A stretch of 64,000 nt of DNA. It comes from an uncultured archaeon (lineage in GTDB: Archaea > Asgardarchaeota > Thorarchaeia > Thorarchaeales > Thorarchaeaceae). The DNA is taken from contig CAZPWM010000003.1 in NCBI GenBank assembly GCA_964590575.1, forward strand, positions 4,587-68,586. The letters run 5' to 3'. Below, one piece after another: positions 1 to 64,000 of the stretch. The translations under genes were made by a program, and so were the position numbers. The stretch's first letter is position 1, and every line of letters begins with the position of its first letter. The notes below the pieces were generated by a model. That model was not told the origin of the DNA. It worked only from the letters and a program-made list of their open reading frames with translations, and made no database searches.

Positions 1-112
1 GTTCTGCGTATTCTGGAATAACAAATGCAAAGTCCGCAAAATCTCGAACTCTTCGTGATTGAAGAAGCAGTAGTAGAATGATCCTCGTACAATCATAATT
101 TTTCAAGTCCAT
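1..112 (-). CDS. possible 5' part of a gene running off the window start
   Basis: ATG at 112 (minus), preceded by AGGGGTCA. The frame MDLKNYDCTRIILLLLLQ is open to the window edge and is divergent from the HxlR-like gene. Too short to verify. Confidence 0.3.
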   Translation of the reverse strand, partial: MDLKNYDCTRIILLLLLQSRRVRDFADFAFVIPEYAE

Positions 113-214
113 CAATCAAATGACCCCTTATGGTATAGAAACCTACCAAAATGACAATGTAAAAGGATAAAACACATTTTTGCCTAGTTTTTGAGAAGTT
201 GGCGATTCCCAATT

Positions 215-595
215 ATGAATGTAAGTAAATCGAATGAATCAAACACAACCTCCCCACTAATTGAGATGTTCTCTCATCTGGGGCGTCCTTGTACAGTCCC
301 TCTTATTTTTGCTCTTGGTGACTACTCATACAATACCAATGTGCGTGAGCTGCGAAATAGTATTGACGTGCTTGGTGGTAAGAAGTTGAGTGAAGCTACA
401 ATCGCGAAGTGTCTTTCTGACCTCTCGCAGATTGGTCTTGTTGAAGGAACTGTTCATGCACACTCACCTCCGAAGGAAGAATTTAGTCTGACTCTGAAGG
501 GTCAACAGTTATACAAACATCTTCTCCAGATACGCTCACTGACAGAGCGGGTCTATTCGGAACAAGATTCCATTGATAGCATATCTGCCTGCTAA
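215..595 (+). CDS. HxlR/MarR-type winged-helix transcriptional regulator
   Basis: HxlR-like pattern: ELRNSI...LSEATIAKCLSDLSQIGLVE...PPKEEFSLTLKGQQL. ATG at 215 is preferred over TTG at 191. Confidence 0.75.
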   Translation: MNVSKSNESNTTSPLIEMFSHLGRPCTVPLIFALGDYSYNTNVRELRNSIDVLGGKKLSEATIAKCLSDLSQIGLVEGTVHAHSPPKEEFSLTLKGQQLYKHLLQIRSLTERVYSEQDSIDSISAC

Positions 596-618
596 AGCAT
601 GGACTTATGGGAATGAAT

Positions 619-638
619 CAGAGTCCTTACGGACTCTG
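619..638 (+). terminator. perfect 8-bp hairpin (terminator or operator)
   Basis: CAGAGTCC-TTAC-GGACTCTG downstream of the regulator, with a T-run about 10 nt later. Confidence 0.45.
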
Positions 639-722
639 TCCCCGTCCTTTTTCACCGATCAAACTGACACCCCCGTTATCTTGACTGAATAGTTTTAACG
701 AGGTTCTGTTCTACTCTGGCTG

Positions 723-1481
723 ATGAGTTACAAAAATCCGAATTTCAAAACGATTGATTATGATAAGGTTTCAAAAGTCTATGACAGTGTGCGTGTCGGA
801 GACCCTGAGATGGTCCACCAGATTCTGCAAGGAGTCAATCTTGACCAGGATGCATTGGTCCTAGATGTAGGGTGCGGCACAGGAAACAACACTCTACTTT
901 TTAGAGAAGCAACTCATGCAAAAGTGACTGGACTAGATCTATCCCATGGCATGCTTCAGAAAGCCTACGAGAAGAGTAAACAGGTTCCTCTTGTTCAAGC
1001 CCCCGCAGATACTATGCCCTTTGCTGGTGAAACTTTCCATTTTGTTTTCATGACCGAGGTCATCCATCACTTGCCTGATCCATACTCTTCGATAGAGGAT
1101 ATCTTCAGAGTCCTCAGGAACGGAGGGTCATTATGCATAGTGACCCAGTCTCACAAGCAGATAGATGGTCGGATGACGTCAAGATTCTTTCCAGCTTCCG
1201 CAGAGGTGGATAAGAAACGATACCCTGATACGGATGTGATTGAAGCTTACATGTTGAAAACTGGATTTGGCAGTACGACTCTGAAGGAATATCAGTACAA
1301 ACCAACACAACTCGGTGAGGAGTATCTAAACACTACAAGAAATCATGGTTATTCTATGCTTCACAAAATCAGTCAAGAGGACTATGAACAAGGCCTCCAA
1401 ACATTGGAAGATGCGTTTGCAAGTGGTGAAACGCTTACGTACTCCGCTGGTTACTCCTTCGTTTGGGCTATCAAAGAATAA
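723..1481 (+). CDS. class I SAM-dependent methyltransferase (UbiE-like)
   Basis: Motif I VLDVGCGTG, then GLDLSHGML, A..MPF and VLRNGG. Confidence 0.9.
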   Translation: MSYKNPNFKTIDYDKVSKVYDSVRVGDPEMVHQILQGVNLDQDALVLDVGCGTGNNTLLFREATHAKVTGLDLSHGMLQKAYEKSKQVPLVQAPADTMPFAGETFHFVFMTEVIHHLPDPYSSIEDIFRVLRNGGSLCIVTQSHKQIDGRMTSRFFPASAEVDKKRYPDTDVIEAYMLKTGFGSTTLKEYQYKPTQLGEEYLNTTRNHGYSMLHKISQEDYEQGLQTLEDAFASGETLTYSAGYSFVWAIKE

Positions 1482-1484
1482 CTT

Positions 1485-1829
1485 CTATTCCACAGCAATC
1501 TGTATCGTACACTTACTCTCCAGTGTTCCCCTGAATATTTTACTAACAGTCAGTGTTGTTGTTCCGATTCCAACTGTTTTAAAGAACCATGACCCCTTCT
1601 CTGCATCTCCACCTGTCCACCCAGGATATTTCATTTTCTCTGGATGTAAGTACTCCGTTTCGGTACGCAGATGTGCAAGAACAGATGTATCCCCGATTTC
1701 AAACTCAGCATCCTCTCCAACTGACCCATGTCTATGGAACTCGAAGAATATGGTTTCACCCACACTGAGGGTGACTACGTCGTCATCTTTTGGACATTCG
1801 ACCTTTTTAGCTTCTTTTCCCGGTTTCAT
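1485..1829 (-). CDS. small Ig-like protein, possibly chagasin/I42 protease-inhibitor-like
   Basis: VTLSVGETI...GGDAEKGSWFFKTVGIGTTTLT resembles the I42 strand pattern (GxGG..W.F.A...G...L). Confidence 0.5.
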   Translation of the reverse strand: MKPGKEAKKVECPKDDDVVTLSVGETIFFEFHRHGSVGEDAEFEIGDTSVLAHLRTETEYLHPEKMKYPGWTGGDAEKGSWFFKTVGIGTTTLTVSKIFRGTLESKCTIQIAVE

Positions 1830-1837
1830 GATATCAC

Positions 1838-2605
1838 CTACTCACCAAGCCGCTGTATTACTGACTTTTTGCGTTTAATCCCTCTGTATACAATGAAAGC
1901 AATAACCAATCCCATCCCTCCGCTCACTAAGATTATCAACAGAGTAGTAATCTGAATATCTCCCCCCACAATGGTTGGCATTCCTGGATACCAGTGTACG
2001 AATATGACATCGATGATATCGTTACCTAGTGTGGTGTATTTGTGCCTGAGATAGGTGAGAGTGCCATTCTCCTTCTCATACCGCATCTCCACACTGACTG
2101 TGATATCACTGCCTCCTGTTCCCTGAATAATGCCAACCCCAAAAGTTCCCCATTCATCATCAGTGTCAATTAATGTCAAGCCTGCAGTTCCTGTAATGTT
2201 CTCGATTTCATCGAGGAATGTCCAATCACCAATAGGAACAACAAAACCGGTCAGGTCTGACATTATAGCAACGGAATCATTGCTTCTCAATAGATTGCAA
2301 TATGAACGAGGAAGCTGGATTGACTCATTGATCAGGCTCTCAATAGCATCAAGGTGGTCTACTTCCAAGACTACTGTTTGACCAGGTTGAATTTCCGCAA
2401 GGAATGGAATCTGAGCTTCTATGAAGGCTTTATTATAACTGTCCGAATAATAGGCTCTCTGGAGAACATAGGTGAACTCCTCATTTGGGTTCACTCCCCA
2501 CTCAAGTGTATGATTTGACTGTGCGAAGACAGGAGTGAACAGGGGTATTATCAAAATCGCCACGAGTAGAATTTGAGCGAGGCGTCTAGATTTCATTTCA
2601 TTCAC
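1838..2605 (-). CDS. signal-peptide, C-terminally membrane-anchored hypothetical protein
   Basis: Hydrophobic N-terminal signal ending PVFA, C-terminal TM helix and basic tail. GTG at 2605 or ATG at 2596. Confidence 0.8.
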   Translation of the reverse strand: MNEMKSRRLAQILLVAILIIPLFTPVFAQSNHTLEWGVNPNEEFTYVLQRAYYSDSYNKAFIEAQIPFLAEIQPGQTVVLEVDHLDAIESLINESIQLPRSYCNLLRSNDSVAIMSDLTGFVVPIGDWTFLDEIENITGTAGLTLIDTDDEWGTFGVGIIQGTGGSDITVSVEMRYEKENGTLTYLRHKYTTLGNDIIDVIFVHWYPGMPTIVGGDIQITTLLIILVSGGMGLVIAFIVYRGIKRKKSVIQRLGE

Positions 2606-2684
2606 TAAACCTATTCAACGTTGTAATGAAGGTTGTGAATAGCTGCTCAAAAGTTGGACGTTCTTGAACATTTATTCATCGGTG

Positions 2685-2693
2685 TTTATATAA
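2685..2693. promoter_or_regulatory. TATA box (TTTATATAA), possibly bidirectional
   Basis: Near-palindromic AT box. It is positioned to drive the minus-strand gene at 2605 and a plus-strand transcript starting near 2715. Confidence 0.55.
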
Positions 2694-2712
2694 TCCGGAT
2701 AGAACTGTAAGG

Positions 2713-2922
2713 TGTGGAGTTAATCTAGGACAAAAACCAAGTCCATGAACTATCTCTGCTGTCGCCGCGAGTTGCACGGAGACTGAAAACGCCTGTTGGA
2801 GAGGCCGTTAGACATCAAAGACCGTGGGCCTGAGATGCAGCTTCGATGAAGCAGGAACCGAACATCAATCATGGAGTGTGATTTCCGAGTTTGAATAAGT
2901 TTCGGACAACGGTATTCATCCA
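2713..2922 (+). ncRNA. candidate structured ncRNA, short member of an unknown family (RNA-2)
   Basis: No credible ORF, TATA box upstream, terminal GTGGA/TCCAC pairing, several hairpins with G-U pairs on +, and 5-6 blocks shared colinearly with 7680-8170(-). Confidence 0.55.
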
Positions 2923-2931
2923 CGAAGGAAT

Positions 2932-3663
2932 TCAGAGTATCTCCAAAAGGTCTTTGATGTGCCCAATCACAACAGTGTCTGATGATATTTTCTCCTCCTC
3001 CTGAGGGTCGCACCATGTCAAGAGGATTGGGATCATTCCTGCACGTGTTGCAGCTACAACATCGTACTCCACGATGTTTCCAACATACGCACATCTGTGT
3101 GGATTTGTACCAAAGGCTGCAGCAACCTTCACAAGCATGTAAGGCGACGGTTTTCGATATCCTGGGACATTAGTATACTCTACAACATCAAAAAAGTGGT
3201 GAATTCCAGCGGTCTCAAGATGTTGAGTTGGGTCAGTGAACCTGTTTGACGCGATTCCAAGTTTGAATCCACGCCGCTTCAACTCTTCAAGACCCTCTGT
3301 GCAGCCCTTCATAAGTTCATGACTAGCTATCTCATGAAAGCTGTTCCATTCTTTTTGATAGTCCAGCACGACATCTTCGCGGTCTTTCACTCCCAAGGCT
3401 GCCAAGAGTCTTCTATCATACTCGATCCAGTGCTCAAGCTCTGGTTTCCAATGACTACCAACATCATTCTCCATCATGTAGCTATTCAACCACGCATCGG
3501 GTTCTTTGGTGGCAGCTAGAATGTCTGCATCTGAAAAATCACCACTCTCCCCTAGTTGTACATTATTCAGAAAGTTTCGAGTGAGACCGCACATGTCTGA
3601 AACTGTTCTAAAGAGAGTCCCTCCCAGATCGAAGATTATTCCAGTTATACCTTCCAACTTCAT
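2932..3663 (-). CDS. HAD-superfamily hydrolase
   Basis: FDLGGTL (motif I variant), IASN, RKPSP, YVGN...D..AA..AGM. Confidence 0.88.
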   Translation of the reverse strand: MKLEGITGIIFDLGGTLFRTVSDMCGLTRNFLNNVQLGESGDFSDADILAATKEPDAWLNSYMMENDVGSHWKPELEHWIEYDRRLLAALGVKDREDVVLDYQKEWNSFHEIASHELMKGCTEGLEELKRRGFKLGIASNRFTDPTQHLETAGIHHFFDVVEYTNVPGYRKPSPYMLVKVAAAFGTNPHRCAYVGNIVEYDVVAATRAGMIPILLTWCDPQEEEKISSDTVVIGHIKDLLEIL

Positions 3664-3767
3664 GACCTCAAAACATCAGACATACACACACAAGTATTAA
3701 TCGCAATGTGCTTTGTCAGGCATCTCAAATCTTTTCAATGATAAATTATCTCAATGAGTGACGAATT

Positions 3768-4922
3768 ATGGATTCTGTTGACGCCTCCTTGAGAGCAGTG
3801 GGTAAGCATCTTGAGGCTAACCCAGATGATGCCTCTGCCTGGAATGCAAAGGGAGTCTTCCATGCTCAGAAGAGAGAGTTTGGAGAAGCTCTCCGGAGTC
3901 TTGACCGGGCATTGCAATTGGATTCTAATCTTGCATCAGCTCATACCAACCGTGGCCGCGTTTTGCTAGCACTAGGACCAGAAAAAGCAAATGATGCACT
4001 CAAATCGTTTGACACTGCATTGAAACTAATGCCAGACGATGTTCAGATTTTACATGATAAAGCCTCGGCTCTTCATGCCCTAGGGCGTACTGAAGAAGAA
4101 CTTGCCAGTGTCAGAAGAATCAGTGAGCTAGCTCAGAATGAGTGGGGTGTTTTGGTTCGTATTGGGGACATCGAACTAGAACTTGGTCACTTTGAATCCG
4201 CAATAAAGAATTATGACACAGCTCTTGGATTGAAGGATGATTTGGTTCCAGCATATATTCGCAGAGCAATCGCCTTCGGTATGTTAGAGCAGTGGAAGGA
4301 TGCAATAAAGTCTGCAGAGACCGCTACTAATCTAGAGCCAGAGAATTCAGAGGCTTGGCTCATCCGTGGTGATGTAAACCTTAGAGCTGGAAAGCACAAT
4401 TCTGCCATGAAGGCTCTAAAGAAAGCCTCAGAATTGGATCCAGAAGATGCCTCTGTAGAGAATACGATGGGCATGGTAGCATACAAAGATGGCAAGCTTC
4501 AGGATGCAGTTAAACACCTTCGAAGAGCTGTCCTCCGAAAGAAAGAGTATCCTGCTGCATTGCGAAACCTCGGACTTATCCTCATGGAGCTAGAGGAGTG
4601 GGCAGAAGCAGTGAAGGCTTTTGAAAGTTATACATCCTATGTGAAGGACGACCCCGACATGTATGATGCGAAATCCACGGCATATGCACGCATAGATGAT
4701 TTCTGTTCTGCTGTTGACGGATGGGAGCGAGCACGTAAGTTGTATAAGAAAGCTGGTGATGATGCTGAAGCAGACAGGGTTTCTGCACTTGGCCGTGCAG
4801 CGCGTATAAACTGTAATCGCTTGAAGAAAGCAGAAAAAGAACAACGCGAGCATGAAAAAACACAGAGACGATTTGCAGATCGTTATAACCTGAGACGGAA
4901 GAAAGACAAACGTAAGCGATAA
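3768..4922 (+). CDS. tetratricopeptide-repeat protein
   Basis: Multiple 34-aa TPR units (AWNAKG...A...D.AL.L, AHTNRG, AWLIRG, ALRNLG) and a basic C-terminal tail. Confidence 0.92.
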   Translation: MDSVDASLRAVGKHLEANPDDASAWNAKGVFHAQKREFGEALRSLDRALQLDSNLASAHTNRGRVLLALGPEKANDALKSFDTALKLMPDDVQILHDKASALHALGRTEEELASVRRISELAQNEWGVLVRIGDIELELGHFESAIKNYDTALGLKDDLVPAYIRRAIAFGMLEQWKDAIKSAETATNLEPENSEAWLIRGDVNLRAGKHNSAMKALKKASELDPEDASVENTMGMVAYKDGKLQDAVKHLRRAVLRKKEYPAALRNLGLILMELEEWAEAVKAFESYTSYVKDDPDMYDAKSTAYARIDDFCSAVDGWERARKLYKKAGDDAEADRVSALGRAARINCNRLKKAEKEQREHEKTQRRFADRYNLRRKKDKRKR

Positions 4923-4923
4923 G

Positions 4924-5229
4924 CTAGCTTGAGAACCTGTAGGCCTCATCAGCCCCCTCAAAATCGCCCAGCTTTGTGAGTATGTTTCCGATTCTCTTCC
5001 AAGCTTCCTTATGGAATGGATTAAGCTTGACTGTTGAACGATATGCTGCAGCTGCTGCAACATTGTGTCCCTTCCACTCCAATAATTTTCCATAGGAGAA
5101 CCATCCCTCTACATCATCGGGTCTTTCTAATAGTAACATACCCATCATGTCCATTGCAAGTGTTGGGATGAACGGGACTGTAAGTGCCAAGAATATGCTG
5201 ACAGCAATTATTGTGAGTAGAGGAAGCAT
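4924..5229 (-). CDS. small membrane-anchored TPR protein
   Basis: N-terminal hydrophobic helix followed by two TPR-like units (GWFSYGKLL, AWKRIGNIL). Confidence 0.7.
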   Translation of the reverse strand: MLPLLTIIAVSIFLALTVPFIPTLAMDMMGMLLLERPDDVEGWFSYGKLLEWKGHNVAAAAAYRSTVKLNPFHKEAWKRIGNILTKLGDFEGADEAYRFSS

Positions 5230-5250
5230 AACAAACTATATTCTATTCAA

Positions 5251-6063
5251 TCACTTTTCTACTTTGTCAAATACTAGTGATTTAAGAAAAATGTCAATTC
5301 CAAATCGCCCTTTTGTCATCTCAAGGTACCATGGACCAGTCAGTTCGAGTGTCTCTTGTATTTCTGATATTGTCTTGCCCTCCTTGTGCAATTTCTGCAC
5401 TTGTGTCCGAATGTCTTTGAGAAAATTAATTCTGACTTGGACGTGCTCCTTTGGTGATGTGACTGGTCCTCTATGAGAGTCGAAGAGAATTTCAATTTCC
5501 ATCTCTGCAATCTTCTCAAGTGTTTCGATCATGAGATGAATATTCTCATCTGGCATACCAATTACCTTTCGAGATGGTACTGGAACAGCATCAGCAGAGA
5601 ACAGCCATTTGCGATTTGGCTCATAGAATCCAACCATTTGATGCCCATGACCTGGGAGTGAAACAACCTCAAATTCGAGGTCTCCAATGTTGAACTGTAG
5701 GGGCATCTTTTCGACTTCTGCTACAGGTTTTGGCTGTCCCCAAACAAAATCAAAGAATTCCGGAATGGTTGGCGGGTTCTTGATGATCTCAATGTCTTCT
5801 TCCATAGCATATATTGTTGAGTGGGGTGTGAAGGCGGAACATCCTCCATAATGGTCTTCATGTGCATGACTGATATAGATCTTATTGACCTCGGTCTTAG
5901 CTGCAAACTTCTCTGTGTCTTCAAGAGCATTTGCACACCCTGCATCAAAGAGTGTGTCTTTGATGAGGTACGCAATAGCCCACATGATAGGTTCTCCATC
6001 CTCCATTGCTGTTGCGGTCTTGACAAGGGTCACGTCATCGTTGTAGCGTTCCACTTCAAACAT
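5251..6063 (-). CDS. metallo-beta-lactamase-fold hydrolase
   Basis: SHAHEDH, PGH, FSAD, DSH metal-binding motifs. Start reassigned to ATG 6063 (MFEVER). Confidence 0.88.
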   Translation of the reverse strand: MFEVERYNDDVTLVKTATAMEDGEPIMWAIAYLIKDTLFDAGCANALEDTEKFAAKTEVNKIYISHAHEDHYGGCSAFTPHSTIYAMEEDIEIIKNPPTIPEFFDFVWGQPKPVAEVEKMPLQFNIGDLEFEVVSLPGHGHQMVGFYEPNRKWLFSADAVPVPSRKVIGMPDENIHLMIETLEKIAEMEIEILFDSHRGPVTSPKEHVQVRINFLKDIRTQVQKLHKEGKTISEIQETLELTGPWYLEMTKGRFGIDIFLKSLVFDKVEK

Positions 6064-6106
6064 AAGACATGCGCATGCAATGCATAACTTGATTCCTTCG
6101 GTATAG

Positions 6107-7237
6107 CTATACCATGACCTTTCTCTCAACAAGTATTGGTGGTGCAAAATTACGGAGTCGTTTCAAGCCCAGGAACTTGTCCTGTCTTCCCACTTTGGAG
6201 TCCATCAGGGCTTGCTCCATGTAGTCGATTGCTTTGTCATAGTCCTTTCGTGGGACTGGAAATGGTACTCCATCTTTCCCCCCAAATGCAAAACACATTC
6301 TCACAGGGTCCGCCCAGGATGCAGGTGATCCAAATATCATCTCTGAGATGAGCGACAGACCTCTTACGGTAGCAGGACCTACTCCTTTCATGAACAGAAG
6401 ACTCTCGTAATCAGATGGTTGGGTTTCATAGGCGCGTCGAACTGCATCCCAGTCCATTCTTGTGGGCAAAACCTTGTAGGCTGGCAAATCTTGAGCAGTA
6501 CCATCACCTTCTATCCAAGGGATGAGCGTGGATTGGCCATACGACTTGATATCCTCAAAGTACCTTCTAACCCGGGCTGGGTCCTCCTTGATAATATCTA
6601 AACTGACCTCTCTACAAGCCTCAGATTTTCTAGAGGTCATATCCAAGGCTCCATCCTTAACCTCCCCTGAGATGAGTCCTGAGTGTGGTTCATCGATGAA
6701 ACTATCTGTGATAAAAGAGGACCAGTGATAGCGTCTTGCATCATTACTGTCACTGTCCATTCCCTGTTGAACCACTGTCCAGTTCTCTTCCGAATCTACA
6801 AAGAACATATGTTGGTAGAGATTGTATCCATCCTGAATACCTGCATTATCAACTTTGGCAACTAATCTACTGATGTCTACTAAGCCTGCACCATCAAGAC
6901 CATAGTCTTCGAGAGCTCGAAGCTCTGCTGGAACCTTCCTAGAGGCCATCCCCTTCCCTCCGATTCCAATCATTCCATGACTCTCGAAGTCTAGAGCAGT
7001 CTTCAGGACTCCACAGGTGACAGTCGTAGATCCTGAACTGTCCCAATCATAACCAAGAACGTTGGATAGTGCTTGGAACCAAACAGGATCTGCTAGTCGT
7101 TGCAAAAGTTCAAATGTGCCAAACTCATCCACTATGAATTCGCAAAGTGAACGGGCCATAGGAATCATCCGTTTCACTAACCAGTGAGGTGCCTTCCCAG
7201 GATGCAGTTTGAGGTCTGCCACGCCGCCTCTTTTCAA
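6107..7237 (-). CDS. DUF763 family protein
   Basis: ADLKLHPGKAPHWL, DWDSSGSTT, AKVDN..QDGY.LY, GVGPATVRGL, FAFGGKDGVPFPV. TTG start at 7237 follows GGAGATG. Confidence 0.9.
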   Translation of the reverse strand: MKRGGVADLKLHPGKAPHWLVKRMIPMARSLCEFIVDEFGTFELLQRLADPVWFQALSNVLGYDWDSSGSTTVTCGVLKTALDFESHGMIGIGGKGMASRKVPAELRALEDYGLDGAGLVDISRLVAKVDNAGIQDGYNLYQHMFFVDSEENWTVVQQGMDSDSNDARRYHWSSFITDSFIDEPHSGLISGEVKDGALDMTSRKSEACREVSLDIIKEDPARVRRYFEDIKSYGQSTLIPWIEGDGTAQDLPAYKVLPTRMDWDAVRRAYETQPSDYESLLFMKGVGPATVRGLSLISEMIFGSPASWADPVRMCFAFGGKDGVPFPVPRKDYDKAIDYMEQALMDSKVGRQDKFLGLKRLRNFAPPILVERKVMV

Positions 7238-7293
7238 AACGACATCTCCAATGCAATGTACCGGATTAACATAGATAAGGACCACAGATACTC

Positions 7294-7641
7294 CTAGAGT
7301 GCAGCGCGAATCTTCTCTAGTTCTTGTTTCAATTCATCCCCAACATGCGAAAGCCACCTTTCTAGAGTGTCACATCCATAATCATCACAGTGAGCACAGG
7401 TTTCTACACCCCGTGCACTTGCGCAAGATTTGACACTACACTCACTACAGAACTTAAATTTGGGTTCAGCATCAACCTTACATCCCACACAGTTGATTTC
7501 CTCTTCTGAAATTGGATAATCAGGACTTCCCCATTCGGCAGCCTGTTTCTTACGTAATTCATCATCATCGGTTTTCCAAGCGACATGAGCTGGACACACT
7601 GCACAGTCAAGTCCACAATACGCACGCATGCTCTCGGTCAT
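7294..7641 (-). CDS. DUF3795 family Cys-rich protein
   Basis: YCGLDCAVCP, CVGC, CSECSVKSC, CAHCDDYGC. ATG at 7641. Confidence 0.88.
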   Translation of the reverse strand: MTESMRAYCGLDCAVCPAHVAWKTDDDELRKKQAAEWGSPDYPISEEEINCVGCKVDAEPKFKFCSECSVKSCASARGVETCAHCDDYGCDTLERWLSHVGDELKQELEKIRAAL

Positions 7642-7679
7642 GTTTAGCCACAGTGTCCAAGTGGAATATAAGCACAACA

Positions 7680-8170
7680 GATACCCGAAACTACTTCTAA
7701 GGCAACGTTTGGAAAAACTGCAGTTCAAGCAATCCTTTTCTGACCTGAATCTCAATGTGAGTGAATCACAACTTCACGAAACTTCTGTGTTCCACCCCTC
7801 TCTTGCCAGTGTCACCACCTTTCGAAACCCAGGGGATTTCAAGATTAGCAAGAGCATTGTCAACGTTCATCGGGATGGGATCCCTCCTGCAGACCTGGCT
7901 TCCTTCTCCTGTATTGATGTTGGTTCATCACTTCCAACTGCAGTGAGCTTTTCCACAGTTCTTACCACGGCGAGGTCATTATCACTCATCTTGGAGTCGT
8001 CACCGAAACCAAGAAGGTTCCCTTGAACAGAGTGAACAGCCGCGGACTCTCTGGAACTTGATGTCGGTTCCTTTTTTGAGAGTAGGAACTTCCCTCTGAA
8101 AGTGCTCCATCGGGCTTTCAGTCGCTGACTTCGGGTCTTCTCTAAGACATTTGTCAGCATACTTAGTTCC
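7680..8170 (-). ncRNA. candidate large structured ncRNA, long member of an unknown family (RNA-1); 5' end may extend to about 8300
   Basis: At least eight hairpins or junctions, two GUGA (GNRA) tetraloops, G-U wobbles mostly on the minus strand, and colinear blocks shared with 2713-2922. The overlapping ORF has no recognisable protein features. Confidence 0.6.
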
Positions 8171-8388
8171 TTCATAGTATTCTTTGTTGCTGGATGCATA
8201 TTAGCCCATACTTTTTTCTCCTCCCCGTCTTACTATTCCCCCACTATCGTCACCAGTATTAGCATTCAATGACTTAGTCACGAATCTTGATAACTCTCGT
8301 GAATCCTCAATCCTTTTATTCTTAATTCACTAGACTCACCTGTTGGTGAATTCCAACAGAATTCTTTCGTATCTATGAGATGGTACAT

Positions 8389-8955
8389 ATGTCTGAAGAT
8401 GCAGTCTGGAAAAATGCAATTGAGTATACGCAATTTCTGAAAGGTGCGCGTGAGAATGTAGAAATCATGAAAGCGAGATATAATGATCTTCAGATAACTG
8501 AACAAGATCTTGAACATCTTCGCAGCCTTCAGAATAACCTCCGGATACTTGTCATTGGCACTGACCGGTGTAATGATACCGCTGGCAATGTACCTATTCT
8601 AGCCAAAATGACTGCAATCTCATCCAAATTGCAGTTACGTATTCTTGACAGTGATGCCAATGCAACATATCATCAGCAGTTCAAGGTCAACGGAAAGAGG
8701 AAGACCCCTGTTGTACTCTTTCTAAATGAAAAGCATGAAGAGCTGTGTCGATGGGTCGAAAGGTCAAATGCTGCTTACAAGGTAATCAATGAGGGGACGA
8801 ATCCATCCTTAGAGCGCCGACAGAAGGAGCTAAAGACACTATACAGCGACCCGGAGATTCAACGACAGAGCGTGAAGGAGTTCTTGGGTCTAATACTTAG
8901 GGCCGATTATATTCTAGGAAGAGCTAAACATGGTACACCCTCAAGGGAAGGCTGA
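8389..8955 (+). CDS. thioredoxin-fold protein (Thioredoxin_9-like)
   Basis: ILVIGTDRCND..GNVP.LAK, RKTPVVLFL, RWVER. Confidence 0.8.
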   Translation: MSEDAVWKNAIEYTQFLKGARENVEIMKARYNDLQITEQDLEHLRSLQNNLRILVIGTDRCNDTAGNVPILAKMTAISSKLQLRILDSDANATYHQQFKVNGKRKTPVVLFLNEKHEELCRWVERSNAAYKVINEGTNPSLERRQKELKTLYSDPEIQRQSVKEFLGLILRADYILGRAKHGTPSREG

Positions 8956-9586
8956 CTGGACTAACGATGAACATGTTCAACGAATGGCGAAATCCTACAA
9001 TGTGAGATATGATGACGAATTCTGGAGAGCATTTGAATCTCTCACAGGTAGAAAAACCAGATCTATTGTTGCTGACTTTGGATGTGGACCTGGATTACTG
9101 CTCGTTGATCTTGCGAACCGATTCCACGCTCACACTGCTATAGCGATTGATGAGAGTGAGCAAATGCTTGTTCTTGCAGAAACTCATCTCAAAGAGCGAA
9201 CTGACCTTAAATCTATTCAGATTCAACAAGTGAACTTCGATGCTGATAGGATGCAGGTTGATCCTGATAGTATCGACTTTGCGTTCTCAGGGTTTATGCT
9301 TCATGAGGTTGCTAATCCAGGTGATTTTGTATCAAAAGTCTACAATCTTGTCAAATCTGGTGGTATCTATGTTGTTTATGATTATGTATCTGGAAACGAA
9401 GAGATGTTCGTCAAAAAAATGAGTGGACAAAGGATGAGTGCGGAACAAGCTCGAAAGCGATACCCACATATGTGTAAGCACTCTGCAGACGATATCATAG
9501 CGATATTAGAAACCTCTGGGTTCTCAGACTGTCGCTCGCTGATCATTGGTGATATTCGCGCAGTTGTAGTAGGACTAAAGAGGTAA
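8930..9586 (+). CDS. class I SAM-dependent methyltransferase
   Basis: VADFGCGPG, AIDESEQML, FMLHEV, VKSGG. Confidence 0.88.
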   Translation: MVHPQGKADWTNDEHVQRMAKSYNVRYDDEFWRAFESLTGRKTRSIVADFGCGPGLLLVDLANRFHAHTAIAIDESEQMLVLAETHLKERTDLKSIQIQQVNFDADRMQVDPDSIDFAFSGFMLHEVANPGDFVSKVYNLVKSGGIYVVYDYVSGNEEMFVKKMSGQRMSAEQARKRYPHMCKHSADDIIAILETSGFSDCRSLIIGDIRAVVVGLKR

Positions 9587-9625
9587 GCAGACATACAATC
9601 GCTTGAAAACAGAGAGTCGAAAACC

Positions 9626-9829
9626 ATGTCCTCTTCTAACAGAACGGCTTCCCCATGGGCGCACGATGAATCCGACTTGAAGTGTCCAAGATGTGGGAGT
9701 AACCGCATAGCGCGAATACTTGACTCATGGTCCCGCCCTCGGGGTGTTCAGATGCTCAAGTGTACATCGTGTGGGAAGAAATTCTATGAAAGAGGATACG
9801 ATGACTATCGACCGACATTTATCAGATAA
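9626..9829 (+). CDS. small zinc-ribbon protein
   Basis: CPRCGS...KCTSCGKKF. Lies 21 nt upstream of priL on the same strand. Confidence 0.7.
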   Translation: MSSSNRTASPWAHDESDLKCPRCGSNRIARILDSWSRPRGVQMLKCTSCGKKFYERGYDDYRPTFIR

Positions 9830-9850
9830 CCAGCGAGTGGAGCGAGTAAC

Positions 9851-10987
9851 TTGTCAAGACAACTTCACCAGATGAAATATCCTTTCTCACTTCAAGCTAG
9901 GCAAGCCTCACAAAAGCTGGCTCGGGATTTGGGTGTTCTCGTTGACCTTCTAGAAGACCCGGAAAATCACTATATCGTAGATGAAGCAGGAGCACGTGTC
10001 TATGCAGCTCTCACTCAATCTCAGATTCGATATCCTACTATGGAAAACGAGAAGGATGTTCTAATCTACCCAACAGCACGACTGATTGTTGAGGAACTTG
10101 GCCTTCCTCAGGTTCGTGCACTCCAAGCTGAGGCTGAATCTAAGGAAGCCAATCGACAACTTGGCAAAGAGGACAATGCATTAGTTTCTGATCTGTGTAA
10201 AACTTCATTCAACTGGAGCATAGACTCTATCGGAGATATAACACAGCGGTCTAAACTCCCATTGATGCTTCGAACTTACGAGCTGAAAATCCGGTTTGAG
10301 AATTACCTTGAAGTTGCTCCGGCTTTTCATAGTGAGGAATGGAGTCTCATCAATCGCTTTGTCGACAAGGGATGGATTCTCATTCGACGATCTGAATTGG
10401 ATCGACTAATCTCAGGCAAGTTTAGACAACTCATCATGCAGGGTAGATTTGACATTCCGAAAATGTCCCAGAGACTGATTGAAGCAGTTCAACGTATCGA
10501 GGCTGAAACTAAAGGCAGGATTCGTCAAACCGAACCGGTGAAAATGACAGAAACCCTTGCATCTGCTTTTCCACCATGTATCCAAAAGATGTACGATGAT
10601 TCCGTTAGAGGTGATGTCAATCTATCCCATGACGCACGATTTGCACTTGCTGCATTTCTTCTTAAGATTGGGATGGAAAGGGATGAGGTAGAAACTGTGT
10701 TCAGCGGTTCTCCGGACAAGAACACCAGTCTCATCGGATATCAAGTCCAGCATATCGCATCGAAAAGGTCCATGGGTGCAGATGACGAGGGTTATACACC
10801 TCCTGGATGCAAGAAACTGCAGGTCAATAATCTCTGCCCCGTTTACCTAGGGACAGCCTCTGATCCTTTGTGTGAATATATTTTGAATCCCCTCAGTTTC
10901 TATCAGACACGTGCGTGGGAAATAACAAAGGGCATACAAGATCACTCATGGTACGCAAGAAAACGTGACAAGAAGCAGAACTTCTAG
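9851..10987 (+). CDS. priL: DNA primase large subunit
   Basis: FPPCI, LSHDARFALAAFL, YQVQH, YTPPGC..L....LCP Fe-S domain. Alternative ATG at 9872. Confidence 0.93.
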   Translation: MSRQLHQMKYPFSLQARQASQKLARDLGVLVDLLEDPENHYIVDEAGARVYAALTQSQIRYPTMENEKDVLIYPTARLIVEELGLPQVRALQAEAESKEANRQLGKEDNALVSDLCKTSFNWSIDSIGDITQRSKLPLMLRTYELKIRFENYLEVAPAFHSEEWSLINRFVDKGWILIRRSELDRLISGKFRQLIMQGRFDIPKMSQRLIEAVQRIEAETKGRIRQTEPVKMTETLASAFPPCIQKMYDDSVRGDVNLSHDARFALAAFLLKIGMERDEVETVFSGSPDKNTSLIGYQVQHIASKRSMGADDEGYTPPGCKKLQVNNLCPVYLGTASDPLCEYILNPLSFYQTRAWEITKGIQDHSWYARKRDKKQNF

Positions 10988-11814
10988 ACTTTGCATCTTG
11001 TGTAATGATAGAGATATTCTTGAGCATAGCCTGCATATCTGCCAAAGTAATTCCTCGCTGCTTCTGTCCTTTTTGAATACGATTTTCCTGTTGTTGTGAA
11101 CACACCATAGTGTTCCTGAATCACGCGTTCAATCCAAACATCAATAGGAAAAGCTTCCAGAAATCCTAGTGAGAATAAACTCACGCAGTCTGCAACTTTA
11201 TCACCAACCCCATGAAGTTTCTTCAGCTGTTTGTGCGCTTCACGATAGTCCATGGATACTAGCTTGTCCTCGGTAACCTCCCCTGCTGTTATTGCTTCTG
11301 TTGACTTTACGATAAATTCGGACCTCCACGCTAGTCCAAGTTTCTTGAGGTCACTGACTGTTGCTTCTGATAACTCTAAAGGACTTGGCATTCCATAGAA
11401 TGTCTTTCCTCTGAACTCATAAGATGGACCCCATTTCCTTCGTATAGAACCCGTCATGTTCCGGATTGCAGGTACATTCTTCCATACTGAACAGAGAAAT
11501 GAAACAAGACAGGGAAAGAAGGGGTCATTAATGATACGCAAGTTCGGTGCGAAATCTATACTCTTCTTCATAATTCCATCTCTGGTGATCTCACGATGGA
11601 TTTGATCCAACGGGTCCTCTAGCCTGAAAAGTTTTGAGAGGTTGACGTCACTTTCTGATGTGTCATAGAATAGTGTGTTTCCCTTCTGTTCTACGTAAAC
11701 GACCTGCCCAATATCCGCGTTGATATATCCCTCGCCTTCTTTGATCCAACAAAATGTCTGTCCACATTCCAATGAGTCACTGAGACTGAAACTTTTGACC
11801 TTTAGACTTCTCAT
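10984..11814 (-). CDS. 8-oxoguanine DNA glycosylase/AP lyase (OGG1/AlkA HhH-GPD family)
   Basis: SLECGQTF, HhH motif LHGVGDKVADC, FPIDVWI, YAGYAQEYLY. Confidence 0.92.
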   Translation of the reverse strand: MRSLKVKSFSLSDSLECGQTFCWIKEGEGYINADIGQVVYVEQKGNTLFYDTSESDVNLSKLFRLEDPLDQIHREITRDGIMKKSIDFAPNLRIINDPFFPCLVSFLCSVWKNVPAIRNMTGSIRRKWGPSYEFRGKTFYGMPSPLELSEATVSDLKKLGLAWRSEFIVKSTEAITAGEVTEDKLVSMDYREAHKQLKKLHGVGDKVADCVSLFSLGFLEAFPIDVWIERVIQEHYGVFTTTGKSYSKRTEAARNYFGRYAGYAQEYLYHYTRCKV

Positions 11815-11910
11815 CAGAAGACTACCTAGTTAACCTCGAAATGAGTATTGTGCTCCGGCTGCTATTAACAGATAGACAATGCTAAAACGAAAGCCCTCTG
11901 ATGGTTATAT

Positions 11911-11979
11911 TGCGGCAGTGATGAGCCTCCATTGTGAGATTGTGAACAAATGATCGACCTAAGGGGTATCTGAGCCGTG
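11911..11979 (+). ncRNA. box C/D sRNA (2'-O-methylation guide)
   Basis: Box C GTGATGA at 11918-11924, C'-like ATGATCG at 11950-11956, box D CTGA at 11970-11973, terminal stem GCGGC/GCCGT. Confidence 0.7.
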
Positions 11980-12006
11980 GGCTCAGCTCATTTTTAGCTG
12001 AGCCAC
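11977..12006 (+). terminator. GC-rich hairpin with a T5 loop after the sRNA
   Basis: GTG-G-GCTCAGCT-cattttt-AGCTGAGC-CAC (8 bp plus 3 bp). Confidence 0.5.
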
Positions 12007-12250
12007 CTCTTCTATTGAATCTGTCAATTAGCAACATAATCACAAATCATGGTTCCCTATTGAACAACTTGAGAGTTGTTTATATCTTACAAACATGATA
12101 TGGAATTGAGATTGAATTAACACATCTTATATCTCAAGGAGTAATTCCCAGTGCCGTTTCTGGGAGGACAGAACTCCTGTGTTCAATTTTGTCCAAAATA
12201 CAATGAACGGTATCTGAGCCGCACCGCCACCAAAATCCACCAGTTGTAGC

Positions 12251-12745
12251 TTACTCAACTTCTGAAATATTTAGAGCTCTGGTTTTCACGATTTCAACAA
12301 GCTCTTCTGTTTCATCAATATTGATGATACGGATGCCTACACCAGCATCGTTCTCTCTGTTTGACCAACTCACTATGGCCTGTGTATTCATAGGAATATC
12401 ATCAGGTTTTATTTCAGTATCTCCGATGCACCAGAACCTAGGTATGTTTACTGACTTCATTCCTTCTACAATTAGATAATCGTACTTGGACAACCTCTCC
12501 ATCTCGTCGGGACCAATCCGGTCTGCGAACCTTGTAGACTCTGTGCCAGGGCCAAGAAAGATTGACAGTGAGGCTCCAGCCTGCATATGCCTCCAAGTAT
12601 CTGTTCCCCGATCAGGTCCTGCTTGATGTCTTGAACTCTTTATTGTGGCCACAGAATGCCCACTCTTGACTAGTGATATGATAATTGCTTCTACAAGCGT
12701 TGTTTTTCCTGTGCCTGAAAATCCTGAAACTGCAAATACTCGCAT
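12251..12745 (-). CDS. mobB: molybdopterin-guanine dinucleotide biosynthesis protein B
   Basis: VSGFSGTGKTT, VATIK, DT.RH..AGA, DYLIVEGMK. Confidence 0.88.
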   Translation of the reverse strand: MRVFAVSGFSGTGKTTLVEAIIISLVKSGHSVATIKSSRHQAGPDRGTDTWRHMQAGASLSIFLGPGTESTRFADRIGPDEMERLSKYDYLIVEGMKSVNIPRFWCIGDTEIKPDDIPMNTQAIVSWSNRENDAGVGIRIINIDETEELVEIVKTRALNISEVE

Positions 12746-12849
12746 TGCGCTCTTCTCTGAACTGTTCGCATAAGGTAGTTTCGTTTTGCTAAGGGTTGTT
12801 CTTGTGGTCTTTCAAAACATGCTCAAAGAGGGAGCCTTAAAACGGGGTC

Positions 12850-13653
12850 ATGTCCAATCCGATGTTGGTGAAAATACCCTTGGCTAGCGAGAAGCATGTG
12901 GCAGTTGAATGCATAGATGTCCATCGTGAGTTCCAAGATGGCTCACGAGTCATTAAAGTACTACAGGGAACCAATCTAATAGTCAATAGAGGCGAGTTTG
13001 TAGCTATTGTAGGCGCTTCTGGATCCGGAAAGACCACTCTTCTCAATATTATTGGCGGTCTAGATCAACCGACCTCAGGGACAATTCTTGTCGACGGTGA
13101 CAACATCACGGAGCTCAATGATGATGAGATGTCTGAGATTCGACGTCACAAGATTGGGGTTTTATTCCAAGACCAGCACCTTTTACCCATCTTTACAGCC
13201 CTCGAGAATGTCGAAGTTCCCATGCTTCTTGATGATGTTCCTCCAACAGAGCGAAGAGAGCGTGCAAAAAAGCTCTTAGAGAATGTCCTAGTCGATCATA
13301 GAGCGCAGCACATGCCTCACGAACTATCCGGTGGGATGCGATCACGTGTTGCTCTAGCCCGAGCTCTTGCTAATGAACCTGCTATCCTTCTATGTGATGA
13401 ACCCACAGGGGATTTGGACCACAAGACCGGGGGAGAGGTCATCCAGCTGATGAGAGACCTTGCTAAGAAAAAGAATCTTGCAGTACTAGCAGCCACACAC
13501 GATCCAGAAACTGCTCGGATGGCAGACAGGATTCTTCTTCTCAGAGATGGCGTACTGGTAGATGAGCTTGTAGGCGACTTCTTCAAGCACAGTAAGGTCG
13601 ATATGAGCAAACAACGTCGTGATGCGGAAGTTGGTGAAAGTGCGTCTATCTAG
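12850..13653 (+). CDS. ABC transporter ATP-binding protein (LolD/MacB type)
   Basis: GASGSGKTT, LSGG, LCDEPTGDLD, ATHD. Confidence 0.95.
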   Translation: MSNPMLVKIPLASEKHVAVECIDVHREFQDGSRVIKVLQGTNLIVNRGEFVAIVGASGSGKTTLLNIIGGLDQPTSGTILVDGDNITELNDDEMSEIRRHKIGVLFQDQHLLPIFTALENVEVPMLLDDVPPTERRERAKKLLENVLVDHRAQHMPHELSGGMRSRVALARALANEPAILLCDEPTGDLDHKTGGEVIQLMRDLAKKKNLAVLAATHDPETARMADRILLLRDGVLVDELVGDFFKHSKVDMSKQRRDAEVGESASI

Positions 13654-13664
13654 GAGTGAACTAA

Positions 13665-16580
13665 ATGGGCATGCCAAGGAACTCGAAGCAATTCAAGACA
13701 AAGGGGAACCGAGCATACGGTCTCTCTTATGCCCTCAGCGCACTCAGAGCGAATCCCTTCAGAGCTCTTAGTCTAGCTCTAACATTGAGTCTTGGAATCA
13801 GTCTCTTTGCATCAACGATGGTCTGGGGCGACACTGGTATCTTCGTAAGTATCTATGATTATCTAGAAAACAGCGCGTATCAGATAAATGTGGACTCAGA
13901 ACCCGGAGTTCCTGAAGCTCTCGGAATGGCTGAGGCTTATATGAACCAGAACCAATTCGTAGAGGAAACCCACCGTATCAACTCCACAGTTGGCTTGGTC
14001 TGGGGTACGAATATATCCGATAGTATAGAATATGACATAGATGATCCAAATTATAGTTACGGGATAAAGGACTGCAGAGTAGTATTCGTGGATAATGAGT
14101 TTCTGAACAAGACTGCTTTCGAGTTTGCGATTGAAGGTGCATTCGAGCTCGGTGCTGGCGAGATTATAGTATCTCGAATGTTTGTAGGGTATGTAGACCA
14201 AGTTTTTGATATCACTCTTCAAATTAATGACACAATAGATGTTGAACTACTGACTGGAGATGTAACTTATTCACCGTCAGGTGACATGCAGTCATTACCA
14301 CTGAGTATGCTAGACCGCATGAGTATGACCAATCTCAGGATTGTCGGCATTTTTGACCTTCGAACATTTGGTTCAATAATCGAGCGGGCTCTTCCCTCAT
14401 ACGAGGATGGGCGGGCTAATTGGAATAATACTAACCTACGATATGATGTGATGGGGCTTCGAGATAGCATCTTCATGCGCGAAGACGCAATCCCTCAAGG
14501 AGCACTCTCGGAGAATGGGTTCTTTGGTGAAACAATGCTCGTCAGATTTTCAGCAGGTGCACTAGCAGATGATGGTCCACAGAATGTCGCGACTAATCTC
14601 TTTGAGTTGACAATCCGGACAGACGAGTTATACAACATCACGTGGTCTGGCTATGATAAGATTTGGGAACTCCAAGGTGTTGTCAATACCTACGTTTCAA
14701 CTTTGGACCTCTCTATTCTCGCCTTACCAATCATCCTACTAGCTCTGTTCTTTTCGGTATTTGCTGCTGACACTTTCATGGCACCTCGTAATGTTGAGGC
14801 AGGTATTATTCGGTCTAAGGGTGCAAGTTACTCACAAGTATCATCTATATTCTTGTGGGAATCCGCGGTGATTGCAGTACTCTCGATAGGGCTTGGTATT
14901 TTGTTTAGCGTACTCTTTGCACCATTAATTCCATCAACTACGAGTTTTATGACCTTTGACTGGGATATCTACACATTCTATCTGTCAAATACGGTTGTCA
15001 GTTTCAACACAATTATTCGAGCGATTGGTCTTACTGTCCTTCCCAGTCTATTATTCATCCTCTACCTAGCAAGAAGAGCAGCTTCAGTTGAAATCAGTCT
15101 TTCATTAGCTGAAGTGGCTCAGGATTCAACTGAACAGTCAGAAGCACATGGGTTCACAATTGGAGCATCCATCTTCCTTCTAGCATTGGTTATAGTCATG
15201 ATGCATATTCTCCCCCGACACCCAGTTCTTTTTTTGATGGAACTTGGGATGGGGACTGCTGCTTGGTTCTTCATAGCTTACAACGGGTCACGGATTTCTC
15301 GAGTGGGTCTTGCAAAGGTGTCTGAGAAATTATCGTTTGTGCTGGGCCAGAAGAATCTAATATCCGCCGGATACCTGAAGATGCGAAAGGGAAGAATCAT
15401 CCCGCTCATGGTTGTTCTTGCTCTCACCATGTCATCGACCATCGCATTTGCTGTACAATCTGAGAGTCTCAGAGTTGATCTAGACCGTGAAGTTACATAT
15501 GCTCTAGGTTCTGATCTTCGTATAGATTGTACTATTCGTGAGTTCAATTTTAGCTACGACTTAGAAACCTATGATGGTGTCAATAATTCGATGCCAGTAT
15601 TGAGGACTTGGGCAAGAGTGGGTCCTGATGAGTTGAGTATCGAAGCGTTATATCCCCTCGAGTATGCAGCGATGGGTAAGTTTGACCAATCAAGTTTCAG
15701 AGGTCAATCGCCCGAATCTGTTCTATCGGCGCTGGCAGCTGTGCCCAATGGTATAGTCCTAAGTGAATACCATGCAAATCGATGGAACAAGACGGTAGGA
15801 TCAAGCCTCACTATGGAGATGAGTGGAGTCGGTTCAAACCAACTCGTTGAATTCCAGGTCGTTGGAGTGGTTTTTAGTGCGCCTGGTTTTGGCTATGCTT
15901 CACATACTGATATTCCATACAGCCCTCTTGGAGCTGGTTTTGGATTCTACTCTGGCTATAGTGGATTTGCACTGACAAACATTGAGTTCATTGAAGGGGT
16001 CATTCAGAGACACGAAACCACGCTCTTCATGGTTGACCTTGAGGACGATGCTAATCGAACACTCTTATTTGAAGAGATTTCAGCTTTATCAGGGGTAAAC
16101 CCAAACACACCCGAGGAGTTCGACCTGAAATCCTACTCTCTCCAGACAGCACTCTTTCTGAACACGGTCGAGGGTCTTTTCTCAATTGGTTTTGTTATGT
16201 CGCTGACCCTTAGTGTTTTTGCTCTCTCAATCTCACTGGGATCTGTTGTGAGAGAACGTCGCAAAGAATATGCTATCATGCGTGCAATTGGAGGGTCCAA
16301 AAAACAGATTGTTAGTATGGTCTTCTCGGAATTCTCAGGAGTAGTGTTCGCATCATTGGCACTTAGCTTGATTCTAGGTGCAGTTTTTGGGTATGTCATG
16401 GGCTTTCTACTGAATGTGATGAGTCCATTCTCTAGAACTTTGGCTGCAACTATTGCATTTCCCTTTAACTTCCTTGCGATTGTTCTGTTTATCGAGATAT
16501 TGACAATGATTATCGGGTCTTACCTGCCAGCAAGAGAAGCCGCGAGGACAGACCCCGCTGTTGTACTAAGAAATATGTGA
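13665..16580 (+). CDS. FtsX/MacB-like ABC permease (two FtsX domains)
   Basis: Multiple TMs, IRSKGAS, ERRKEYAIMRAIGG, PAREAARTDPAVVLR. Confidence 0.9.
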   Translation: MGMPRNSKQFKTKGNRAYGLSYALSALRANPFRALSLALTLSLGISLFASTMVWGDTGIFVSIYDYLENSAYQINVDSEPGVPEALGMAEAYMNQNQFVEETHRINSTVGLVWGTNISDSIEYDIDDPNYSYGIKDCRVVFVDNEFLNKTAFEFAIEGAFELGAGEIIVSRMFVGYVDQVFDITLQINDTIDVELLTGDVTYSPSGDMQSLPLSMLDRMSMTNLRIVGIFDLRTFGSIIERALPSYEDGRANWNNTNLRYDVMGLRDSIFMREDAIPQGALSENGFFGETMLVRFSAGALADDGPQNVATNLFELTIRTDELYNITWSGYDKIWELQGVVNTYVSTLDLSILALPIILLALFFSVFAADTFMAPRNVEAGIIRSKGASYSQVSSIFLWESAVIAVLSIGLGILFSVLFAPLIPSTTSFMTFDWDIYTFYLSNTVVSFNTIIRAIGLTVLPSLLFILYLARRAASVEISLSLAEVAQDSTEQSEAHGFTIGASIFLLALVIVMMHILPRHPVLFLMELGMGTAAWFFIAYNGSRISRVGLAKVSEKLSFVLGQKNLISAGYLKMRKGRIIPLMVVLALTMSSTIAFAVQSESLRVDLDREVTYALGSDLRIDCTIREFNFSYDLETYDGVNNSMPVLRTWARVGPDELSIEALYPLEYAAMGKFDQSSFRGQSPESVLSALAAVPNGIVLSEYHANRWNKTVGSSLTMEMSGVGSNQLVEFQVVGVVFSAPGFGYASHTDIPYSPLGAGFGFYSGYSGFALTNIEFIEGVIQRHETTLFMVDLEDDANRTLLFEEISALSGVNPNTPEEFDLKSYSLQTALFLNTVEGLFSIGFVMSLTLSVFALSISLGSVVRERRKEYAIMRAIGGSKKQIVSMVFSEFSGVVFASLALSLILGAVFGYVMGFLLNVMSPFSRTLAATIAFPFNFLAIVLFIEILTMIIGSYLPAREAARTDPAVVLRNM

Positions 16581-16592
16581 GGTGATAAGAAG

Positions 16593-19517
16593 ATGGCTAA
16601 GAAAAAACAGAAGAACATCCTCAAGGGCAACCCTCTCTGGTCACTTGGGTATGCCATCACCTCAATAAAGACTTACAAAGTTCGTAACATGGGCATTGCT
16701 CTGGTCCTTGCAATCAGTGTAGCGATTCCAATGACCATCTTTGCTTGGACATACACTGGGTCTCGTCTGGCTGTCGAAACATATTTTGAAGATAACACTT
16801 ACCAGATTATTATTCAAAATGCTCCCGGAAATTATGATTACTCACACCTCTTTGACGCACAAGACCTTGTGATGAGCAGTCCGTACTCTGAGTATGCACA
16901 TATCACTCCCAGTACTGTTGGTATTCTCAGGATCGATGGAGTCACGCCTGAGTGGGATGCTTATTCCATTTACGCTCAAAACTATGGTCAAGGCATCAAA
17001 GATTGTCGAGTTATCATAGTCAATAATGAGATTCTTGATGTCTGGTCACGAGAGATAAAGTTCACAGGAAATACCACACTTCAACCTGGAGAAGTTATGG
17101 TGTCGCAGTGGTTTATCGAAACTGCAGAGCAAATGATGAACAGAACCCTCGGTGTCGATTTGGACCTTGAGATTGGTTCAGAGATTGGCATTGATGTTCT
17201 TCGCACTTACTACTCTCCTGATGAGGGAGTCCCCTTTGATCCATTATTACTCCATCGCCAGATTGTTCGAAATCTTACAATCGCAGGTATTTATGATGTG
17301 GGGGGTTCATCAATTGTTGTACAACCATTCGAATCCTATTTCCGAACGAACTATGGTCTCGTTGAACCTCCTATCTATGTCCTTGGCATGTTTGACTCAG
17401 TGTTGATGTTGGCTGATGAGCTTGGAGCAGAATCCGTTGATACAATCGCCAACAGTGGATTCTTCTCACCTGCCGAGTTTGTGCGCGGGTCTGTTGATGG
17501 TCTTATACAAAGTGGAGTGACATTTGCTGCACAAAATCTCCGCAATCTAAAGATACAGATTGGAGAGAGCGATGAGCTTCTAAGTGTGATTGGTCTAGAC
17601 AATATCGACAGTCTTCAAACCCATATCAGTACCTATCTTCAAAGTCAAGTATTGATTATCTTGGCTTTGCCCATTATGATTATGAGCTTGATGCTCACCA
17701 TCTTCACATCAGAAACGTCTGTGTCTCAGAGAAAAGGTGAGATTAGTGCACTTCGTGCAAAAGGCGCATCATTCAATCAGATATTTGCCGCATTCATTTG
17801 GGAGTCAGTATTTCTTTCAATCCTTGGCCTGATAATTGGACTTGCATTGGCTGTATTAGCTGCTCCATTGATGGGATCATCAACTGGACTCTTTTCATTT
17901 GATCCAGTTCTGTATAGTGGATTTGTGGCAAAGATGACCCTTCCTATACAATCACTAGTTTTGTCTGCGACTATCGCATTCTTCCTTCCTGCAGCTTACC
18001 TGTTGCATGTTGCTCGCAGGATTGATGTTGCAGAGATTGGACAACCTACTATGCGGATGACCTATGAGATACCCGAGGAAACGAAAATCGGATTCTATGT
18101 TCTGGGTCTAGGAGGAACATTGGCAGTGCTTCTTATAGTCCCGGTTCTGTTCAACCCTGTCGGTCAGACAGCGTTCGTTGAGATAATCATAGCAACATCA
18201 ATACTATTCCTTTCATCATATCTCGGGTCAAGAGCTATGCGATTAGTCACCGCTAATGCATCTGAGAGAGTTGGCCGCCTGATTGGTGAGAAGAAACTGT
18301 ATATGACTCAGAGTTTACGACGGCGAAAGGGACAATTCATTCCGCTCCTCGTGATTCTGACCTTGACACTTACGACTACAACAATGATGCTCATCCAAAC
18401 CGCAAGTTTCGAAACCACCCTTGCGAATGAAGCCAATTATGCACTAGGATGCGATATTCGGGTTGAGGGTCCTGAACACATGTTAGACTGGATTGATACT
18501 CTCGAAGGATATGAAGGAGTTGTCAGTGCGACTCCAGTCATCGAAACCCTTTCATATATCGGAGCAGAAGCTTTCTATCTTGAAGGGGTAAATGCAGGAG
18601 TGTATAGCGCAATAGGGGATTTCAGATCATCGAGTTTCGTAAGTGGGACTCCTGAGCAAGTCCTGACAGCCCTAGAGAATACCGAGAATGGCATCATCAT
18701 AAGCCAGTTCTATTCTGAAACCTGGAATGTTACTATCGGCGATTCATTGACGATTAGAGTTCTCTCTTCAAGCGGTAGTAATACTACTGCGTTCGAAATA
18801 GTTGGTGTTATGAAAAGTGCACCTGGTTTCGGAATGGCATCAACTCAAGATCTTGCTGGTATCCCATTTGGTTCGTACTTTGGTTTCCAACCTGGTCGAG
18901 GAGGCTTTGCATTAGTCAACATCGATTACCTGTCTGCGACAACTGAGTTTACGTCAACAAGGCTTTTCTTTGTAGGAACAACATCTCTTGCTGATGCATC
19001 AGATCTGATCAGTTTTGTCAGTGGAATTCCATACGCTGTAGTCTATACACCTGACACAATAGAGTTTGGTTCAGACACGGCCACAGGTCTCTTCCTTGCT
19101 GGATTAGAAGGTCTCACGATGATTGCGTTCATCATGTGTGCTACTATGGGTATTGCATCAATTGCATTATTCCTAGGTTCTGCAGTAATGGAACGTGAAC
19201 CTGAGTACGCACTGTTTCGCGCAATAGGTGGGACCAAAAGACAGGTGATATCTCTAGTGTTTGGTGAATTTGCAGGAAGTGTACTTGCGGCTGTGTTGAT
19301 CAGTCTGGGCCTTGGAGTATTATTTGGCTACACAATGACATTATTGACTTTTGGAATATCCTCTGTATGGCCAATTCTGGCAAAGATTCTGACCTATCCA
19401 TTGATGGTCATAGGGTTTACTGTAGCATTGGAATGTATCGCTATGGTTGCTGCATGTTACTTCCCAGCTAGAAGGGCTGGGAGCACAAATCCAGCTGAAG
19501 TATTGAGAAATATGTGA
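16593..19517 (+). CDS. FtsX/MacB-like ABC permease, paralog of the upstream gene
   Basis: LRAKGAS, EREPEYALFRAIGG, PARRAGSTNPAEVLR. Shares GIKDCRV and APGFG.AS with the upstream permease. GAGGTGAT RBS. Confidence 0.9.
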   Translation: MAKKKQKNILKGNPLWSLGYAITSIKTYKVRNMGIALVLAISVAIPMTIFAWTYTGSRLAVETYFEDNTYQIIIQNAPGNYDYSHLFDAQDLVMSSPYSEYAHITPSTVGILRIDGVTPEWDAYSIYAQNYGQGIKDCRVIIVNNEILDVWSREIKFTGNTTLQPGEVMVSQWFIETAEQMMNRTLGVDLDLEIGSEIGIDVLRTYYSPDEGVPFDPLLLHRQIVRNLTIAGIYDVGGSSIVVQPFESYFRTNYGLVEPPIYVLGMFDSVLMLADELGAESVDTIANSGFFSPAEFVRGSVDGLIQSGVTFAAQNLRNLKIQIGESDELLSVIGLDNIDSLQTHISTYLQSQVLIILALPIMIMSLMLTIFTSETSVSQRKGEISALRAKGASFNQIFAAFIWESVFLSILGLIIGLALAVLAAPLMGSSTGLFSFDPVLYSGFVAKMTLPIQSLVLSATIAFFLPAAYLLHVARRIDVAEIGQPTMRMTYEIPEETKIGFYVLGLGGTLAVLLIVPVLFNPVGQTAFVEIIIATSILFLSSYLGSRAMRLVTANASERVGRLIGEKKLYMTQSLRRRKGQFIPLLVILTLTLTTTTMMLIQTASFETTLANEANYALGCDIRVEGPEHMLDWIDTLEGYEGVVSATPVIETLSYIGAEAFYLEGVNAGVYSAIGDFRSSSFVSGTPEQVLTALENTENGIIISQFYSETWNVTIGDSLTIRVLSSSGSNTTAFEIVGVMKSAPGFGMASTQDLAGIPFGSYFGFQPGRGGFALVNIDYLSATTEFTSTRLFFVGTTSLADASDLISFVSGIPYAVVYTPDTIEFGSDTATGLFLAGLEGLTMIAFIMCATMGIASIALFLGSAVMEREPEYALFRAIGGTKRQVISLVFGEFAGSVLAAVLISLGLGVLFGYTMTLLTFGISSVWPILAKILTYPLMVIGFTVALECIAMVAACYFPARRAGSTNPAEVLRNM

Positions 19518-19527
19518 GGTAATTGAA

Positions 19528-20559
19528 ATGATTACAACTGTAGAAACGGAAGATGAACTTGACCTGTATAGTGAACTGCCAGATGATGTAGTTGTCAGTG
19601 TCAATGACTGTTACAAAATCTACAAGGCGCAAGAACTTGAGGTTGTAGCTCTTAGCGGGGTCTCTCTTCAGATTCTTGAAGGTAAGATCATGGCAGTCGT
19701 GGGTCCTAGCGGGTCAGGAAAGACCACCCTGATCAATGTCATTGGTGGTATCACAAAGGCAACCGTCGGTAAGGTCTACTGGGCTAATCTCAGGACTGAC
19801 ATTACGAAACTGAGTGAGAGGGTTCTTACTGAAGCCAGACGTAACTTCATTGGATTTCATTTTCAACTGAACAACCTACTACCTCATCTCAATGCATGGC
19901 AAAACGTGGAGCTTGCTGCAAGGATTGCTGGTGTGCCAAGACAGATTCGAAAGGATAGAGTCGACCGACTTGTCAAAATGGTTGGCCTTGAGGAACGAAA
20001 ACGTAACAAGGCCACAACGCTCAGTGGCGGTGAGAAGTCAAGAGTAGCGATTGCGAGTGCTCTTGTCAACCTCATCGACTCTGAAGGTAAGGGACTTGTA
20101 CTCTGCGATGAGCCCACCGGAGATCTAGACCCCGAAACCGGCGAACGAATACTTGACCTCTTTCAAGAGCTGAACGAAACCATAGGTACATCGTTCTTCA
20201 TTGTCACTCACAGTCAACAGGTGGCATCAAAGGCAGATCTGACTGTGGAGCTCCGAGATGGAGTCATCTCTGGTTTCCACCAGACTGGCATCGACCTAGA
20301 CATGCTTGACACAACCCGAATTGTAAGGTTAGATGACAAACATCGACTCCCAATGCCTACCGATCTTCTTGACCTTGCAGGCAATCCAAAAGAGTTCAGA
20401 CTCAGCTATGCAGATGATAAGTTCACACTTGTCCCTCAAACTGGTGAAGTGGTTGACCAGATGCGTGAGAAGAAAGCACGAATTTGCAGAGTCTGTGGTT
20501 CACAGATTCCTGGTGGAAAGTTCATCTGTTCTAACTGTGGAAGCCAAGTCACAGTATAG
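19528..20559 (+). CDS. ABC ATP-binding protein with C-terminal AbrB-like segment and double zinc ribbon
   Basis: GPSGSGKTT, LSGGE, DEPTG, VTH, then VRLDDKHRLPMP..L and CRVC...CSNCG. Confidence 0.9.
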   Translation: MITTVETEDELDLYSELPDDVVVSVNDCYKIYKAQELEVVALSGVSLQILEGKIMAVVGPSGSGKTTLINVIGGITKATVGKVYWANLRTDITKLSERVLTEARRNFIGFHFQLNNLLPHLNAWQNVELAARIAGVPRQIRKDRVDRLVKMVGLEERKRNKATTLSGGEKSRVAIASALVNLIDSEGKGLVLCDEPTGDLDPETGERILDLFQELNETIGTSFFIVTHSQQVASKADLTVELRDGVISGFHQTGIDLDMLDTTRIVRLDDKHRLPMPTDLLDLAGNPKEFRLSYADDKFTLVPQTGEVVDQMREKKARICRVCGSQIPGGKFICSNCGSQVTV

Positions 20560-20570
20560 TTTCAAGACTG

Positions 20571-21059
20571 TTAGAGACTCGCTTCTGGCGAGTCGCTTCT
20601 CATGAATAATGAGACAAGTTGTTCTATAGTAGTCCAGTGTTCCATGTACTTACGGACCATGCGGCGCTCTCTCTTCAGGTTCTTGATACCGAGTAGTTCG
20701 AGCTCCTTCTCAAGAAATCTGTAAATCTCCTTCCCCTTTTTGTCGAAATCAGTGAGAATGAGAACCTGTCCATCCATCCCCGTCTTAGCCTCTATCTTCT
20801 CAACAAGTCTATTTCTTGATAACCTAGTCTGAGTCCTGATAATAGGTGCATCCAGTCCAAGGTTTCGAAGGACTGAAACATCTCGCTTCCCTTCAACAAT
20901 TACAAGCAGATTAGGGTACCTTGAATCAAGAGTCTGAATCGTTTCAATGAGACTTCGTTCATACGGAGTAAGTCTTCTATTGCGCTTCTGCTCAATAGTT
21001 CTCCAGAGACCTTCCTTTCCTCGTATGGGTTCATCGTTCTCTTCAGTCAAGAAATACAC
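20571..21059 (-). CDS. small TOPRIM-domain protein (RNase M5-like)
   Basis: IVEGKRD and ILTDFDKKG TOPRIM motifs. Confidence 0.88.
   Translation of the reverse strand: MYFLTEENDEPIRGKEGLWRTIEQKRNRRLTPYERSLIETIQTLDSRYPNLLVIVEGKRDVSVLRNLGLDAPIIRTQTRLSRNRLVEKIEAKTGMDGQVLILTDFDKKGKEIYRFLEKELELLGIKNLKRERRMVRKYMEHWTTIEQLVSLFMRSDSPEASL
20576..20594. terminator. 7-bp hairpin at a convergent gene junction
   Basis: GACTCGC-TTCTG-GCGAGTC. Confidence 0.4.
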
Positions 21060-21068
21060 CAGACTTGG

Positions 21069-22112
21069 TCATAGAGTAATGGAGATTTTCATCGTTTTAC
21101 CCGCGCCCATCATCTCTAGAGCTTCACCAATCTTTTCTACAGGCATCTCGTGAGATATCAATAGGTCTGTGTTTACATCTCCGGCGATAATGAGTTTCAG
21201 CGCTTGCTCCACATGCTTTGGTTTGAGATGGAATACGCCCTTTATCGTTAGTTGGCCATAGTGGAATCTTCCTGTGTCTAACTCGAATTGAGTCCCTGAA
21301 GCTGCGCCTCCAAACAGAACTGTTGTGCCCGCATCTCGTGTCATAGCTACAGCTTGTTCCCAGGTCTGGCGAATCCCAACCGCTTCAATAACTACATCAG
21401 CACCTCTTCCACCGGTTTCACCCTTTACTCTTTCAACAGCGTCTTCTTTTGAGGGATCTATGACAATGTCTGCACCTGCCTTCAGTGCAATATCCCTTCT
21501 GAGTTCTGCTAGGTCAGAAGCAATGACAGTTGATGCTCCAGTCTTCTTTGCTAACATAATCAGCATCTGACCGATTGGTCCCGCTCCGATCACAACAACG
21601 GTGTCACCAAGTTTAATGTTTGACTCTTCTATTCCATGGACCACACATGCTAAAGGCTCAGTGAGTGCCGCATCTCTGAACGACAGTGAGTCTGGTATCT
21701 GATGAGTATTCCAACGAACGACAGCCTTTGGAACCCTGATGTACTCTGCAAATGCCCCATTGACAAGATTATCCTTCAACTCTGCACATAGATTTGGCAT
21801 GTCTCTCTTACAGTAGAAACAGTTTCCACAAGGAGCAGAATTTGTCGCGACAACCCTCATTCCTACTTTGAAATCTTCAACACCCTCTCCAACTGCTTCA
21901 ATAGTGCCTGCATATTCATGACCAAACAATGAAGGGATTTGCTTGATCAGCACAGGGTGTCCTCGTTTGTAGGTTTTGACATCAGTTCCACATGTTAGGG
22001 CTGTACCAACTTTGATCAGCAGCTCGCCAGGTCCTATCTCAGGGATGTCGACTTCTTCGAATCGAATGTCCCCAATACCATAGTACATTGCGGCTTTCAT
22101 CTTTCGCGACAT
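21069..22112 (-). CDS. Zn-dependent alcohol/polyol dehydrogenase (MDR family)
   Basis: CGTD, GHE, CGNCFYC....NLC, GAGPIG. Confidence 0.93.
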   Translation of the reverse strand: MSRKMKAAMYYGIGDIRFEEVDIPEIGPGELLIKVGTALTCGTDVKTYKRGHPVLIKQIPSLFGHEYAGTIEAVGEGVEDFKVGMRVVATNSAPCGNCFYCKRDMPNLCAELKDNLVNGAFAEYIRVPKAVVRWNTHQIPDSLSFRDAALTEPLACVVHGIEESNIKLGDTVVVIGAGPIGQMLIMLAKKTGASTVIASDLAELRRDIALKAGADIVIDPSKEDAVERVKGETGGRGADVVIEAVGIRQTWEQAVAMTRDAGTTVLFGGAASGTQFELDTGRFHYGQLTIKGVFHLKPKHVEQALKLIIAGDVNTDLLISHEMPVEKIGEALEMMGAGKTMKISITL

Positions 22113-22215
22113 GTGCATCAAAACATCCTCTCAAAGTCCGTTTAAATCACTTCCTGACTGCCAAACCACAATGCTTAACCTTCATTCCCCAGAGCCAGAG
22201 AGTGGATGGTTTGCC

Positions 22216-22668
22216 ATGCGAATAAAATCAAGATATCCCGAACGTATAGAATACCTTGCAGAGAGTGTATGGGACGGCAAGACTGGTGGTACAATCACAA
22301 CCAGTGATGAACGCCAAATTGTATACGATACACCAAAAACCTATGCTGGCCGCGGAGAGGGAATTTGCCCCGATGAGCTATTCGTGTCTGCAGTACTTGG
22401 CTGCTTGAACAATACATTCCTTGATTTTCAGCGACGATTTGAAATGGAGCTTGTGTCTTTCAAGCTTAGTGGCAAGGCAACTGCAATCTTTGATGGTGAG
22501 GGCTACAAAATCACTGAATGTCGGGTAACAGGTGAAGTTGTGGTGGGCGAAGACGAGCTCGAAACTGGCCAACGTTGTGTGGAACTCATGAAACAGTTCT
22601 GTCATCTTACAAGAACGATTAAGGACTGTCTCCCCTTCTATTATGATGTTTCAGTTCGGGAAGAGTAG
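22216..22668 (+). CDS. OsmC/Ohr family protein
   Basis: CPDELFVSAVLGC ... FCHL. ATG at 22216. Confidence 0.85.
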   Translation: MRIKSRYPERIEYLAESVWDGKTGGTITTSDERQIVYDTPKTYAGRGEGICPDELFVSAVLGCLNNTFLDFQRRFEMELVSFKLSGKATAIFDGEGYKITECRVTGEVVVGEDELETGQRCVELMKQFCHLTRTIKDCLPFYYDVSVREE

Positions 22669-22669
22669 A

Positions 22670-23161
22670 CTATGTTTCTAACTCTTTCATCAATTGCGCA
22701 ATCCGATTCATATAGGCATTGATATTTGTCCATTGTCCACCCTGAAAGAAGACGCTTTTACAATACTCACAGAACCAGAAATCTGTGTAATGATTGTACG
22801 TTTGTTCTGGGACTAGGTTTTTGACTCTCTCTTTCTCCTCCTCTTTGAGGTGAGTCAAAGAACCATTGCATTTTGTGCATCGCGATTTGGAGGGGTTTGC
22901 ATCTGGACTGATTCCGTATTTCAAGAACACGCTAGCAACCTCATCATCAACCGAACCCCGTACAAGCATGCATTCCAGTCCAGCCTCCTCCGCTCGCCTG
23001 GACAATATAGCATCGGATGTCAGTAGGACCCTGTCCTGTTCAAGTGCAATTTGCAGCAACGCATCATCATGGACCTTTGTAGAATAGAACGCGTCCTGTC
23101 CCGTGAGTCGTAGCCATGTAGCAAGTTTACCAAGCATGGCATCGACGATGAAGGTCTTCAT
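22670..23161 (-). CDS. Mut7-C RNase (PIN) domain protein (DUF82)
   Basis: FIVDAMLGKLATWLR..G.D, RVLLTSD, RCTKCNG, FCEYCKSVFFQG. Confidence 0.92.
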   Translation of the reverse strand: MKTFIVDAMLGKLATWLRLTGQDAFYSTKVHDDALLQIALEQDRVLLTSDAILSRRAEEAGLECMLVRGSVDDEVASVFLKYGISPDANPSKSRCTKCNGSLTHLKEEEKERVKNLVPEQTYNHYTDFWFCEYCKSVFFQGGQWTNINAYMNRIAQLMKELET

Positions 23162-24063
23162 GGCCTTTCACCAAAGATGATACGCGTAGCATTCTTCCAC
23201 ATGACCTTCTCAATCTCATCCTCTCTGACCTGCTTGTATCCTTGATCCACCAAATTAGAGGGCAATTGTAGTGTGGAAAAGAACTCTACCCATTTCTTGA
23301 GCGGCATTGTGTACTCGAAGAGGGGAAAGTCACTTCCAAATAGCATGCGATTCGGGAAGACTCGTAAGAGCTTTGCATCTCCAACCATCTGGTGGACCTT
23401 CATAGGAACGCTAGATGCGAATACTTGCCATCCAGAAACATCAACCAAAATATTCGGGTTCTTGGAAGCAATCATCAATGTTTCATCTTGCCATGGAATG
23501 CCTACGTGAGCCAAGACAATCTTCAGGTCTGGAAAGTCTGACGCAACTCTGTCAACATAGACTGGTCTAGCGTACTTCACATGCTTGAAGCGTGTTGTGA
23601 ATCCTTGATGAATGACGATAGGTATGTTTAGATCGACACAGAGTTTGTAGTATGGATCAAATTCCTTGTCATCTGGATAGAACCCATTCGGAGGGTACAT
23701 CTTCCATCCTCGACACCCCTTCTCGTTGACTGCACGTTCTAGCTCCTTTAGCCCAGCTTCTCCTCTTCTTGGATCAAGACCAACAAAGGAAACGACATTT
23801 GGATCATTCGCGACCTCATTGGCATGCCAGTCAGTCTTCTCAGCTAGGGATAGAGGCATCTGCTGGTAAAGCGCGCTATCAATAGGAAGGACGACTGCAC
23901 AATCTACACCACTCACTTTCATTGCTTCACGAAGAGAGTCTATAGTCGAATCAAGAACTGGCTCAACGCCCATTCTGTCGGCGGCAATACGACGTGCCTC
24001 CAAGTCCCTCTTGCTGATGATATCTCTCGACCATGTGTGGGTATGTGCGTCAATGACTCTCAT
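23158..24063 (-). CDS. amidohydrolase family 2 protein
   Basis: IDAHTH, GWKMYP, VIHQG, VLAHVG, LFGSDFP. Confidence 0.92.
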   Translation of the reverse strand: MRVIDAHTHTWSRDIISKRDLEARRIAADRMGVEPVLDSTIDSLREAMKVSGVDCAVVLPIDSALYQQMPLSLAEKTDWHANEVANDPNVVSFVGLDPRRGEAGLKELERAVNEKGCRGWKMYPPNGFYPDDKEFDPYYKLCVDLNIPIVIHQGFTTRFKHVKYARPVYVDRVASDFPDLKIVLAHVGIPWQDETLMIASKNPNILVDVSGWQVFASSVPMKVHQMVGDAKLLRVFPNRMLFGSDFPLFEYTMPLKKWVEFFSTLQLPSNLVDQGYKQVREDEIEKVMWKNATRIIFGERP

Positions 24064-24074
24064 ATGAACACCTT

Positions 24075-24920
24075 CTATATTCCACCTCGAATTCTCTCTA
24101 AACTATCGATAGTTCCAATTGGGACAGTAACACTTCCTAACTCGGTCCAGTTGACTGTTCCGTGATAATCACTTCCACCTGTGTGAATGATATTCATATC
24201 CTGAATGACCTCTCTCACTTCGTCACACGTGCGATGTAATCCCATGAAGGTATAGTCATATTCCACTTCAATACCCATAAGACCTACGTTAGTGAGGATT
24301 TCTATGAACGAACGAAGATTATCAACTTTGATAGTGAGAGGGTGTGCCAAGACAGGAACTGCCCGAACTGATCTTAGGAGCTTCACAGCCTCGAGTGTTT
24401 GCATTCGTTCTTTTTTCACATATGCTGGTCTATCAGCAGCCAAGTACTTCTGAAACGCCTCTAATGTTGTCTTAACGACCCCCTTCTCGACCAATAATTG
24501 TGCAACATGAGGTCGTCCAGGACTAGATACTCCTTCGAGCCTCTCATAGAGTTCCTCCATTGTAACGTCGACTCCCAGATCGTTTAATTTCTTGATCATC
24601 TTTGGAAGTCGTTCATGCCTTGACTTTCTCAGATATGCCAAGTTGTCATTGAGAGGTTTAGAATCGAGGGGTGCAAAGTACCCGAGTATATGGACCTCCT
24701 TATTTTCATACTCGGTGCTTATCTCAAGTCCAGGAACTCGAACTAACTCATCAGATACGTTGGCTCCCATGAACTCTTGTATCCCCGCTAGTGAATCATG
24801 GTCGGTAAGTGCTATACCGCCAAGTTTCATTGCATCTGCTTTTTTCGCAAGAGCACTGGGAGTATCAGTGCCATCTGAAAATGAAGAATGAGTGTGCAAG
24901 TCAGCACGGGCTCTCACCAT
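24075..24920 (-). CDS. PHP-domain phosphoesterase (YciV/TrpH-like)
   Basis: DLHTHSSFSDG, ALTDHD, GLEIS..HILGY, GRPH, LAHP, GGSDYHG. Confidence 0.93.
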   Translation of the reverse strand: MVRARADLHTHSSFSDGTDTPSALAKKADAMKLGGIALTDHDSLAGIQEFMGANVSDELVRVPGLEISTEYENKEVHILGYFAPLDSKPLNDNLAYLRKSRHERLPKMIKKLNDLGVDVTMEELYERLEGVSSPGRPHVAQLLVEKGVVKTTLEAFQKYLAADRPAYVKKERMQTLEAVKLLRSVRAVPVLAHPLTIKVDNLRSFIEILTNVGLMGIEVEYDYTFMGLHRTCDEVREVIQDMNIIHTGGSDYHGTVNWTELGSVTVPIGTIDSLERIRGGI

Positions 24921-25317
24921 GTGCCGCCTCCTTCCGAAGTGTTTCTACAAGTTTTCGAACCTTATGACATACCTTCCGTATCTCCTCACGAGTCATGGTT
25001 TCTCCAGATGGACAGTCTCTATCGATTATGCATTTCTTCCTTCTTGCATCATAGATTATTGGATAGTACCGACAGCCCTCTGGCCTATTCTCATAGATAC
25101 GACATATCTTCGTTTCTGGATTGTAGAAGAAGCAGTTTCCCTCCACATTCCTTAGTTCGCAGAAACCTGCCATTACTCGCACAAGGAAATCTTTCCTATC
25201 ATACCCCAAGGCTTCAATCTTCTTTACATCCTCTCGGGTCAAGGTCATCTCTGTTTCAGTACAACACAGACGAATATCTTCACATGATCCATCATGGTTG
25301 CAAACGAATGGGGTCAC
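24901..25317 (-). CDS. YkgJ family cysteine-cluster protein
   Basis: C..C...CC, CFF.....C.IYENRP.GCR.YP. Confidence 0.88.
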   Translation of the reverse strand: MTPFVCNHDGSCEDIRLCCTETEMTLTREDVKKIEALGYDRKDFLVRVMAGFCELRNVEGNCFFYNPETKICRIYENRPEGCRYYPIIYDARRKKCIIDRDCPSGETMTREEIRKVCHKVRKLVETLRKEAAHGESPC

Positions 25318-25461
25318 CGCGTTGTGTACTCCTAATATATCGGTCAGATTGCGGTTTAGTGTTCATCACGCTGATGAGGTCGCTCACTTCCCTACTTCAT
25401 CATCATCCCGACAAGAAAGAAGTAACCGGCTCAAGGCTAAATATGCTTTCCAAAGGGGTCA

Positions 25462-26082
25462 TCATTCACTTTTCTTCTTCAATCTACTTGCTATCAACCA
25501 CGTTATGAGAGATAGCTCAGCAAAGATCGCTGCCAGAGTGACGCCGGTCTGTTTGATTTCAACTGCATAGAGACCTGCATAATCAACACCAGAAAGTGTG
25601 ATCTCCCTTGTAACAATCCAAAAATCTATGCCTTCTGTTCCCAAAGTTGAAAAACGACTCTGGACAAGCAAGCTTGTTTCCTTGTCATAATAAACAGTAG
25701 TTTCTTCATCTATCTCGCAGACCCAACAATCATACCCTCGCCATGTGGTTTCATTGGTTACAATTGCTGTGTGGTTTCCAATGTTGACACTCGCAGAGAG
25801 GTGCCATGAGCTAACATCCAACCTTATTGGATATCCCCTGTAGTACTGATTATCTAAAACCTGGAGTATATTGACTCGAGATACAATGCAAGAAACGGAT
25901 TCAAATTTATCTTCACTATTCCACCCTGATATGCTTGTATAGGTGGCTTCGTGATACTGGTAGTTGAGTGAAATATTCCTCAATCTATCATCATTTGGCA
26001 AATCTAGAAAAATGACAAGCATACTGGCAGAACACATTAACAATAAGCCCACAGCAAGCCAAATAGATCTGGTCGAAATCAT
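25462..26082 (-). CDS. hypothetical protein with N- and C-terminal hydrophobic helices
   Basis: 206-aa ORF with TM segments at both ends and a YYDKETSLL beta motif. Confidence 0.7.
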   Translation of the reverse strand: MISTRSIWLAVGLLLMCSASMLVIFLDLPNDDRLRNISLNYQYHEATYTSISGWNSEDKFESVSCIVSRVNILQVLDNQYYRGYPIRLDVSSWHLSASVNIGNHTAIVTNETTWRGYDCWVCEIDEETTVYYDKETSLLVQSRFSTLGTEGIDFWIVTREITLSGVDYAGLYAVEIKQTGVTLAAIFAELSLITWLIASRLKKKSE

Positions 26083-26133
26083 CCATCCCCTGATTGCCTT
26101 TCCCTGTGAGGCTATAAATTTGATGAGTGAAAA

Positions 26134-26382
26134 TTAGAGGTTTCTTCGTGCAAGTCGCCGTGACGGTGAGAGATTCTTTTTCATATCCTCGACATCAGTT
26201 CCCTCAGGTAAGTTCTGAAGAGTGAGTTTCTTTCCAGTGATTCGATAATATGCGTTAGCGCGAATTGCATAAATATAGGCCATTAAGTCATTAGGCTGTG
26301 TTGTGGCACCAAGAAGTAGCGCACGTCGTCTTCCAAACACATCAAGAAGTTTATCTAATATCTTCATATCAGTTCGTTCCAA
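26134..26382 (-). CDS. hypothetical protein
   Basis: 82-aa ORF filling the gap between genes; no recognised motif. Confidence 0.5.
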   Translation of the reverse strand: MERTDMKILDKLLDVFGRRRALLLGATTQPNDLMAYIYAIRANAYYRITGKKLTLQNLPEGTDVEDMKKNLSPSRRLARRNL

Positions 26383-26499
26383 GAATGGTTTCTCGGGATT
26401 GCAGAAAAGGATTGTTATCTAGTCAATCGCACCCAGCCAAAGTGCTAAATACTCCCCCAAGCATCCTCGCGCAGCCCTCAACAGGTGTTGACATTTCCC

Positions 26500-28320
26500 A
26501 TGCGTATCGCGATTGTTGACAAGTACCGATGTAGACCAAAGGATTGTACTCATGAATGCCAAAGATTCTGTCCACGGGTCAGGACAGGTGACGAGACCGT
26601 TGTTTTTCCAGACGGCCCCGATAAGCCGCCCGTTATAGTGGAATCTCTGTGTTCTGGCGAGGCAATCTGCGTCAAGAAATGTCCGTACAATGTCATTCGA
26701 ATTGTAAACCTGCCTGAGGAACTAGAGAGCGAGACTAGCCATCGTTATAGCGTCAATGGATTCAAACTGTTCAGACTTCCAATCCCTAAAGAGGGTCAGG
26801 TACTTGGTCTCATCGGCCCAAATGGTGTAGGCAAAACCACTGCTGTGAGGATACTTGCAGGCGAGCTGACTCCTAACATGGGGCGTATTGATAACCCTCC
26901 TGACTGGAATGAGATTATCACCGCGTATCGTGGTTCTGAACTCCAACCATTCTTCGAGAAGATACAGACTGGCTCACTGGTGCCCATTCTGAAGCCCCAA
27001 AACATCACAGATCTGCCTAAGGTTAAAGAACTAGCCGACCGACCAATAAGCGATCTTTTAGAATCCTCTGACTCATCAGGTAGACTAAAAGATCTCAAGG
27101 ATGATATGAACCTCACCGAGATCTGGGACCGACCAATCAAGTTTCTGAGCGGTGGGGAGCTTCAACGAGTCGCTGTCACAGCTGCAATCGTCCGGGAGGG
27201 TGAAATATACTTCTTTGATGAACCCACTGCTTACCTGGATGTCCGGGAACGCCTTCGGATGGCTCGAGCCATTCGTAAACTGTCTTCTCTAGGTAAAACC
27301 ATTATTGTTGTTGAGCATGACCTTTCCATTCTGGACTATGTTTCTGATCTAGTCTGTATGTTTTATGGAAACCCTGGTGTCTATGGGATTATATCACACC
27401 CTCATGGGACACGAGTCGGTGTGAACATCTTCCTTGATGGTTTCATCCCTGATGAAAATATGAGGTTCCGTGATACATCAATCTCGTTCAAGGGGATGAG
27501 CGCTGATGACGAGGAATATCTGTCAAAAGAGGCCATGGTCGAGTACGGTGATATGAAGAAGAGCTTTGAGGACTTCACACTTGAGATAAAGGGCGGACGA
27601 GTTTCAAAGGGTCAGATTGTTGGGATACTAGGCGCGAACGGCATAGGTAAGACAACCTTTGTTCGAATGCTTGCTGGAGAGCTGGAACCTGATGAAGGTG
27701 AGGTTCCTACTAAAACAGTTACAGGTATGGACCTTAGAATCAGTTACAAACCACAATACATTCCCTCAGACTTCGAGGGAAACCTTAGAATGTATCTTCG
27801 CTCTGCTGGAGGTAGCACTGCTGATTCCGCAGACTTCAAAACCTCCGTGATAAAGAAACTCGAACTTGAGCATCTCCTGGACCATAATATACCGGACCTC
27901 AGTGGAGGAGAGTTACAGAGGGCGGCTATTGCTGCGTGTCTTGCACGAGAGGCTGACATCTATCTCTTCGACGAACCCTCGGCGTTTCTAGACATCGAAC
28001 AAAGGCTTGCCAGTTCTCGTGCAATACGTAGAATGGTCAGGACCAGCATGAAGACTGCCTTCATAGTTGAGCACTCTATCCTAATGGCCGACTATCTCAG
28101 TGATAGTCTTGTAGTTTTTGGAGGCGTTCCTGGGAAGTCTGGGTTTGCATCATCCGTCAGAACTCTTCGAAGTGGTATGAACATGTTCCTGAAGGAGATG
28201 GGCGTAACCTTCAGAAGAGACCCTCAGACTGGACGACCAAGGGTCAACAAGGATGGTTCTCAGCTAGACTCGCAGCAGAAAGCATCAGGTGAGTATTATT
28301 ACGTTGGAAAGGGCGATTAA
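26500..28320 (+). CDS. rli: ribosome recycling factor ABCE1/RLI
   Basis: N-terminal Fe-S domain, two NBDs (GPNGVGKTT, GANGIGKTT, LSGGELQR twice), FRRDPQTGRPRVNK. ATG at 26500. Confidence 0.97.
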   Translation: MRIAIVDKYRCRPKDCTHECQRFCPRVRTGDETVVFPDGPDKPPVIVESLCSGEAICVKKCPYNVIRIVNLPEELESETSHRYSVNGFKLFRLPIPKEGQVLGLIGPNGVGKTTAVRILAGELTPNMGRIDNPPDWNEIITAYRGSELQPFFEKIQTGSLVPILKPQNITDLPKVKELADRPISDLLESSDSSGRLKDLKDDMNLTEIWDRPIKFLSGGELQRVAVTAAIVREGEIYFFDEPTAYLDVRERLRMARAIRKLSSLGKTIIVVEHDLSILDYVSDLVCMFYGNPGVYGIISHPHGTRVGVNIFLDGFIPDENMRFRDTSISFKGMSADDEEYLSKEAMVEYGDMKKSFEDFTLEIKGGRVSKGQIVGILGANGIGKTTFVRMLAGELEPDEGEVPTKTVTGMDLRISYKPQYIPSDFEGNLRMYLRSAGGSTADSADFKTSVIKKLELEHLLDHNIPDLSGGELQRAAIAACLAREADIYLFDEPSAFLDIEQRLASSRAIRRMVRTSMKTAFIVEHSILMADYLSDSLVVFGGVPGKSGFASSVRTLRSGMNMFLKEMGVTFRRDPQTGRPRVNKDGSQLDSQQKASGEYYYVGKGD

Positions 28321-28365
28321 GGTTCTAATTCTTGATTGTCTTGTACAATCGTGATTTTGCAGTTG

Positions 28366-28548
28366 TCACATCTTTTTTGCTTTCAGATACTCCCAATTAG
28401 CAAAACTTCGAGCGAGTCTAATATTCCCTCCGCCAGTCCTAATCAGAAGTCTTGGAGACTTCTTAGTCCACCAACTCACGTTATTTCCAGCAAGAAATCC
28501 ACTTTCCATCAGTGATCTACAATATGGACACGTACTACCAACCATCAT
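28366..28548 (-). CDS. small zinc-ribbon-like protein (DUF6487/PF20097-like)
   Basis: CPYC..LMESGFL....SWW pattern. Confidence 0.55.
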   Translation of the reverse strand: MMVGSTCPYCRSLMESGFLAGNNVSWWTKKSPRLLIRTGGGNIRLARSFANWEYLKAKKM

Positions 28549-29366
28549 AGCCTACGGCTCCAGTATTTCTTTCCTGCCTTCTCCTTATCCATTTCAGAAA
28601 GTATCTTTACAGCTTCGTTCCCACACTTGATGACATCTAACTCCCCCTTCACTGCAAATTCATCATGTACCCTGTTTGCATATACCGCGCATGCTGCACC
28701 AGTTCTGAATCCATAGATATTCCCCAGTGTGAAGAGTGTCGCAGCCTCCATCTCAAAATTGGTCACATTGGCTTTAGTGAGGTCTCTGATTAGGGTGTCA
28801 CTCATGCTCTGGGTATAACCACCGAAACCAGGACGTGACTGTCCGAGGTAGAATGAGTCCGTTGAAGCGGAGATTCCTAGATGATACTTTACTCCGAGAG
28901 TCTCTGCAGCCTCAACAAATGCTAGTACAACTTCATAGGACGCTGAAGCAGGATACTCAGGTCTAACATACTGCTTACTAGTACCATCTAATCGGACTGC
29001 TGCAGTAGAGATGATGATATCCCCAATATCGATATGTTCTTTCAGCGTTGCACACGAGCCAACACGTAGAAAGGTATCTGCTCCAACATTTGCTAGTTCC
29101 TCAATCACAATGGCTGTACCCGGTCCCCCTATCCCCGTGGAACATGCGGAAATATCTGCACCCTTGTATTTTCCGGTGTGTGTGACAAATTGCCTATGCA
29201 AAGCAACCTCTTTTGACTCATCCCAGAGCGAACTGATTCGCTCCACTCTCTGAGGGTCTCCAGGTATCAGCACAGATTTAGCTACATCACCTTTCTTTAC
29301 TTCAAGATGATACTGTTCTCTATCTTCGGTAACCGGTCTGGTAGCAGAGATCTTCTTGTCAGTCAT
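28545..29366 (-). CDS. udp: uridine phosphorylase
   Basis: QYHL, PGDPQRV, HRQF, STGIGGP, RVGSC, YLGQSR, NFEME. ATG at 29366. Confidence 0.92.
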   Translation of the reverse strand: MTDKKISATRPVTEDREQYHLEVKKGDVAKSVLIPGDPQRVERISSLWDESKEVALHRQFVTHTGKYKGADISACSTGIGGPGTAIVIEELANVGADTFLRVGSCATLKEHIDIGDIIISTAAVRLDGTSKQYVRPEYPASASYEVVLAFVEAAETLGVKYHLGISASTDSFYLGQSRPGFGGYTQSMSDTLIRDLTKANVTNFEMEAATLFTLGNIYGFRTGAACAVYANRVHDEFAVKGELDVIKCGNEAVKILSEMDKEKAGKKYWSRRL

Positions 29367-29476
29367 GAGAATACACATGTATACCACATAAACACAGAGA
29401 TTTGTTACTTTCGCATCACTCGCTAAGCATATAGGGGAAGTCATCTTCTACTGACAACTGTTCGAGGTCAATTAAC

Positions 29477-30364
29477 ATGGCAAATCTTGACGATTTACAC
29501 CATTTAAATCTGGGAAAACGGACACGACTTCATCGAATGATGTATGAACATGGTCCTGGAAATGGAACACTCTTGATACTCCCTATTGATCAGGGAATGG
29601 AGCACGGTCCTGTTGATTTCTTCACTGATCATGACTGTCTGAATCCAGAATATCAGTTTAAACTTGCAGTGGAGGGAGGATACTCAGGTATCGCCTTACA
29701 TCTAGGGCTTGCTGAGAAATACGGTCCAAAATTTGCTGGTAAGATTCCTATTGTGCTGAAGATTAATGGAAAGACACGTATTCCCAGTGGAAATGAACCT
29801 ATTTCAGCCATGACCGGATCGGTCGAGGATGCAGTCCGAATTGGTGCAGACGCAGTTGGATATACCCTCTATGTTGGGAGTCCCAAACAGCACGCAGACT
29901 TTACCCAGTTTAGAAAGGTAAAGGAGGATGCTGAACGATATGGAATACCAATCATCGTCTGGGCATATCCAAGAGGAGATGCTGTTGAGTCGAAAGGCGG
30001 CCGTGACTCTCTATATGCCATAGATTATGCGGCGAGGGTTGCTGATGAACTTGGAGCAGATGTTGTCAAGCTGAATGTACCTTTGACAAGCACAAAGAGT
30101 AGGTCTATGCAACCACCGCCTTATGACACACTCAATCTCAGTACTGAGGAAATAGTAGCAAAGGTAGTAAAGTCTGCAGGTAAAGCACTAGTCATATTTT
30201 CTGGTGGAGGAATGGCTACTGATGAAGAAGTCATCCAACGTGCAAAGATATGCATGGAACAAGGGGCTACTGGCTTGATCTTTGGACGAAACCTCTGGCA
30301 AAGAGATTGGGATGATGCCCTGAGAATGACGAAGACATTGAAAGATGTCATATTGAAGGTCTAA
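29477..30364 (+). CDS. fbaB: class I fructose-bisphosphate aldolase (DhnA/FbaB family)
   Basis: LPIDQGMEHGP, GADAVGYT, WAYPRG, Schiff-base Lys in DVVKL, FGRN.WQ. Confidence 0.85.
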   Translation: MANLDDLHHLNLGKRTRLHRMMYEHGPGNGTLLILPIDQGMEHGPVDFFTDHDCLNPEYQFKLAVEGGYSGIALHLGLAEKYGPKFAGKIPIVLKINGKTRIPSGNEPISAMTGSVEDAVRIGADAVGYTLYVGSPKQHADFTQFRKVKEDAERYGIPIIVWAYPRGDAVESKGGRDSLYAIDYAARVADELGADVVKLNVPLTSTKSRSMQPPPYDTLNLSTEEIVAKVVKSAGKALVIFSGGGMATDEEVIQRAKICMEQGATGLIFGRNLWQRDWDDALRMTKTLKDVILKV

Positions 30365-30496
30365 GATGCAAGTGATTCCCATTTCATACACGTTTCACTA
30401 AATGAGAACTATTATATGTGTAAAGAATAGATGAAGGACTCAGAGAGTTCCGGTCTTGGAGCTCAAACTATCATCAAGAGAAGGAGAAAGTTTCCG

Positions 30497-31645
30497 ATGG
30501 TTGAAACTACCATTAGTGTAATCAAAGCAGACATTGGTTCATTAGCTGGCCACATCATTGTACCCGACTTCCTCTTCGAGCTGGCGAGGAAGGAGTTGAA
30601 AGAAGGAGTCAATAAGAAAATAATCAATGACTTTTTCGTTTCTAATGCTGGCGATGACCTCGAATTAATCATGACTCACAACAAAGGTGAGGGTGCTGAG
30701 GATGTTCACAAGCTTGCATGGGACACTTTCATGAAGGGTACTGAGCTTGCACGTGAAAAGAAAATCTATGCCGCTGGCCAAGATATGCTAGCAGATACTT
30801 TCAGTGGCAACGTTAAGGGTATGGGTCCAGGCTCCGCTGAGATGGTGATTGAAGAGCGTAGGTCTGAACCTATTGCTATATTCATGGCGGATAAGACAGA
30901 GCCCGGTGCTTTCAATCTCCCTCTATACAAGATTTATGCTGACCCCTTCAATACAGCCGGTCTTGTCATTGATCCTAATCTTCACGATGGTTTCAGATTC
31001 ATCATTCAGGATATAATGAAACAAGTACCTTGTTTCGTTGATATGAAGACTCCTGAAGAGTCATACGATGTCCTTGCACTCCTTGGAAGCACAGGTCGTT
31101 ATACAATAAAGAAAGTCTACCGTGCAGATGGAATGATTACTGCATCAGTCAGTACTGACAAGCTTCACGCGATTGCTGGTAAGTATGTTGGCAAAGATGA
31201 CCCTGTAGCCATTGTCAGGACTCACTCTGGCCTACCTGCTATGGGTGAAGTACTAGAAGCTTTCACCCTGCCACACTTGGTTTCAGGTTGGATGCGTGGT
31301 TCTCATACTGGTCCACTTCTCCCAGTAGGGCTTAAAGATTCACGATGTACACGATTTGATGGTCCACCACGTGTTGTTGCCCTCGGATTCCAAGTATCAA
31401 ATGGCATGCTTGTTGGTCCTGTCGATCTGTTCGACGACGTAGCATTCGATATCACCCGTCAGAGAGGCATGGAAATCGCTGACTATCTTCGACGAATTGG
31501 ACCATTCCAACCACACCGTCTTGGTGAACACGAGATGGAGTACACGACTTTGCCTAAGGTTCTGGCTCGATGTGAAACTCGATTCTCAGAAAAAGAGATT
31601 GTACCAAAGGGTAAAGCCAAGGACACCTCAGGCTCAGCTGAATAA
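30497..31645 (+). CDS. fbp: bifunctional fructose-1,6-bisphosphate aldolase/phosphatase
   Basis: TISVIKADIG, GQD.L.D.FSGNV.GMGPG, DKTEPGAFN, GKYVGKDDP, GWMRGSH, FDGPP. ATG at 30497. Confidence 0.96.
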   Translation: MVETTISVIKADIGSLAGHIIVPDFLFELARKELKEGVNKKIINDFFVSNAGDDLELIMTHNKGEGAEDVHKLAWDTFMKGTELAREKKIYAAGQDMLADTFSGNVKGMGPGSAEMVIEERRSEPIAIFMADKTEPGAFNLPLYKIYADPFNTAGLVIDPNLHDGFRFIIQDIMKQVPCFVDMKTPEESYDVLALLGSTGRYTIKKVYRADGMITASVSTDKLHAIAGKYVGKDDPVAIVRTHSGLPAMGEVLEAFTLPHLVSGWMRGSHTGPLLPVGLKDSRCTRFDGPPRVVALGFQVSNGMLVGPVDLFDDVAFDITRQRGMEIADYLRRIGPFQPHRLGEHEMEYTTLPKVLARCETRFSEKEIVPKGKAKDTSGSAE

Positions 31646-31647
31646 TT

Positions 31648-31672
31648 GAGAGTGGGACCTTGAGCCCCTCTC
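31648..31672 (+). terminator. hairpin after fbp
   Basis: GAGAG-t-GGG...CCC-CTCTC immediately after the stop codon. Confidence 0.45.
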
Positions 31673-31943
31673 TATCATTCTATTAGAAAAACAGATGGCT
31701 GATTAGTCAGTTCGTTTAATGATGGATACTCTACAGAATTGTCTATCTACATAAGTATAACCCGCAATTCATAGGTTTAGAATCAAATAGAACGCATTCA
31801 AATAAGGTTATCAATTGAATCTTCAATTGAAAATAGAGCATCTTTTGCTCCTGGGGAATTTCTGAGATTGTGGACTGCCTTGTATACACACATGATAGAA
31901 AATTTATAGGACCAGATCATGCTGAAAGGTGTGAATTGTAATC

Positions 31944-32354
31944 TTGAAAATATCAAATAAAATGAACAATGCACTTGGATTTCTTGTAGTCATAATTGCA
32001 CTTGCAATTCAAGGTTGGATGACTATCTTCCAAATACCTGTAAGTATCAATGATGTAGGTTATATCTGGTATTCTGCTAGCTTGATTCTACTTTTCCCTG
32101 GGAGTGTCCTCCTTGCCACTACGAACATTATTCGGTTATTCGAGATCTATCACAGAATAAACTATGTAGTAGCCTTGATTGGTCTTATAGGAGCGAGTAC
32201 GCTGTTAGTTTTCAGGGGGTTTTTTGCGAGTTTCCTATTTCCATACGTGTTAATTATATATTTCCTGATTCTTGATTTGTTTTGGATTTTCATGCTTGGA
32301 TTGCTCTTCGGTCGATTCAAAACAGTAGCAAACAAAGCAATAACTGCAAACTAA
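31944..32354 (+). CDS. four-TM hypothetical membrane protein
   Basis: Four hydrophobic helices; AT-rich relative to neighbouring genes. Confidence 0.65.
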   Translation: MKISNKMNNALGFLVVIIALAIQGWMTIFQIPVSINDVGYIWYSASLILLFPGSVLLATTNIIRLFEIYHRINYVVALIGLIGASTLLVFRGFFASFLFPYVLIIYFLILDLFWIFMLGLLFGRFKTVANKAITAN

Positions 32355-32466
32355 GGGTTAATTCTCTCGGTTTCTTTTCTACTAGGCATAATATCTCATT
32401 AATTCAAAATATGGGAACTTCATAATGTGTGTAAGCACGTTTCTTTGACGTGGTAGGCTTCGAGTC

Positions 32467-32757
32467 TTATCCCGTTCTTTTAATGATGTGATAGCCGAAT
32501 TTGGTCTTAACAGGGTCTCTCGTCATTGCTCCAACAGTAAGTCCAAATGCAGCCTTTTCGAATTCAGGCACCATCTGACCTTTTGCGAACCAACCGAGGT
32601 CGCCGCCCTTCTTCTTGGATGGACAAGAGCTATGTCGTTTCGCTACAGTTCCAAAATCTTCACCTTCAGCAATCTTGCTTATCAATGCAAGTGCCTGACT
32701 GTGCTTATCGACCAAAATATGGCTTGCACGGACCTGACCGGGTTTTCCTTTTGCCAT
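32467..32757 (-). CDS. ppiC: parvulin-type peptidyl-prolyl isomerase
   Basis: VRASHILV, HSSCPS..KGGDLGWF..GQMVPEFE.AAF, TKFGYHII. Confidence 0.95.
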   Translation of the reverse strand: MAKGKPGQVRASHILVDKHSQALALISKIAEGEDFGTVAKRHSSCPSKKKGGDLGWFAKGQMVPEFEKAAFGLTVGAMTRDPVKTKFGYHIIKRTG

Positions 32758-32879
32758 GAAAATCACCAAGAATCTGGGTTTGCTACTAGGGTTGTAGTCT
32801 TAAACTTGTCCAAAGGTTACCTACGCGCGGTTTTATGTCGAATCCTGAGATTACTGCTATGCTTGTAGGTTGATGTTGC

Positions 32880-33920
32880 ATGAAAGCTACTGTATTCCAT
32901 AAACATGGTTCCCCGGATGTGTTGACGTATGAAAACTTTCCTGATCCCGAGGTTGGATTGAATCAAGTGCTTGTGGATGTGAAGGCAGTTGCACTCAATC
33001 ATCTGGATCTGTTTGTACGAGGTGGAATTCCAGGGCTCAAGCTCGAGATGCCCCACATTCTTGGTAGTGACATATCTGGAGTGATTAAAGAAACTGGGAA
33101 CGCCGTCAGCGATGAGCTTCAACCAGGGCAGAAAGTGATAATCGATCCAGGTCGATCCTGTGGGGTCTGCGAATATTGCATTCGTGGTGAAGAGTCACTC
33201 TGTGCTGAGTATGGGATAATCGGAGAACACTACCGAGGAGGCTATGCAGAGCTCATCTCAGTGGATGCAAAGAATGCGATACCCATTCCAGAATCTAGTG
33301 AACTGAACTTCAATCAAGCAGCTGCGACACCTTTGACGTTTATGACCGCCTGGCGGACGCTCGTATCCAAGGCTCGTGTTAAACCGGGTGATGATGTTCT
33401 GATAATTGGGATTGGAGGAGGCGTGGCATTGGCAGCATTGCAGATTGCCAAACTTGCAGGGGCTCGAGTGATTGTCACGAGTTCCTCCGACGAAAAGTTA
33501 GAGAAGGCTCTCAAATTAGGTTCAACTATTGGAATCAACCACCGCACGAATCCCGACTTTCACAAAGAAGTATATGCGTTTACAAATCGACGTGGGGTAG
33601 ATGTTGTCGTTGACTCAGTGGGCGAAGCCACCTGGGAGAAGAGTCTACGAAGCCTAACCAAAGGTGGAAGACTAGTCACATGCGGTGCAACATCCGGACC
33701 TAAGGCGACGATCAATCTCAACCTGCTATTCTGGAAACAATTCGAAATCATTGGTTCTACTATGGGGAGTCGGTCAGAACTTCGCGATGTCCTAAAACTT
33801 GTTTGGAATGGAGAGCTCAACCCCATCGTGGATCGCGTTTTTCCTCTTTCAAAAGCTCAAGGAGCTCATGAGATTCTGGAAAAAGGAGAGCAATTCGGAA
33901 AGTTGGTCCTAAATCCATAA
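32880..33920 (+). CDS. zinc-binding dehydrogenase / quinone oxidoreductase-like MDR protein
   Basis: ALNHLD, LGSD.SG, CGVCEYC....SLC, GIGGGVA, GSTMG. Confidence 0.92.
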   Translation: MKATVFHKHGSPDVLTYENFPDPEVGLNQVLVDVKAVALNHLDLFVRGGIPGLKLEMPHILGSDISGVIKETGNAVSDELQPGQKVIIDPGRSCGVCEYCIRGEESLCAEYGIIGEHYRGGYAELISVDAKNAIPIPESSELNFNQAAATPLTFMTAWRTLVSKARVKPGDDVLIIGIGGGVALAALQIAKLAGARVIVTSSSDEKLEKALKLGSTIGINHRTNPDFHKEVYAFTNRRGVDVVVDSVGEATWEKSLRSLTKGGRLVTCGATSGPKATINLNLLFWKQFEIIGSTMGSRSELRDVLKLVWNGELNPIVDRVFPLSKAQGAHEILEKGEQFGKLVLNP

Positions 33921-34001
33921 CCTACCCTGTATTACCCCGATACGCACCACAATCAGACACCGGTTCATTATGGTCCATGTAGTGGAATGTCTTGGTGTAG
34001 A

Positions 34002-34232
34002 ATGAGAGTCGTCACTATCTGCCTCCCAGAGTCTTATGTTGAAGGTGTTGACAAGCTGATTGGTCAAAACAAATATCCCAATCGCTCAGAAGTCATCAGA
34101 ATTGCAATTCGAGACCTACTTGTTGATGAGCTCTGGGGTGATCGTAAACCCTCTAACAGCTTGCCTCTCGTTGCACAACTTCAGCAACAAGCTCTGGTGC
34201 AGAAGCTGCCACAAGAACCCATATCAGAATAG
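34002..34232 (+). CDS. CopG/ribbon-helix-helix transcriptional regulator
   Basis: VVTICLP...D.L...YPNRSEVIRIAIRDLL. Confidence 0.9.
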   Translation: MRVVTICLPESYVEGVDKLIGQNKYPNRSEVIRIAIRDLLVDELWGDRKPSNSLPLVAQLQQQALVQKLPQEPISE

Positions 34233-34349
34233 ATACAACTGAGCTATCTTTTTCTAGGTCAAGATACAACACTTTCAGGAGCAAGAAGGGGACCATAGTG
34301 CTCCAAAGGAACAAACATTGCTCACTCTCGATTAGGAGCAAACTCAAAA

Positions 34350-34889
34350 ATGTCACGATTCTTCCGAAGAAAGAAAGACGAAAAAAAGCCAGAAATTGAA
34401 GATGCACCAGATGAAAATTTAGATGCTGTTGCTGAAGTTGAAGAATCAGCAACTGAAGTTACAGAACCAATACCAGAGGGCAGAGGAGATACAATACCCT
34501 ATCACGACTCTATTCAAGATCGAATAGTATACATGCTTAACGATGCAAAGATGGCTGACGGTTTAGAAGGTACACATGAGTTCACTCTCGAGTTCATGGC
34601 AATGGGTGAACGTTTCTGGATTGGAAAGGTTGCCCTTGGCGCAATTGAGACTAAGATTGGCAAAGCTGCTGATGAAGATGCCCACATAAGAATCTCGAAT
34701 GATGCTGTCAGCGAGCTACTCAATGCAGCCACTTTCTCAGAATTTTCACGTCTTTATCTACAGTACTACAAGACCTCTGATGCTGGAAAGTTCATCAAAA
34801 TTGAAGCCCGAAAGCCAATCTCTGATATGAACCGCCGAGGATACGCTCGGGTTCCAGTGCTGAAGTTACTCATTGGTGCTGCGCGATAG
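34350..34889 (+). CDS. hypothetical protein with a possible SCP2-like lipid-binding fold
   Basis: Acidic N-terminus, then TKIGKAADEDAHIRISNDAVSELL, resembling the SCP2 G....D..I.M/IS...LL pattern. Confidence 0.55.
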   Translation: MSRFFRRKKDEKKPEIEDAPDENLDAVAEVEESATEVTEPIPEGRGDTIPYHDSIQDRIVYMLNDAKMADGLEGTHEFTLEFMAMGERFWIGKVALGAIETKIGKAADEDAHIRISNDAVSELLNAATFSEFSRLYLQYYKTSDAGKFIKIEARKPISDMNRRGYARVPVLKLLIGAAR

Positions 34890-34958
34890 ATTAGAACTCT
34901 CTAGCAATAGTTTAAAATCAGGCATGAAACCCATCTGAAACATTCAGGTGGTAGTATC

Positions 34959-35642
34959 TTGTCCGATATCAAGACCCCCGTGGTCATAATCAACTTCAAG
35001 ACATATCCGCAAGCCACAGGTGAAAAAGCTGTAACTCTTGCTAAGTCATGTGAAGCAGTGTCACTGGAATTTAACGTACCCATCGTGGTCGCACCTCAGA
35101 TTTCAGATCTTTACAGAGTTGTACAGGCTGTTGATATCCCGGTGTTCTCACAGCACATGGACCCTGGTGAGCAAGGACGGTTCACTGGTCATGTTCTCGG
35201 AGAAGCTCTTGTTGAGGCTGGATGTGCTGGAACGCTTCTGAATCACTCTGAAAATAGGATGCAACTTGCTGATGTCGAACTAGCAGTTACAAAGGCAAGT
35301 AAATTGAAACTCTACACTGTTGTATGCACAAATAATCCTGCAGTAAGTGTTGCTGCGGCTACAATGAAACCAAACTCAGTTGCAGTCGAACCTCCCGAGC
35401 TCATAGGTTCAGGAATCTCTGTTTCCCAAGCACAACCAGAAGTGATCAGTGGTACGGTTGATCTAATTCGCAAAGTAAACAAAGAAGTAGTCATCCTTTG
35501 CGGTGCAGGTATCAGCAATGGCGATGATGTTACTGCAGCCATGAAGCTTGGTTCTCAAGGAGTCCTTCTTGCTTCAGCCGTCGCAAAATCCGACAAACCT
35601 GCTGATGTCCTAAAGAGCTTAGCAGGACCATTAAGAAAATAG
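34959..35642 (+). CDS. tpiA: triosephosphate isomerase (archaeal type)
   Basis: INFKTY, SQHMD, LLNHSE, AVEPPELIGSG, CGAGI, GVLLAS. Confidence 0.97.
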   Translation: MSDIKTPVVIINFKTYPQATGEKAVTLAKSCEAVSLEFNVPIVVAPQISDLYRVVQAVDIPVFSQHMDPGEQGRFTGHVLGEALVEAGCAGTLLNHSENRMQLADVELAVTKASKLKLYTVVCTNNPAVSVAAATMKPNSVAVEPPELIGSGISVSQAQPEVISGTVDLIRKVNKEVVILCGAGISNGDDVTAAMKLGSQGVLLASAVAKSDKPADVLKSLAGPLRK

Positions 35643-35698
35643 TCCCTTCCGGTTGATTTTTCACGGTGCATTAGAGCGCCTCGCATAGGCGATTCAAT

Positions 35699-36592
35699 TT
35701 GAAAGTGACCTTGGAGTGTGCACACTGTCTGCTTGAAAGAGCAATCAATCAGATAAAGCTGGCCACGGATGATCCTGCCCTCAGAATGAGAGTAGTTGAA
35801 GCAATGACACAATTCCTAGGTGAGAACTTCAATGGTGATGCTGTTCCCAGTCATATTGGCACAGACAGAGACCTTCTCGTACAAGAAATGACTGGAAATG
35901 ACCCATATAAAGAACTCAAACATGAATCAAATGAGATGGCACTCGGTATTCTCCCTGAGCTCCAGAAGCTTGTGGATGAGCATGACGATCCAATAATGCG
36001 ATTTCGTACAGCCACATTGATTACCGCTGCCGCCAACGCGATAGAATTTGATGTTTCTGGTCGTGAGTTCAGCCTCGACGAATTGCGGTTGATTATTGAT
36101 AACGTTGAAGCAGACCTTGCTATTGACCAAGTGGAAGAATTCATGTCCTTCCTAGGTGATGTGAAGGAGGTCCTCTTATTACATGACCACGCTGGTGAGG
36201 TTGTCTTAGACATGATTCTCATCCGTGAGATCAGACGTATTGGCCCCAAAGTCATAGCCGTTGTCAAAGGCGGACCAATCTTGAATGATGCTACAATGGT
36301 TGATGCTGAAGAAGTAGGTCTGTCCGATTATGCTGATGAAGTCCGAGATACAGGTGCGGCGGCAATCGGAGTAAATTTGGAACGCAATTCGGAGGAGTTC
36401 AAGAAACTGTTCTTGTCAGCTGAACTCATAGTAGCAAAGGGTATGGGAAACTTCGAATCATTAACAGAGTTTGATCCCTTTTGTCCCACTGTCCATATCA
36501 TGAGGACAAAATGCAATCCAGTTGCTCAGCATGTTGGAGTACCTCGGAACAAGAATGTGGTAATGATACGAATGCCACCAGATACAGACTAA
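35699..36592 (+). CDS. DUF89/ARMT1-like damage-control phosphatase
   Basis: ECAHC, AANAIEF, DHAGEVVLD, PILNDAT, KGMGNFE. Confidence 0.92.
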   Translation: MKVTLECAHCLLERAINQIKLATDDPALRMRVVEAMTQFLGENFNGDAVPSHIGTDRDLLVQEMTGNDPYKELKHESNEMALGILPELQKLVDEHDDPIMRFRTATLITAAANAIEFDVSGREFSLDELRLIIDNVEADLAIDQVEEFMSFLGDVKEVLLLHDHAGEVVLDMILIREIRRIGPKVIAVVKGGPILNDATMVDAEEVGLSDYADEVRDTGAAAIGVNLERNSEEFKKLFLSAELIVAKGMGNFESLTEFDPFCPTVHIMRTKCNPVAQHVGVPRNKNVVMIRMPPDTD

Positions 36593-36597
36593 CTGTC

Positions 36598-37437
36598 TTA
36601 TGCCATATCATCTTTGTATGGTCTTAGTGCTCGTGTCAGATTGCTTGAATCTGAAAACTCTACTTTCAGTTCAGGAAATTCTAGACTGATAACATCTCGG
36701 AGTCGTTTCATTCCAGGTTCTTCAGTTACAAAAGCACCGAGTTCGAGTGTGCTAATCCCTTCTTCATTTGCTAGTAATCTAATATCTGGTGAAAGCTCTC
36801 CTGTAACCAACGTTTTTAGATCCTGGTTCTTGGCATTAATTATCTCGGGCATGTCTATACTATTCCCAGCAATCACGAGCACTCCACCAACCTCGTCATC
36901 AAGGTCTCCTGTGAATAACACAGTATCCAGGTTCAGCTTTTCTGCTATGAAATTGACAAAACCTGAGTGGTTTTTGGATACTGGTGACTTGCAGGTTCGA
37001 CCGATTGCCACTATATTTCCAAAGTCCCCCTCCGTCATAAAATCTCCAGTTCGTGTCAATCCAAGAGCTTCAACGAGTGCATCATTTAAGCCATCCCTTG
37101 TACACAACCACCCACTGCCAATCAGATACGACGAGATGTAATTCTTTGCTAACAATCTTACCCTTACAAGATCGAGCCCTGAGAGACGGTCAATAGCAAA
37201 TGGAAATAATGGACGATAGGTGACCAAGAGATTTGCTCTGTTCTGTGAAGCTTTAGTTATCACGCGTGCGGATGGATACGTAGCAATCAATAATCTGTTG
37301 ACTGTGGTGTTTGCCTTCTCAGAATCAGTCTGAGGGCCTATTTCCACCCGATTTTCCATGCCCCTAACTACTAGTTCTCGTGGGGCAATGCTCTCTAGGT
37401 ACTTGGTTATCTCGAGTAGGGTTGTCATCCATAACAC
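36598..37437 (-). CDS. Nif3/YbgI-like protein with degenerate metal-binding site
   Basis: Nif3 layout retained (L..IAP, LLVTYRPLF, V.GSG-like, TGE, LG.F.TE), but the His ligands are replaced. Confidence 0.8.
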   Translation of the reverse strand: MLWMTTLLEITKYLESIAPRELVVRGMENRVEIGPQTDSEKANTTVNRLLIATYPSARVITKASQNRANLLVTYRPLFPFAIDRLSGLDLVRVRLLAKNYISSYLIGSGWLCTRDGLNDALVEALGLTRTGDFMTEGDFGNIVAIGRTCKSPVSKNHSGFVNFIAEKLNLDTVLFTGDLDDEVGGVLVIAGNSIDMPEIINAKNQDLKTLVTGELSPDIRLLANEEGISTLELGAFVTEEPGMKRLRDVISLEFPELKVEFSDSSNLTRALRPYKDDMA

Positions 37438-37498
37438 CTATGATAGACTGCAACTTGACTAGCACATCAGTCTTTTCATTAAATGTTGCTATGTATAC

Positions 37499-38188
37499 TC
37501 AATCAGCAAATACAGGTTCAATATTGATAAGCAGAATCGAGGCAAAGTTTTGGATATCATCATAGAAGAACAGTCCTATAACGATATACATTTCTTCTTT
37601 TCCAAGTTCTGCATTCTCCACTATTACATCGTGATTTGGGTTGTGTTGTACTGTGAAATAGACCCACATAGTCACCTCGACTGGAGGACAGCATGTGCAT
37701 AATGGGACATACTGATGCAATTGGAATCCATCAGTTCGTCGTTGCAAAATACTTCCATTGACCTCAACATTCAATCCATCGTACTTATTACCAAAGTTGG
37801 CAAGTTCAAAGAGATTCGTCTTGGTTCTATTCTCAGGTATTTCATCGAAGAATCTCTCACCAACCACTCCATTGATCCAGTCGTAATTATTAGTCGAGTC
37901 CACAACAATCATTGGTGTAATCACCAGAAGGATAATTGGCAATACTATGGGGACTCCATTCATTCTTGGTCCAAATCTGCTCTCACCCGATGTTGCAGCA
38001 CAGACCTGACAGTATCTGGCCTCGGGGTCTCTGTGCTGTCCAATCACAACCGCAATTCCAGAAAGTATTAGAATACTAGAGTTGATAGCTGAGAAGACTG
38101 TGTCATATTGAAGTCTGAAGACAAGAATCGTGACCCCAAGCAGTACAAGAAGCCATCCATGATTTGCTCGTGTTCCTTTAGAAGTCAA
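37499..38188 (-). CDS. YcgQ/DUF1980-like membrane protein
   Basis: Three N-terminal TMs, then G..VEV.G...F.L...CTCC. TTG start overlaps the permease stop codon (TTGA). Confidence 0.6.
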   Translation of the reverse strand: MTSKGTRANHGWLLVLLGVTILVFRLQYDTVFSAINSSILILSGIAVVIGQHRDPEARYCQVCAATSGESRFGPRMNGVPIVLPIILLVITPMIVVDSTNNYDWINGVVGERFFDEIPENRTKTNLFELANFGNKYDGLNVEVNGSILQRRTDGFQLHQYVPLCTCCPPVEVTMWVYFTVQHNPNHDVIVENAELGKEEMYIVIGLFFYDDIQNFASILLINIEPVFAD

Positions 38189-39246
38189 AATATCATCACC
38201 GCCCAGAGAACATTGAACAAAAATCCAATCGCTAGAATGAAAATTACAGAAATGAATAAGTACGCAACTATCAGTTTTCTATCAAGGTACCCAAACATCA
38301 TACCAACATACGCCATTCCTAACAGTGGTCCAGCTAAGAAGAATGAAACAAGACCCCCAGTACTAAGGCCAAGGTCTTGGAATGTTTTTCCAATTGGCGG
38401 ATCTGCTGTGGGACAAAGGCAGAAAACTACTCCCATAAACACTCCTACCGGTATAGAAGTGATTAATCCTGTGAAATAGCCATAGAACAGAGATTGATCA
38501 AGTACTGCAACAAAGATGGCAAGGATAGTGACCGCGAAGACATAGTACTTCCCAACCTCGAGTGTTTCTTCACCCATGTCCCATAAAGCTTGAATTCTCT
38601 TTGATATTTTAAAGCTAGGTTCAGCTGGTTGTCCAAACGCCCTGCCACCTACAACTACCTTTTCTGAGTAAATTCTATCGGATAGAATAGGACCATCATG
38701 TAAGATGTCTAAGAACACCCCCCCAATGATTCCTAAGACAATCATTGACACAGTCCGAATAACAGCTATAGGGACACCAAAAACCGCAGCGGTGACTACA
38801 AAGACAACCGGATTTGCTGCAGGCGATGAGAACAGAAATGCAAAGGCTGCCTTTCTTGGCATCTTCTGTTCAACAAGTGTAGCGAACAGAGGTAGTAATC
38901 CACAAGTACAGACAGGTACAAGTACTCCCATCAAAGATCCCAATACTACTCCTGAGCGCTCATGTTCTACCAACCTTAACATTAGATTCTCAAGGGGAAT
39001 GTACGTCTTCACTATGCTACCAATTACTATTCCAAGCAAAAGATAAATCAGCGACCCAAAGAAGATTCCCGAAAAAACTCTAACAAATAGTGAGAGGTTG
39101 AACGACGTGCCATAATAGTGGAGCCAGAGTATGACTCCCAGTAGTAGAACGGTTAGAAGCAGGAATCTGATTTCATATAGGTATCGAAGACGAGAGGTCT
39201 TGGGTATCGTGATTTCAATCTCAACAGTTTCTCCGGAAGTTTCTAT
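38185..39246 (-). CDS. DUF318 (ArsP/YcgR-like) permease with non-canonical start
   Basis: PVCTCG.LP, FLFSSPAANP, FCLCPTADPP, FFLAGP. The frame stays open and TM-rich upstream of the TTG at 39039, with no ATG/GTG/TTG. Confidence 0.8.
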   Translation of the reverse strand: METSGETVEIEITIPKTSRLRYLYEIRFLLLTVLLLGVILWLHYYGTSFNLSLFVRVFSGIFFGSLIYLLLGIVIGSIVKTYIPLENLMLRLVEHERSGVVLGSLMGVLVPVCTCGLLPLFATLVEQKMPRKAAFAFLFSSPAANPVVFVVTAAVFGVPIAVIRTVSMIVLGIIGGVFLDILHDGPILSDRIYSEKVVVGGRAFGQPAEPSFKISKRIQALWDMGEETLEVGKYYVFAVTILAIFVAVLDQSLFYGYFTGLITSIPVGVFMGVVFCLCPTADPPIGKTFQDLGLSTGGLVSFFLAGPLLGMAYVGMMFGYLDRKLIVAYLFISVIFILAIGFLFNVLWAVMIF

Positions 39247-39260
39247 TTGTTCACCCCGCG

Positions 39261-41693
39261 TCAGGGCGTCTTCCTCCTCTTGGCGATGAATAAGACGACG
39301 AAAAGGACAACAACCAGAGCCCCTCCTATAGCTGCAGATAGGAGAAGATCAACAGGATTTCCGGAAAAACCTGTAGTTCCTAAACCAACGACCTCGTAGG
39401 CCCCTCCCTCTATTCTGAATGTATTACCTAGAATGTCGGTTATAGTAATATAGAAGGATATTGTGATGTTGGTTGAGAATGGGCCTAGAACCAAACCATA
39501 ACTATCACCAAAATTCTCGAGTCCTGCAACAACCCCGCCACTACCATTATCATAGTGCAGAAGCGCGAAAGTTATCATTCTAATGTCATCTCTGTTCCTC
39601 AGTAGTCGAATTGTAATCTCTCCCTCTACATCGTCAACTTCCACATCGAGATTATCAATAATCCCACCAATGGTATATGTTACTGCCATGTGCTCTTCGG
39701 TAGCATTTGAACATCGTATATTGATTGCAATTTTTGTGTAACCAAAACTGGTGGCATTAAAATTCAAGATCACGGTCTGATTGGTTCCTGCTTCTAATTC
39801 TAGAACTATTGGATTCTTTTCTAAAGTGAGAGATTTGACAATATATGGTGTCATGTTGAGTGTTACTGAATACGGGTTTGAGTTGGAGATTGTTACATTG
39901 AATTGCAGAGTAGATCCCGGCTCAATCACTCCTAAATTTCGAGAGGACTGTGTGATGTTTATACCTAATGCGAAATCCGATAGGCTTTCATCTGTCAATC
40001 GAAGAGCTCGTGATGGGTTCCACCATTCTAATGCAGTTTCTGCAGCTCCAAGATACCCTCGTGATAGTGCTTGCCAACCCCTCTCCCCCTCGATTTGGTC
40101 AAGCTGATTCCCGCAGTCCTCCACTGCTGATTCAGCCTGGTCCCAGATTTCGAGCAGTCTGTCTACCCAAACTCCACGTCCAATGATGACTTTATTGACC
40201 AAGTCAAGAACCACAATTCTGAAATCAAGTACGGCCTCCTTGAAGTCCTCCACTGATATAGTGCCGTTTGGTCCTGAAGGGTTATTGACAAATGCAACAT
40301 TCCGAACAAGTCCAAGATTACGATATGCATGACCATCATTTGATGCTACGAATGGTGTGAAGTAGCATGACTCACCTAAGGCATGAAAATAGGCTCTACA
40401 GTCAACTTCAAATGCATCATAACCATAGGCATCGAACTTAATCCAAGGGTCGATATAGGCAAAGCCAATTGTAGGATGAGCAAGTACCGAAATCGCTCCT
40501 TGCGAATGAATTTCACTTACCGCTTCTGTAATATCGTCAGTGAAGATATTGTCAGTCAATGGAAATCCGACAGTGTGGGGTATACTTGATAGTTCTGCGC
40601 CAATGAAAATTGGACAATCAAGTCCATATCTCTCTTGATATGCTCTTGCATCAAGACCTCCAACTATGCCGTTGTTTGAGGACGTATCGTATGAATGATC
40701 TGAAACTAAAAAGAAATCGAGAGCTGTTTCAAGTGCTCGATCCACCATAATACCTGGGCTGTCCTCTCCATCACTACGCGTTGTATGATCATGATAGACA
40801 CCATTGAAGATATGATATTCCTCAATCTCAGTCGGTGAGAGTGCTGGCCCCGACCCCGTTCTAATGATAATCTTCTCTGGAACACTGACTGTTCTTGGTG
40901 CGTTTCCGGCAAGCCAATCTATAACATTGAGTGAGAATTGGTAGTGATCATCCCATTCGACTCTCCAACCTGAATCATGACGATACTGTATAAACGGGGC
41001 AAGCGGACCTACTGCTACGACTCTTCCCGAACCAGCTTGGGAGTATGCAACTGTTGGAGAACCCTCGTATGTACCAATGACAGTCGCAGGTGATGTAACT
41101 GTAAGCGTACAGCCACGTAATTGATCACAATTAGAATGAATTGACGCAACATCATATGTAAGGTCGTGCTCAACCAAGTCTCCATTCTCTTTGATACATT
41201 TACCCAACCATCTATCCATATTGAAGGTGATTCCATAGGTTTCAGAGACTGGATTCAGATGCTCTGGTGTATAGTCCCAGTCGTAACCAACATAATCAAC
41301 CCCCACTAGTAGAAGCCCTCCACCCGACTCCACAAAATTCTGAACTGCTATAACTTCTCCTGATGATAGTGCTATTTGTGGAAAGAAGAGACACAAGATA
41401 TCAAAACTTGCAAGAATGCCACTATCTAGAAGGGCCCCCCAGTTGGTGGAGGATTCATATCCATGTGCTTCAAGCAATGCACTAAACACTGATGCATTTC
41501 CTGGGGTCCACATGTCTGAGCCCCTGTCACAATGCGACTCATCAAACAGAATCTTCGCTGTTTGGAACGCCTGAGATTGATTATATTCGGAAGCGGAATC
41601 GCTTTGATTAACTGCTAAGTTTCCAATAAGATTGGGAACATACATAGCAGACACAAACAACAGTAGTATCATTATTGGGGTGTTTCGTTGCAT
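39261..41693 (-). CDS. surface-anchored protein: GATase1/DUF4350-like domain, CehA/McbA-type PHP metallohydrolase, Ig-like domains
   Basis: Signal peptide; ILFDESH...FVESGGGLLL; YHDHT..SDG, SDH, GAE..H, LAHP, SNDGH; C-terminal TM and KRRK tail. Confidence 0.85.
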   Translation of the reverse strand: MQRNTPIMILLLFVSAMYVPNLIGNLAVNQSDSASEYNQSQAFQTAKILFDESHCDRGSDMWTPGNASVFSALLEAHGYESSTNWGALLDSGILASFDILCLFFPQIALSSGEVIAVQNFVESGGGLLLVGVDYVGYDWDYTPEHLNPVSETYGITFNMDRWLGKCIKENGDLVEHDLTYDVASIHSNCDQLRGCTLTVTSPATVIGTYEGSPTVAYSQAGSGRVVAVGPLAPFIQYRHDSGWRVEWDDHYQFSLNVIDWLAGNAPRTVSVPEKIIIRTGSGPALSPTEIEEYHIFNGVYHDHTTRSDGEDSPGIMVDRALETALDFFLVSDHSYDTSSNNGIVGGLDARAYQERYGLDCPIFIGAELSSIPHTVGFPLTDNIFTDDITEAVSEIHSQGAISVLAHPTIGFAYIDPWIKFDAYGYDAFEVDCRAYFHALGESCYFTPFVASNDGHAYRNLGLVRNVAFVNNPSGPNGTISVEDFKEAVLDFRIVVLDLVNKVIIGRGVWVDRLLEIWDQAESAVEDCGNQLDQIEGERGWQALSRGYLGAAETALEWWNPSRALRLTDESLSDFALGINITQSSRNLGVIEPGSTLQFNVTISNSNPYSVTLNMTPYIVKSLTLEKNPIVLELEAGTNQTVILNFNATSFGYTKIAINIRCSNATEEHMAVTYTIGGIIDNLDVEVDDVEGEITIRLLRNRDDIRMITFALLHYDNGSGGVVAGLENFGDSYGLVLGPFSTNITISFYITITDILGNTFRIEGGAYEVVGLGTTGFSGNPVDLLLSAAIGGALVVVLFVVLFIAKRRKTP

Positions 41694-41893
41694 GACCCTG
41701 CCTCAACATTCGTAATAATGAATATGGATTCAATTACAAAATAAAGCCAACACATGCTTTAATCTTTCGTATTAATATGCGTATGATTCCTTGAGTTTCA
41801 GAATTGCATGATTGTCTGGTTTTGGACAGATACGCCAAAATATGTAACAGCCGCAGCTTTAGAATGTAGAACTCCCTGAATTTGAATGTATGA

Positions 41894-42310
41894 CTACTCG
41901 TCCTCTTTCTCAATGATATCTTCATCGATATCCTCATCGTAGGAGTAGAGATCCTCAAGTTCTTTGTCAATTTCTTCTAGCTCAGGCTCATCCTCAACCA
42001 CTTCTAGCTCCGGTTCTTCTTCTTCAATTTCTTCAAGCTCTGGTTCATCATCAAAGATTTGAAGTTCCGGTTCGTCGTCAATAACCTCAAGTTCTGCGTC
42101 TTTCTTCTTGGGTTTCTTTGTTGGCTTGGTCTTCTTTTTCTTCTTCTCAGCAACTATTACTGGAGCGACGGTTCCTTTCCGCTTGAGTTTCAACAAACTC
42201 GCTTTAGCAGCTTGGAGTTTCCGCATCCTTCTGAAGTCAATCTGCTGAGGATTCTGGGTATTTCTAAGACGCGTTAATTCAATTTTGATGGCCCTTTCCT
42301 TGTTTACCAT
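41894..42310 (-). CDS. hypothetical protein with basic N-terminus and acidic repeat tail
   Basis: K/R-rich helix and linker, then about five EPEL(E/Q)xx(D/E)(D/E) repeats. Confidence 0.75.
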   Translation of the reverse strand: MVNKERAIKIELTRLRNTQNPQQIDFRRMRKLQAAKASLLKLKRKGTVAPVIVAEKKKKKTKPTKKPKKKDAELEVIDDEPELQIFDDEPELEEIEEEEPELEVVEDEPELEEIDKELEDLYSYDEDIDEDIIEKEDE

Positions 42311-42445
42311 TTCATAACACCGTCGCGTTCACAGCGTCACTCTGTGATTGTTTTATAACTGTGTCGGGACTTCTTTAAGACAAGCCTTTTCTTCTTCATA
42401 GTATGGACAAAGGATGTGTATTGCAGACCTGTGGGTGGTTGATAT

Positions 42446-42967
42446 ATGAGCAAGAAGAAAGTCAGTAAGATGGTCAGTATTCGTTTTAGAATGGACCAAA
42501 GTCTACTAGACCGAATTGATCAGATTGCAGGTGAGCGGGGTCGCCAGAAATATATCCATGATGCAGTCGTCTGGCGTTTGGATGAGGAACTACCACCCGT
42601 TGTATTTGATTTGGTTCAGGATGTAGAAGCACTGAAAGCCCGAGTGGAACATCTCGAGAATGCCCGCGCGACAAGTGTTCAGTTGAGTGAACTCAATGAT
42701 GTAGCTCGGAATGAGCTATGTAGCGACGAACTAGACCGGAAATTACTCGCATATTTCATTAAAAATGAAGGTGCCACAACTCCTGAGATTGCTGATGGTC
42801 TTCTTGGAAATTCTGAAAAACGTAGAACAGTTCTTGACCGAATTGACCGTCTAAACAAACGCGCGCATCAACTCTTTGATGCCCCTGTTCTGGTATATAG
42901 GAAAGGGTTTGTCAAGAACAAACGTGGGGCTTGGTGGATTACTAACCTCGAGCACATCATTGTCTGA
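42446..42967 (+). CDS. putative DNA-binding protein (RHH-like N-terminus, coiled coil, wHTH-like C-terminus)
   Basis: SIRFRMDQSLLDRID...RQKYIHDAV; DRKLLAYF...GATTPEIA...W.I. Confidence 0.7.
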   Translation: MSKKKVSKMVSIRFRMDQSLLDRIDQIAGERGRQKYIHDAVVWRLDEELPPVVFDLVQDVEALKARVEHLENARATSVQLSELNDVARNELCSDELDRKLLAYFIKNEGATTPEIADGLLGNSEKRRTVLDRIDRLNKRAHQLFDAPVLVYRKGFVKNKRGAWWITNLEHIIV

Positions 42968-42978
42968 TTTAGCAAATC

Positions 42979-42984
42979 TTTATA
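42979..42984 (+). promoter_or_regulatory. TATA box of tRNA-Arg(CCG)
   Basis: CAAA-TC-TTTATA, 24-29 nt upstream of the tRNA 5' end. Confidence 0.55.
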
Positions 42985-43007
42985 GAACACAACTCTGTTT
43001 GGCTCTT

Positions 43008-43085
43008 GGGGCCGTAGTCTAGCATGGATAAGGCACCAGCCTCCGGAGTTGGTAATCCCCGGTTCGAATCCGGGCGGTCCCGCCA
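43008..43085 (+). tRNA. tRNA-Arg(CCG), CCA encoded
   Basis: Acceptor stem GGGGCCG/CGGTCCC, anticodon arm CCAGC-CTCCGGA-GTTGG, T arm CCCGG-TTCGAAT-CCGGG. Confidence 0.96.
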
Positions 43086-43158
43086 ATCAACTTGCTTTTC
43101 CCTCTCGGAGTTTAAAAGACCTCATTTAGCAGTGTATTGTGAACGTGAGGTTAATCAC

Positions 43159-43365
43159 ATGAGTTTCATACATGGACAGGGTGCATCTGTAGATCGCGTT
43201 GTGAGCAGGTTCACTAGGTATCTCAATGGTCCGATGGGTAAATCTGTGCTTGACAATCTCGAAGAGGGTGAACATTTCATTCTACAGACTTCTGATCATA
43301 CCTTTCGTGTGACCAAAAAGAATGGCTGCGCCGTCGTGGAGCTTCTTCAAGTACAGCTCGCTTGA
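43159..43365 (+). CDS. small hypothetical protein between the two tRNAs
   Basis: 68-aa ORF from ATG 43159, with GTGAGGT upstream. Confidence 0.6.
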   Translation: MSFIHGQGASVDRVVSRFTRYLNGPMGKSVLDNLEEGEHFILQTSDHTFRVTKKNGCAVVELLQVQLA

Positions 43366-43413
43366 TGTACTGCACATCTCATGCCAATCCTTGTGCTTTC
43401 ACAACGAAGACTC

Positions 43414-43419
43414 TATAAG
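43414..43419 (+). promoter_or_regulatory. TATA box of tRNA-Arg(GCG)
   Basis: CGAAGA-CTC-TATAAG, 24-29 nt upstream of the tRNA. Confidence 0.5.
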
Positions 43420-43442
43420 TCAAATTAGGCCTCCCGTTGAAT

Positions 43443-43520
43443 GGGGCCGTAGTCTAGCCTGGATAAGGCACCAGCCTGCGGAGTTGGTAATCCCCGGTTC
43501 GAATCCGGGCGGTCCCGCCA
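43443..43520 (+). tRNA. tRNA-Arg(GCG), CCA encoded
   Basis: Same cloverleaf as 43008, with anticodon loop CT-GCG-GA. Confidence 0.96.
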
Positions 43521-43635
43521 TTCCTTTTCCAAAGATACAACACACCATCGCTCGACAAGAAGCTTAAATGCAGTGCTAAAATCGACAACGCATAAGTGGA
43601 AAGAATACTTTTCACGCTTCTGAGAGACCTCCAAC

Positions 43636-44763
43636 ATGCAATTCACACCACAACGCCTGGATAAAGTGCATCGAGCTATGCGTAAAGAAGAGATTGATGT
43701 ATTACTCATCACCAACAAGCAGGATATTCAGTACCTGACAGGTTACAGGTATCGCGATGTGAATGTACCAATCTGCTGTTTGATAACAGAGGACCATCAG
43801 CCACAGCTGGTTCTTCCAGGTACGCAAGAGATTATGACGCCTCGAGACACAATAATAGCTAAGATGCGATCATTCGATGAAACGACTTCTAAGGGTTTCT
43901 CGCGAGTTCGCGGCGATGCTTTCTGGGATTTAATTAAGGGGATTCTGAAGGAGCTTGGTTTGACGGGAAGCATGATTGGGTTGCAACATGACTGGCTTTC
44001 AGTCCGTGAGTTCGAGAAACTGAAACAAAAACTACCGGAGGCTGGATTCAAGGACTTCTCACCGGCATTGTGGAAGTTAAGACACATTAAGGATGCTTCA
44101 GAAATTGATGCAATACGCCAAGCTGTGAATATTAGCGAGATTGGCCTTCGAACTGCTCTAGAAGTTGTAGCAACAAGCAAATCAGAGCAAGAAGCTTCAC
44201 TAGAGATTGAATCCGCAATGAGGAGGGCAGGAGGTCAACAGCCTGGAATTAGGGCTGCAGTTTTATCAGGTGCGCAAGCACATCTTCCTTTTTCAGAACC
44301 TAGCGCATCGAGAATCAGTGGTCATGAATTAGTTATTTTAGACATAACTGTGAGCCATGCTGGGTATTTCGGAGAAGTAGCAAGAACTACCCATCTTGGC
44401 AAACCCTCAAACAAACAGAAACGCCTCTTCGAGTACATACTCAATGCAGCACGGTTGCTAGAGAAAAGGCTCAAACCTGAAGCACAAATCAAAGATGTAG
44501 TAGAGAAGACTTTGAAGAAGTTGGGAAAGAATTTCCCGCCTGATACTATTGTTCAACCATTAGGCAACTCAATCGGGCTTGATCTATATGAACCTCCATA
44601 CATTGTACCCGATGTTCAACAGACCCTACGAGAAGGGATGATATTTTCAATTCATCCAACTGGATATGTTGATGGTGCAGGTCCAGCCAAGATTACAGAT
44701 ATTATCCTGATTACCGAGGATGGATGTGAGAATCTTACAACTTTGGCCCGTGAAACAATGTGA
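43636..44763 (+). CDS. M24 (Xaa-Pro peptidase/creatinase)-fold protein lacking most metal ligands
   Basis: Creatinase N-domain (QDIQYLTG), K...EI..IR.A, pita-bread C-domain with substituted ligands. Confidence 0.88.
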   Translation: MQFTPQRLDKVHRAMRKEEIDVLLITNKQDIQYLTGYRYRDVNVPICCLITEDHQPQLVLPGTQEIMTPRDTIIAKMRSFDETTSKGFSRVRGDAFWDLIKGILKELGLTGSMIGLQHDWLSVREFEKLKQKLPEAGFKDFSPALWKLRHIKDASEIDAIRQAVNISEIGLRTALEVVATSKSEQEASLEIESAMRRAGGQQPGIRAAVLSGAQAHLPFSEPSASRISGHELVILDITVSHAGYFGEVARTTHLGKPSNKQKRLFEYILNAARLLEKRLKPEAQIKDVVEKTLKKLGKNFPPDTIVQPLGNSIGLDLYEPPYIVPDVQQTLREGMIFSIHPTGYVDGAGPAKITDIILITEDGCENLTTLARETM

Positions 44764-45297
44764 TCATGTGTAATATTGCCATCTCTTCAGTTTCATGAAA
44801 ATCTGTGTGATGGTTTCAGCCCGAATCGTGTGTTTCTCAATCTCATCCCTTGAGATCTCCCTGATTTGGGCAGCAGGTGCTCCCGAGCTCAGAGTTCTTG
44901 GTGGAATCACGATATTGGGAGGGACAATACTTCCAGGTGCTAACGACACTCCCTCTCCTAGAGTGGCTCCATCGAAAATAACACATCCTTCTCCAATGTT
45001 TGCACTATCTCCAACGTAGACTCCATGAATTACGGTTGCAGTAGAAATAATGACGTTGTTACCGATAATCGCTGGATTTTCCTCAGTATGAGCATGTATA
45101 ACAACACTGTCCTGAATACATGTATTCTCGCCAATGCGGACAGAGGTTTGATCCCCCCTTATGACCGCACCTGGCCAGATACTAGCTCCCGGACCTATAT
45201 CTACATCTCCCACTATAGTTGCTTGAGGGCTGACATAGGCTTGCGCGTCAATCTTCGGACTCTTATCACCAAATGGTAGTACTGGCAAATATAACAC
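44764..45297 (-). CDS. gamma-carbonic-anhydrase-like hexapeptide-repeat protein
   Basis: A.I.GDV.IG..ASIWPGAVIRGD...IG...IQD..VIH. GTG start. Confidence 0.9.
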   Translation of the reverse strand: MLYLPVLPFGDKSPKIDAQAYVSPQATIVGDVDIGPGASIWPGAVIRGDQTSVRIGENTCIQDSVVIHAHTEENPAIIGNNVIISTATVIHGVYVGDSANIGEGCVIFDGATLGEGVSLAPGSIVPPNIVIPPRTLSSGAPAAQIREISRDEIEKHTIRAETITQIFMKLKRWQYYT

Positions 45298-45368
45298 CTC
45301 TATTCTGTCTGGAATTACACCCGTCGCGCAGTCATATAAAACATCATGTGATTTGTAGGTTGCATCCT

Positions 45369-45776
45369 TTATTTGCCTAAGAAGTTACTAATCACCTCTT
45401 CATAGTGCTCAGCAGGTCTCAGACCTATCAAACGATCTATTATTTTTGTTTCACCAGTTTTTTGATGACTAATCTCATATTTTGCAGGTTCACCATCAAA
45501 AAACATGAGGACACAGGGTATTGCATGGATTTGATGGTCCATCGCAAATTGGCGATGTTCCTCTGTGTTAACCTTCAGAAATTTGACATCTATATTCTTA
45601 GCGTACTTCTCTTCAAGCTCCTCAAGAATGGGTGTCAGCGCTTTACAAGGTTGGCACCATTCGGCCCAGGCATCAACAAAAACGAGTCTGACCTGAGTGA
45701 TTATTCTCTCAACATCTGCTGGGGATACATCATCGACCATGAATTTTCGATTGCATGGCAGGCTATCAATCTTCAC
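45369..45776 (-). CDS. thioredoxin
   Basis: DAWAEWCQPC, AIPC. Confidence 0.92.
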   Translation of the reverse strand: MKIDSLPCNRKFMVDDVSPADVERIITQVRLVFVDAWAEWCQPCKALTPILEELEEKYAKNIDVKFLKVNTEEHRQFAMDHQIHAIPCVLMFFDGEPAKYEISHQKTGETKIIDRLIGLRPAEHYEEVISNFLGK

Positions 45777-46135
45777 TTCTCAGTCCAAGTTGAAACAACA
45801 TCGATTATTGGACCATATGCAAACCCTGCAAACAATGCAGGAACATCTCTAAACTCTGTGGAAAGGAAAATTGCGAGTGAAACTAAAATTCCAAAGATCA
45901 GCCCTCGAACCACCGCATTTTCTAGGTTCTTATCATTGGAGCTCTTGACCAATTCCAAGTCGCCAGCAAATCCAATCAGCAGCCCCATTATTACACGGTT
46001 GTACCACATTCCAATCAAGAATACAATATTCGGCAGATACCCTCCTGGTATTCTTGATCCCACTCCTATGATACACAATACTCCAAGGATTGCTCCTGTA
46101 AGCGTTGCTATTGCTATACGTCTGTACTGCAGCAT
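45773..46135 (-). CDS. small membrane protein
   Basis: Three to four hydrophobic helices (GAILGVLCIIG, WYNRVIMGLLIG); lies between two thioredoxins. Confidence 0.75.
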   Translation of the reverse strand: MLQYRRIAIATLTGAILGVLCIIGVGSRIPGGYLPNIVFLIGMWYNRVIMGLLIGFAGDLELVKSSNDKNLENAVVRGLIFGILVSLAIFLSTEFRDVPALFAGFAYGPIIDVVSTWTEK

Positions 46136-46210
46136 ATCTGTTCCTCCAATATTCGATATAAAATGAGATTTACCCCTGAGGAAGAATATCTTCCTCGGGG
46201 AAACAAGAAA

Positions 46211-46576
46211 TTATGCAGCAGCTTCATCAGCGAGAAGATTGTCTGCAATTTGCGCGTAAACTTCAGGTGGCATTACGCCAACCAGTTTGTCCATCTTTCT
46301 GCCTGCTCCGTCGTCAAAAACAACTCTCTTGCCTTCAGAGTAAACAAGAACGCTTGGCACGCCTGTAATCTGATTCTCCATGCTGAACTCTCGATTGTGG
46401 TCGACATCTAACTTTACGACCTTTAGTCCCTTCTCTTCATACTTTTCATAAAGCTCTTCAAGAATCGGACTAAGGGTTCTGCATGGACCACACCATATTG
46501 CATGGCAATCAACGAATACTACTTTGTAATCTTCGATAATTTTTGGCAAATCATCGGAACTAATGTCATCAACCAT
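46211..46576 (-). CDS. trxA: thioredoxin
   Basis: WCGPC, GVPS. ATG at 46576. Confidence 0.92.
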   Translation of the reverse strand: MVDDISSDDLPKIIEDYKVVFVDCHAIWCGPCRTLSPILEELYEKYEEKGLKVVKLDVDHNREFSMENQITGVPSVLVYSEGKRVVFDDGAGRKMDKLVGVMPPEVYAQIADNLLADEAAA

Positions 46577-46714
46577 TGTGATTATCTCCCGTCTCCGGCA
46601 CGAGTCGGTTGTGCGTATTGATTGCACATCCGTTATAAACTTGTTGTTATCGCCTAGAATTTCTGGAGCAACATTATTATCCTGCAATCACATACAATGA
46701 AATAGTGGTGGGAC

Positions 46715-47731
46715 ATGTGTCCATATGCAGACTATGAGATTGGTCATGAGAAAGGAGCTGGAAAATTCGGGAATGGGTCTGTTTTCCTAAACAATTTTTT
46801 CCCCACGGATTTATCACTCATTGCTTTGACTCTTATCCCGCTCTTTCCTACAGTCACGATGCCCTTCACAATTTATGGTGTTTTCCAGTGGTTGGTCATT
46901 TCCCTGTCCATTGCTTTTGCAATCCAGATTGGGCTTCAAGTGGTCCTAAGGCATCATTACAGGAGGCTCTATGCAAATTCTGAGCTTGAGCAAATTTTAT
47001 CCAAAGTGAATGGTCGAATGGGATTCTCAGCAGATGTTGAACTGTGGGAATGTTCAAATGATAAGCCTGTTCTTGTTCCAATCTCTGCACTTCTGTATAG
47101 AGCTCTAGCAATTTCAAGACCTGCTGAAGAGGACCTTCTCGCATCTCCAACTATGGCTGAACCTGTTCTTGCGGACCATCTCAAGGATATTCAAGGCGGG
47201 CCTCTCTCTAGTACCTGGCTTCCCATTTTCGTTTTCGTTCTGGTGTCCTCTTTAATGGTTCAATGGACAGGACTGCCCCTATATCAGGCAGTGAACATAT
47301 CCTGGGCACTTTTCTTTGTTGTTGTCATTGTTATCGGAAGGACTGTCTTAGTGGGTAAGGAGAAACCGCACAATGTGGTGTTCGAAGCGTATGGTGTTCA
47401 TCCCGACATGGCAAGGTGTGTGGTGTTTCGAGATTCTCAGCCTACTGAAGCTGAGATGAGAGAAATCTCGAAGAGACCTATTGATCCACTATCAAAGGAT
47501 GTATTCCGTATGAAAGCTTACCTCTCATTTTTCGCAGCTCTGTTTCTTTCTCTTCTTGTCGGTATGGCACTGACCACATGGGTTTCCACTCTCAATCCAC
47601 CGGGTTATCCAATAATCTTTGAGGGCATGTTCTTCTTGCCAATAGGAGTATCAGTGTTTGTTTTTCTAGGGCTTTTCGCAATAGCCATGAGAGTAAGATA
47701 TGAGTATGTTGATCCGAATTCTGGCATATAG
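46715..47731 (+). CDS. membrane protein, possibly a degenerate M48/HtpX-like fold
   Basis: TM pair, a segment resembling the M48 soluble domain with VLADHLKD in place of HExxH, then further TMs. Start uncertain. Confidence 0.6.
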   Translation: MCPYADYEIGHEKGAGKFGNGSVFLNNFFPTDLSLIALTLIPLFPTVTMPFTIYGVFQWLVISLSIAFAIQIGLQVVLRHHYRRLYANSELEQILSKVNGRMGFSADVELWECSNDKPVLVPISALLYRALAISRPAEEDLLASPTMAEPVLADHLKDIQGGPLSSTWLPIFVFVLVSSLMVQWTGLPLYQAVNISWALFFVVVIVIGRTVLVGKEKPHNVVFEAYGVHPDMARCVVFRDSQPTEAEMREISKRPIDPLSKDVFRMKAYLSFFAALFLSLLVGMALTTWVSTLNPPGYPIIFEGMFFLPIGVSVFVFLGLFAIAMRVRYEYVDPNSGI

Positions 47732-47783
47732 TCCGTGCCAAAGTTTGATAAGCGGCACTCAATGGATTTGAATTCCTAAGACA

Positions 47784-50432
47784 TTGGTGATTCTTGTGCC
47801 CGTTCTACACTGTCCAAAATGTGGGTCCCGTCTTGACTTCCATAAAGGCGGCGACATATGGACAGTGACATGTTCTTCTTGCAATGTTGAGGTATCGGTT
47901 GGTGGACGGAAAGCTGACCTGTTTGATGCATACGAAGCATATACCTCCCAAGTCCAAGCAGGTACTGCATCAACCATTACCGACTACCGAAAGAAAAAAT
48001 ATCTAGGGTCCGGGATTGACACACCGAGGAAGAAACGGCAAACTTTGGACCCCAGTTCCCGGGTTCAGTCCAATGAAGCTATCACAAAATTGGTGAATGA
48101 GGGCGGAGCTAACCTGTCCGAGCTCTCAGAGCCAATCAGAAGACTTCTCACAAATGGGCGAGATTATCTTGTCAAGTATCAGCTCATGCCCACTACAGAT
48201 GCTGAATATGGTGTGGATATTGATGAACTCAGTATACCCACGAGACTGAAAGAGCAGTTGGCTGACCAGGGAATAAGCACCCTTTACAAGTTTCAGGAGG
48301 ACTCCTTTACTGCTATTGAGAAAGGTGAGGACATTGTTATTGCAGCACCAACTGGTCAGGGTAAGACTGAAGGATTCATACTCCCCATAATCAGAAAGCT
48401 CCTTCTGTCAGTTCAGGAGTCTTTTCATAATCTTGGTATCAGAGCTCTGTTGATTTATCCAACGAAGGCTCTAGCTAGAGACCAGTACGATAAGATCAAG
48501 CAGATGTGTAAGGCCTCAAACCTCACGGTTTCAATATTCGATGGCGATGTTTCACAGAATGCTAGACAGAGGATATACGATGCACCTCCAGACATCTTAC
48601 TGACTAATCCAGATGTCCTCCATTATCATCTTGGCTGGGCACAATCTCGATTAGTGTCTTTATTGCGTACGGTGCAATTTGTAGTCCTTGATGAGATTCA
48701 TCTCTACACGGGATCCATGGGGACGAATGTCTACTACATTCTCAAAAGATTAGAACTCGAGTCTGGACGTTTTCAGAAGATTGGTGCGTCAGCCACTATT
48801 TCCAATCCCAAGGAGTTTGCTGAGATTCTCTTTGATTCAGAAGTCCGACTCGTGGAGTCAAAAACAGCCAAACGGGGACCAGTGCACTTCATGATGTACT
48901 ATCCTGGAATGAGGAGTAAATATAGCATGATAGTTGACCTTGTCACTCAACTCCAGAAGGGAGACTTCAAGACATTAGTCTTCGGAAACACACACTCTGA
49001 GGCTGAAGTCCTGAACATGCTCATTGGAGATGCTGGAGTAAAAACAATGGTCCATCGGGCGGGACTGTCAAAGAAGTATAGGAGCGAGGTAGAAGACCAG
49101 TTTAGGTCTGGAGACCTCCCAGTCATCGTTTCCACGCCAACTCTTGAATTGGGTATTGACATTGGCGATTTAGACAGTGTGGTCAGTATGATTGTGTCAA
49201 TCACTCGACTGACTCAACGGATGGGACGTGCTGGACGGAAAGGGCAGGAGAGTGTTGCGATACTTGCCCTCAGAGAGAATGATCCCATCTCATCCTTCTA
49301 TCGCCACCAACCTGACAAGTATTTCTCAGACATCGATGCTGCATACATGGAACCAGATAACGAGGTTGTTGGATACTTCCAGCTCATAGCTGCAGCCATG
49401 AGTGGAAAATTGAAGGTTCCTCATTTTGCTAGACACAAAGAGATCTTTGATAGGCTCGAGAGTGAGGGATTAATACACATAGATGATGACAAGGTTCGCA
49501 TAGTTGACTTCGATAAAGCAAGAAAGGAATGGCGTTCATATAGCATCAGAGGGATAGGTGACACGGTTCAGATAAAGACTGGAAACAAGGGTCTCGGGGA
49601 GCGCTCAATGCCTATGGCTGCTCAAGAACTTCATCCAGGTGCTATTTACCTTCATGGTGGTAAGAACTACATGTCTGTAGACTTTAAGTACACCCCGGGA
49701 TTGGGAAAAGCATCTGTTGTACCTCATGCTGACAGAAGTGCGCACACAAAACCACTCTACTCGACAATGCCTCGAATAATAGACATAGTAGAGAGAAGTA
49801 AGATTTTGGGTCTGAATGCCATCTATTGTACACTTGAGATGACCCAGACTGTTGTTGGCTATGTGAAGAAGGAAACAAGAACTGGTCGGGTCTTGAATCG
49901 GTCGAGTCTTTCGACACCTCTCATTTACAAATATCGTACTCGAGGATTTGCCTTCACAGCACCAGAACCAGTCAAAGCAGTCAACGACCTCACATCCGGA
50001 AATTTGAGTAGCCTTGAAGGTCCTCGCCTGGGTCCTGCAGAACTCTTTGGTGGAGCTTTTCATGCTCTTGAGCATGTAGTGATAGAATCTAGTGACATGC
50101 TCACTGGAGGAGGTACACGAGAGATAGGTGGTGTTTCGATGGGTGACTCAGGAATTATCTTCGTCTACGATGGCAGTCCGGGTGGTAATGGTGCATCCAA
50201 ACTTCTGTTCACGAAATTAAATGAGGCTTTCAGAAGATCAAAAGAAATTCTTGAGAAATGTGATTGTACGACTATAGACGGGTGTCCTCTTTGCACATAT
50301 TCATATCATTGCGGTAATAACAACAGTCCCTTGTTCAAACTTGGTGCACTCGAGAGTATCAAACAAATCCTCGACGAGGTGGAAACCACTGTTGACGTCG
50401 AGGGGTATGTAGGGTATCAACCCCTAGTCTAA
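47784..50432 (+). CDS. DEAD/DEAH-box helicase with DUF1998 (MrfA/Hrq1-like)
   Basis: N-terminal zinc ribbon, PTGQGKT, TNPD, DEIH, SAT, TPTLELGIDIG, QRMGRAGR, C-terminal C.C..GCP.C.YSYHC. Confidence 0.95.
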   Translation: MVILVPVLHCPKCGSRLDFHKGGDIWTVTCSSCNVEVSVGGRKADLFDAYEAYTSQVQAGTASTITDYRKKKYLGSGIDTPRKKRQTLDPSSRVQSNEAITKLVNEGGANLSELSEPIRRLLTNGRDYLVKYQLMPTTDAEYGVDIDELSIPTRLKEQLADQGISTLYKFQEDSFTAIEKGEDIVIAAPTGQGKTEGFILPIIRKLLLSVQESFHNLGIRALLIYPTKALARDQYDKIKQMCKASNLTVSIFDGDVSQNARQRIYDAPPDILLTNPDVLHYHLGWAQSRLVSLLRTVQFVVLDEIHLYTGSMGTNVYYILKRLELESGRFQKIGASATISNPKEFAEILFDSEVRLVESKTAKRGPVHFMMYYPGMRSKYSMIVDLVTQLQKGDFKTLVFGNTHSEAEVLNMLIGDAGVKTMVHRAGLSKKYRSEVEDQFRSGDLPVIVSTPTLELGIDIGDLDSVVSMIVSITRLTQRMGRAGRKGQESVAILALRENDPISSFYRHQPDKYFSDIDAAYMEPDNEVVGYFQLIAAAMSGKLKVPHFARHKEIFDRLESEGLIHIDDDKVRIVDFDKARKEWRSYSIRGIGDTVQIKTGNKGLGERSMPMAAQELHPGAIYLHGGKNYMSVDFKYTPGLGKASVVPHADRSAHTKPLYSTMPRIIDIVERSKILGLNAIYCTLEMTQTVVGYVKKETRTGRVLNRSSLSTPLIYKYRTRGFAFTAPEPVKAVNDLTSGNLSSLEGPRLGPAELFGGAFHALEHVVIESSDMLTGGGTREIGGVSMGDSGIIFVYDGSPGGNGASKLLFTKLNEAFRRSKEILEKCDCTTIDGCPLCTYSYHCGNNNSPLFKLGALESIKQILDEVETTVDVEGYVGYQPLV

Positions 50433-50447
50433 GGAGGTGAATAATAA

Positions 50448-52370
50448 TTGGCTGAGTTTCGCGTTGGTCGCGGTCACGATGGTCCTGCACGTGTGGGTGA
50501 GTATATTCTGGGATCAACGACATATTCTACTCCCTTACTGACTTGTTCTTTCACCTCCAGCGATTCTATTATTGCATATGGGACCTTGGGCAGGGATATT
50601 TCATCCTCCGATAATCCAATGTTGATATCATTACCCTTTGTCAGTCAGTTTGATGACCTTCCCCTGACAAACATTCGAGACCATGATTCAGTCATTCTTC
50701 CATCCCTCATATCCCTTGCCGCTATTGCCACAGATGCATCGGAGCTGGTCTTTGAATATCAACATGAGATTCTATCAAGAATCAAGTCGACAATCGACTC
50801 CTCTAGGACCATAATTCGTGTCCCGTCTGAAGCAAACCCCGAATCAATTTCTAAACTCGCTGAAACCGGAGCTCATGGTGCAGCATTCTCTTTCAATGGT
50901 CAATTAGGCTCTCAGGACTATAATGCGATTGACCTAAGAAGCCATCTGCCACTTTTCATGATGGCTTTTGCAGTAGGACGAATTGAACCTGGTTTAATAC
51001 CACTCCTTCATTACACTGGTTTTGACATCATTGACATTGGTCATGCGCAAGAGTCTGCATCAAATGGTCTTAGGCTTTGGAAGAATGGTGCTGAGAAGAT
51101 CGAGATTGGAAAAGAGTGTCGCTATTGTTCATGTCCCTCCTGTACAAAACTTGACATTGCAAAACCCGAGGACTTACAAGGCATTCTTTTGGACCATAAT
51201 CTTAGCATCTACAGGTCCATCATCTCTGAGTCAAGAGAAGCTATGAGTACTGGCCGTCTAAGATGGTTGGTGGAAAGTTCCACACATAACAGTCCTGCAC
51301 ACGCCTCGCTTGTTCGACTTGTAAATAGAGAACTCTATACATTCATCGAGGAATTCTCTCCGACAACGGGACCCGATGCACTACCTGTGATTGGCTCAGA
51401 ATCATATAACGCTCCTGTAGTCCGAAGATTCCGAGAGTACGTAGCAAGCAGATACTCTGTGCGTGATGATAAACCAATCATATTGCTTCTACCATGTTCT
51501 GCTAGGAAACCATATTCTGACTCCAAATCCCACAAGAGATTCAATGCAGTAATCGAATCAGCTATGAGTGGCTTGGAGTCTAGAGTGGCTCAAGTAATAC
51601 TAACTTCACCACTTGGACTTGTTCCACGTGAACTTGAGCGAATTTATCCAGCTGGTCAGTATGACATTCCTGTGACGGGTGACTGGGACACCGAGGAGAT
51701 CAAGATTGGAGCAAATGCACTAGTAACCCATCTCAAGAAATTCAGCAGCAGATCGGTCGTGATAGCTCATGTATCTGGAGGGTATCTGGATATAGTGAGA
51801 GCTGCTGAATCAGAGATAGAACAAAGTCTGATATACACGACACCAGAAGATCGTGCAACAAGTCGTGAGTCATTAGATGCATTGCAAGAGTCACTCATTG
51901 AACTGAAAGAGATACTCTCTATATCTAGAGGGCCTCGTACAGAATTAGAGGAAATTGTATCTGCGACTGCAGACTATCAGTTTGGACCAGGAGCTGGTAA
52001 GGCGCTAGTTCCTGAACATGCAAAACTCAGAGGAAAACCATACAAACTGATTCTATGTAGTGTTGATGGAGAACAAGTTTGTTCCTATGTGGCTGAGAAC
52101 GGAATTCTCTCGCTCACATTAGCTGGTGGTAGGCTTCTTGCTCCACTAAATCGCTATTGGGTCCGTCTTGATGTTCCAAAGGTTAAAGGTGGGTCTATCT
52201 TTGCAGTAGGCGTTCAAGAGGCTGATTATCTCATACGACCCGGGGATGAGGTCATTGTTGTCAATGGTTCTGCTGAGGTCATTGCAGTTGGACGAAGTGA
52301 GATGTCTGGTCGCGAAATGTGCGAGTTGAAAAGAGGTAGAGCTGTTTCTGTTCGCCATAAAAAGGAGTGA
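50448..52370 (+). CDS. arcS: archaeosine synthase subunit alpha
   Basis: TGT-like N-terminus, LLPCSARKPYS.S.SH, TSPLGLVPRELE, YDIPVTG.W, C-terminal PUA domain. TTG start after GGAGGTGA. Confidence 0.92.
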   Translation: MAEFRVGRGHDGPARVGEYILGSTTYSTPLLTCSFTSSDSIIAYGTLGRDISSSDNPMLISLPFVSQFDDLPLTNIRDHDSVILPSLISLAAIATDASELVFEYQHEILSRIKSTIDSSRTIIRVPSEANPESISKLAETGAHGAAFSFNGQLGSQDYNAIDLRSHLPLFMMAFAVGRIEPGLIPLLHYTGFDIIDIGHAQESASNGLRLWKNGAEKIEIGKECRYCSCPSCTKLDIAKPEDLQGILLDHNLSIYRSIISESREAMSTGRLRWLVESSTHNSPAHASLVRLVNRELYTFIEEFSPTTGPDALPVIGSESYNAPVVRRFREYVASRYSVRDDKPIILLLPCSARKPYSDSKSHKRFNAVIESAMSGLESRVAQVILTSPLGLVPRELERIYPAGQYDIPVTGDWDTEEIKIGANALVTHLKKFSSRSVVIAHVSGGYLDIVRAAESEIEQSLIYTTPEDRATSRESLDALQESLIELKEILSISRGPRTELEEIVSATADYQFGPGAGKALVPEHAKLRGKPYKLILCSVDGEQVCSYVAENGILSLTLAGGRLLAPLNRYWVRLDVPKVKGGSIFAVGVQEADYLIRPGDEVIVVNGSAEVIAVGRSEMSGREMCELKRGRAVSVRHKKE

Positions 52371-52379
52371 GAGCATGAC

Positions 52380-53462
52380 ATGGAAGGATCTCTGAAACGA
52401 ATCAACGAAGCTGTTCAAAAGGCAGCTCTGCAAGCTAGAGGACACTCACTCCGCATGCGACGAAAACGAGACCCCACTAGACCATCAGCTAAGTGGGTCG
52501 CGTCTGCTAGGGTTGGTCGCGAACAAGGAACCGCACTTGCTATTGTTCTATCCACTATAGGATGTGCCCATGCTCGGAGCGACTCTGGAGGGTGCACCAT
52601 GTGTAGCTACCTCCTTGATGGTGTTCAGGAACCGCCAACTTCTGATCAGATAGTAGCACAATTCAGATTCGCGATGACAGCGTTGGAATCAAATAAAGCC
52701 CCCTTATCCGTCAAGATTTACACAAGTGGCAGTTTTCTAGATGATGAAGAAATCCCTTCAGAAGCAAGATTTGAAATTCTAAAGATTATTGCTGAGGATG
52801 AACGGATACGTGAGGTAGTTCTTGAGTCAAGACCGGAATATGTCAACGAGTCTATTCTTTCAGGTATTCGACAAGTATTAGGCGATAGGACTGTCGAGAT
52901 TGGAATGGGTCTTGAAAGTGCGAGTGACGTGATTCGATCTGTATGCATCAACAAGAACTTTGATTTGCAAATGTTCAAGGATGCCTTGAAGATTGCGAAG
53001 AACTACAACATAGGGATACGTGCTTATGTATTGCTTAAACCTCCATTACTTACGGAAAGAGATGCCCTTCTAGATGCAATTTCAACAGTCCAACAAGCGA
53101 GAGCACTAGGAGTCACAACGATTTCATTGAATCCAGTTACTGTACAGAAAGATACACTTGTTGAAAAACTCTGGATAAAAGGTAAGTATAGACCGCCATG
53201 GTTATGGAGTATTCTAAAAGTTCTTCGTGAAGCCAGTAGCGTTTCTGACAAATGGATGAAGATTGTTTGCGATCCTGTAGCTGGTGGAAAAAGAAGGGGT
53301 GCACACAACTGTGGCAAATGTGACGCTGCAATCATGGACGCAATCCGCCAATTCTCATTGAGCCAGGATCCAGTTGTTCTGAAGCATCTATCATGTGATT
53401 GTCTTAGTCAATGGGAACATATCTTGAAGCACGAAGATTTCTCATTGGTCGTTCATAGATGA
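52380..53462 (+). CDS. raSEA: archaeosine biosynthesis radical SAM protein RaSEA
   Basis: GC...GGCTMC, KIYTSGSFLD, ESRPE, YVLLKPP, YRPPWLWS, GAHNCGKCD. Adjacent to arcS. Confidence 0.93.
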   Translation: MEGSLKRINEAVQKAALQARGHSLRMRRKRDPTRPSAKWVASARVGREQGTALAIVLSTIGCAHARSDSGGCTMCSYLLDGVQEPPTSDQIVAQFRFAMTALESNKAPLSVKIYTSGSFLDDEEIPSEARFEILKIIAEDERIREVVLESRPEYVNESILSGIRQVLGDRTVEIGMGLESASDVIRSVCINKNFDLQMFKDALKIAKNYNIGIRAYVLLKPPLLTERDALLDAISTVQQARALGVTTISLNPVTVQKDTLVEKLWIKGKYRPPWLWSILKVLREASSVSDKWMKIVCDPVAGGKRRGAHNCGKCDAAIMDAIRQFSLSQDPVVLKHLSCDCLSQWEHILKHEDFSLVVHR

Positions 53463-53539
53463 ACCAAATGTCTTATGAAAAAGGTCATAAAGAAAACCAA
53501 GAGGCTGTCGCATGTTCTGAATAATTGGAGTGATTGACA

Positions 53540-53887
53540 ATGTCTACTTATGTTACTCGGGTGTCTGTTTGGTTCTACAGTGAAGGTGCATCCCCCTCTC
53601 AAGTGATGAGCAAGCTCCAAGAGCTTGGTTTCAAACCTGTTAGAGGCGCCTATGACTTTGTGTATGAACACAGCGCTGTCGATATGACCGACGCGGACCT
53701 TGGCAGCGCAATAATTGAAATCTCAAATGCATTACATAAAACACTCTCTGGATTCAAGGTACTCTACAATCTCGATACCCATCTTTCTGAAGGAGAAGAA
53801 GATTACTTTCCTCTCGAAGACATTGATGCTGAGTTAGAAGATACCAGAAGAGAACTTGAACAGATTGAGAACGAAGAAGCAGATTAA
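53540..53887 (+). CDS. conserved hypothetical archaeal protein with acidic tail
   Basis: F.SEGASPS.V...L.ELGFKPVRG.YDFVY. GGAGTGA RBS. Confidence 0.75.
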   Translation: MSTYVTRVSVWFYSEGASPSQVMSKLQELGFKPVRGAYDFVYEHSAVDMTDADLGSAIIEISNALHKTLSGFKVLYNLDTHLSEGEEDYFPLEDIDAELEDTRRELEQIENEEAD

Positions 53888-53893
53888 TGCTCC

Positions 53894-53930
53894 AGAATGG
53901 GAAAAGGATTAACACCCCTTCACCCATTCT
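53894..53930. terminator. hairpin between convergent genes
   Basis: AGAATGGG...AAGG...CCTT...CCCATTCT (8 bp plus 4 bp). Confidence 0.5.
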
Positions 53931-53946
53931 AAGCTATTTGTTTGTG

Positions 53947-55734
53947 CTAAATTGATGAAACCACAGGCTCACGACGTTCGTATTCTCCTTCACCCTGCAC
54001 AGTGACTCTGATTTTCTTCTTGTCACCGGGATTCATCCTAGTCCAAGTCCAAACCATTTGTGAACCATCAGTAACAGATAACACATCAGGTGCATCATCT
54101 TCAGGATCCGTAGACACATATTCGAAACCCGCAGGAATCCAATCTGTAATTTCGATGTTCTCAGCAGTCACTTCACCATTATTAGCCACTACCAGCACAA
54201 CGATGTATTCCCCAGCACCAACTCCCTTGTTAATCGCCTTCTTTGTAGAGATCGCACGCTTCTTATAGATAACTCCAAGTTTATGACCATCTTCAGGGCT
54301 TGCTATTACCAAAGGAATTCCTGCAGGTTCCGTGTTAGCTATACATGTTATTGGTGATGGATACTCTTTCTCTGGACGATTTCGCCATGCCATAACAGCA
54401 TAGTTAATTTTAAGGCTTTCACCGGGCTCGAGTTCTCCGCCCGATTTACTCAAATCCTCAACTCTAAAGGTCATTTTGTGAGGCTTTTCTGGGTCTTGGT
54501 CATCAGGATTAATTACAAACTCATAAGGACCCGTATACTCCTCACCCTTAATCCACACAGTGATATGCTCACTAGTTGGGGGCATGACATCATCTGGTAA
54601 ATTGTCCTCGATTGTAATTTCGTTCAAACGTGCAGAACCATTGTTAGTTACTTCTATCGTGACCTCAACTGGGGTCTTGTCAAAGCTGCTTACTGATGGA
54701 GGATCAAATGTCTTTGAATAGTCAATACTATATACTGGAATCTCTTGAGGCGTTTTCTCAATTGATCCAAGTACTCGTTTTGTGACTGTCCTTACAGGAG
54801 TGTACACAAGGTCTTGTGTGCATTTTGGAGTTGATTTGCTCTCAACCTCGAATGATGAAGTCCATTCTTGGTCTGGCTCCAATTCAATACCAGGTGACTC
54901 CTCTATCATAATTTGTTTCTCGCCACCACCTTCTGGAGTGAGATAAATCACCGCGTTCTCCAACCTAACGATAAGGTCGCTTTCGTTTGAACATTCAAGT
55001 GTGCATTGCCATTGGTTTGGTTCAGTTTCAGCAGTTTCAATTCCCGTCAAAAACTCAGTTAATGCGGTTAGTTCTGGATTGAGGATGGACCTCTGTTGTC
55101 CTTCGGCTCTATAAGTGATGATAACATCACCAGATTTCCTTGGGTTCTTGTCTTCGACAAGTCCAGTTGCACTGATGATGAGTGAGGAAGACTCTCGTGG
55201 ATAAATAACGAAGTCTTTCCAGACCACCTGTCTTGTTCCTTCATCATATTCAGCTATGCCAGATTTTGCAGACACTATTTCAAGATTGGAAAGTTCATGT
55301 GGAATGGTCTTGTTTAGAATGATGTTGCTAATTTCACCATCTGTTTCGTTGGTGATTGAGAGTGTAATTTTAACAGGATTTTCCTTCCCGATAACATAAG
55401 CCCAGTGTGGGTCTTCTGTTTCAATTGTTCCACAAGTATTATACACTTCCTTGAGGGATATTAGAGGTGCTTCTACATCAACACTATACTTGGTGTACCA
55501 CTTACCACCGACATCTATCTCCCCTGCTGTAAGCGTATCAATACTAATATCTGTAGCATCACGAGTCCCTCCTAGGAGGACCTTAGCATTCCAGATGCGA
55601 CTACGCTCTGATACATTGTTAACACTCAGAATACCCGAAGCATCAATACGATTCAGTTCTGATAATCCACCAAGCTGAGCCTTCTCCGATTCTTCGAGGT
55701 CAATTACGACCTTTTTTCTTACATTCTCACTCAT
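53947..55734 (-). CDS. multi-beta-sandwich protein (DUF11-like repeats; possible mu-homology-domain-like N-terminal half)
   Basis: 595 aa with no signal peptide or TM. Three N..I.D.(L/I)P...W Ig-like repeats; N-terminal strand pattern like adaptin mu/delta-COP. Confidence 0.75.
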   Translation of the reverse strand: MSENVRKKVVIDLEESEKAQLGGLSELNRIDASGILSVNNVSERSRIWNAKVLLGGTRDATDISIDTLTAGEIDVGGKWYTKYSVDVEAPLISLKEVYNTCGTIETEDPHWAYVIGKENPVKITLSITNETDGEISNIILNKTIPHELSNLEIVSAKSGIAEYDEGTRQVVWKDFVIYPRESSSLIISATGLVEDKNPRKSGDVIITYRAEGQQRSILNPELTALTEFLTGIETAETEPNQWQCTLECSNESDLIVRLENAVIYLTPEGGGEKQIMIEESPGIELEPDQEWTSSFEVESKSTPKCTQDLVYTPVRTVTKRVLGSIEKTPQEIPVYSIDYSKTFDPPSVSSFDKTPVEVTIEVTNNGSARLNEITIEDNLPDDVMPPTSEHITVWIKGEEYTGPYEFVINPDDQDPEKPHKMTFRVEDLSKSGGELEPGESLKINYAVMAWRNRPEKEYPSPITCIANTEPAGIPLVIASPEDGHKLGVIYKKRAISTKKAINKGVGAGEYIVVLVVANNGEVTAENIEITDWIPAGFEYVSTDPEDDAPDVLSVTDGSQMVWTWTRMNPGDKKKIRVTVQGEGEYERREPVVSSI

Positions 55735-55809
55735 TCAACGCACACCCGTTGTCTTGCATTCATTGTTTTAGGATTCTTCTGACTCGCGTAATGCTATCAC
55801 AGGAGAATA

Positions 55810-56505
55810 TCAGTTTAGCTCGTATCTGAATTCGTTTCCTGCGGCCCAGTAGGCTTCTAGAACCTGATTTGGTTGCATAATGACTGGAACTGTTCCCTGA
55901 CCAAATTGCTGAACATATTTGGAGAATTTCTTTGGGTCCTCCTCAGACGACCATCTCATGGGTATTCCAATTCGTGGTTTTGCATCAATACACAGACTGA
56001 CTGCATCTTTCACTGGAAAGACACCATCACCACCAACTGGTACTATAAGGACATCCATATCGAGTTGCTCGAATGGACCTCGGACCACCGAGTCACCAAG
56101 GTAGCCCACTTTCATATCTCCAATCTCAATATATAATCCAAGATTTTCAATACGTCCACCTTCTCCCTCATCAATTCTTGACAGAGAATAGGGTGTAATT
56201 TTCACATCTGGGATCTCATAGGGGATCTCAGGTTGGAGAACGTGCAGTAACCACGGTTTTGCTCCTTGTTCTGAAACTTTGTTAACTGTTCCTTGATTTC
56301 CTAGGAACCATGCTTTTGAATCGACTGCGATGGTTGCTGCATTACCAACCGCATCGTCTGATTGATTCGTTGCTATGACAATTCTAGCACTGAAGTCGTT
56401 TGGAACAACAGATTCACCATCCCAAATTCCAGGATTCAGAAGAATCGTCGTTTCATTATATTCGAGTGCGAATGAAGTCCTTCCAAAGTACACTATTTTG
56501 AGCAA
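55810..56505 (-). CDS. UPF0173-like MBL-fold protein lacking the His ligands
   Basis: ILLNPG, ATNQSDDA in place of THxHxDH, GYLGDS, VPVGG, IPMRW. TTG start near 56505. Confidence 0.8.
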   Translation of the reverse strand: MLKIVYFGRTSFALEYNETTILLNPGIWDGESVVPNDFSARIVIATNQSDDAVGNAATIAVDSKAWFLGNQGTVNKVSEQGAKPWLLHVLQPEIPYEIPDVKITPYSLSRIDEGEGGRIENLGLYIEIGDMKVGYLGDSVVRGPFEQLDMDVLIVPVGGDGVFPVKDAVSLCIDAKPRIGIPMRWSSEEDPKKFSKYVQQFGQGTVPVIMQPNQVLEAYWAAGNEFRYELN

Positions 56506-56751
56506 CAAATCACACCCCGTCAATACGCATTGGCACGGTCAAGCCAGAATGAATGCTGCACTACTATCGTTGAGATTGTTATTAATAAGGTAATTTCGAA
56601 CCAATGCGAAATCCCTGTATTTTCGTCTATTTTGTCTGTTTTTCGGCGCCGTATTGTGCAAACTCCGGTTCACCGAGTGCTATCTTTTTATGACCCGGAC
56701 AAGACTGAGAGTTAGAGGTCCTGCAAATCCCGCGGAATTGTATCGAGCGAG

Positions 56752-58053
56752 TTGGATTCTATGTTAGATAAAATTCTCACTGAGAACTTCAGACGAACAT
56801 TGAAGATGGTCTTTACAGACATTAACAACCAACAAGACCGCCGCGATGAACATGAATTTGCTAAAGATGAAGTCCGAATCAAAGAGCGGCTTCTTGATAC
56901 TTTCACTACTCATCGTCATGATGTTATTTTGGAGAACGACTTCAGAATAGCTGCTATTGATGGATCAGGCACGGATAGTCTGATGACCCTGGATGACATC
57001 AGGATTCATCTTCTTAGTACCTCTACTGTCGTAGTAGACACTAACACACAATCTGAGAATCTATTCTCTCCTATAGAAAGGGACACCTTGGAGAATGAGC
57101 TAGGAGAACAACCGCATATAGACATACACTGGCATTCAGGAGTGCGAGGCGATGCTCGTAATAAGCTCGCTGAAACGTTAGCAAGTATCTATCCGTTGAA
57201 AGATGTAGCTAGTTTAACTCTTCCATTTTTCAAGGACCACACTAAGGGTGAAATCGCTTCTTTCTCTGATTTCGGTGACACTGAGTATGAGAAACACGTT
57301 CCGCGTTTGAGGGAACTTGAATCACTGATCTCTCGTGAGCAGTTATTGACTAATCCTACGGTCCATGAAGAGATACGAAAGACAAGTGAGTATGCAGCAG
57401 CTCGTCGACTTCTTATGAGTGATATACAACCGAAGTACCTTCTCTTGGACGGAGCGTTGTCCGTCTTCATGCATTTTGTGCGACACTATCCATCTATGCC
57501 AAGTGGGTTTATGCTAAGAGATGTATGTGCTTTGGCAAGGCAGAAGAATGTAGTCCTATGTGCTGTAAGTAAGAATCATACGATTCCGTTTGCGCATCGG
57601 ATAGCAGGAATGGCACGAGAAAAGTTTGGGGCGTCAGCAAAGTGGTTCTGTCATCTACCAAGCAGGGAAGATCCCGAAGGAGGTCTGCATATCTACGAGG
57701 ACCGAACCTACATACCTCCAATGTTAGCTGTACCGTATTTGTATAGCTTCTCCAGGGATAATAGACCTTCTAGAATTGATTTCGACAGGATTTGGTGGCT
57801 CGAGAACATATTTGTACCAGGCGACCCGGGAGCAACCCGTTCAAATGAAAAGACACTTTTTGCTGAGTTAGAGTTCATGTCAAGAGACGCTCGATGGTAT
57901 GGATACCCAGTGCCTCTTGCATTAGCTCATGAATCGTGTAAGTTGAGTTATGAAGACCTACGACTTGCAAAGGAAGTATGTATGGATGTTCGATCAGAGA
58001 TGGGTCTTGAAATGCGAAAAGCTGAACCACTACGTGCAGACTATGATTTGTAA
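56752..58053 (+). CDS. nurA: NurA-family 5'-3' nuclease
   Basis: IAAIDGS, LLDG.L, AVSK, YGYPVPLALAHE. Confidence 0.88.
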   Translation: MDSMLDKILTENFRRTLKMVFTDINNQQDRRDEHEFAKDEVRIKERLLDTFTTHRHDVILENDFRIAAIDGSGTDSLMTLDDIRIHLLSTSTVVVDTNTQSENLFSPIERDTLENELGEQPHIDIHWHSGVRGDARNKLAETLASIYPLKDVASLTLPFFKDHTKGEIASFSDFGDTEYEKHVPRLRELESLISREQLLTNPTVHEEIRKTSEYAAARRLLMSDIQPKYLLLDGALSVFMHFVRHYPSMPSGFMLRDVCALARQKNVVLCAVSKNHTIPFAHRIAGMAREKFGASAKWFCHLPSREDPEGGLHIYEDRTYIPPMLAVPYLYSFSRDNRPSRIDFDRIWWLENIFVPGDPGATRSNEKTLFAELEFMSRDARWYGYPVPLALAHESCKLSYEDLRLAKEVCMDVRSEMGLEMRKAEPLRADYDL

Positions 58054-58068
58054 ACTGAGGAAAAAACC

Positions 58069-59829
58069 ATGAGTTTAGATAGAGACAAACTTGGAGAACT
58101 TTTCGGAAAGGTGGGTGTAGGCAACCAGACCACACTCGGTATAATGGGTAATAATCGTGATATCAGTGTGGGTGAGATATTCATGATTTACTCCAACCGC
58201 GATGGCCATGAGAGGGTGTTCTTCTTCAGAGTCCTTGGTCTAGAAAACTATCTTCGACAAGTTGACGATATGGCACGCATAGCGGGGACACTCATGGTGG
58301 AAGGAGATGCATATCTCTCAGGAATTGAGCGGAACATGCTCCTCTCTATAGGTGGTCGAATGCTAGGTTATGCAGAGAAGAAAGGTGAGGAATGGACCTT
58401 TAAATCACCTAGACGACTCCCAGATCACTTGGCTTCAGTGTATCGTCCTATCCCTGGCACGTCTGATGATTCTGTTCGAGCAATGCTAGAGTGTCAGACT
58501 GATGGCCAGGTCTATGTTGGTGACCTCCAAGTTGGAGAAGCCACACTTGATGTACCAATCAAGATACCTTCAAAATTCCTACCAATGCATGTAGGCATCT
58601 TTGGGTCGACAGGAGCTGGAAAGAGCAATCTGATGATGGTCCTGATCAAATCAGTCATTGATAACAACCTAGATGCTTTCAGAGATGCAAAACAAAAGTT
58701 ACAACGAATATCCGCATTCTGTATCGACCCCCATGACGAGTTTGCCAAGGGTGTTGACAAGTACGGGATTCAGCATGTGGTAGAAGATATGAGTCCTTCA
58801 ACAAGGTCTGAGGTGATAGGTGATTTCTACTACCTGACAACCCACAAGAGAGCTACGACTAGAGAGATTCGAGCACATGCTCGCGAAATCAGAATTCTGT
58901 GGTCCGAGATTCAACCAAGAGATCTTTACTCGATTAGAGAGTTCACTCCCGAGATGTCCTCTTTCATAGATACACAATATTCAGTAGCAAAAGAGGATTG
59001 GATAAGTGCGATAATCAATATGAATGAAGACGAAGCTGGAGTGCCTGCAGGTACTCTGAGAGCGGTGAAACGCAGACTTAGTTTTTTGGAACGGTCTCCA
59101 ATTTTCATTGAGCAAGGATCATCCATTTTGAGTGACATCTTTATTGCCATGGAAACTGGCAGAGTTCTGGTTGTCAATACGAGTTTAATGGGCGATATGG
59201 AGCAGTTCCTACTCACAACAATCGTGACACGGACATTATCTGATATGAGACGAGCTCTGAAGAGCAGCGGGAATCTAGGTGATTTCATGAATCAAGGTGA
59301 GATGCGTCTTCCATCACCATTCTTTAATTCTGTGGAAAAACAAGCTCGTGCATTCTATGGTATTGGAGGCGTCAAAGATGAAACTCCAGTTCAAGACCCA
59401 AGGTCTCTCCCGGTAATCCAGGTGACTGTTGAGGAAGCCCCATCCATCCTCAACCCGGAGCTAATGAAAGGCCAATCTGTATTCAAAGACATCTCCCGCC
59501 AAGGCCGCAAGTTCAACATAGGGCTGCTTGTTGTAAGCCAACAAGTAAGCGTGCTTGACAACGTGATTCTGAGCCAGATGAACACCGAGATTAATCTAAG
59601 GCTTGGAAACGAGCGTGAAATCAGGGCTTGTATTGAGAACGCGAGTGTGAATATTTCTGGGTTTGAAAGTGAGTTCCGAGTCATGTCCCGGGGAGAGGCG
59701 ATTGTTACGCAATCGTATAGAGAACTCCCCTTACCAGTCAGAATTCCTCTCTTCGACGATATCTATGAAAGGGACAAACATAGATACAAAGACAAAGGTT
59801 CAAAGAAGAGTGAAGAACACATTCTCTGA
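58069..59829 (+). CDS. herA: HerA-family bipolar helicase/ATPase
   Basis: N-terminal HAS-barrel region, H.GIFGSTGAGKSN, IDPHDE, VEEA, RQGRKF, SQQ, SRGEA. Confidence 0.9.
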   Translation: MSLDRDKLGELFGKVGVGNQTTLGIMGNNRDISVGEIFMIYSNRDGHERVFFFRVLGLENYLRQVDDMARIAGTLMVEGDAYLSGIERNMLLSIGGRMLGYAEKKGEEWTFKSPRRLPDHLASVYRPIPGTSDDSVRAMLECQTDGQVYVGDLQVGEATLDVPIKIPSKFLPMHVGIFGSTGAGKSNLMMVLIKSVIDNNLDAFRDAKQKLQRISAFCIDPHDEFAKGVDKYGIQHVVEDMSPSTRSEVIGDFYYLTTHKRATTREIRAHAREIRILWSEIQPRDLYSIREFTPEMSSFIDTQYSVAKEDWISAIINMNEDEAGVPAGTLRAVKRRLSFLERSPIFIEQGSSILSDIFIAMETGRVLVVNTSLMGDMEQFLLTTIVTRTLSDMRRALKSSGNLGDFMNQGEMRLPSPFFNSVEKQARAFYGIGGVKDETPVQDPRSLPVIQVTVEEAPSILNPELMKGQSVFKDISRQGRKFNIGLLVVSQQVSVLDNVILSQMNTEINLRLGNEREIRACIENASVNISGFESEFRVMSRGEAIVTQSYRELPLPVRIPLFDDIYERDKHRYKDKGSKKSEEHIL

Positions 59830-59839
59830 GGATGAACAC

Positions 59840-61150
59840 ATGAAGGCACGAATCGCTCACATCTCCGATACCCATCTTGGCACACGGCCCAGAACCGGTG
59901 TGCGCTATAACGTATGGGGCGAGGAGATGCGATCTCAGCTCCTTGAGAACGATTTCTATGAGCGGTTCCAAGAACTCTTTGATAAGATTTCCAATCTTGA
60001 CCCTCCTGTTGACCTTGTTGTTCATTCAGGTGATTTGTATAATTCCCCTTGGGAGGGAAATCCTTCTCAACCCCCTGTAGTCGCTCAGGAGACCGCTATC
60101 ATAGTCCTGCAGAACTTCATAAAGAAAACAGGGATTCCTGTGCTTATTATAGAAGGGAACCATGGTCTCTATAGGCTTCTAGAGGTTTCTCTCCTAGATA
60201 GTCTGAAACTAGCTGTTCCTGGTTTAGATGTTGTGACACAACAAGATTTGAAACAAGCAGTGAGAGCGGGTGAACCGCTTGTTTATTCCTATGATAAATT
60301 GGATGTTTATTGTTTCCCCTTCATGGACACTGCAGTTCTCAAAGCTGCGAATATGTTCTCAGGTTTTGATGATTGGATTACATCACACCAGTCTCGTGTT
60401 AGATCACGACCGTCGATTGCTGTTGCTCATGGAATGGATGTGGACCAAACTCTCTTCAAGAGTATATTCTCCATGGATTATGACTACATAGCTTTGGGTC
60501 ATGACCACCATCAACATATGCACTCCAAGGTTGCATGGTATGCTGGATCACCTGAACGATGGAGGTTTGATGAGGCTCGTCATGAGAAAGGGTTCCTTGT
60601 GATAGATATCACAGCAGGATCAACACCGATAGTAACACCACATATTCTTGATTTCGACCGCCTTATCCTCAACGAGAAAGTGATGATAGAAGTCGATGAC
60701 AGTATCGAATCAATAACAGACAAGGTATACGCTCTATTTGATGAGAAAGGCATCAAAACATCTTGGAACCCGAAAAACGCTGCACGAATTCGGCTTGTGT
60801 TTGAAGGGAAAGCAACGCGTGTAAGCTCATTTGACCTTGGAATGGCTCTTGAGTCTCTGAGAGTCAAAGTTCTATCAAAAGAGTCCAAATACAACATTGT
60901 GCAGCTTGCTTGGCTTGTTAGACAATCTGTTGATGAGGAATACACGGCGGCTTCATATCCTGAAATCGAATCTGAGTATCTCATCGAAGACCCAGAGGTG
61001 GATTTCCGTGCATATCTTGATACCTTGGAGATTGACAAGAGTTTGGATCCGAGTGTACTCACCAAGATTGCTGTACGTGCGCTCGAATATACTGTAGGCA
61101 AGAAGGAAGGTCGTTTGAGTGTAGAATCAATCATGGAGGATGAAAAATGA
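59840..61150 (+). CDS. mre11: Mre11/SbcD-family phosphoesterase nuclease
   Basis: HISDTHLG, SGDLY, EGNH, VAHG, LGHDH, YAGSPER, EKGF. ATG at 59840. Confidence 0.9.
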   Translation: MKARIAHISDTHLGTRPRTGVRYNVWGEEMRSQLLENDFYERFQELFDKISNLDPPVDLVVHSGDLYNSPWEGNPSQPPVVAQETAIIVLQNFIKKTGIPVLIIEGNHGLYRLLEVSLLDSLKLAVPGLDVVTQQDLKQAVRAGEPLVYSYDKLDVYCFPFMDTAVLKAANMFSGFDDWITSHQSRVRSRPSIAVAHGMDVDQTLFKSIFSMDYDYIALGHDHHQHMHSKVAWYAGSPERWRFDEARHEKGFLVIDITAGSTPIVTPHILDFDRLILNEKVMIEVDDSIESITDKVYALFDEKGIKTSWNPKNAARIRLVFEGKATRVSSFDLGMALESLRVKVLSKESKYNIVQLAWLVRQSVDEEYTAASYPEIESEYLIEDPEVDFRAYLDTLEIDKSLDPSVLTKIAVRALEYTVGKKEGRLSVESIMEDEK

Positions 61151-63225
61151 AGATCCTCCAGTTGCAGGTTCGAAACTTCAAACCTTTCAGTCATCTTTCA
61201 CTGCCTGATGGAGATGCTGAACTACCAGATGGACTCATTCTAATTAAAGGTCCAAACTCTACAGGTAAATCTTCCCTTTTCGAAGCTATCCTCTGGGGTC
61301 TCTGGGGTGCAGACGCGGTCGGTCTAACTAATGACGAACTCATCAACTTCAGATCAACATCTTGTCAGGTAATTCTGACCTTTCAGGTTGCAGGAACTAA
61401 ATACAAGATAGACCGGTCCTATGATCCTGCCAATAGACTGGCTGTTGCGTTATTCGTCAATAGGGAAGGTGCATGGAAGCGAATTGCTGACAAGAGCAAT
61501 TCTGTCAATTCAAAACTTGATGAACTCTTGAATCTTGAGCTCAAACAAGCACTGAGTACATTGTTGGTCCGTCAAGGAGAGGTCGCTGTCATAGCAAATG
61601 CCACCCCTTCTGTATTGAGAGACCTCCTTGTGAATGTCTACAATATTGACCTGCTCAGTCAGATGTCAGGTCATCTGGAAGGTCTAGAGAAAGAGGTTGA
61701 ATTGAAGGTCAAAGCTCTAGTTTCGGATTATACTCGTCCAGAGGAACTTGAGAAACAGATTGAAGACTGTGAGAATCGAATAAGACACTTTGAATCTGGA
61801 TTAACAACGAGGATAAACGAGATCCAATCAACCGAGAAGATACTTCAAGATATTCCAAGTGTTGACACCCTCAAGAACATTCACGAACTCAGTATTAAGA
61901 TCAACTCCCTTCAACGTGAGGTTGAAGTCATGAGTGACGGTCTTGAAGAGGATCTTGCACAAGCTGGAATCGTTGATGCAAGCGCCAAGATTTTGAATGC
62001 TCGATTGGATGCACTTGAGAAAGGACGAAAACGAATTGAAGGAGAACGTATGGACTTCAAGCGTAAGATACAGGCTGTGGACCAGGAGATTGGATCGATT
62101 ACTGGTATGAGTCGTGATTTGGAGGATAAGATACAAACCCTCGCTGGCGCTGGAACTGAAGATGTCATTGAATGCCCCACTTGTGCAAAACCACTTTCTC
62201 AAGCTGATCGGGAGCGACTTATGAATGAATACAACTCAACTATCGCAAATGGTGAAACCTTAAGGAAAAAATTGGAGCGTGATAAAAAGCAATTAATTGC
62301 TGCATCAGATGACTTAGAAGATCAACTCACTCGAATGTCCAAGAGCGAGGATGCGGTGAAAAGGATCAGCCAAGGGCAGACGAAGGTAGATCAGACAAAG
62401 GAGAAAGTCGCCAAATTGGAACATGAATTTTCGGTCGTTCTGAAGGAAATTGGAATCAAGAGCGTTGAAGCCTTACTCAAGAAGTACAACATGGCTACTA
62501 TCCTAGACCTTCAAGAAAAAGTAATAGCCCTCTCAGCGGCTTTGAAGGCTCTTCATAAGGAAACTTTGGAGAATGAGGAAAACATCCGGAGAGAACAGGA
62601 TAAAATTACAGAGCTTCAGAACAAGCAGGAAGATATGGAACGAATAGGAGCTGAGATTGTAGATCTTGAAACTTTAAATGAACATGCAAAGTATGTTCGA
62701 AGAAGACTCGTTAGTGGTTTTGTTGCTGATTATGTTTTTCAGAAACGTTTACTTGGTATAATCAAAGGAGCAACCAATCCATATGTACATTCTTTCACTA
62801 ATGGTCAATATACGGGAATCGATCTCGAACCAACGCAAGCTAAGGGTCGCTCGGGCTCTGGGCTAATTCTGAAAATTTGGGATGAACGAGACCAAGCTTG
62901 GAAAAAGACATCTCAATTGAGTTATGGAGACAGGACCGCTATCAGTCTGGGGCTTCGCATGGGAATAAGTCGTACAATGAGTAGTATTCGACCTCTCAAA
63001 GACAGTCCTGTTGTGATCCCCCGTGTTCGCTCTGTTCTTCTTGATGAACCCTTAGGAGGTCTCGACAAGACCCGACGCGAAGCTGTAGTGAGAACTCTCG
63101 TCAATGACCAGAGTTTCGAGCAGATACTATTGATAACCCACACTGATATTCAAGGTTGGGAAGGCATACCTGTCATTGATGTGTCCAAAGCGGGTACTTA
63201 TAGTAATGCAGTTCTTGAAATGTGA
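61147..63225 (+). CDS. rad50: Rad50/SbcC-family SMC-like ATPase
   Basis: Walker A GPNSTGKSS, Q-loop RQGE, zinc hook CPTC, signature LSYGD, Walker B LLDEP, ITH. ATGA overlap with mre11. Confidence 0.9.
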   Translation: MKILQLQVRNFKPFSHLSLPDGDAELPDGLILIKGPNSTGKSSLFEAILWGLWGADAVGLTNDELINFRSTSCQVILTFQVAGTKYKIDRSYDPANRLAVALFVNREGAWKRIADKSNSVNSKLDELLNLELKQALSTLLVRQGEVAVIANATPSVLRDLLVNVYNIDLLSQMSGHLEGLEKEVELKVKALVSDYTRPEELEKQIEDCENRIRHFESGLTTRINEIQSTEKILQDIPSVDTLKNIHELSIKINSLQREVEVMSDGLEEDLAQAGIVDASAKILNARLDALEKGRKRIEGERMDFKRKIQAVDQEIGSITGMSRDLEDKIQTLAGAGTEDVIECPTCAKPLSQADRERLMNEYNSTIANGETLRKKLERDKKQLIAASDDLEDQLTRMSKSEDAVKRISQGQTKVDQTKEKVAKLEHEFSVVLKEIGIKSVEALLKKYNMATILDLQEKVIALSAALKALHKETLENEENIRREQDKITELQNKQEDMERIGAEIVDLETLNEHAKYVRRRLVSGFVADYVFQKRLLGIIKGATNPYVHSFTNGQYTGIDLEPTQAKGRSGSGLILKIWDERDQAWKKTSQLSYGDRTAISLGLRMGISRTMSSIRPLKDSPVVIPRVRSVLLDEPLGGLDKTRREAVVRTLVNDQSFEQILLITHTDIQGWEGIPVIDVSKAGTYSNAVLEM

Positions 63226-63279
63226 GTACTAGAAAGCGTTGGAACATATATTAATCAGTGAACTAACGTCGAATTCATT

Positions 63280-64000
63280 ATGCGTGCACTTGAAGTTAGC
63301 CAGAACCGAATTCGACTCATCTCATCCAAGGTTGATAGTTGGCTTCTTCGATTCGGGCATAAGACTGCAAGGTTTCTGATTGACTACCGCTATCTCATAT
63401 CGGTGATGATTATTGGTCTCATTGTTTGGGCTATTGTTTTCAATGTCGCAGTCATTGACTATCTTAATACTAGTTCTTGGGCTTCGCGTTCTTCATGGCT
63501 AGGTCCTTTCCCACATCCTGATACAATTGAAATATTTGGGTTCAGTATTGATTACCAGATCGAAGGTTATAGCGACTATTCATATTATTACGTTCATTGG
63601 GGCTATAACACGCTGTACGGGGTAATGCCCTACTCCCCTGAATATGGAGTTCTTGAATTGAATGGCATTACAAACGAGAATGGAGCACATATGTTTCCAC
63701 CTTTCACGTCTTATCTATACGCTGCTGGAATAGCGCTTGGAAACATAATGGGTTGGGATAACTGGGGAATTGGCTTCTTAATTGCTGCATTTGGTTATTT
63801 GACAGCACTCCCTGTTTATGGACTTGCCACCGAGTTCTCCTCTAACAAACGTGTTGGAGAGGTTGCGGCTTTAACATATCTACTGAATCCCCTAATGCTC
63901 TACCACACAGATTTTCAATGGTTCAATCCCGCTCCCTTTGTCTTTTTCTTCTTTTCAGGTTTCTACATGTTGGTTCGAGGGAAGAGACTCCCAGGTACTC
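63280..64000 (+). CDS. partial GT-C-fold glycosyltransferase-like membrane protein (PIG-M/GT87-like), runs off the window
   Basis: Not in the ORF track. ATG at 63280 opens a frame with no stop to the window end: TM, luminal loop D...YY.H, FPP, YLLNP. Confidence 0.75.
   Translation, partial: MRALEVSQNRIRLISSKVDSWLLRFGHKTARFLIDYRYLISVMIIGLIVWAIVFNVAVIDYLNTSSWASRSSWLGPFPHPDTIEIFGFSIDYQIEGYSDYSYYYVHWGYNTLYGVMPYSPEYGVLELNGITNENGAHMFPPFTSYLYAAGIALGNIMGWDNWGIGFLIAAFGYLTALPVYGLATEFSSNKRVGEVAALTYLLNPLMLYHTDFQWFNPAPFVFFFFSGFYMLVRGKRLPGT

Follow-up and report, generated by a model that had tools for sequence, protein, structure and literature searches.

The two structured loci of the 64-kb window (the whole stretch of DNA that was analysed, 64,000 nucleotides) are probably miniature non-autonomous insertions, which have lost tnpB but kept the part specifying the guide RNA (omega RNA or reRNA) and the transposon right end, and which come from two TnpB lineages. 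Elements of this type are already known as stand-alone omega RNAs, and no new RNA class is involved. The long element (8307-7740, minus strand) would derive from a Thorarchaeota lineage of ~590-aa TnpB, in which a scaffold of ~436 nt would cover the gene's final ~105 codons and ~130 nt after its stop codon. The short element (2631-2910, plus strand) would derive from a lineage with an ordinary TnpB of ~410-450 aa, whose ~195-nt scaffold would include a k-turn resembling that of RAGATH-18.

Both loci are insertions

The genes flanking the two loci are syntenic across 33 Thorarchaeota genomes, and both loci are insertions without counterpart in related Thorarchaeota genomes. When filled and empty sites are compared, the long element, a TnpB-less insertion of 568 nt (7740..8307, -), is missing at an intact empty site in 11 genomes (it is absent from L004-L013, L031 and L032); L003 has a copy at the same site and L015 a copy at another. 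At the other locus, the spacer between genes E and D measures ~50 nt in 12 related genomes versus 326 nt in the window, where spacer comparison and homologues place a 280-nt insertion (2631..2910, +) at the centre of a conserved palindrome, between GTAATGAA and GGTATTCATCC on the plus strand, with boundaries ambiguous by a shared GG. Insertions of these elements sit between genes or, in L032, within one. The preliminary description, which took the two regions for paralogous forms of one undescribed non-coding RNA, was right that both are intergenic, that both contain structured RNA modules, and that the short copy runs antisense to the gene on either side.

Direct repeats of 9-11 nt flank the elements of the long family and are its unusual detail. 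The comparison with the 11 empty sites, together with a repeat search, places the left copy of the window's 10-nt repeat, AAAAGGATTG, at 8308..8317 (-), preceded by GAAT (8321-8318, -), a possible target-adjacent motif (TAM). To our knowledge, classical IS200/IS605 and IS607 elements generate no such repeats, and their presence counts against the interpretation as TnpB-derived mini-elements as we state it.

The long family is homologous to the 3' end of tnpB

A metagenome scan returned at least 187 relatives of the long copy, from which we fetched 80 loci and examined 74 distinct copies. For at least 21 of these, the apparent ORF of the long copy continues in frame as the C-terminal tail of a protein of ~590 aa (540-600 aa), which is a TnpB (TNB domain of Pfam at 44 bits, where the cut-off is 26.3; NCBIfam guided_TnpB, E=1.7e-25). 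The window's relic of this tail (7867..8181, -) corresponds by tblastn to residues 486-591 of a 591-aa TnpB, matches the L051 protein at 56% identity (E=4.6e-26), and ends in a TGA stop codon at 7869-7867 (-). Some 45 copies, the window's included, are without TnpB and have in common a TATA-like 5' region that full-length copies do not have. An alignment of 36 mini-elements with 27 full-length copies puts this putative promoter box, CTAATATGC, at 8196..8204 (-) in the window, inside the 5' region that the mini-elements have in common (consensus TTGTAYGAGYTCATATACTC). Upstream of it lies a filler (8218..8307, -) with a TCACGA...TCGTGA hairpin, different in every mini-element of the family. Conservation continues for ~130 nt beyond the stop codon and has a sharp right end, where similarity between copies breaks off abruptly after ..AGGTYAK.

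The conserved region folds. In the 66-sequence alignment (A5), RNAalifold gives a consensus of 106 pairs. Compensatory changes occur at 48 of them in one sequence or more and at 36 in two or more, the latter versus 8-14 in shifted controls; canonical pairs fill 97% of the consensus-pair cells (38-44% in shifted controls), and 94% of the pairs are maintained in the window's copy. The three codon positions are about equally diverse at the nucleotide level (0.153/0.143/0.183), with a dN/dS of ~0.56. These covarying pairs and the lack of a third-position excess identify the region (7740..8175, -, ~436 nt) as the guide-RNA scaffold of TnpB. Omega RNAs are usually shorter than 436 nt, and some of this length might have another purpose. 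A hairpin near-invariant in the 66 copies, CA-GGA-GGGAU-CCC-AUCCC-GAUGA-ACG (7864..7889, -; consensus pairs 361-382 and 366-378), includes both the stop codon of TnpB and the ATG that opens an apparent second frame, and its sequence pattern suggests a k-turn. Beside the right end, the family alignment shows a hairpin with GATTCACTCA (7758..7767, -), the window's version of the family motif GTTCACTCA. As family conservation stops exactly at 7740, TnpB biology predicts that the host flank AAAAGGATTGCTTGAACTGC (7720..7739, -) would be the guide; the right-hand copy of the direct repeat makes up its first 10 nt.

It is unlikely, though the least improbable of the alternatives, that these are dead transposon relics, TnpB-derived but no longer producing a functional RNA in this genome. 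Within the 64-kb window, where part of the ORFs were scanned with Pfam, neither lineage is represented by a full tnpB gene; the long copy here differs from the consensus at some conserved positions (e.g., GGAACTAAG for the family's GGACTAGG), eight of the consensus pairs do not form in the window's copy or in that of L003, and the short family is small. Yet at eight pairs the window's copy and its ortholog in another species, L003, differ by compensatory changes on both sides. Their scaffolds are 81% identical, whereas the filler cannot be aligned and four-fold degenerate sites of the flanking genes are only 39-48% identical; the TnpB-less scaffold is thus under purifying selection. The TATA-like region shared by the ~45 TnpB-less copies and missing from full-length ones also argues against decay.

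Much less probable still is a small protein-coding cassette, made of ORF1 (102-110 aa) and ORF2 (~34-42 aa) joined by an ATGA stop/start overlap and conserved through recent spread. ORF1 is indeed intact in ~78 of 84 copies, ORF2 stays open for ~40 codons in 62 of 66, and the indels of the first three homologues were all multiples of three. But neither frame has an excess of changes at third codon positions, dN/dS is ~0.56, 36-48 base pairs covary, ORF1 is nothing but the TnpB tail and belongs to no Pfam family, and the GAUGA of the invariant k-turn accounts for the ATGA overlap. Both frames, the TnpB tail and the ~40-codon ORF2, are open in more than 90% of the copies, so that translation into small products could still occur. 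It had been stated beforehand that indels break any reading frame, which overlooked the intact 102-110-codon frame of the long copy (8199/8175-7867), i.e., the TnpB tail. The possibility raised at the same time, that the blocks are eroded coding sequence, is partly correct, in that tnpB 3' coding relics overlap both copies, with the constraint acting on the RNA.

The short element probably derives from a second TnpB lineage

The short family has four to five members, and its structure is therefore supported by few compensatory changes. Homologues of the window's element lie at L113:4633-4925 (E=3e-22), L049:4609-4307 (L049 and L050 are one contig region fetched twice) and in part of L032. In L117, the family profile also matches the 3' end of a gene encoding a 449-aa TnpB (E=1e-16; guided_TnpB, 331 bits), which carries the same right end, ..AAGTTTCGGAGAACGG. 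The 3' 138 nt of the short element are 82% identical to this gene end, which lies on another contig, and the window retains a relic peptide, AASMKQEPN, of the L117-type TnpB tail.

Alignments A4 and A6 show a TATA box, TTTATATAA, in every copy (2685..2693, + in the window; a putative promoter). The predicted scaffold of ~195 nt (2715..2910, +) comes from a three-sequence consensus fold with few compensatory pairs. It contains a RAGATH-18-like k-turn module, CCUGUUGGAG ... CGAUGAAGCAGGAA (2792..2857, +), and a 3' hairpin, CCGAA...UUCGG, leading to the right end ..AAGTTTCGGACAAC (2858..2910, +). This hairpin reads CCAAA/UUUGG in L049, a compensatory change, and L113, L049, L032 and L117 all keep the right end. 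Since family conservation ends after ..CAACGGT, the host flank GGTATTCATCCACGAAGGAA (2911..2930, +) is the predicted guide. No Rfam family matches at its gathering threshold; the best match of the short copy is RAGATH-18 (RF03064), at homologous positions in the window (21.1 bits), L113 (25.3) and L117 (26.4, E=0.018), all below the gathering score of 44.9.

The two copies are not demonstrable paralogues

The colinear blocks on which the preliminary description built its alignment of the two copies are real, and blocks 0 to 4 lie exactly where it put them. Their similarity is nevertheless at chance level: the chained local alignment of the two copies scores 51.5, a value matched or exceeded by 3 of 1037 other 491-nt stretches of the window (mean 35.4, sd 5.3). 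Blastn-short finds no match between the copies, an nhmmer profile built from the long family misses the short copy even with a cut-off of E<100, and the short-family profile does not match the long copy. Most blocks are also unconserved among the relatives of either copy. Blocks 0 and 1 (GAACTA..TGCTG and GACTGAAA) vary among short-family relatives, variable hairpins of the long family contain block 4 (GAACC.AACATCAAT) and the GATGGAG of block 1, and block 5 of the long copy (AGTTTCGG..GTAT, 7691-7680) is host DNA, upstream of a DUF3795 gene and conserved in 11 element-free genomes. The local hairpins drawn around G(A/U)UGGAG are supported neither by the family alignments nor by the Rfam model. 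What the copies truly share is a k-turn motif left unaligned at the time, GGAG ... CGAUGAA, at 2798-2801 and 2844-2850 (+) in the short copy and at 7887-7884 and 7872-7866 (-) in the long one. They are element types from two different lineages.

The view that they form one new cellular RNA family (ribozyme, regulator or RNP scaffold) with a minimal and an expanded paralogue, unrelated to transposons, has in its favour this shared k-turn, the structure of both copies and the lack of a match at Rfam gathering thresholds, but it is largely refuted and retains hardly any probability, as pairwise similarity is at chance level, the blocks are unconserved within each family, both loci are polymorphic insertions and both copies are homologous to tnpB 3' ends. 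Two of the options originally listed, an RNP scaffold and a non-autonomous mobile RNA, were close to the truth; a new RNA class was not, as omega RNAs and reRNAs, including stand-alone ones free of a nuclease gene, are already described (PMC10691335, PMC11061315).

A possible mechanism

In the mechanism that we propose, each element would be transcribed from its own TATA-like promoter and the RNA would fold into the scaffold, with read-through past the right end adding ~16-20 nt of host flank as the guide. TnpB supplied in trans by full-length copies elsewhere in the genome may bind this RNA, and the complex would cut DNA carrying the TAM and the flank sequence, i.e., the unoccupied insertion site. 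Recombinational repair could then retain or re-copy the element, a form of homing.

Comparison with known systems

The closest counterparts are the stand-alone omega RNAs of OMEGA systems (TnpB/IscB), which have been described to act in trans: they too are mobilised scaffolds with a transposon end and no nuclease or transposase gene, their guide is the flank beyond the right end, and their genomes also house full elements (PMC10691335). The elements reported here differ in forming two Asgard (Thorarchaeota) RNA families absent from Rfam, with a predicted activity in trans and no cognate TnpB seen in the 64-kb window.

The short copy resembles RAGATH-18, the core of the IS607 TnpB reRNA scaffold (PMC11061315), in its core nucleotides, CCUGU-GGAG ... 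CGAUGAAGCAGGAA, in its k-turn, and in a right end ~53 nt downstream of the module, compared with a ~60-nt 3' flank in reRNAs (PMC11061315). It departs from RAGATH-18 proper in its scores of 21-26 bits. In L117, the full-length relative, the module also lies over the coding end of tnpB, unlike the reRNAs of IS607, which are described as lying outside the ORF (PMC11061315). The L117 TnpB scores equally as IS200-type and IS607-type, and no serine recombinase was seen.

The long family recalls the Asgard TnpB groups linked to aCas1 (Cas1H-Asgard-1 and -2), with Asgard hosts, a GTTCACTCA motif reported downstream of tnpB, and elements "often flanked with repeats" (PMC10691335). Unlike in those groups, no hypervariable stretch precedes GTTCACTCA, and variability sets in ~30 nt downstream of the motif, at the right end; no Pfam or PDB sequence match identifies the long family's conserved upstream partner protein as a Cas1.

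With the canonical IS200/IS605 omega RNA (e.g., ISDra2) and the sense-overlapping transcripts of archaeal IS1341-type tnpB genes, the present elements share a scaffold that overlaps the 3' end of tnpB and stops at the right end, a guide taken from the adjoining flank, and an RNA constraint on coding sequence. The ~436-nt scaffold of the long family exceeds the roughly 130-250 nt of canonical ones, spans a ~105-codon C-terminal tail past the TnpB core, and comes with 9-11-nt direct repeats. PATEs and MITEs derived from IS200/IS605 are likewise short, non-autonomous and intergenic, with their ends kept; unlike them, the elements described here retain a whole guide-RNA scaffold and a TATA-like promoter, and the direct repeats of the long family resemble target duplications.

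Insertion sites and host context

The genes around the two loci, among them those of DUF763, DUF3795 and the primase large subunit, are archaeal, and with DUF763 as an anchor we retrieved 33 loci in synteny (L-numbers denote fetched loci), of which almost all bear the label Thorarchaeota and across which the gene order is kept. The spacer upstream of DUF3795 measures ~160 nt in 11 genomes and carries an extra ~570 nt in the window and in L003, bounded in both by the 10-nt direct repeat AAAAGGATTG, which occurs a single time in the empty sites, with GAAT just before it. Comparison of filled and empty sites delimits this long insertion at 8307-7740 (-). The HAD hydrolase gene is separated from the gene after it by ~50 nt in 12 genomes and by 326 nt in the window, where the short insertion (2631-2910) adds its 280 nt at the centre of a conserved palindrome, between GATGAATACC and TTCATTAC. 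Since the elements are absent or present at the same spacers among relatives, both loci are polymorphic insertions.

The palindrome itself, GATGAATACCTTCATTAC, is conserved across Thorarchaeota (at window 2605-2931 and in the corresponding spacer of L002-L034), where it could normally serve as terminator, promoter or binding site. Its centre has received both element families, a short element in the window and, at the same point and in the opposite orientation, a long-type element in L015. The 1-3-kb insertions in the gap between the DUF763 and MBL-fold hydrolase genes and in that of genes M and J were considered as IS elements and rejected, being ordinary genes that encode membrane proteins and a DNA-alkylation repair protein. 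Those extra genes between DUF763 and the MBL-fold hydrolase occur in L003 (11161-13290), L004, L018, L033 and L034, and are membrane proteins in L003, the one inspected; in the window, the two flanking genes overlap. A 79-codon ORF at 8278-8517(-) overlaps, in antisense, the beginning of the thioredoxin-like gene (8380-8955), whose conserved N-terminus accounts for the weak tblastn matches of the ORF in relatives, and it is probably not a gene. Elsewhere in the window, a pair of almost identical 75-nt tRNA genes at a spacing of 435 nt (43008-43082 and 43443-43517, +) differ, within the alignments shown, at the D-loop and the anticodon loop (CUCCGGA vs CUGCGGA).

The long family: an RNA scaffold over the end of tnpB

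The long copies of the window, L003 and L015 have two open frames in common, ORF1 (102-110 codons) and, after it, ORF2 (~34-42 codons), and every indel among them is a multiple of three. When metagenomes were scanned with the ORF1 alignment, 187 relatives were obtained, and 80 loci were fetched, several contigs holding two copies. The ORF1 frame is intact in ~78 of 84 copies and, in at least 21 of 74 distinct ones, forms the C-terminal tail, in frame, of a 540-600-aa protein. This protein is a TnpB RNA-guided nuclease: it has a Pfam Cas12f1-like TNB domain above cut-off and matches NCBIfam guided_TnpB (E=1.7e-25), the TnpB core stopping near residue 480. The window keeps the tail alone, with residues 486-591 of the L051 TnpB matching 8181-7870 (tblastn, 56% identity, E=4.6e-26), and a search for a full tnpB in the 64-kb window, by tblastn with the same protein and by Pfam on eight mid-size ORFs, found none.

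Although both frames are open, the hypothesis that ORF1 and ORF2 are coding is rejected on dN/dS (~0.56) and on the diversity at codon positions 1, 2 and 3 (0.153, 0.143 and 0.183 in ORF1, with the same flat pattern in ORF2). A number of observations show instead that the constraint on the tail stretch acts on RNA, not protein. First, 66 long-family copies share invariant runs of 20-40 nt. Second, RNAalifold predicts 106 pairs, 48 of them with compensatory double changes, as in columns 239-258 (UA 26, CG 26) and 179-197 (GC 22, AU 22, GU 18). Third, standard pairs fill 97% of the cells vs 38-44% in shifted-partner controls, and 36 pairs are compensatory in at least two sequences vs 8-14 in the same kind of control.

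The conserved region starts near AUGAGAGGACUAGG (window 8175), continues past the stop codon and breaks off abruptly at ..AGGTYAK (window ..GGTCAG, 7740), beyond which the flanks of the 66 copies are unrelated. A scaffold that lies over the 3' end of a gene, stops at the right end and takes its guide from the flank has the anatomy of a TnpB omega RNA; the predicted target of the guide would be a GAAT-proximal AAAAGGATTGCTTGAACTGC. Within the scaffold, an invariant k-turn hairpin (CA-GGA-GGGAU-CCC-AUCCC-GAUGA-ACG, 7889-7864) holds both the TnpB stop and the ATG of ORF2, which explains the conserved ATGA overlap with no need for translation. The ends of the family share short direct similarity instead of terminal inverted repeats, of which there are none, and scans of viral contigs with the ORF1 alignment and with a long-family DNA pattern were both empty. 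In L051 (3440-3617) and L048, a full-length long-type element is followed directly at its right end by GGGCCGGTAGATTAG. This flank almost repeats the 5' end of the tRNA gene that lies ~100 nt downstream (L051:3545-3617), which suggests an insertion at or near the tRNA gene with partial duplication.

Selection on copies without tnpB

Around 45 long-type copies, that of the window included, keep no more of the gene than its last 102-140 codons. These TnpB-less copies share a 5' region, TTGTAYGAGYTCATATACTC, with a TATA-like box ~35 nt before the scaffold; at the equivalent 5' position, full-length genes have ..ACGCTCACAAAGTCAC.. instead. The copies of the window and L003, which share both insertion site and direct repeat, allow the scaffold to be compared with its surroundings. 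The two scaffolds align over 436 nt at 81% identity, with 3 gap columns, whereas the filler within the same element is unalignable, and the four-fold degenerate sites of DUF763, DUF3795 and PriL are 39-48% identical between the two genomes. The window copy retains 94% of the consensus pairs, and eight pairs have changed on both sides between it and L003 with pairing preserved. One might see in these copies decaying relics, but the pattern of conservation favours a working stand-alone guide RNA. The two copies could have come to share a site through homing instead of common descent, yet the difference between filler and scaffold inside one element still shows differential constraint.

Direct repeats and mobilisation of the long family

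Repeats of 9-11 nt flank at least seven independent long-family insertions. In four of these, that of the window and L003, the two L067 copies and L057, the right flank opens with 9-11 nt that recur at the left boundary, where they follow GAAT or AGAT (window 8317-8308 and 7739-7730; L067:2930/3434 and 4652/5201; L057:2865/3457), and L015 has GAAT followed by a 4-nt repeat. Units that contain TnpB also have flanking repeats, of 9-10 nt, in L055 (1267/3446) and L064 (639/2812), ~2.2-kb units whose repeats are 2173-2179 nt apart, and in L100 (1946 nt).

Upstream of most full-length long-type tnpB genes, and divergent from them, lies the gene of a conserved Thorarchaeota protein (>700 aa) that has neither a Pfam nor a PDB sequence match and whose AlphaFold model is unusable (mean pLDDT 41). 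Its reading frame in L055 falls outside the unit that the repeats enclose. All copies of this protein (L051:1-1394(-), L073, L115:7001-8878; proteins P0001-P0011) are cut by contig ends, and a GRGRID...EPF.I.DLKTK stretch in it resembles a PD-(D/E)xK nuclease motif.

As a rather doubtful proposal, the long family might represent an undescribed type of Thorarchaeota transposon, with a ~590-aa TnpB and a ~436-nt k-turn scaffold, moved by an enzyme, possibly the >700-aa neighbour, that duplicates 9-11 nt next to GAAT, and with dozens of promoter-bearing TnpB-less copies that selection maintains as a dispersed library of guides acting in trans.

The short family

With the 280-nt insertion as query, nhmmer retrieved homologues at 70-77% identity to the window copy in L113 (E=3e-22), L049/L050 (one contig region, fetched twice) and L032. 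All copies have the TTTATATA box and a right end ..TTYGGRCAAC followed by GGT, and their flanks diverge after ..CAACGGT. In L032 (4076-4281), from another Thorarchaeota genome, a third variant of ~200 nt, with short-family ends and without the k-turn module, interrupts the DUF763 coding sequence. A pattern scan of viral contigs yielded L117, in which positions 141-289 of the short-family profile (E=1e-16) overlap the 3' end of a 449-aa TnpB gene, the protein scoring 331 bits with guided_TnpB, 320 with IS200_TnpB and 316 with IS607_TnpB. The window copy shares 82% identity with L117 across 119 aligned nt and keeps AASMKQEPN, a relic peptide of the L117 TnpB tail; the right end of L117 reads ..AAGTTTCGGAGAACGG.

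The preliminary description proposed the RNAs as a candidate undescribed family. At the curated gathering thresholds of Rfam only two tRNAs are found in the window, and a permissive scan gives one weak lead, RAGATH-18 (RF03064). It is the best Rfam hit at corresponding places in the window (2792-2857, +, 21.1 bits), L113 (25.3 bits) and L117 (26.4 bits, E=0.018), all of which miss the gathering threshold of 44.9 bits and match the k-turn/E-loop core nucleotides, CCUGU.GGAG and CGAUGAAGCAGGAA. The consensus fold, drawn from three sequences only, supports the k-turn module and a 3' hairpin, with a few compensatory pairs and one clean compensatory change in the hairpin (CCGAA/UUCGG to CCAAA/UUUGG). 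Both junctions of the window copy have a GG dinucleotide in common, with no duplication beyond it, which would fit a recombinase crossover and is not proof of one; we identified no TnpA (serine recombinase) for the family.

Relationship between the two copies

The two copies had been paired as paralogues on the basis of a colinear chain of short blocks. The five main blocks are indeed found at the positions described, but their chain is no better than chance: the alignment of the short with the long copy scores 51.5, a value that three unrelated stretches equal or exceed (mean 35.4, sd 5.3, over 1037 other 491-nt stretches of the window). A blastn-short comparison of the copies gives no match and neither family's nhmmer profile retrieves the other family, so that direct homology between the copies is negative or no better than chance by all three approaches. 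In the long copy, the weaker block 5 belongs not to the insertion but to host sequence kept in every empty site; among short-family copies, GACTGAAA and GAACTA..TGCTG occur in that of the window alone; and GAACC.AACATCAAT and the GATGGAG of block 1 are located in variable hairpins of the long family. What the copies do have in common is a GGAG...CGAUGAA k-turn, which in the long copy lies ~230 nt downstream of the block first taken as its equivalent. They are related only in class.

Implications

Our comparisons lead us to regard the loci as two stand-alone omega-RNA mini-elements from two TnpB lineages. What had been observed was partly confirmed and its interpretation partly supported, and a false lead is removed, that of a new class of cellular ncRNA. 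Two Asgard guide-RNA scaffolds absent from Rfam now have boundaries, structures and cognate TnpB proteins, of use for the annotation of Asgard genomes and for the mining of compact RNA-guided nucleases. The long family clearly shows RNA constraint overriding protein constraint in an overlapping gene end. It also provides evidence that nuclease-less guide elements are kept by selection, which bears on the origin of dispersed guide libraries, and ultimately of CRISPR-like arrays, from transposons.

Comparison with known systems

Non-autonomous (PATE-like) IS200/IS605 elements insert without target-site duplication, beside a short and specific target motif, and the long family differs from them in its 9-11-nt repeats; neither classical IS200/IS605 nor IS607 elements are known to make such duplications. 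Asgard tnpB loci linked to aCas1 are 'often flanked with repeats' and have a GTTCACTCA motif downstream of tnpB (PMC10691335). The long family has this motif, as GGTTCACTCAC (GATTCACTCA in the window, 7767-7758), and a second GTTCACTCA motif after the flank, the sign of a mini-array, is absent from it. The candidate for a Cas1 homologue beside its tnpB would be the >700-aa neighbour, for which Pfam and PDB sequence searches gave no match. RAGATH-18 forms the core of the scaffold in the reRNA, or guide RNA, of IS607-type TnpB nucleases (PMC11061315). The likeness to a stand-alone omega RNA extends to both families: each copy is homologous to a tnpB 3' end, and in the long family to the downstream region as well; each scaffold stops at the right end, next to an unrelated flank that would supply the predicted guide; and a covarying structure is present in the long family, the short one having three full sequences only.

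Follow-up and report, generated by a model that had tools for sequence, protein, structure and literature searches.

The characterised omega RNAs of TnpB nucleases are roughly 150-250 nt long. Directly 3' of their scaffold follows a variable guide of about 16-20 nt, whose target is preceded by a TAM. In such a TnpB omega RNA, or right-end RNA, the guide is taken from the DNA immediately beyond the right boundary of the transposon (Meers et al., bioRxiv 10.1101/2023.03.14.532601). Among non-autonomous IS200/IS605 derivatives, bacterial PATEs "often encode omega RNAs", and TnpB acting in trans has been proposed for them (Meers et al. 2023, bioRxiv 10.1101/2023.03.14.532601). The Asgard-specific "Cas1H-Asgard" TnpB groups present a conserved GTTCACTCA motif downstream of tnpB, repeat-flanked loci and a link to Cas1 (Altae-Tran et al., PNAS 2023, PMC10691335), together with a hypervariable spacer-like stretch upstream of GTTCACTCA (Altae-Tran et al., PMC10691335). 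The description of the aloposons of Heimdallarchaeia, in which tandem genes for proteins of 3,000-6,000 aa are accompanied by a ParA-like set, mentions no TnpB (Wu et al. 2022, PMC8813620).

The locus described here lies in a 64-kb window, meaning the whole stretch of 64,000 nt that was analysed, which is placed in the Thorarchaeota by its neighbouring genes (DUF763, PriL) and its best matches. We consider it probable, at roughly three in four, that positions 7740-8307 of the window are a non-autonomous "mini" derivative of a TnpB-carrying Thorarchaeota mobile element and encode an omega-RNA-type guide scaffold. The mini has lost nearly all of tnpB and keeps a promoter-like leader, the last ~100 tnpB codons and the right end (Table 1). 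The layout of its fold matches that of a TnpB omega RNA, starting inside the 3' end of tnpB, crossing the stop codon and ending at the right boundary, and the element has the properties of MITE/PATE-type elements, being short, multicopy and without autonomous genes, with the same ends and target duplications.

Table 1. Features of the mini element and its immediate flanks, in window coordinates.
Feature	Position	Strand	Basis or remark
Upstream 10-bp direct repeat AAAAGGATTG (target-site duplication)	8308-8317	-	Empty sites compared with window and L002
Copy-specific left part, 85 nt	8223-8307	-	Missing at empty sites; unalignable to other copies, including L002
S-type mini leader: GTATGGGC, TATA-like TAATAT (8203-8198), ATG (8175-8173)	8170-8222	-	Homology among S-type minis
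110-aa ORF (102 aa from ATG 8175), detached C-terminal tnpB tail	7867-8199	-	Frame continuity, tblastn
Structured omega-RNA-like scaffold, 429 nt, at least 18 helices	7741-8169	-	RNAalifold, covariation
Right-end segment: GATTCACTCA (7767-7758), terminus GATTCAGGTCA(G)	7741-7789	-	Family conservation
Downstream 10-bp direct repeat AAAAGGATTG	7730-7739	-	Starts presumed guide segment
Presumed guide segment AAAAGGATTGCTTGAACTGC	7739 to ~7720	-	Analogy with TnpB omega RNAs

The insert sits between two divergent host genes, DUF3795 (7641-7294, minus strand) and a Thioredoxin_9 gene (8380-8955, plus strand). When the site was compared across 33 related loci, fetched via the adjacent DUF763 gene, the insert was missing in 12 of them (L003-L012, L030 and L031), where the match to ~8304-8362 runs almost straight into the match to ~7693-7739, with the junction at 7738/7739 in seven of the 12. 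In the multiple alignment, the empty sites of L003, L012, L008 and L010 hold one repeat copy, AATAAAAGGATTG joined directly to CTTGACC, and two copies of AAAAGGATTG bracket the insert in the window and in L002. One AAAAGGATTG at empty sites and two around the insert identify 7740-8307 as a 568-bp insertion that duplicated 10 bp of its target, at a site that is empty in most related Thorarchaeota genomes. The TATA-like element pointed out in the initial annotation of this locus (8312-8321) is a host promoter element, situated beyond the insert and conserved even where relatives have no insert.

In the trees of both flanking genes, the occupied L002 is sister to the empty L003, with the window on another branch, and the inserts of the window and L002 are nonetheless mutual closest relatives, with 81% identity and common derived deletions. 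This patchy occupancy fits homing or repeated precise loss, such that either an old insertion could have been followed by repeated precise loss, or the occupied allele could have been spread by recombination or homing.

The insert belongs to a repeat family whose core is equivalent to 8222-7741 on the minus strand and which counts at least 63 copies in Thorarchaeota MAGs. A search of the GTDB species-representative genomes with an exact 20-mer from the end of the ORF, GGAGGGATCCCATCCCGATG, found 63 places, single genomes having as many as about a dozen; all lineage-titled matches are Thorarchaeota MAGs, and ~10 are labelled only "uncultured archaeon". The homology of the window to the family copies, which occur in many unrelated contexts and several to a genome, spans roughly 8219/8133 to 7757/7735. 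At the protein level, the ORF has 222 homologues at E<=1e-3, and among the best 120 of these 222 most predicted proteins are ~100 aa long, an ORF that gene finders have annotated repeatedly (>200 clusters). The initial annotation had spoken of a "long copy", implying a second one nearby; within the 64-kb window, 8211-7729 was the only segment recovered by blastn (word size 7), by tblastx or by an nhmmer profile built from 46 copies. Minis measure ~480-720 bp, share their right end with the full-length copies and interleave with them in family relationships, and their left ends are poorly conserved and vary in length from 55 to 230 nt.

At the left end, the copy-specific part of the window insert carries AATAGTAAGAC (8237-8227), which, read by eye, resembles the right-end motif AAATGTAAGAT. 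No convincing terminal inverted repeats were found in this copy; AGGATTCACG, at its left start, and AATAGTAAGAC resemble right-end motifs in direct orientation only. At the right end, the family consensus of GATTCACTCA is GTTCACTCA, located ~33 nt from the boundary, and family conservation ends at AGGTYA(G/T) (7741/7740) in all copies, every copy differing thereafter. Also by eye, the motif AATGTA[ACT]GA recurs: it is present at the right end, it opens both the S leader and the tnpB-proximal region, and it stands in inverted orientation at the far end and at the left ends of X-type minis. X-type minis carry the far-end motif TCTTACATTT, which is seen beyond the giant gene of the full-length module L097.

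The leaders of the minis present a recurrent arrangement upstream of the fold. Homology among S-type minis starts 44-60 nt upstream of it, and a TATA-like heptamer is found at -33 to -36 from the fold in 20 of the 24 minis with a complete leader, the TAATAT of the window and the CAAATAC of L074/L093 falling just outside the pattern. An ATG lies at -6 in 23 of the same 24. This geometry of TATA-like box and ATG is present in the S and X leaders, which are unrelated to each other, and neither the heptamer nor the ATG stands at those positions in any of the 18 listed full-length copies, which have GTG there instead. In all, four different 5' sequences (tnpB, the S leader of the window, the X leader and the L064/L065 type) join a few nucleotides upstream of GGACUAGG, which argues that the unit kept in the nuclease-less derivatives is exactly the RNA.

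The structure of this RNA was derived from an alignment of 51 family copies, for which RNAalifold gives a consensus of 101 base pairs in 18 helices, 43 of the pairs showing compensatory changes. Cells are paired at 96.7%, a figure that drops to 41-46% once the partners are shifted by 1-3 columns, double-change cells number 402 against 40-101 in the slid controls, and none of 500 column shuffles reaches any of the observed measures. The fold begins with its first helix at GGACUAGG (8169), ~300 nt before the tnpB stop, and conserved structure extends 128 nt beyond the stop of the ORF. Among the best-supported helices are 8014-8004/7999-7989, which is capped by a GUGA loop and covaries in 10 of its 11 pairs, 7844-7836/7828-7820, covarying in 8 of 9, and 8028-8025/8020-8017, 7938-7934/7923-7919, 7854-7847/7807-7800 and 7819-7816/7811-7808. 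The consensus further contains the pairings 8169-8165/8090-8086, 8083-8077/8052-8046, 8071-8067/8057-8053 and 8045-8039/7971-7965, and long-range helices (7958-7954/7789-7785 and 7899-7897/7796-7794) connect the ORF with the non-coding sequence 3' of it. Two additional hairpins (~8148-8135 and one after CUGAAAGCCC) covary by eye, their signal blurred by length variation. In the last 70 nt, RNAalifold predicts nothing, and a hand-drawn two-helix model of the terminal region is 78.8% paired, with moderate family support.

A large multi-domain fold on the minus strand had already been proposed from the window sequence, and the fold itself is real, with GNRA loops inside a large structured RNA overlapping the ORF, as had been claimed. 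Its extent, however, is 8169-7741 (429 nt) and not 8300-7680, since the sequence at 8307-8223 is peculiar to this copy and that from 7739 on belongs to the host. Of the eight motifs then drawn, five coincide with consensus helices: the GCUGAC/GUCAGC stem (8158-8153/8129-8124), the GUCUU..AAGAC hairpin it encloses, which covaries by eye, the GUGA-tetraloop hairpin described above, a 5-bp hairpin (7884-7880/7876-7872), which is invariant and thus uninformative, and the three-way junction 7854-7800, whose three helices, including the GGUG-GUGA-CACU hairpin 7819-7816/7811-7808, hold 14 covarying pairs together. The remaining three, 8121-8096, 8089-8067 and 8057-8017, are non-conserved alternative pairings whose nucleotides sit in other conserved helices.

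The same annotation had noted mostly G-U pairs on the minus strand where the plus strand would show A-C, and across the family G-U cells indeed number 652 against 44 A-C cells, so that 96.7% of cells pair when the minus strand is read but 84.8% for the plus strand. This G-U excess places the RNA on the minus strand, which is the tnpB strand. A folding z-score near 0 had been put forward as a result that would count against the fold, and that is what dinucleotide shuffles of the single sequence give: -0.58 on the minus and +0.40 on the plus strand for 7680-8300, and -1.04 and +0.47 for 8169-7741. Because covariation supports the fold despite values of -0.6 to -1.0, the z-score is not decisive here and would have wrongly dismissed the fold; beyond-chance evidence for the structure comes from covariation alone, the single-sequence z not being significant.

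The window copy forms 96 of the 101 consensus pairs. It carries a 12-nt deletion in one hairpin and, in common with L002, a 9-nt deletion in the guide-proximal right-end region, and its first helix has changed from GGACUAGG to GGAACUAAG. These lesions, taken with a degenerate TATA-like box (TAATATG vs CATATAC) and a 64-kb window devoid of tnpB, would suit an inert, decaying relic in which the fold survives through youth or through homogenisation by other copies. We find this improbable, given that nearly all consensus pairs are kept and that the change in the first helix is compensated, GAACU pairing with AGUUC. Moreover, between the window and L002, 10 pairs have undergone double compensatory changes and 8 wobble changes, and 6 are unpaired in at least one of the two copies, while the adjacent 85 nt on the left have diverged beyond alignment; compensatory change next to unalignable sequence argues that the fold has been under purifying selection since the insertion. 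As a guide-RNA mini, on the other hand, the 9-nt guide-proximal deletion, the degenerate box and the lack of tnpB in the window suggest that this particular copy may be a weakened guide-RNA gene.

The ORF overlapping the fold owes its origin to tnpB. Translation of every copy showed that in ~20 family members its frame runs on upstream into a TnpB/Cas12f-like protein of ~560 aa, the extended frame reading "...CWKCGSKGTRPKQNYFHCPSCGYSINADxNGSxNIAARML...". This protein matches Pfam Cas12f1-like_TNB (2.6e-13), NCBIfam guided_TnpB (1.2e-21) and the PDB TnpB 9nzp (2.6e-7), and the recognised TnpB family domains stop ~105 aa before the stop codon. Against 9nzp, the RuvC-I and RuvC-III aspartates align and the canonical RuvC-II glutamate did not, and from its sequence the family TnpB is a predicted RNA-guided nuclease of TnpB/Cas12f-like type. 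By tblastn, TnpB residues 446-561 align to 8205-7870 with 59% identity; as the frame continues into TnpB in ~20 copies, the window ORF is the orphaned C-terminal tail of tnpB. Beyond this tail, blastn, tblastx and nhmmer detected no tnpB and no further piece of it within the 64-kb window.

This ORF, which the initial annotation had regarded as spurious, is thus a detached TnpB tail, and its frame has been kept open. Over the whole family, 2 in-frame stops are observed where column shuffling expects 18.4 +/- 2.9, and in the 29 minis alone 2 where 10.4 +/- 2.3 are expected, with no stop depletion in frames +1 and +2; the length of the ORF segment is divisible by three in 48 of the 51 copies. These figures speak for a reading in which the functional product would be the 102-aa protein running from ATG 8175 to the stop at 7867, and RNA pairing would be secondary. 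The ATG at one and the same position in two unrelated mini leaders, ~27 nt after the TATA-like box, which fits a leaderless mRNA, and the many gene-finder calls are also in its favour. Against it stands the column entropy by codon position (0.52/0.50/0.58), which shows no coding-type third-position excess, the substitution pattern that had been suggested as a check on this ORF, so that RNA-level constraint dominates the region. The 43 covarying pairs freely alter amino acids, for instance in helix 8014-7989, and the structure both continues for 128 nt past the stop and binds the ORF to the 3' part through long-range helices. An AF2 model of the tail built with 50 homologues is unfolded (pLDDT 56.7, pTM 0.16), with a single N-terminal helix, and Pfam gave no match for the tail ORF or for the plus-strand ORF 7628-8026. 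We therefore judge a primarily protein-coding function to be quite improbable. The tail ORF is a relic whose frame is kept open in the family and whose product is predicted by modelling not to fold; in minis, the open frame could come by inheritance or gene conversion from the full-length copies with which they interleave, or the tail peptide may be translated.

It is hardly credible that the fold is, as the initial annotation left room for, a host RNA regulating DUF3795 in cis or a large ribozyme of the RNase P or a similar class. Its place upstream of DUF3795, on the strand of that gene, its GNRA loops and its multi-helix architecture would suit such a role, but it sits in a mobile insertion with copies in many unrelated contexts and several per genome, the site is empty in at least 12 relatives with DUF3795 and the thioredoxin-like gene both intact, a TATA-like box of DUF3795 (7672-7663) is retained between the insert and the gene, and there is no Rfam match. 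Rfam gave only two tRNAs above gathering thresholds in the window, the other hits at E<=10 being chance matches of snoRNA or miRNA type. RNase P, group I/II introns, the HEARO/IscB omega RNA and other Rfam families thus gave no covariance-model match.

If the insert is a guide-RNA mini, as we favour, an omega-type RNA would be transcribed from the TATA-like box of the element (8203-8198), with a start near ATG 8175, and would read through the right end into ~20 nt of flank (7739 to ~7720), which would act as the guide. TnpB produced by a full-length element elsewhere in the genome would bind the mini RNA in trans, and the RNA would direct the nuclease to an unoccupied version of the site, where repair from the occupied copy would restore or spread the element, that is, homing. 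We infer the guide role of the flank by analogy with TnpB omega RNAs; the minis are presumably self-transcribed, with TnpB supplied in trans, as proposed for bacterial PATEs.

Elsewhere in the family, direct repeats of 11 bp flank L060, of 9 bp L072 and L093, and of 8 bp the X-type minis L056 and L088 (young); the repeat of L072 coincides with the L072/L083 homology boundary. In the two whole modules L097 and L098, the bracketing repeats measure 22 bp and 10-11 bp, respectively, and a tRNA-like gene stands beside each module; for these genes ARAGORN made no call and Rfam gave only an unrelated tRNA at L097 1881-1982. Verification of the duplication against empty sites pertains to the 10-bp repeat of the window and L002. 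Reading through eight insertion sites with defined boundaries revealed no common TAM-like motif 5' of the duplicated target, and beyond the right boundary each copy has a sequence of its own, which a guide derived from the flank would predict.

In full-length copies, tnpB is accompanied by a divergently transcribed orphan gene encoding 1,750-1,800 aa, which is the only conserved neighbour in the 7 full-length loci with enough upstream sequence and an intact tnpB. The giant protein has no Pfam match in its N-terminal 1,449 aa and, over its whole length, no NCBIfam or PDB match by sequence or profile. Cas1 and known transposases were considered as identities for this neighbour and rejected on the lack of such matches (Pfam over the N-terminal 1,449 aa, NCBIfam and PDB). 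A Y1 TnpA is likewise missing near tnpB in the 7 full-length loci, and one may still lie elsewhere in the genome. Elements of the IS200/IS605 peel-and-paste group insert beside a short target motif and do not duplicate the target site, and their autonomous members have a Y1 HUH TnpA. Membership of this group was rejected because target duplications, here of 8-22 bp, are present, alongside the lack of a nearby Y1 TnpA.

Taken together, these observations admit a bolder proposal, which we hold only tentatively and consider unlikely, namely that the family represents a distinct Asgard transposon type, and not an IS200/IS605 derivative, with self-transcribed bifunctional satellite RNAs. Under such a proposal, a module of ~7.5 kb may combine TnpB with the orphan protein of 1,770 aa, in which a PD-(D/E)xK-like motif was read by eye, and may insert with variable duplications of 8-22 bp, often beside tRNA-type genes. 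The abundant satellites may then serve both as a guide scaffold of ~430 nt and as leaderless mRNAs encoding the TnpB tail peptide, with selection holding the reading frame open. The variable length of the duplications could mean that the RNA-guided nuclease itself makes staggered cuts, into which the element inserts.

The mini reading assigns a function to a repeat that has been annotated hundreds of times as a hypothetical protein of ~100 aa in Thorarchaeota, and provides a covariation-backed structure for the large guide-RNA scaffold of an Asgard TnpB clade outside Rfam. It also places in archaea guide-RNA-only satellites, here equipped with a promoter-like box of their own. Target duplications, a frame that stays open in copies lacking the nuclease and a giant orphan partner suggest that TnpB rides on an uncharacterised type of transposon, and such a carrier bears on the spread and domestication of RNA-guided nucleases near the archaeal-eukaryotic boundary.

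Compared with known TnpB omega RNAs, such as those of ISDra2 and the ISGst elements, the Thorarchaeota RNA shares its origin on the tnpB strand, its start in the 3' end of the ORF, its passage across the stop and its end at the right boundary, as well as a covarying multi-helix scaffold and a protein with a TNB zinc ribbon and RuvC-I and RuvC-III aspartates. Unlike them, its scaffold measures ~430 nt and overlaps the ORF by ~300 nt, within a tail of ~105 aa beyond the recognised TnpB domains, and the family has no Rfam entry. The system as a whole also departs from theirs in its direct repeats of 8-22 bp, with no Y1 TnpA nearby and no TAM seen.

PATEs resemble the minis in being short, multicopy elements without a nuclease gene that keep their ends and a guide-RNA module, TnpB being presumed to act in trans. 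The Thorarchaeota element differs in being archaeal and in having target-site duplications, a TATA-like box of its own and a tail ORF that is still open, and its minis present variable left ends and at least three leader types joining the RNA at one point. The resemblance to the "Cas1H-Asgard" TnpBs lies in the GTTCACTCA found close to the right end and in the repeats that flank the loci; unlike in those groups, no Cas1 lies beside the full-length copies examined, the neighbour being the ~1,770-aa orphan protein, and the stretch upstream of GTTCACTCA is conserved and base-paired. With aloposons, the resemblance is one of layout only, in that a mobile module with a giant orphan gene has a tRNA-type gene just downstream (L097, L098), whereas the Thorarchaeota modules hold a single 1,770-aa gene adjoining tnpB. 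Omega-RNA-only non-autonomous elements are a kind already known, and what is unusual here is the size of the RNA, the repeats of 8-22 bp, the frame that stays open even in minis and the 1,770-aa orphan partner of the full-length elements.

Each intact full-length tnpB of the TnpB family, the Thorarchaeota repeat family to which the mini-element belongs, is accompanied at about 250-400 nt by a divergently transcribed orphan gene encoding 1,750-1,800 aa, a pairing counted only for intact full-length tnpB with sufficient upstream sequence. Homologues of the giant protein (P0001-P0053) come solely from Thorarchaeota-like MAGs. The N-terminal 1,449 aa found no match in Pfam, nor did the entire length in sequence and profile searches against NCBIfam and PDB. 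A PD-(D/E)xK-like motif (GRADLVL...VIDLKTK) was read by eye, and the protein is a candidate transposase or partner of the family's TnpB.

In L097 and L098, two loci of this family, the giant gene and tnpB form complete modules of about 7.4-7.7 kb, bounded on either side by a direct repeat and adjoined by tRNA-like genes. The tRNA-like gene at L097, which received no call from ARAGORN or Rfam, has an acceptor stem, both a D and a T arm, a CCA end and apparent introns.

Positions of the features described (window unless a locus is named)
Feature	Positions	Strand	Length or sequence
Giant orphan gene (also in L035, L040, L043, L052, L066, L071, L091, L098)	L097:4501-9756		
Direct repeats, L097 module	2264-2285, 9930-9951		22 bp
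Direct repeats, L098 module	1432-1442, 8864-8874		10-11 bp
tRNA-like gene	L097:9930 to about 10070		
tRNA gene pair	43008-43082, 43443-43517		
Direct repeat	16520-16586, 19457-19523		67 nt
Segment adjoining second copy, and its match	19425-19455, 56312-56342		
Thioredoxin_9 ORF	8380-8955		
SAM-methyltransferase ORF	8930-9586		
ORF overlap	8930-8955		26 nt
Trx_9 promoter-like box	8312-8321	+	CCTTTTATTC
DUF3795 promoter-like box	7663-7672	-	CTTATATTCC
Mini-element site	7730-8317		

The window itself carries two tRNA genes spaced by 435 nt and 96% identical over 82 nt; their anticodon regions differ (CTCCGGAG versus CTGCGGAG), and they are therefore probably two tRNA-Arg isoacceptors derived from a recent duplication. 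Elsewhere, a direct repeat occurs in two copies 2.9 kb apart, 75% identical and ending alike in GAAATATGTGAGGT, with a further match to the segment adjoining the second copy; paralogous genes may share this stretch as their start, or it may belong to a further family of small repeats.

At the insertion site, the same promoter-like box lies upstream of each of the divergent host genes, Trx_9 and DUF3795. The edge of the Trx_9 box is the insertion point of the mini-element, whose target duplication overlaps this box. The overlap between the Thioredoxin_9 ORF and the SAM-methyltransferase ORF that comes after it suggests an operon.

The mini-element site is filled in the window and in the related locus L002 and empty in L003, the sister of L002 in both flanking-gene trees, and this patchy occupancy suggests either precise loss or spread of a homing type.

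Follow-up and report, generated by a model that had tools for sequence, protein, structure and literature searches.

Clathrin adaptors, COPI and the endocytic muniscins recognise their cargo and partners through mu-homology domains (MHDs). Mu2 reads cargo with a YxxPhi pocket (residues F174, D176, K203, W421 and R423) and has a basic PIP2-binding surface, whereas the MHDs of delta-COP and the muniscins are protein-protein interaction modules and not YxxPhi readers. DUF11/TIGR01451 repeats are a usual feature of surface proteins in archaea and bacteria.

Previous work listed Asgard Adap_comp_sub (PF00928) proteins among ESP candidates (Eme et al. 2023, Nature 618:992, PMC10307638, Supplementary Table 3). 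Detection was at the Pfam level only, the distribution was called sparse, no longin-MHD fusion was found, and further ESPs related to trafficking were reported from Asgard genomes. The Adap_comp_sub claim for Asgard archaea has thus been known since 2023 and is not new. A full-text literature search yielded nothing relevant on Asgard mu-homology domains, and the MHD is not discussed in some structure-based Asgard ESP papers.

The gene investigated here lies in what we call the window, the whole stretch of 64,000 nucleotides of Thorarchaeaceae DNA that was analysed. Its product is laid out as follows.

53947..55734, minus strand: the whole ORF, 595 aa with an ATG start, a soluble, acidic protein with an MHD-like module, an extra beta-sandwich and two DUF11 Ig domains.
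55420..55734, minus strand: residues 1-105, six strands (AF2 DSSP) matching the first part of MHD subdomain A, among them a long hairpin at the N-terminus (9-39), with the invariant residues N40, S42 and E96.
55090..55383, minus strand: residues 118-215, a subdomain-B-like beta-sandwich with an AP mu sequence signal, also a DUF11-type repeat unit.
54970..55089, minus strand: residues 216-255, the post-B strands 219-225, 228-238 and 241-250, candidate return strands that would complete subdomain A.
54739..54969, minus strand: residues 256-332, six more strands (AF2 DSSP) with no counterpart in eukaryotic MHDs and with invariant W291 and P303, which may be a separate sandwich or may extend the MHD-like module and pack against it.
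54280..54738, minus strand: residues 333-485, DUF11/DUF7507-type Ig-like domain 1 (Pfam DUF7507 at 337-384 plus a DUF11 stretch), its strands spanning 337-478 in the predicted model.
53950..54279, minus strand: residues 486-595, DUF11-type Ig-like domain 2, the top DUF11 match (PF01345 at 507-580, TIGR01451 at 514-543).

We hold with moderate confidence that this protein is a soluble cytoplasmic scaffold, made of an MHD-fold bilobed module, a further sandwich and two DUF11 Ig domains, and that it represents an Asgard-wide family. Residues 1 to about 255 would form the bilobed all-beta module, with a DUF11-type Ig unit as lobe B (~118-215), and the protein may serve non-enzymatically as a protein/peptide-binding platform, by analogy with MHDs.

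The window protein (about 66 kDa, pI 4.55, every segment acidic) has neither a signal peptide nor a TM segment, nor an anchor at its C-terminus. Its N-terminus is polar (MSENVRKKVVIDLEESEK), and its 19-residue Kyte-Doolittle mean peaks at 1.17, with maxima of at most 1.42 across 121 homologs. The full-length AF2 model is all-beta, and three stretches each are matched by PF01345 (DUF11; 66.6 bits against a cutoff of 24.6) and TIGR01451 (45.7 bits against a cutoff of 24). A sequence-only reading of this DNA had described an ORF with three Ig-like repeats and neither signal peptide nor TM segment, and these results agree with it on both points.

In passing curated cutoffs and having three repeat units the protein is like other DUF11/TIGR01451 proteins, and the databases annotate it as a DUF11/TIGR01451 repeat protein. 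Because such repeats are typical of surface proteins, and because the giant DUF11 proteins that match the B unit look adhesin-like, one could suppose a cell-surface or secreted adhesin-like protein that is exported non-classically. We find this hardly credible. The window protein differs from DUF11/TIGR01451 proteins by having no export signal and by a first repeat embedded in an MHD-like bilobed module; its family differs by its fixed architecture (about 595 aa, single copy), unlike variable surface proteins, and by phylum-wide conservation. The gene is also placed as if co-transcribed with that of an MBL-fold protein of cytoplasmic type. The secreted-adhesin reading was rejected on the absence of export signals in 122/122 sequences, the window protein and its 121 homologs together.

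PF00928, which has a gathering threshold of 31.6 bits, did not match the whole window protein at E<=10, nor did its HMM find a match anywhere in the window's whole genome. We read this silence as a sign that divergence has put the window protein beyond the direct reach of the profile, and not as evidence of absence. The isolated fragment 106-218 was matched with E=0.0026 (17.6 bits), as were 8/8 orthologs tested, with E values of 2e-6 to 2e-5 and scores of 24.3-27.5 bits, no member tested attaining the gathering threshold. Among 21 diverse family members, 15 were matched at E<=0.01 (best E 2.5e-7, below the Pfam cutoff). Ortholog P0108 was colinear with PF00928 over profile positions 10-222 of 259, that is, over both lobes. 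As a control, in none of these eight orthologs did the best PF00928 stretch fall on the canonical C-terminal DUF11 domains.

The link was also seen from the opposite direction. When A2, an N-terminal profile of the 21 diverse family members, was searched against 177,635 PDB sequences by hmmsearch, the top 24 of 28 matches were mu subunits of AP-3, AP-2 and AP-1 (best E=4.6e-6), and no DUF11 or CARDB structures were retrieved. Positions 115-213 of A2 aligned with mu3A 292-389 (E=4.6e-6), subdomain B alone being aligned. The AP mu signal emerged solely with this diverse N-terminal profile: the full-length family profile A1 gave 0 matches to PDB sequences at E<=10, phmmer of the single window protein against the PDB gave noise only, and there was no sequence match to PF10291 (muHD). 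Aligned by hhalign with a verified mu2 profile, a shallow template (Neff 1.6) of mu2 orthologs at 68-100% identity, A2 reached a probability of 18% (P=1.3e-3). Query 7-42 fell on mu2 171-206 without gaps (KKVVIDLEESEKAQLGG...ILSV against NELFLDVLESVNLL...), and the alignment was colinear through lobe A, residues 1-105 pairing with mu2 171-~280. At the level of sequence this lends weak support, and to colinearity alone.

These searches bear on several claims of the sequence-only reading. The gapless N-terminal MHD alignment that it had proposed was reproduced by hhalign, and its likening of a second motif to MHD subdomain B agrees with the fragment, the ortholog and the PDB matches. Its caveat that this motif is also typical of DUF11 repeats was right as well, both profiles matching residues 106-218. 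A comparison of PF00928 and DUF11, which it had proposed as a check, came out positive for DUF11 and divided for PF00928: negative for the whole protein, positive at sub-threshold scores for the orthologs.

On residues 106-218 DUF11 (E=0.00047) scores at least as high as PF00928, and it does so in 15/21 members. Giant DUF11 proteins match this segment only, at profile positions about 96-193 and in 15-33 tandem copies, and residues 118-215 resemble the protein's own residues 355-380, an internal similarity to the C-terminal DUF11 units. Since mu2's own MHD has no DUF11 match at E<=10, the DUF11-MHD link stands on the Asgard side only. The DUF11 scores, the tandem copies and the internal similarity would suit a plain string of five Ig-like/DUF11-type sandwiches that do not share descent with eukaryotic MHDs. 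The MHD likeness would then be generic or convergent, since subdomain B of MHDs is an Ig-like sandwich too and has a similar 'iP...G.a.y....l.W.i' strand pattern. The sub-threshold PF00928 scores, the low hhalign probability and an identity to MHD structures of 8-14% (Foldseek, model of residues 1-332) also fit such a string. We nevertheless consider it unlikely, given that AP mu subunits, and no DUF11 or CARDB structures, head the PDB matches of the Asgard profile, that colinearity extends over both lobes in P0108 and through lobe A with hhalign, and that the best PF00928 stretch never lies in the canonical DUF11 domains of these orthologs.

The predicted fold argues in the same direction, for an MHD-fold module. 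AF2 modelled residues 1-332 as one unit (pLDDT 93.9, pTM 0.83). With this model, 50/50 of the PDB matches listed by Foldseek were MHDs (E 1e-11 to 5e-9), from AP-1/2/3/4 mu, delta-COP and FCHo1, six eukaryotic MHD families. With the full-length model, generic multi-Ig chains ranked first and MHDs after; these chains are missing from the 1-332 list. Target-length TM across the MHDs listed was 0.36-0.70, with 0.53-0.70 for isolated MHD chains and 0.36-0.49 where the MHD chain also has a longin domain or fusion partner. The matches include 4ikn (E=1.5e-11, TM 0.67 on target length), 9uuj (TM 0.70) and 5wrk (rmsd 3.6 A over 229 columns), as well as mu1, mu4, delta-COP 4o8q and FCHo1 5jp2. Query-length TM was merely 0.43-0.55 because residues 256-332 are extra relative to MHDs; alignments of 340 columns lifted it from 0.47-0.51 to 0.50-0.55. 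Superposition on solved MHDs at TM>0.5 is thus reached by a predicted, not an experimental, model of residues 1-332.

Near-gapless Foldseek alignments of 229-245 columns span ~90% of the 245-255-residue MHD chains. Their colinearity, and the rise in query-length TM with 340 columns, hint indirectly at the discontinuous A-B-A topology of MHDs, which the MHD-like module may share. Covariation among 270 unique family sequences (mean-field DCA, Neff about 134) was swamped by noise from hubs and showed no clean strand ladders; the couplings 19-69, 21-225, 68-225, 94-319 and 98-316 are suggestive but unreliable amid this noise. Taken as a whole, what was found is an MHD-like predicted fold with profile matches in both directions, from PF00928 to the family and from A2 to AP mu subunits in the PDB, and not tandem DUF11/Ig domains only. 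The MHD resemblance put forward in the sequence-only reading was therefore upheld.

Compared by BLASTP with entries of the published listing, the window protein shares 77% identity over 298 aa with Thorarchaeia_Thor_24 (E=2e-170) and 32% with Jordarchaeia_GBS07_35160 (E=3e-52), and the Loki-, Hel- and Hermod- entries, judged by eye, look like the same family. On these similarities the window protein belongs to the Adap_comp_sub candidate family of Eme et al. 2023, whose Supplementary Table 3 includes its Thorarchaeota orthologs, in keeping with the earlier remark that adaptor-like domains had already been reported in Asgard archaea. Whereas that listing is Pfam-level and sparse, we found the family in 234/301 genomes of the phylum (78% of those sampled) and in 75/90 high-quality genomes. 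What is added here to the listing is support at the level of the fold, the phylum-wide count, the recognition that lobe B is of DUF11 type, the pairing with an MBL-fold gene, and the lack of a fused longin domain and of a PF01217 match in the window's genome.

That gene lies directly upstream.

55810..56523, minus strand: MBL-fold (Lactamase_B_3) gene, co-oriented and 75 nt off (Pfam E=2.5e-16).

An MBL-fold partner is adjacent and co-oriented in 37/38 loci of four families, and a partnership between the two proteins is probable on this arrangement. Here the HxHxDH motif of the MBL-fold neighbour is degenerate (TNQSDDA), and the decay of the catalytic motif in this lineage points to a binding rather than a catalytic partnership. 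In metatranscriptomes, sparse low-depth contigs map to the window gene at ~99% identity, which fits transcription or DNA carry-over.

Could the protein act as the eukaryotic domains do? AP mu MHDs (1BXX, 4IKN, 4EN2, 4MDR) are alike in their bilobed all-beta fold, which is predicted for the window protein (target-length TM 0.60-0.70, Foldseek probability 1.0), in the reciprocal profile matches on subdomain B and in the weak colinearity through lobe A. However, AP mu subunits are basic and have an N-terminal longin domain, whereas the window protein is acidic, continues past its MHD-like module with ~80 additional residues and then two DUF11 Ig domains, and has no fused longin domain, the module beginning at residue 1. 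The YxxPhi-pocket residues appear not to be conserved in the family according to a low-confidence hhalign alignment, in which mu2 D176 falls on D12 (conserved in Thorarchaeota only), K203 falls on the variable position 39, and W421 and R423 fall outside. The window's 91% complete genome has no match to PF01217 (Clat_adaptor_s, sigma/longin), the control genomes being silent too, and a single generic HEAT-repeat match to PF01602 (Adaptin_N), which prokaryotic control genomes also match. We would therefore not regard the window protein as a medium subunit belonging to an AP-type heterotetramer.

The MHDs of delta-COP (4O8Q, 5NZU chain D) and FCHo1 (5JP2) share the same predicted fold at target-length TM 0.53-0.59, a structural match below that of the AP mu subunits and one without a PF10291 sequence match. 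Their fusion partners are longin (delta-COP) or F-BAR (muniscin), as opposed to the DUF11 Ig domains of the window protein. As these MHDs are protein-interaction modules, the comparison fits a generic binding-platform role for the window protein.

A more specific proposal would have the protein truly do the work of an MHD of mu, delta-COP or a muniscin, reading short motifs in the tails of membrane proteins or in accessory proteins and sharing in Asgard membrane remodelling with small GTPases, longin/roadblock proteins or ESCRT. Its MHD-like predicted fold and cytoplasmic location would suit this, its wide Asgard conservation suggests a core cellular role, and Asgard genomes hold the other trafficking-related ESPs already mentioned (Eme et al. 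2023, PMC10307638). We judge it quite improbable all the same: no trafficking genes stand beside the window gene, and none is linked in the 13 loci clustered (14-19-kb neighbourhoods), where the conserved neighbours are an MBL-fold or a GHL-like protein. The acidity of all segments argues against a basic PIP2/lipid-binding patch, and the seemingly unconserved Tyr pocket and the PF01217 and PF01602 results count against it too. A trafficking function of the Asgard MHD-like protein could at most be proposed by analogy with eukaryotic MHDs; the scaffold described above is the reading we prefer.

It is also conceivable, though we doubt it, that the MHD-DUF11 protein keeps the ancestral state of the MHD: a DUF11-type Ig unit would have become lobe B in Asgard archaea, in what was already a motif-binding adaptor, and the module would later have been fused to other domains in eukaryotes. 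In this way mu and delta-COP would stem from a fusion with longin and the muniscins from one with F-BAR, stonin scaffolds being a further case. In some lineages the MBL-fold protein would be a partner of the Asgard adaptor.

An MHD-like protein does not by itself demonstrate adaptor complexes in Asgard archaea; the window's genome has no PF01217 match (with silent controls) and a single, generic PF01602 match. The Asgard MHD fold assignment does hold under structure prediction, beyond the Pfam-level record, and the family is present in most genomes of the phylum, against a sparse published distribution. Its B lobe ties MHDs to the prokaryotic world of DUF11 repeats, and a soluble, single-copy protein of ~66 kDa with a candidate partner is a testable target for structural and interaction studies. 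Because MHDs are the recognition modules of coats and adaptors, their origin bears on the rise of vesicle trafficking during eukaryogenesis.

The MHD-DUF11 gene lies at 53947..55734 on the minus strand, exactly where the sequence-only reading had placed it, and encodes from an ATG start an acidic protein of 595 aa (pI 4.55 overall, each segment likewise acidic). As that reading had stated, neither a signal peptide nor a transmembrane segment is present; the top Kyte-Doolittle 19-residue mean is 1.17, and by this measure a transmembrane segment is also absent across 121 homologs (maximum <=1.42). The three Ig-like repeats it had recognized correspond to a Pfam DUF11 match in three stretches (PF01345, 66.6 bits), and the AF2 model of the full protein is all-beta (pLDDT 88.4). 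DUF7507 (Pfam) and TIGR01451 (NCBIfam) were also matched. Nearly all of more than 120 full-length homologs (63-89% identity) bear Thorarchaeota labels. Public annotations still read 'hypothetical' or 'DUF11'; the sequence-bearing DNA runs are salt-marsh and marine-sediment metagenomes. The mu-homology domain (MHD) family PF00928 (Adap_comp_sub) gave no match to the whole protein, even at E<=10.

Foldseek with the full-protein model ranked generic multi-Ig chains at the top, followed by dozens of MHDs. The AF2 model of residues 1-332 was very confident (pLDDT 93.9, pTM 0.83), and in the AlphaFold/Foldseek comparison that the earlier reading had proposed, the 50 listed PDB neighbours were all MHDs, from AP-3 mu3A, AP-2 mu2, AP-1 mu1, AP-4 mu4, delta-COP and FCHo1. 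Probability was 1.0 throughout these 50 matches, at 8-14% sequence identity. Examples are:

4ikn: Foldseek match to the 1-332 model, E=1.5e-11, TM 0.67 on target length
9uuj: Foldseek match to the 1-332 model, TM 0.70
5wrk: Foldseek match to the 1-332 model, rmsd 3.6 A over 229 columns

The query-normalised TM was just 0.43-0.55, because ~80 residues (256-332) have no MHD counterpart. Near-gapless alignments of 229-245 columns covered ~90% of the 245-255-residue MHD chains and must therefore include part of the MHD C-terminal return strands; alignments of ~340 columns extended to the query's C-terminal hairpin, raising the query-length TM from 0.47-0.51 to 0.50-0.55. Because these alignment arguments are indirect, and because covariation from AF2-independent mean-field DCA (270 unique sequences, Neff ~134) was too noisy for use, we consider the MHD-like fold of the N-terminal module well supported by prediction and only infer its interleaved A/B strand order, which the earlier reading had set as its criterion, from the Foldseek alignments. 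Overall, the protein is predicted to be soluble and to consist of five sandwiches, with its first two lobes mimicking an MHD.

Several close homologs carry a precomputed PF00928 tag. All eight tagged homologs (8/8) matched the family at residues ~108-220 (E 2e-6 to 2e-5), with 24.3-27.5 bits, below the 31.6-bit Pfam cutoff, and the best stretch never fell on their stronger canonical C-terminal DUF11 domains, which serve as an internal control. In homolog P0108, residues 12 to 220 were colinear with PF00928 profile positions 10-222 of 259. We also used a domain-only profile, A2, built from window residues 1-332 together with 20 sequences that represent other families in the phylum (27-61% identity); 15/21 members of this set matched PF00928 (best E 2.5e-7) and 15/21 matched DUF11. 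In the reverse direction, the A2 HMM found 28 matches among all 177,635 distinct PDB sequences at E<=10; the top 24 were mu subunits of AP-3, AP-2 and AP-1 (best E=4.6e-6), and profile positions 115-213 paired with subdomain B of the MHD (mu3A 292-389). An hhalign comparison with mu2 (human AP2M1, 435/435 identical to PDB 2bp5_M, plus mu2 orthologs) was weak (P=1.3e-3, probability 18%) because the template profile was shallow (Neff 1.6). Its path was colinear (query 7 to 196 on mu2 171-377) and reproduced, albeit at that probability, the gapless N-terminal pairing noticed by eye. Given the Foldseek neighbours and the reciprocal profile matches, the MHD-like reading holds as a structural resemblance, and remote homology of the N-terminal module to MHDs is probable.

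The caveat that the second motif is also typical of DUF11 proved real: in the window protein, PF00928 and DUF11 matches span the same ~75 residues, and lobe B residues 118-143 resemble residues 355-380 of the protein's own C-terminal DUF11 unit. An exhaustive HMMER search with A2 of 1.84 billion cluster representatives (E<=1e-3) matched 2245 proteins. Full-domain matches were ~450-1350 aa, and all named ones were Asgard (Thor-, Jord-, Loki-, Borr- or 'Promethearchaeota'). A second class comprised giant proteins of 2,000-6,600 aa with 15-33 tandem copies of only profile positions ~96-193, a pattern that identifies lobe B as a DUF11-type repeat unit. DUF11 found no match in the MHD of mu2 at E<=10, so the DUF11-MHD bridge is visible from the Asgard side only.

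The window neighbours are archaeal (ArcS-like DUF5591/PUA, a radical-SAM protein, an MrfA-type helicase and NurA/HerA/Mre11/Rad50). A co-oriented gene for an MBL-fold protein (Lactamase_B_3) lies directly upstream in 37/38 loci from four families, among them f7, which includes Jordarchaeales. The MBL genes compared were:

window 55810-56523 (-): MBL partner gene
L049 9131-9820: MBL partner gene
L050 7194-7901: MBL partner gene
L056 9045-9755: MBL partner gene
L053 7176-7880: MBL partner gene

Jordarchaeales and family f19 have an intact HxHxDH motif (SHEHKDH, THSHPDH, THAHLDH); the motif is degenerate in the window (TNQSDDA) and family f2 (TVDQEES), both of which keep the gene pair. This suggests that the pairing is independent of catalysis, and the degenerate MBL protein resembles a pseudoenzyme retained for some function other than catalysis. 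In families f8, f13 and f15, a Cys-rich GHL-like gene directly downstream replaces the upstream MBL gene; its ~335-360-aa product carries a CxC...C cluster and shows no more than a faint resemblance to GHL6/GHL10 (glycoside-hydrolase-like TIM barrel).

L048 9822-10886: GHL-like downstream gene
L054 9773-10771: GHL-like downstream gene
L057 6045-7124: GHL-like downstream gene
L071 5794-6843: GHL-like downstream gene
L061/L072: GHL-like downstream genes

Loci of f9, f10, f28 and f30 had neither neighbour, and among the 13 loci for which 14-19 kb of surrounding sequence were clustered, none had a linked trafficking gene. An acidic 116-117-aa ORF, matching no Pfam family, lies convergent with the MHD-DUF11 gene at its 3' end (window 53534-53887 (+)) and is kept in other Thorarchaeota contigs (L046 9847-10197, L047 9844-10194). 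The nurA-herA-mre11-rad50 cassette (window 56752-63225 (+)) is divergent from the MBL/MHD pair, a layout common to the window's family and f2 (L053 479-7001, L046 493-6977).

The N-terminal module occurs in 234/301 sampled genomes of the phylum, in 75/90 high-quality genomes and in 57/70 genera. The window's genome has one copy, and the window's family is single-copy in every matching genome but one, where two contig-end fragments represent one gene. Loki-like f9 has 1-4 copies encoding longer proteins of ~700-730 aa (e.g., G186:C76:6311-7270, G040:C32:88353-89318). In one ortholog of the window's family (G069:C105:180074-181048), the MHD-like region contains an in-frame TAG; recoding, a pseudogene or an error in sequencing could each account for it. 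Metatranscriptome contigs, few in number, align with the MHD-DUF11 gene at ~99% identity, and one, from a relative, covers the MBL/MHD intergenic region, giving weak evidence of expression and co-transcription with the MBL gene.

In the window's genome PF01217 (sigma/longin) had no match, nor did it in the control genomes, and the sole match to PF01602 (Adaptin_N) was a 463-aa HEAT-repeat ORF (G000:C14:6402-6683 (-), locus L058; 48.9 bits summed). Since prokaryotic control genomes match this family too, the ORF probably encodes a generic HEAT-repeat protein. We propose that the window protein does not belong to an AP-like tetramer but would act as a non-enzymatic binding platform, most likely for the co-encoded MBL-fold protein. 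The fold is the one finding that speaks for a direct role in membrane traffic.

Candidacy of this family as MHDs is already in the literature, and novelty is low in this respect: Supplementary Table 3 of Eme et al. (2023, PMC10307638) has 44 Adap_comp_sub rows, most of which are the MHD-DUF11 family, Thorarchaeota orthologs included. Eme et al. describe the distribution as sparse and found no fusion to a longin domain. Identity of the window protein is 77% to the Thor_24 entry and 32% to the Jordarchaeia entry. In some of the table's Lokiarchaeales entries, the N-terminus carries a long Lys/Glu-rich extension, and a large acidic insert sits where the A-B linker would be (window residues ~100-117, a region of lowered pLDDT in the window protein). 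Neither of two later structure-based surveys of ESPs discusses an MHD. What is new here, useful but modest, is the fold support, the broad distribution across the phylum, the conserved pairing with an MBL gene and the identity of lobe B as a DUF11 unit.
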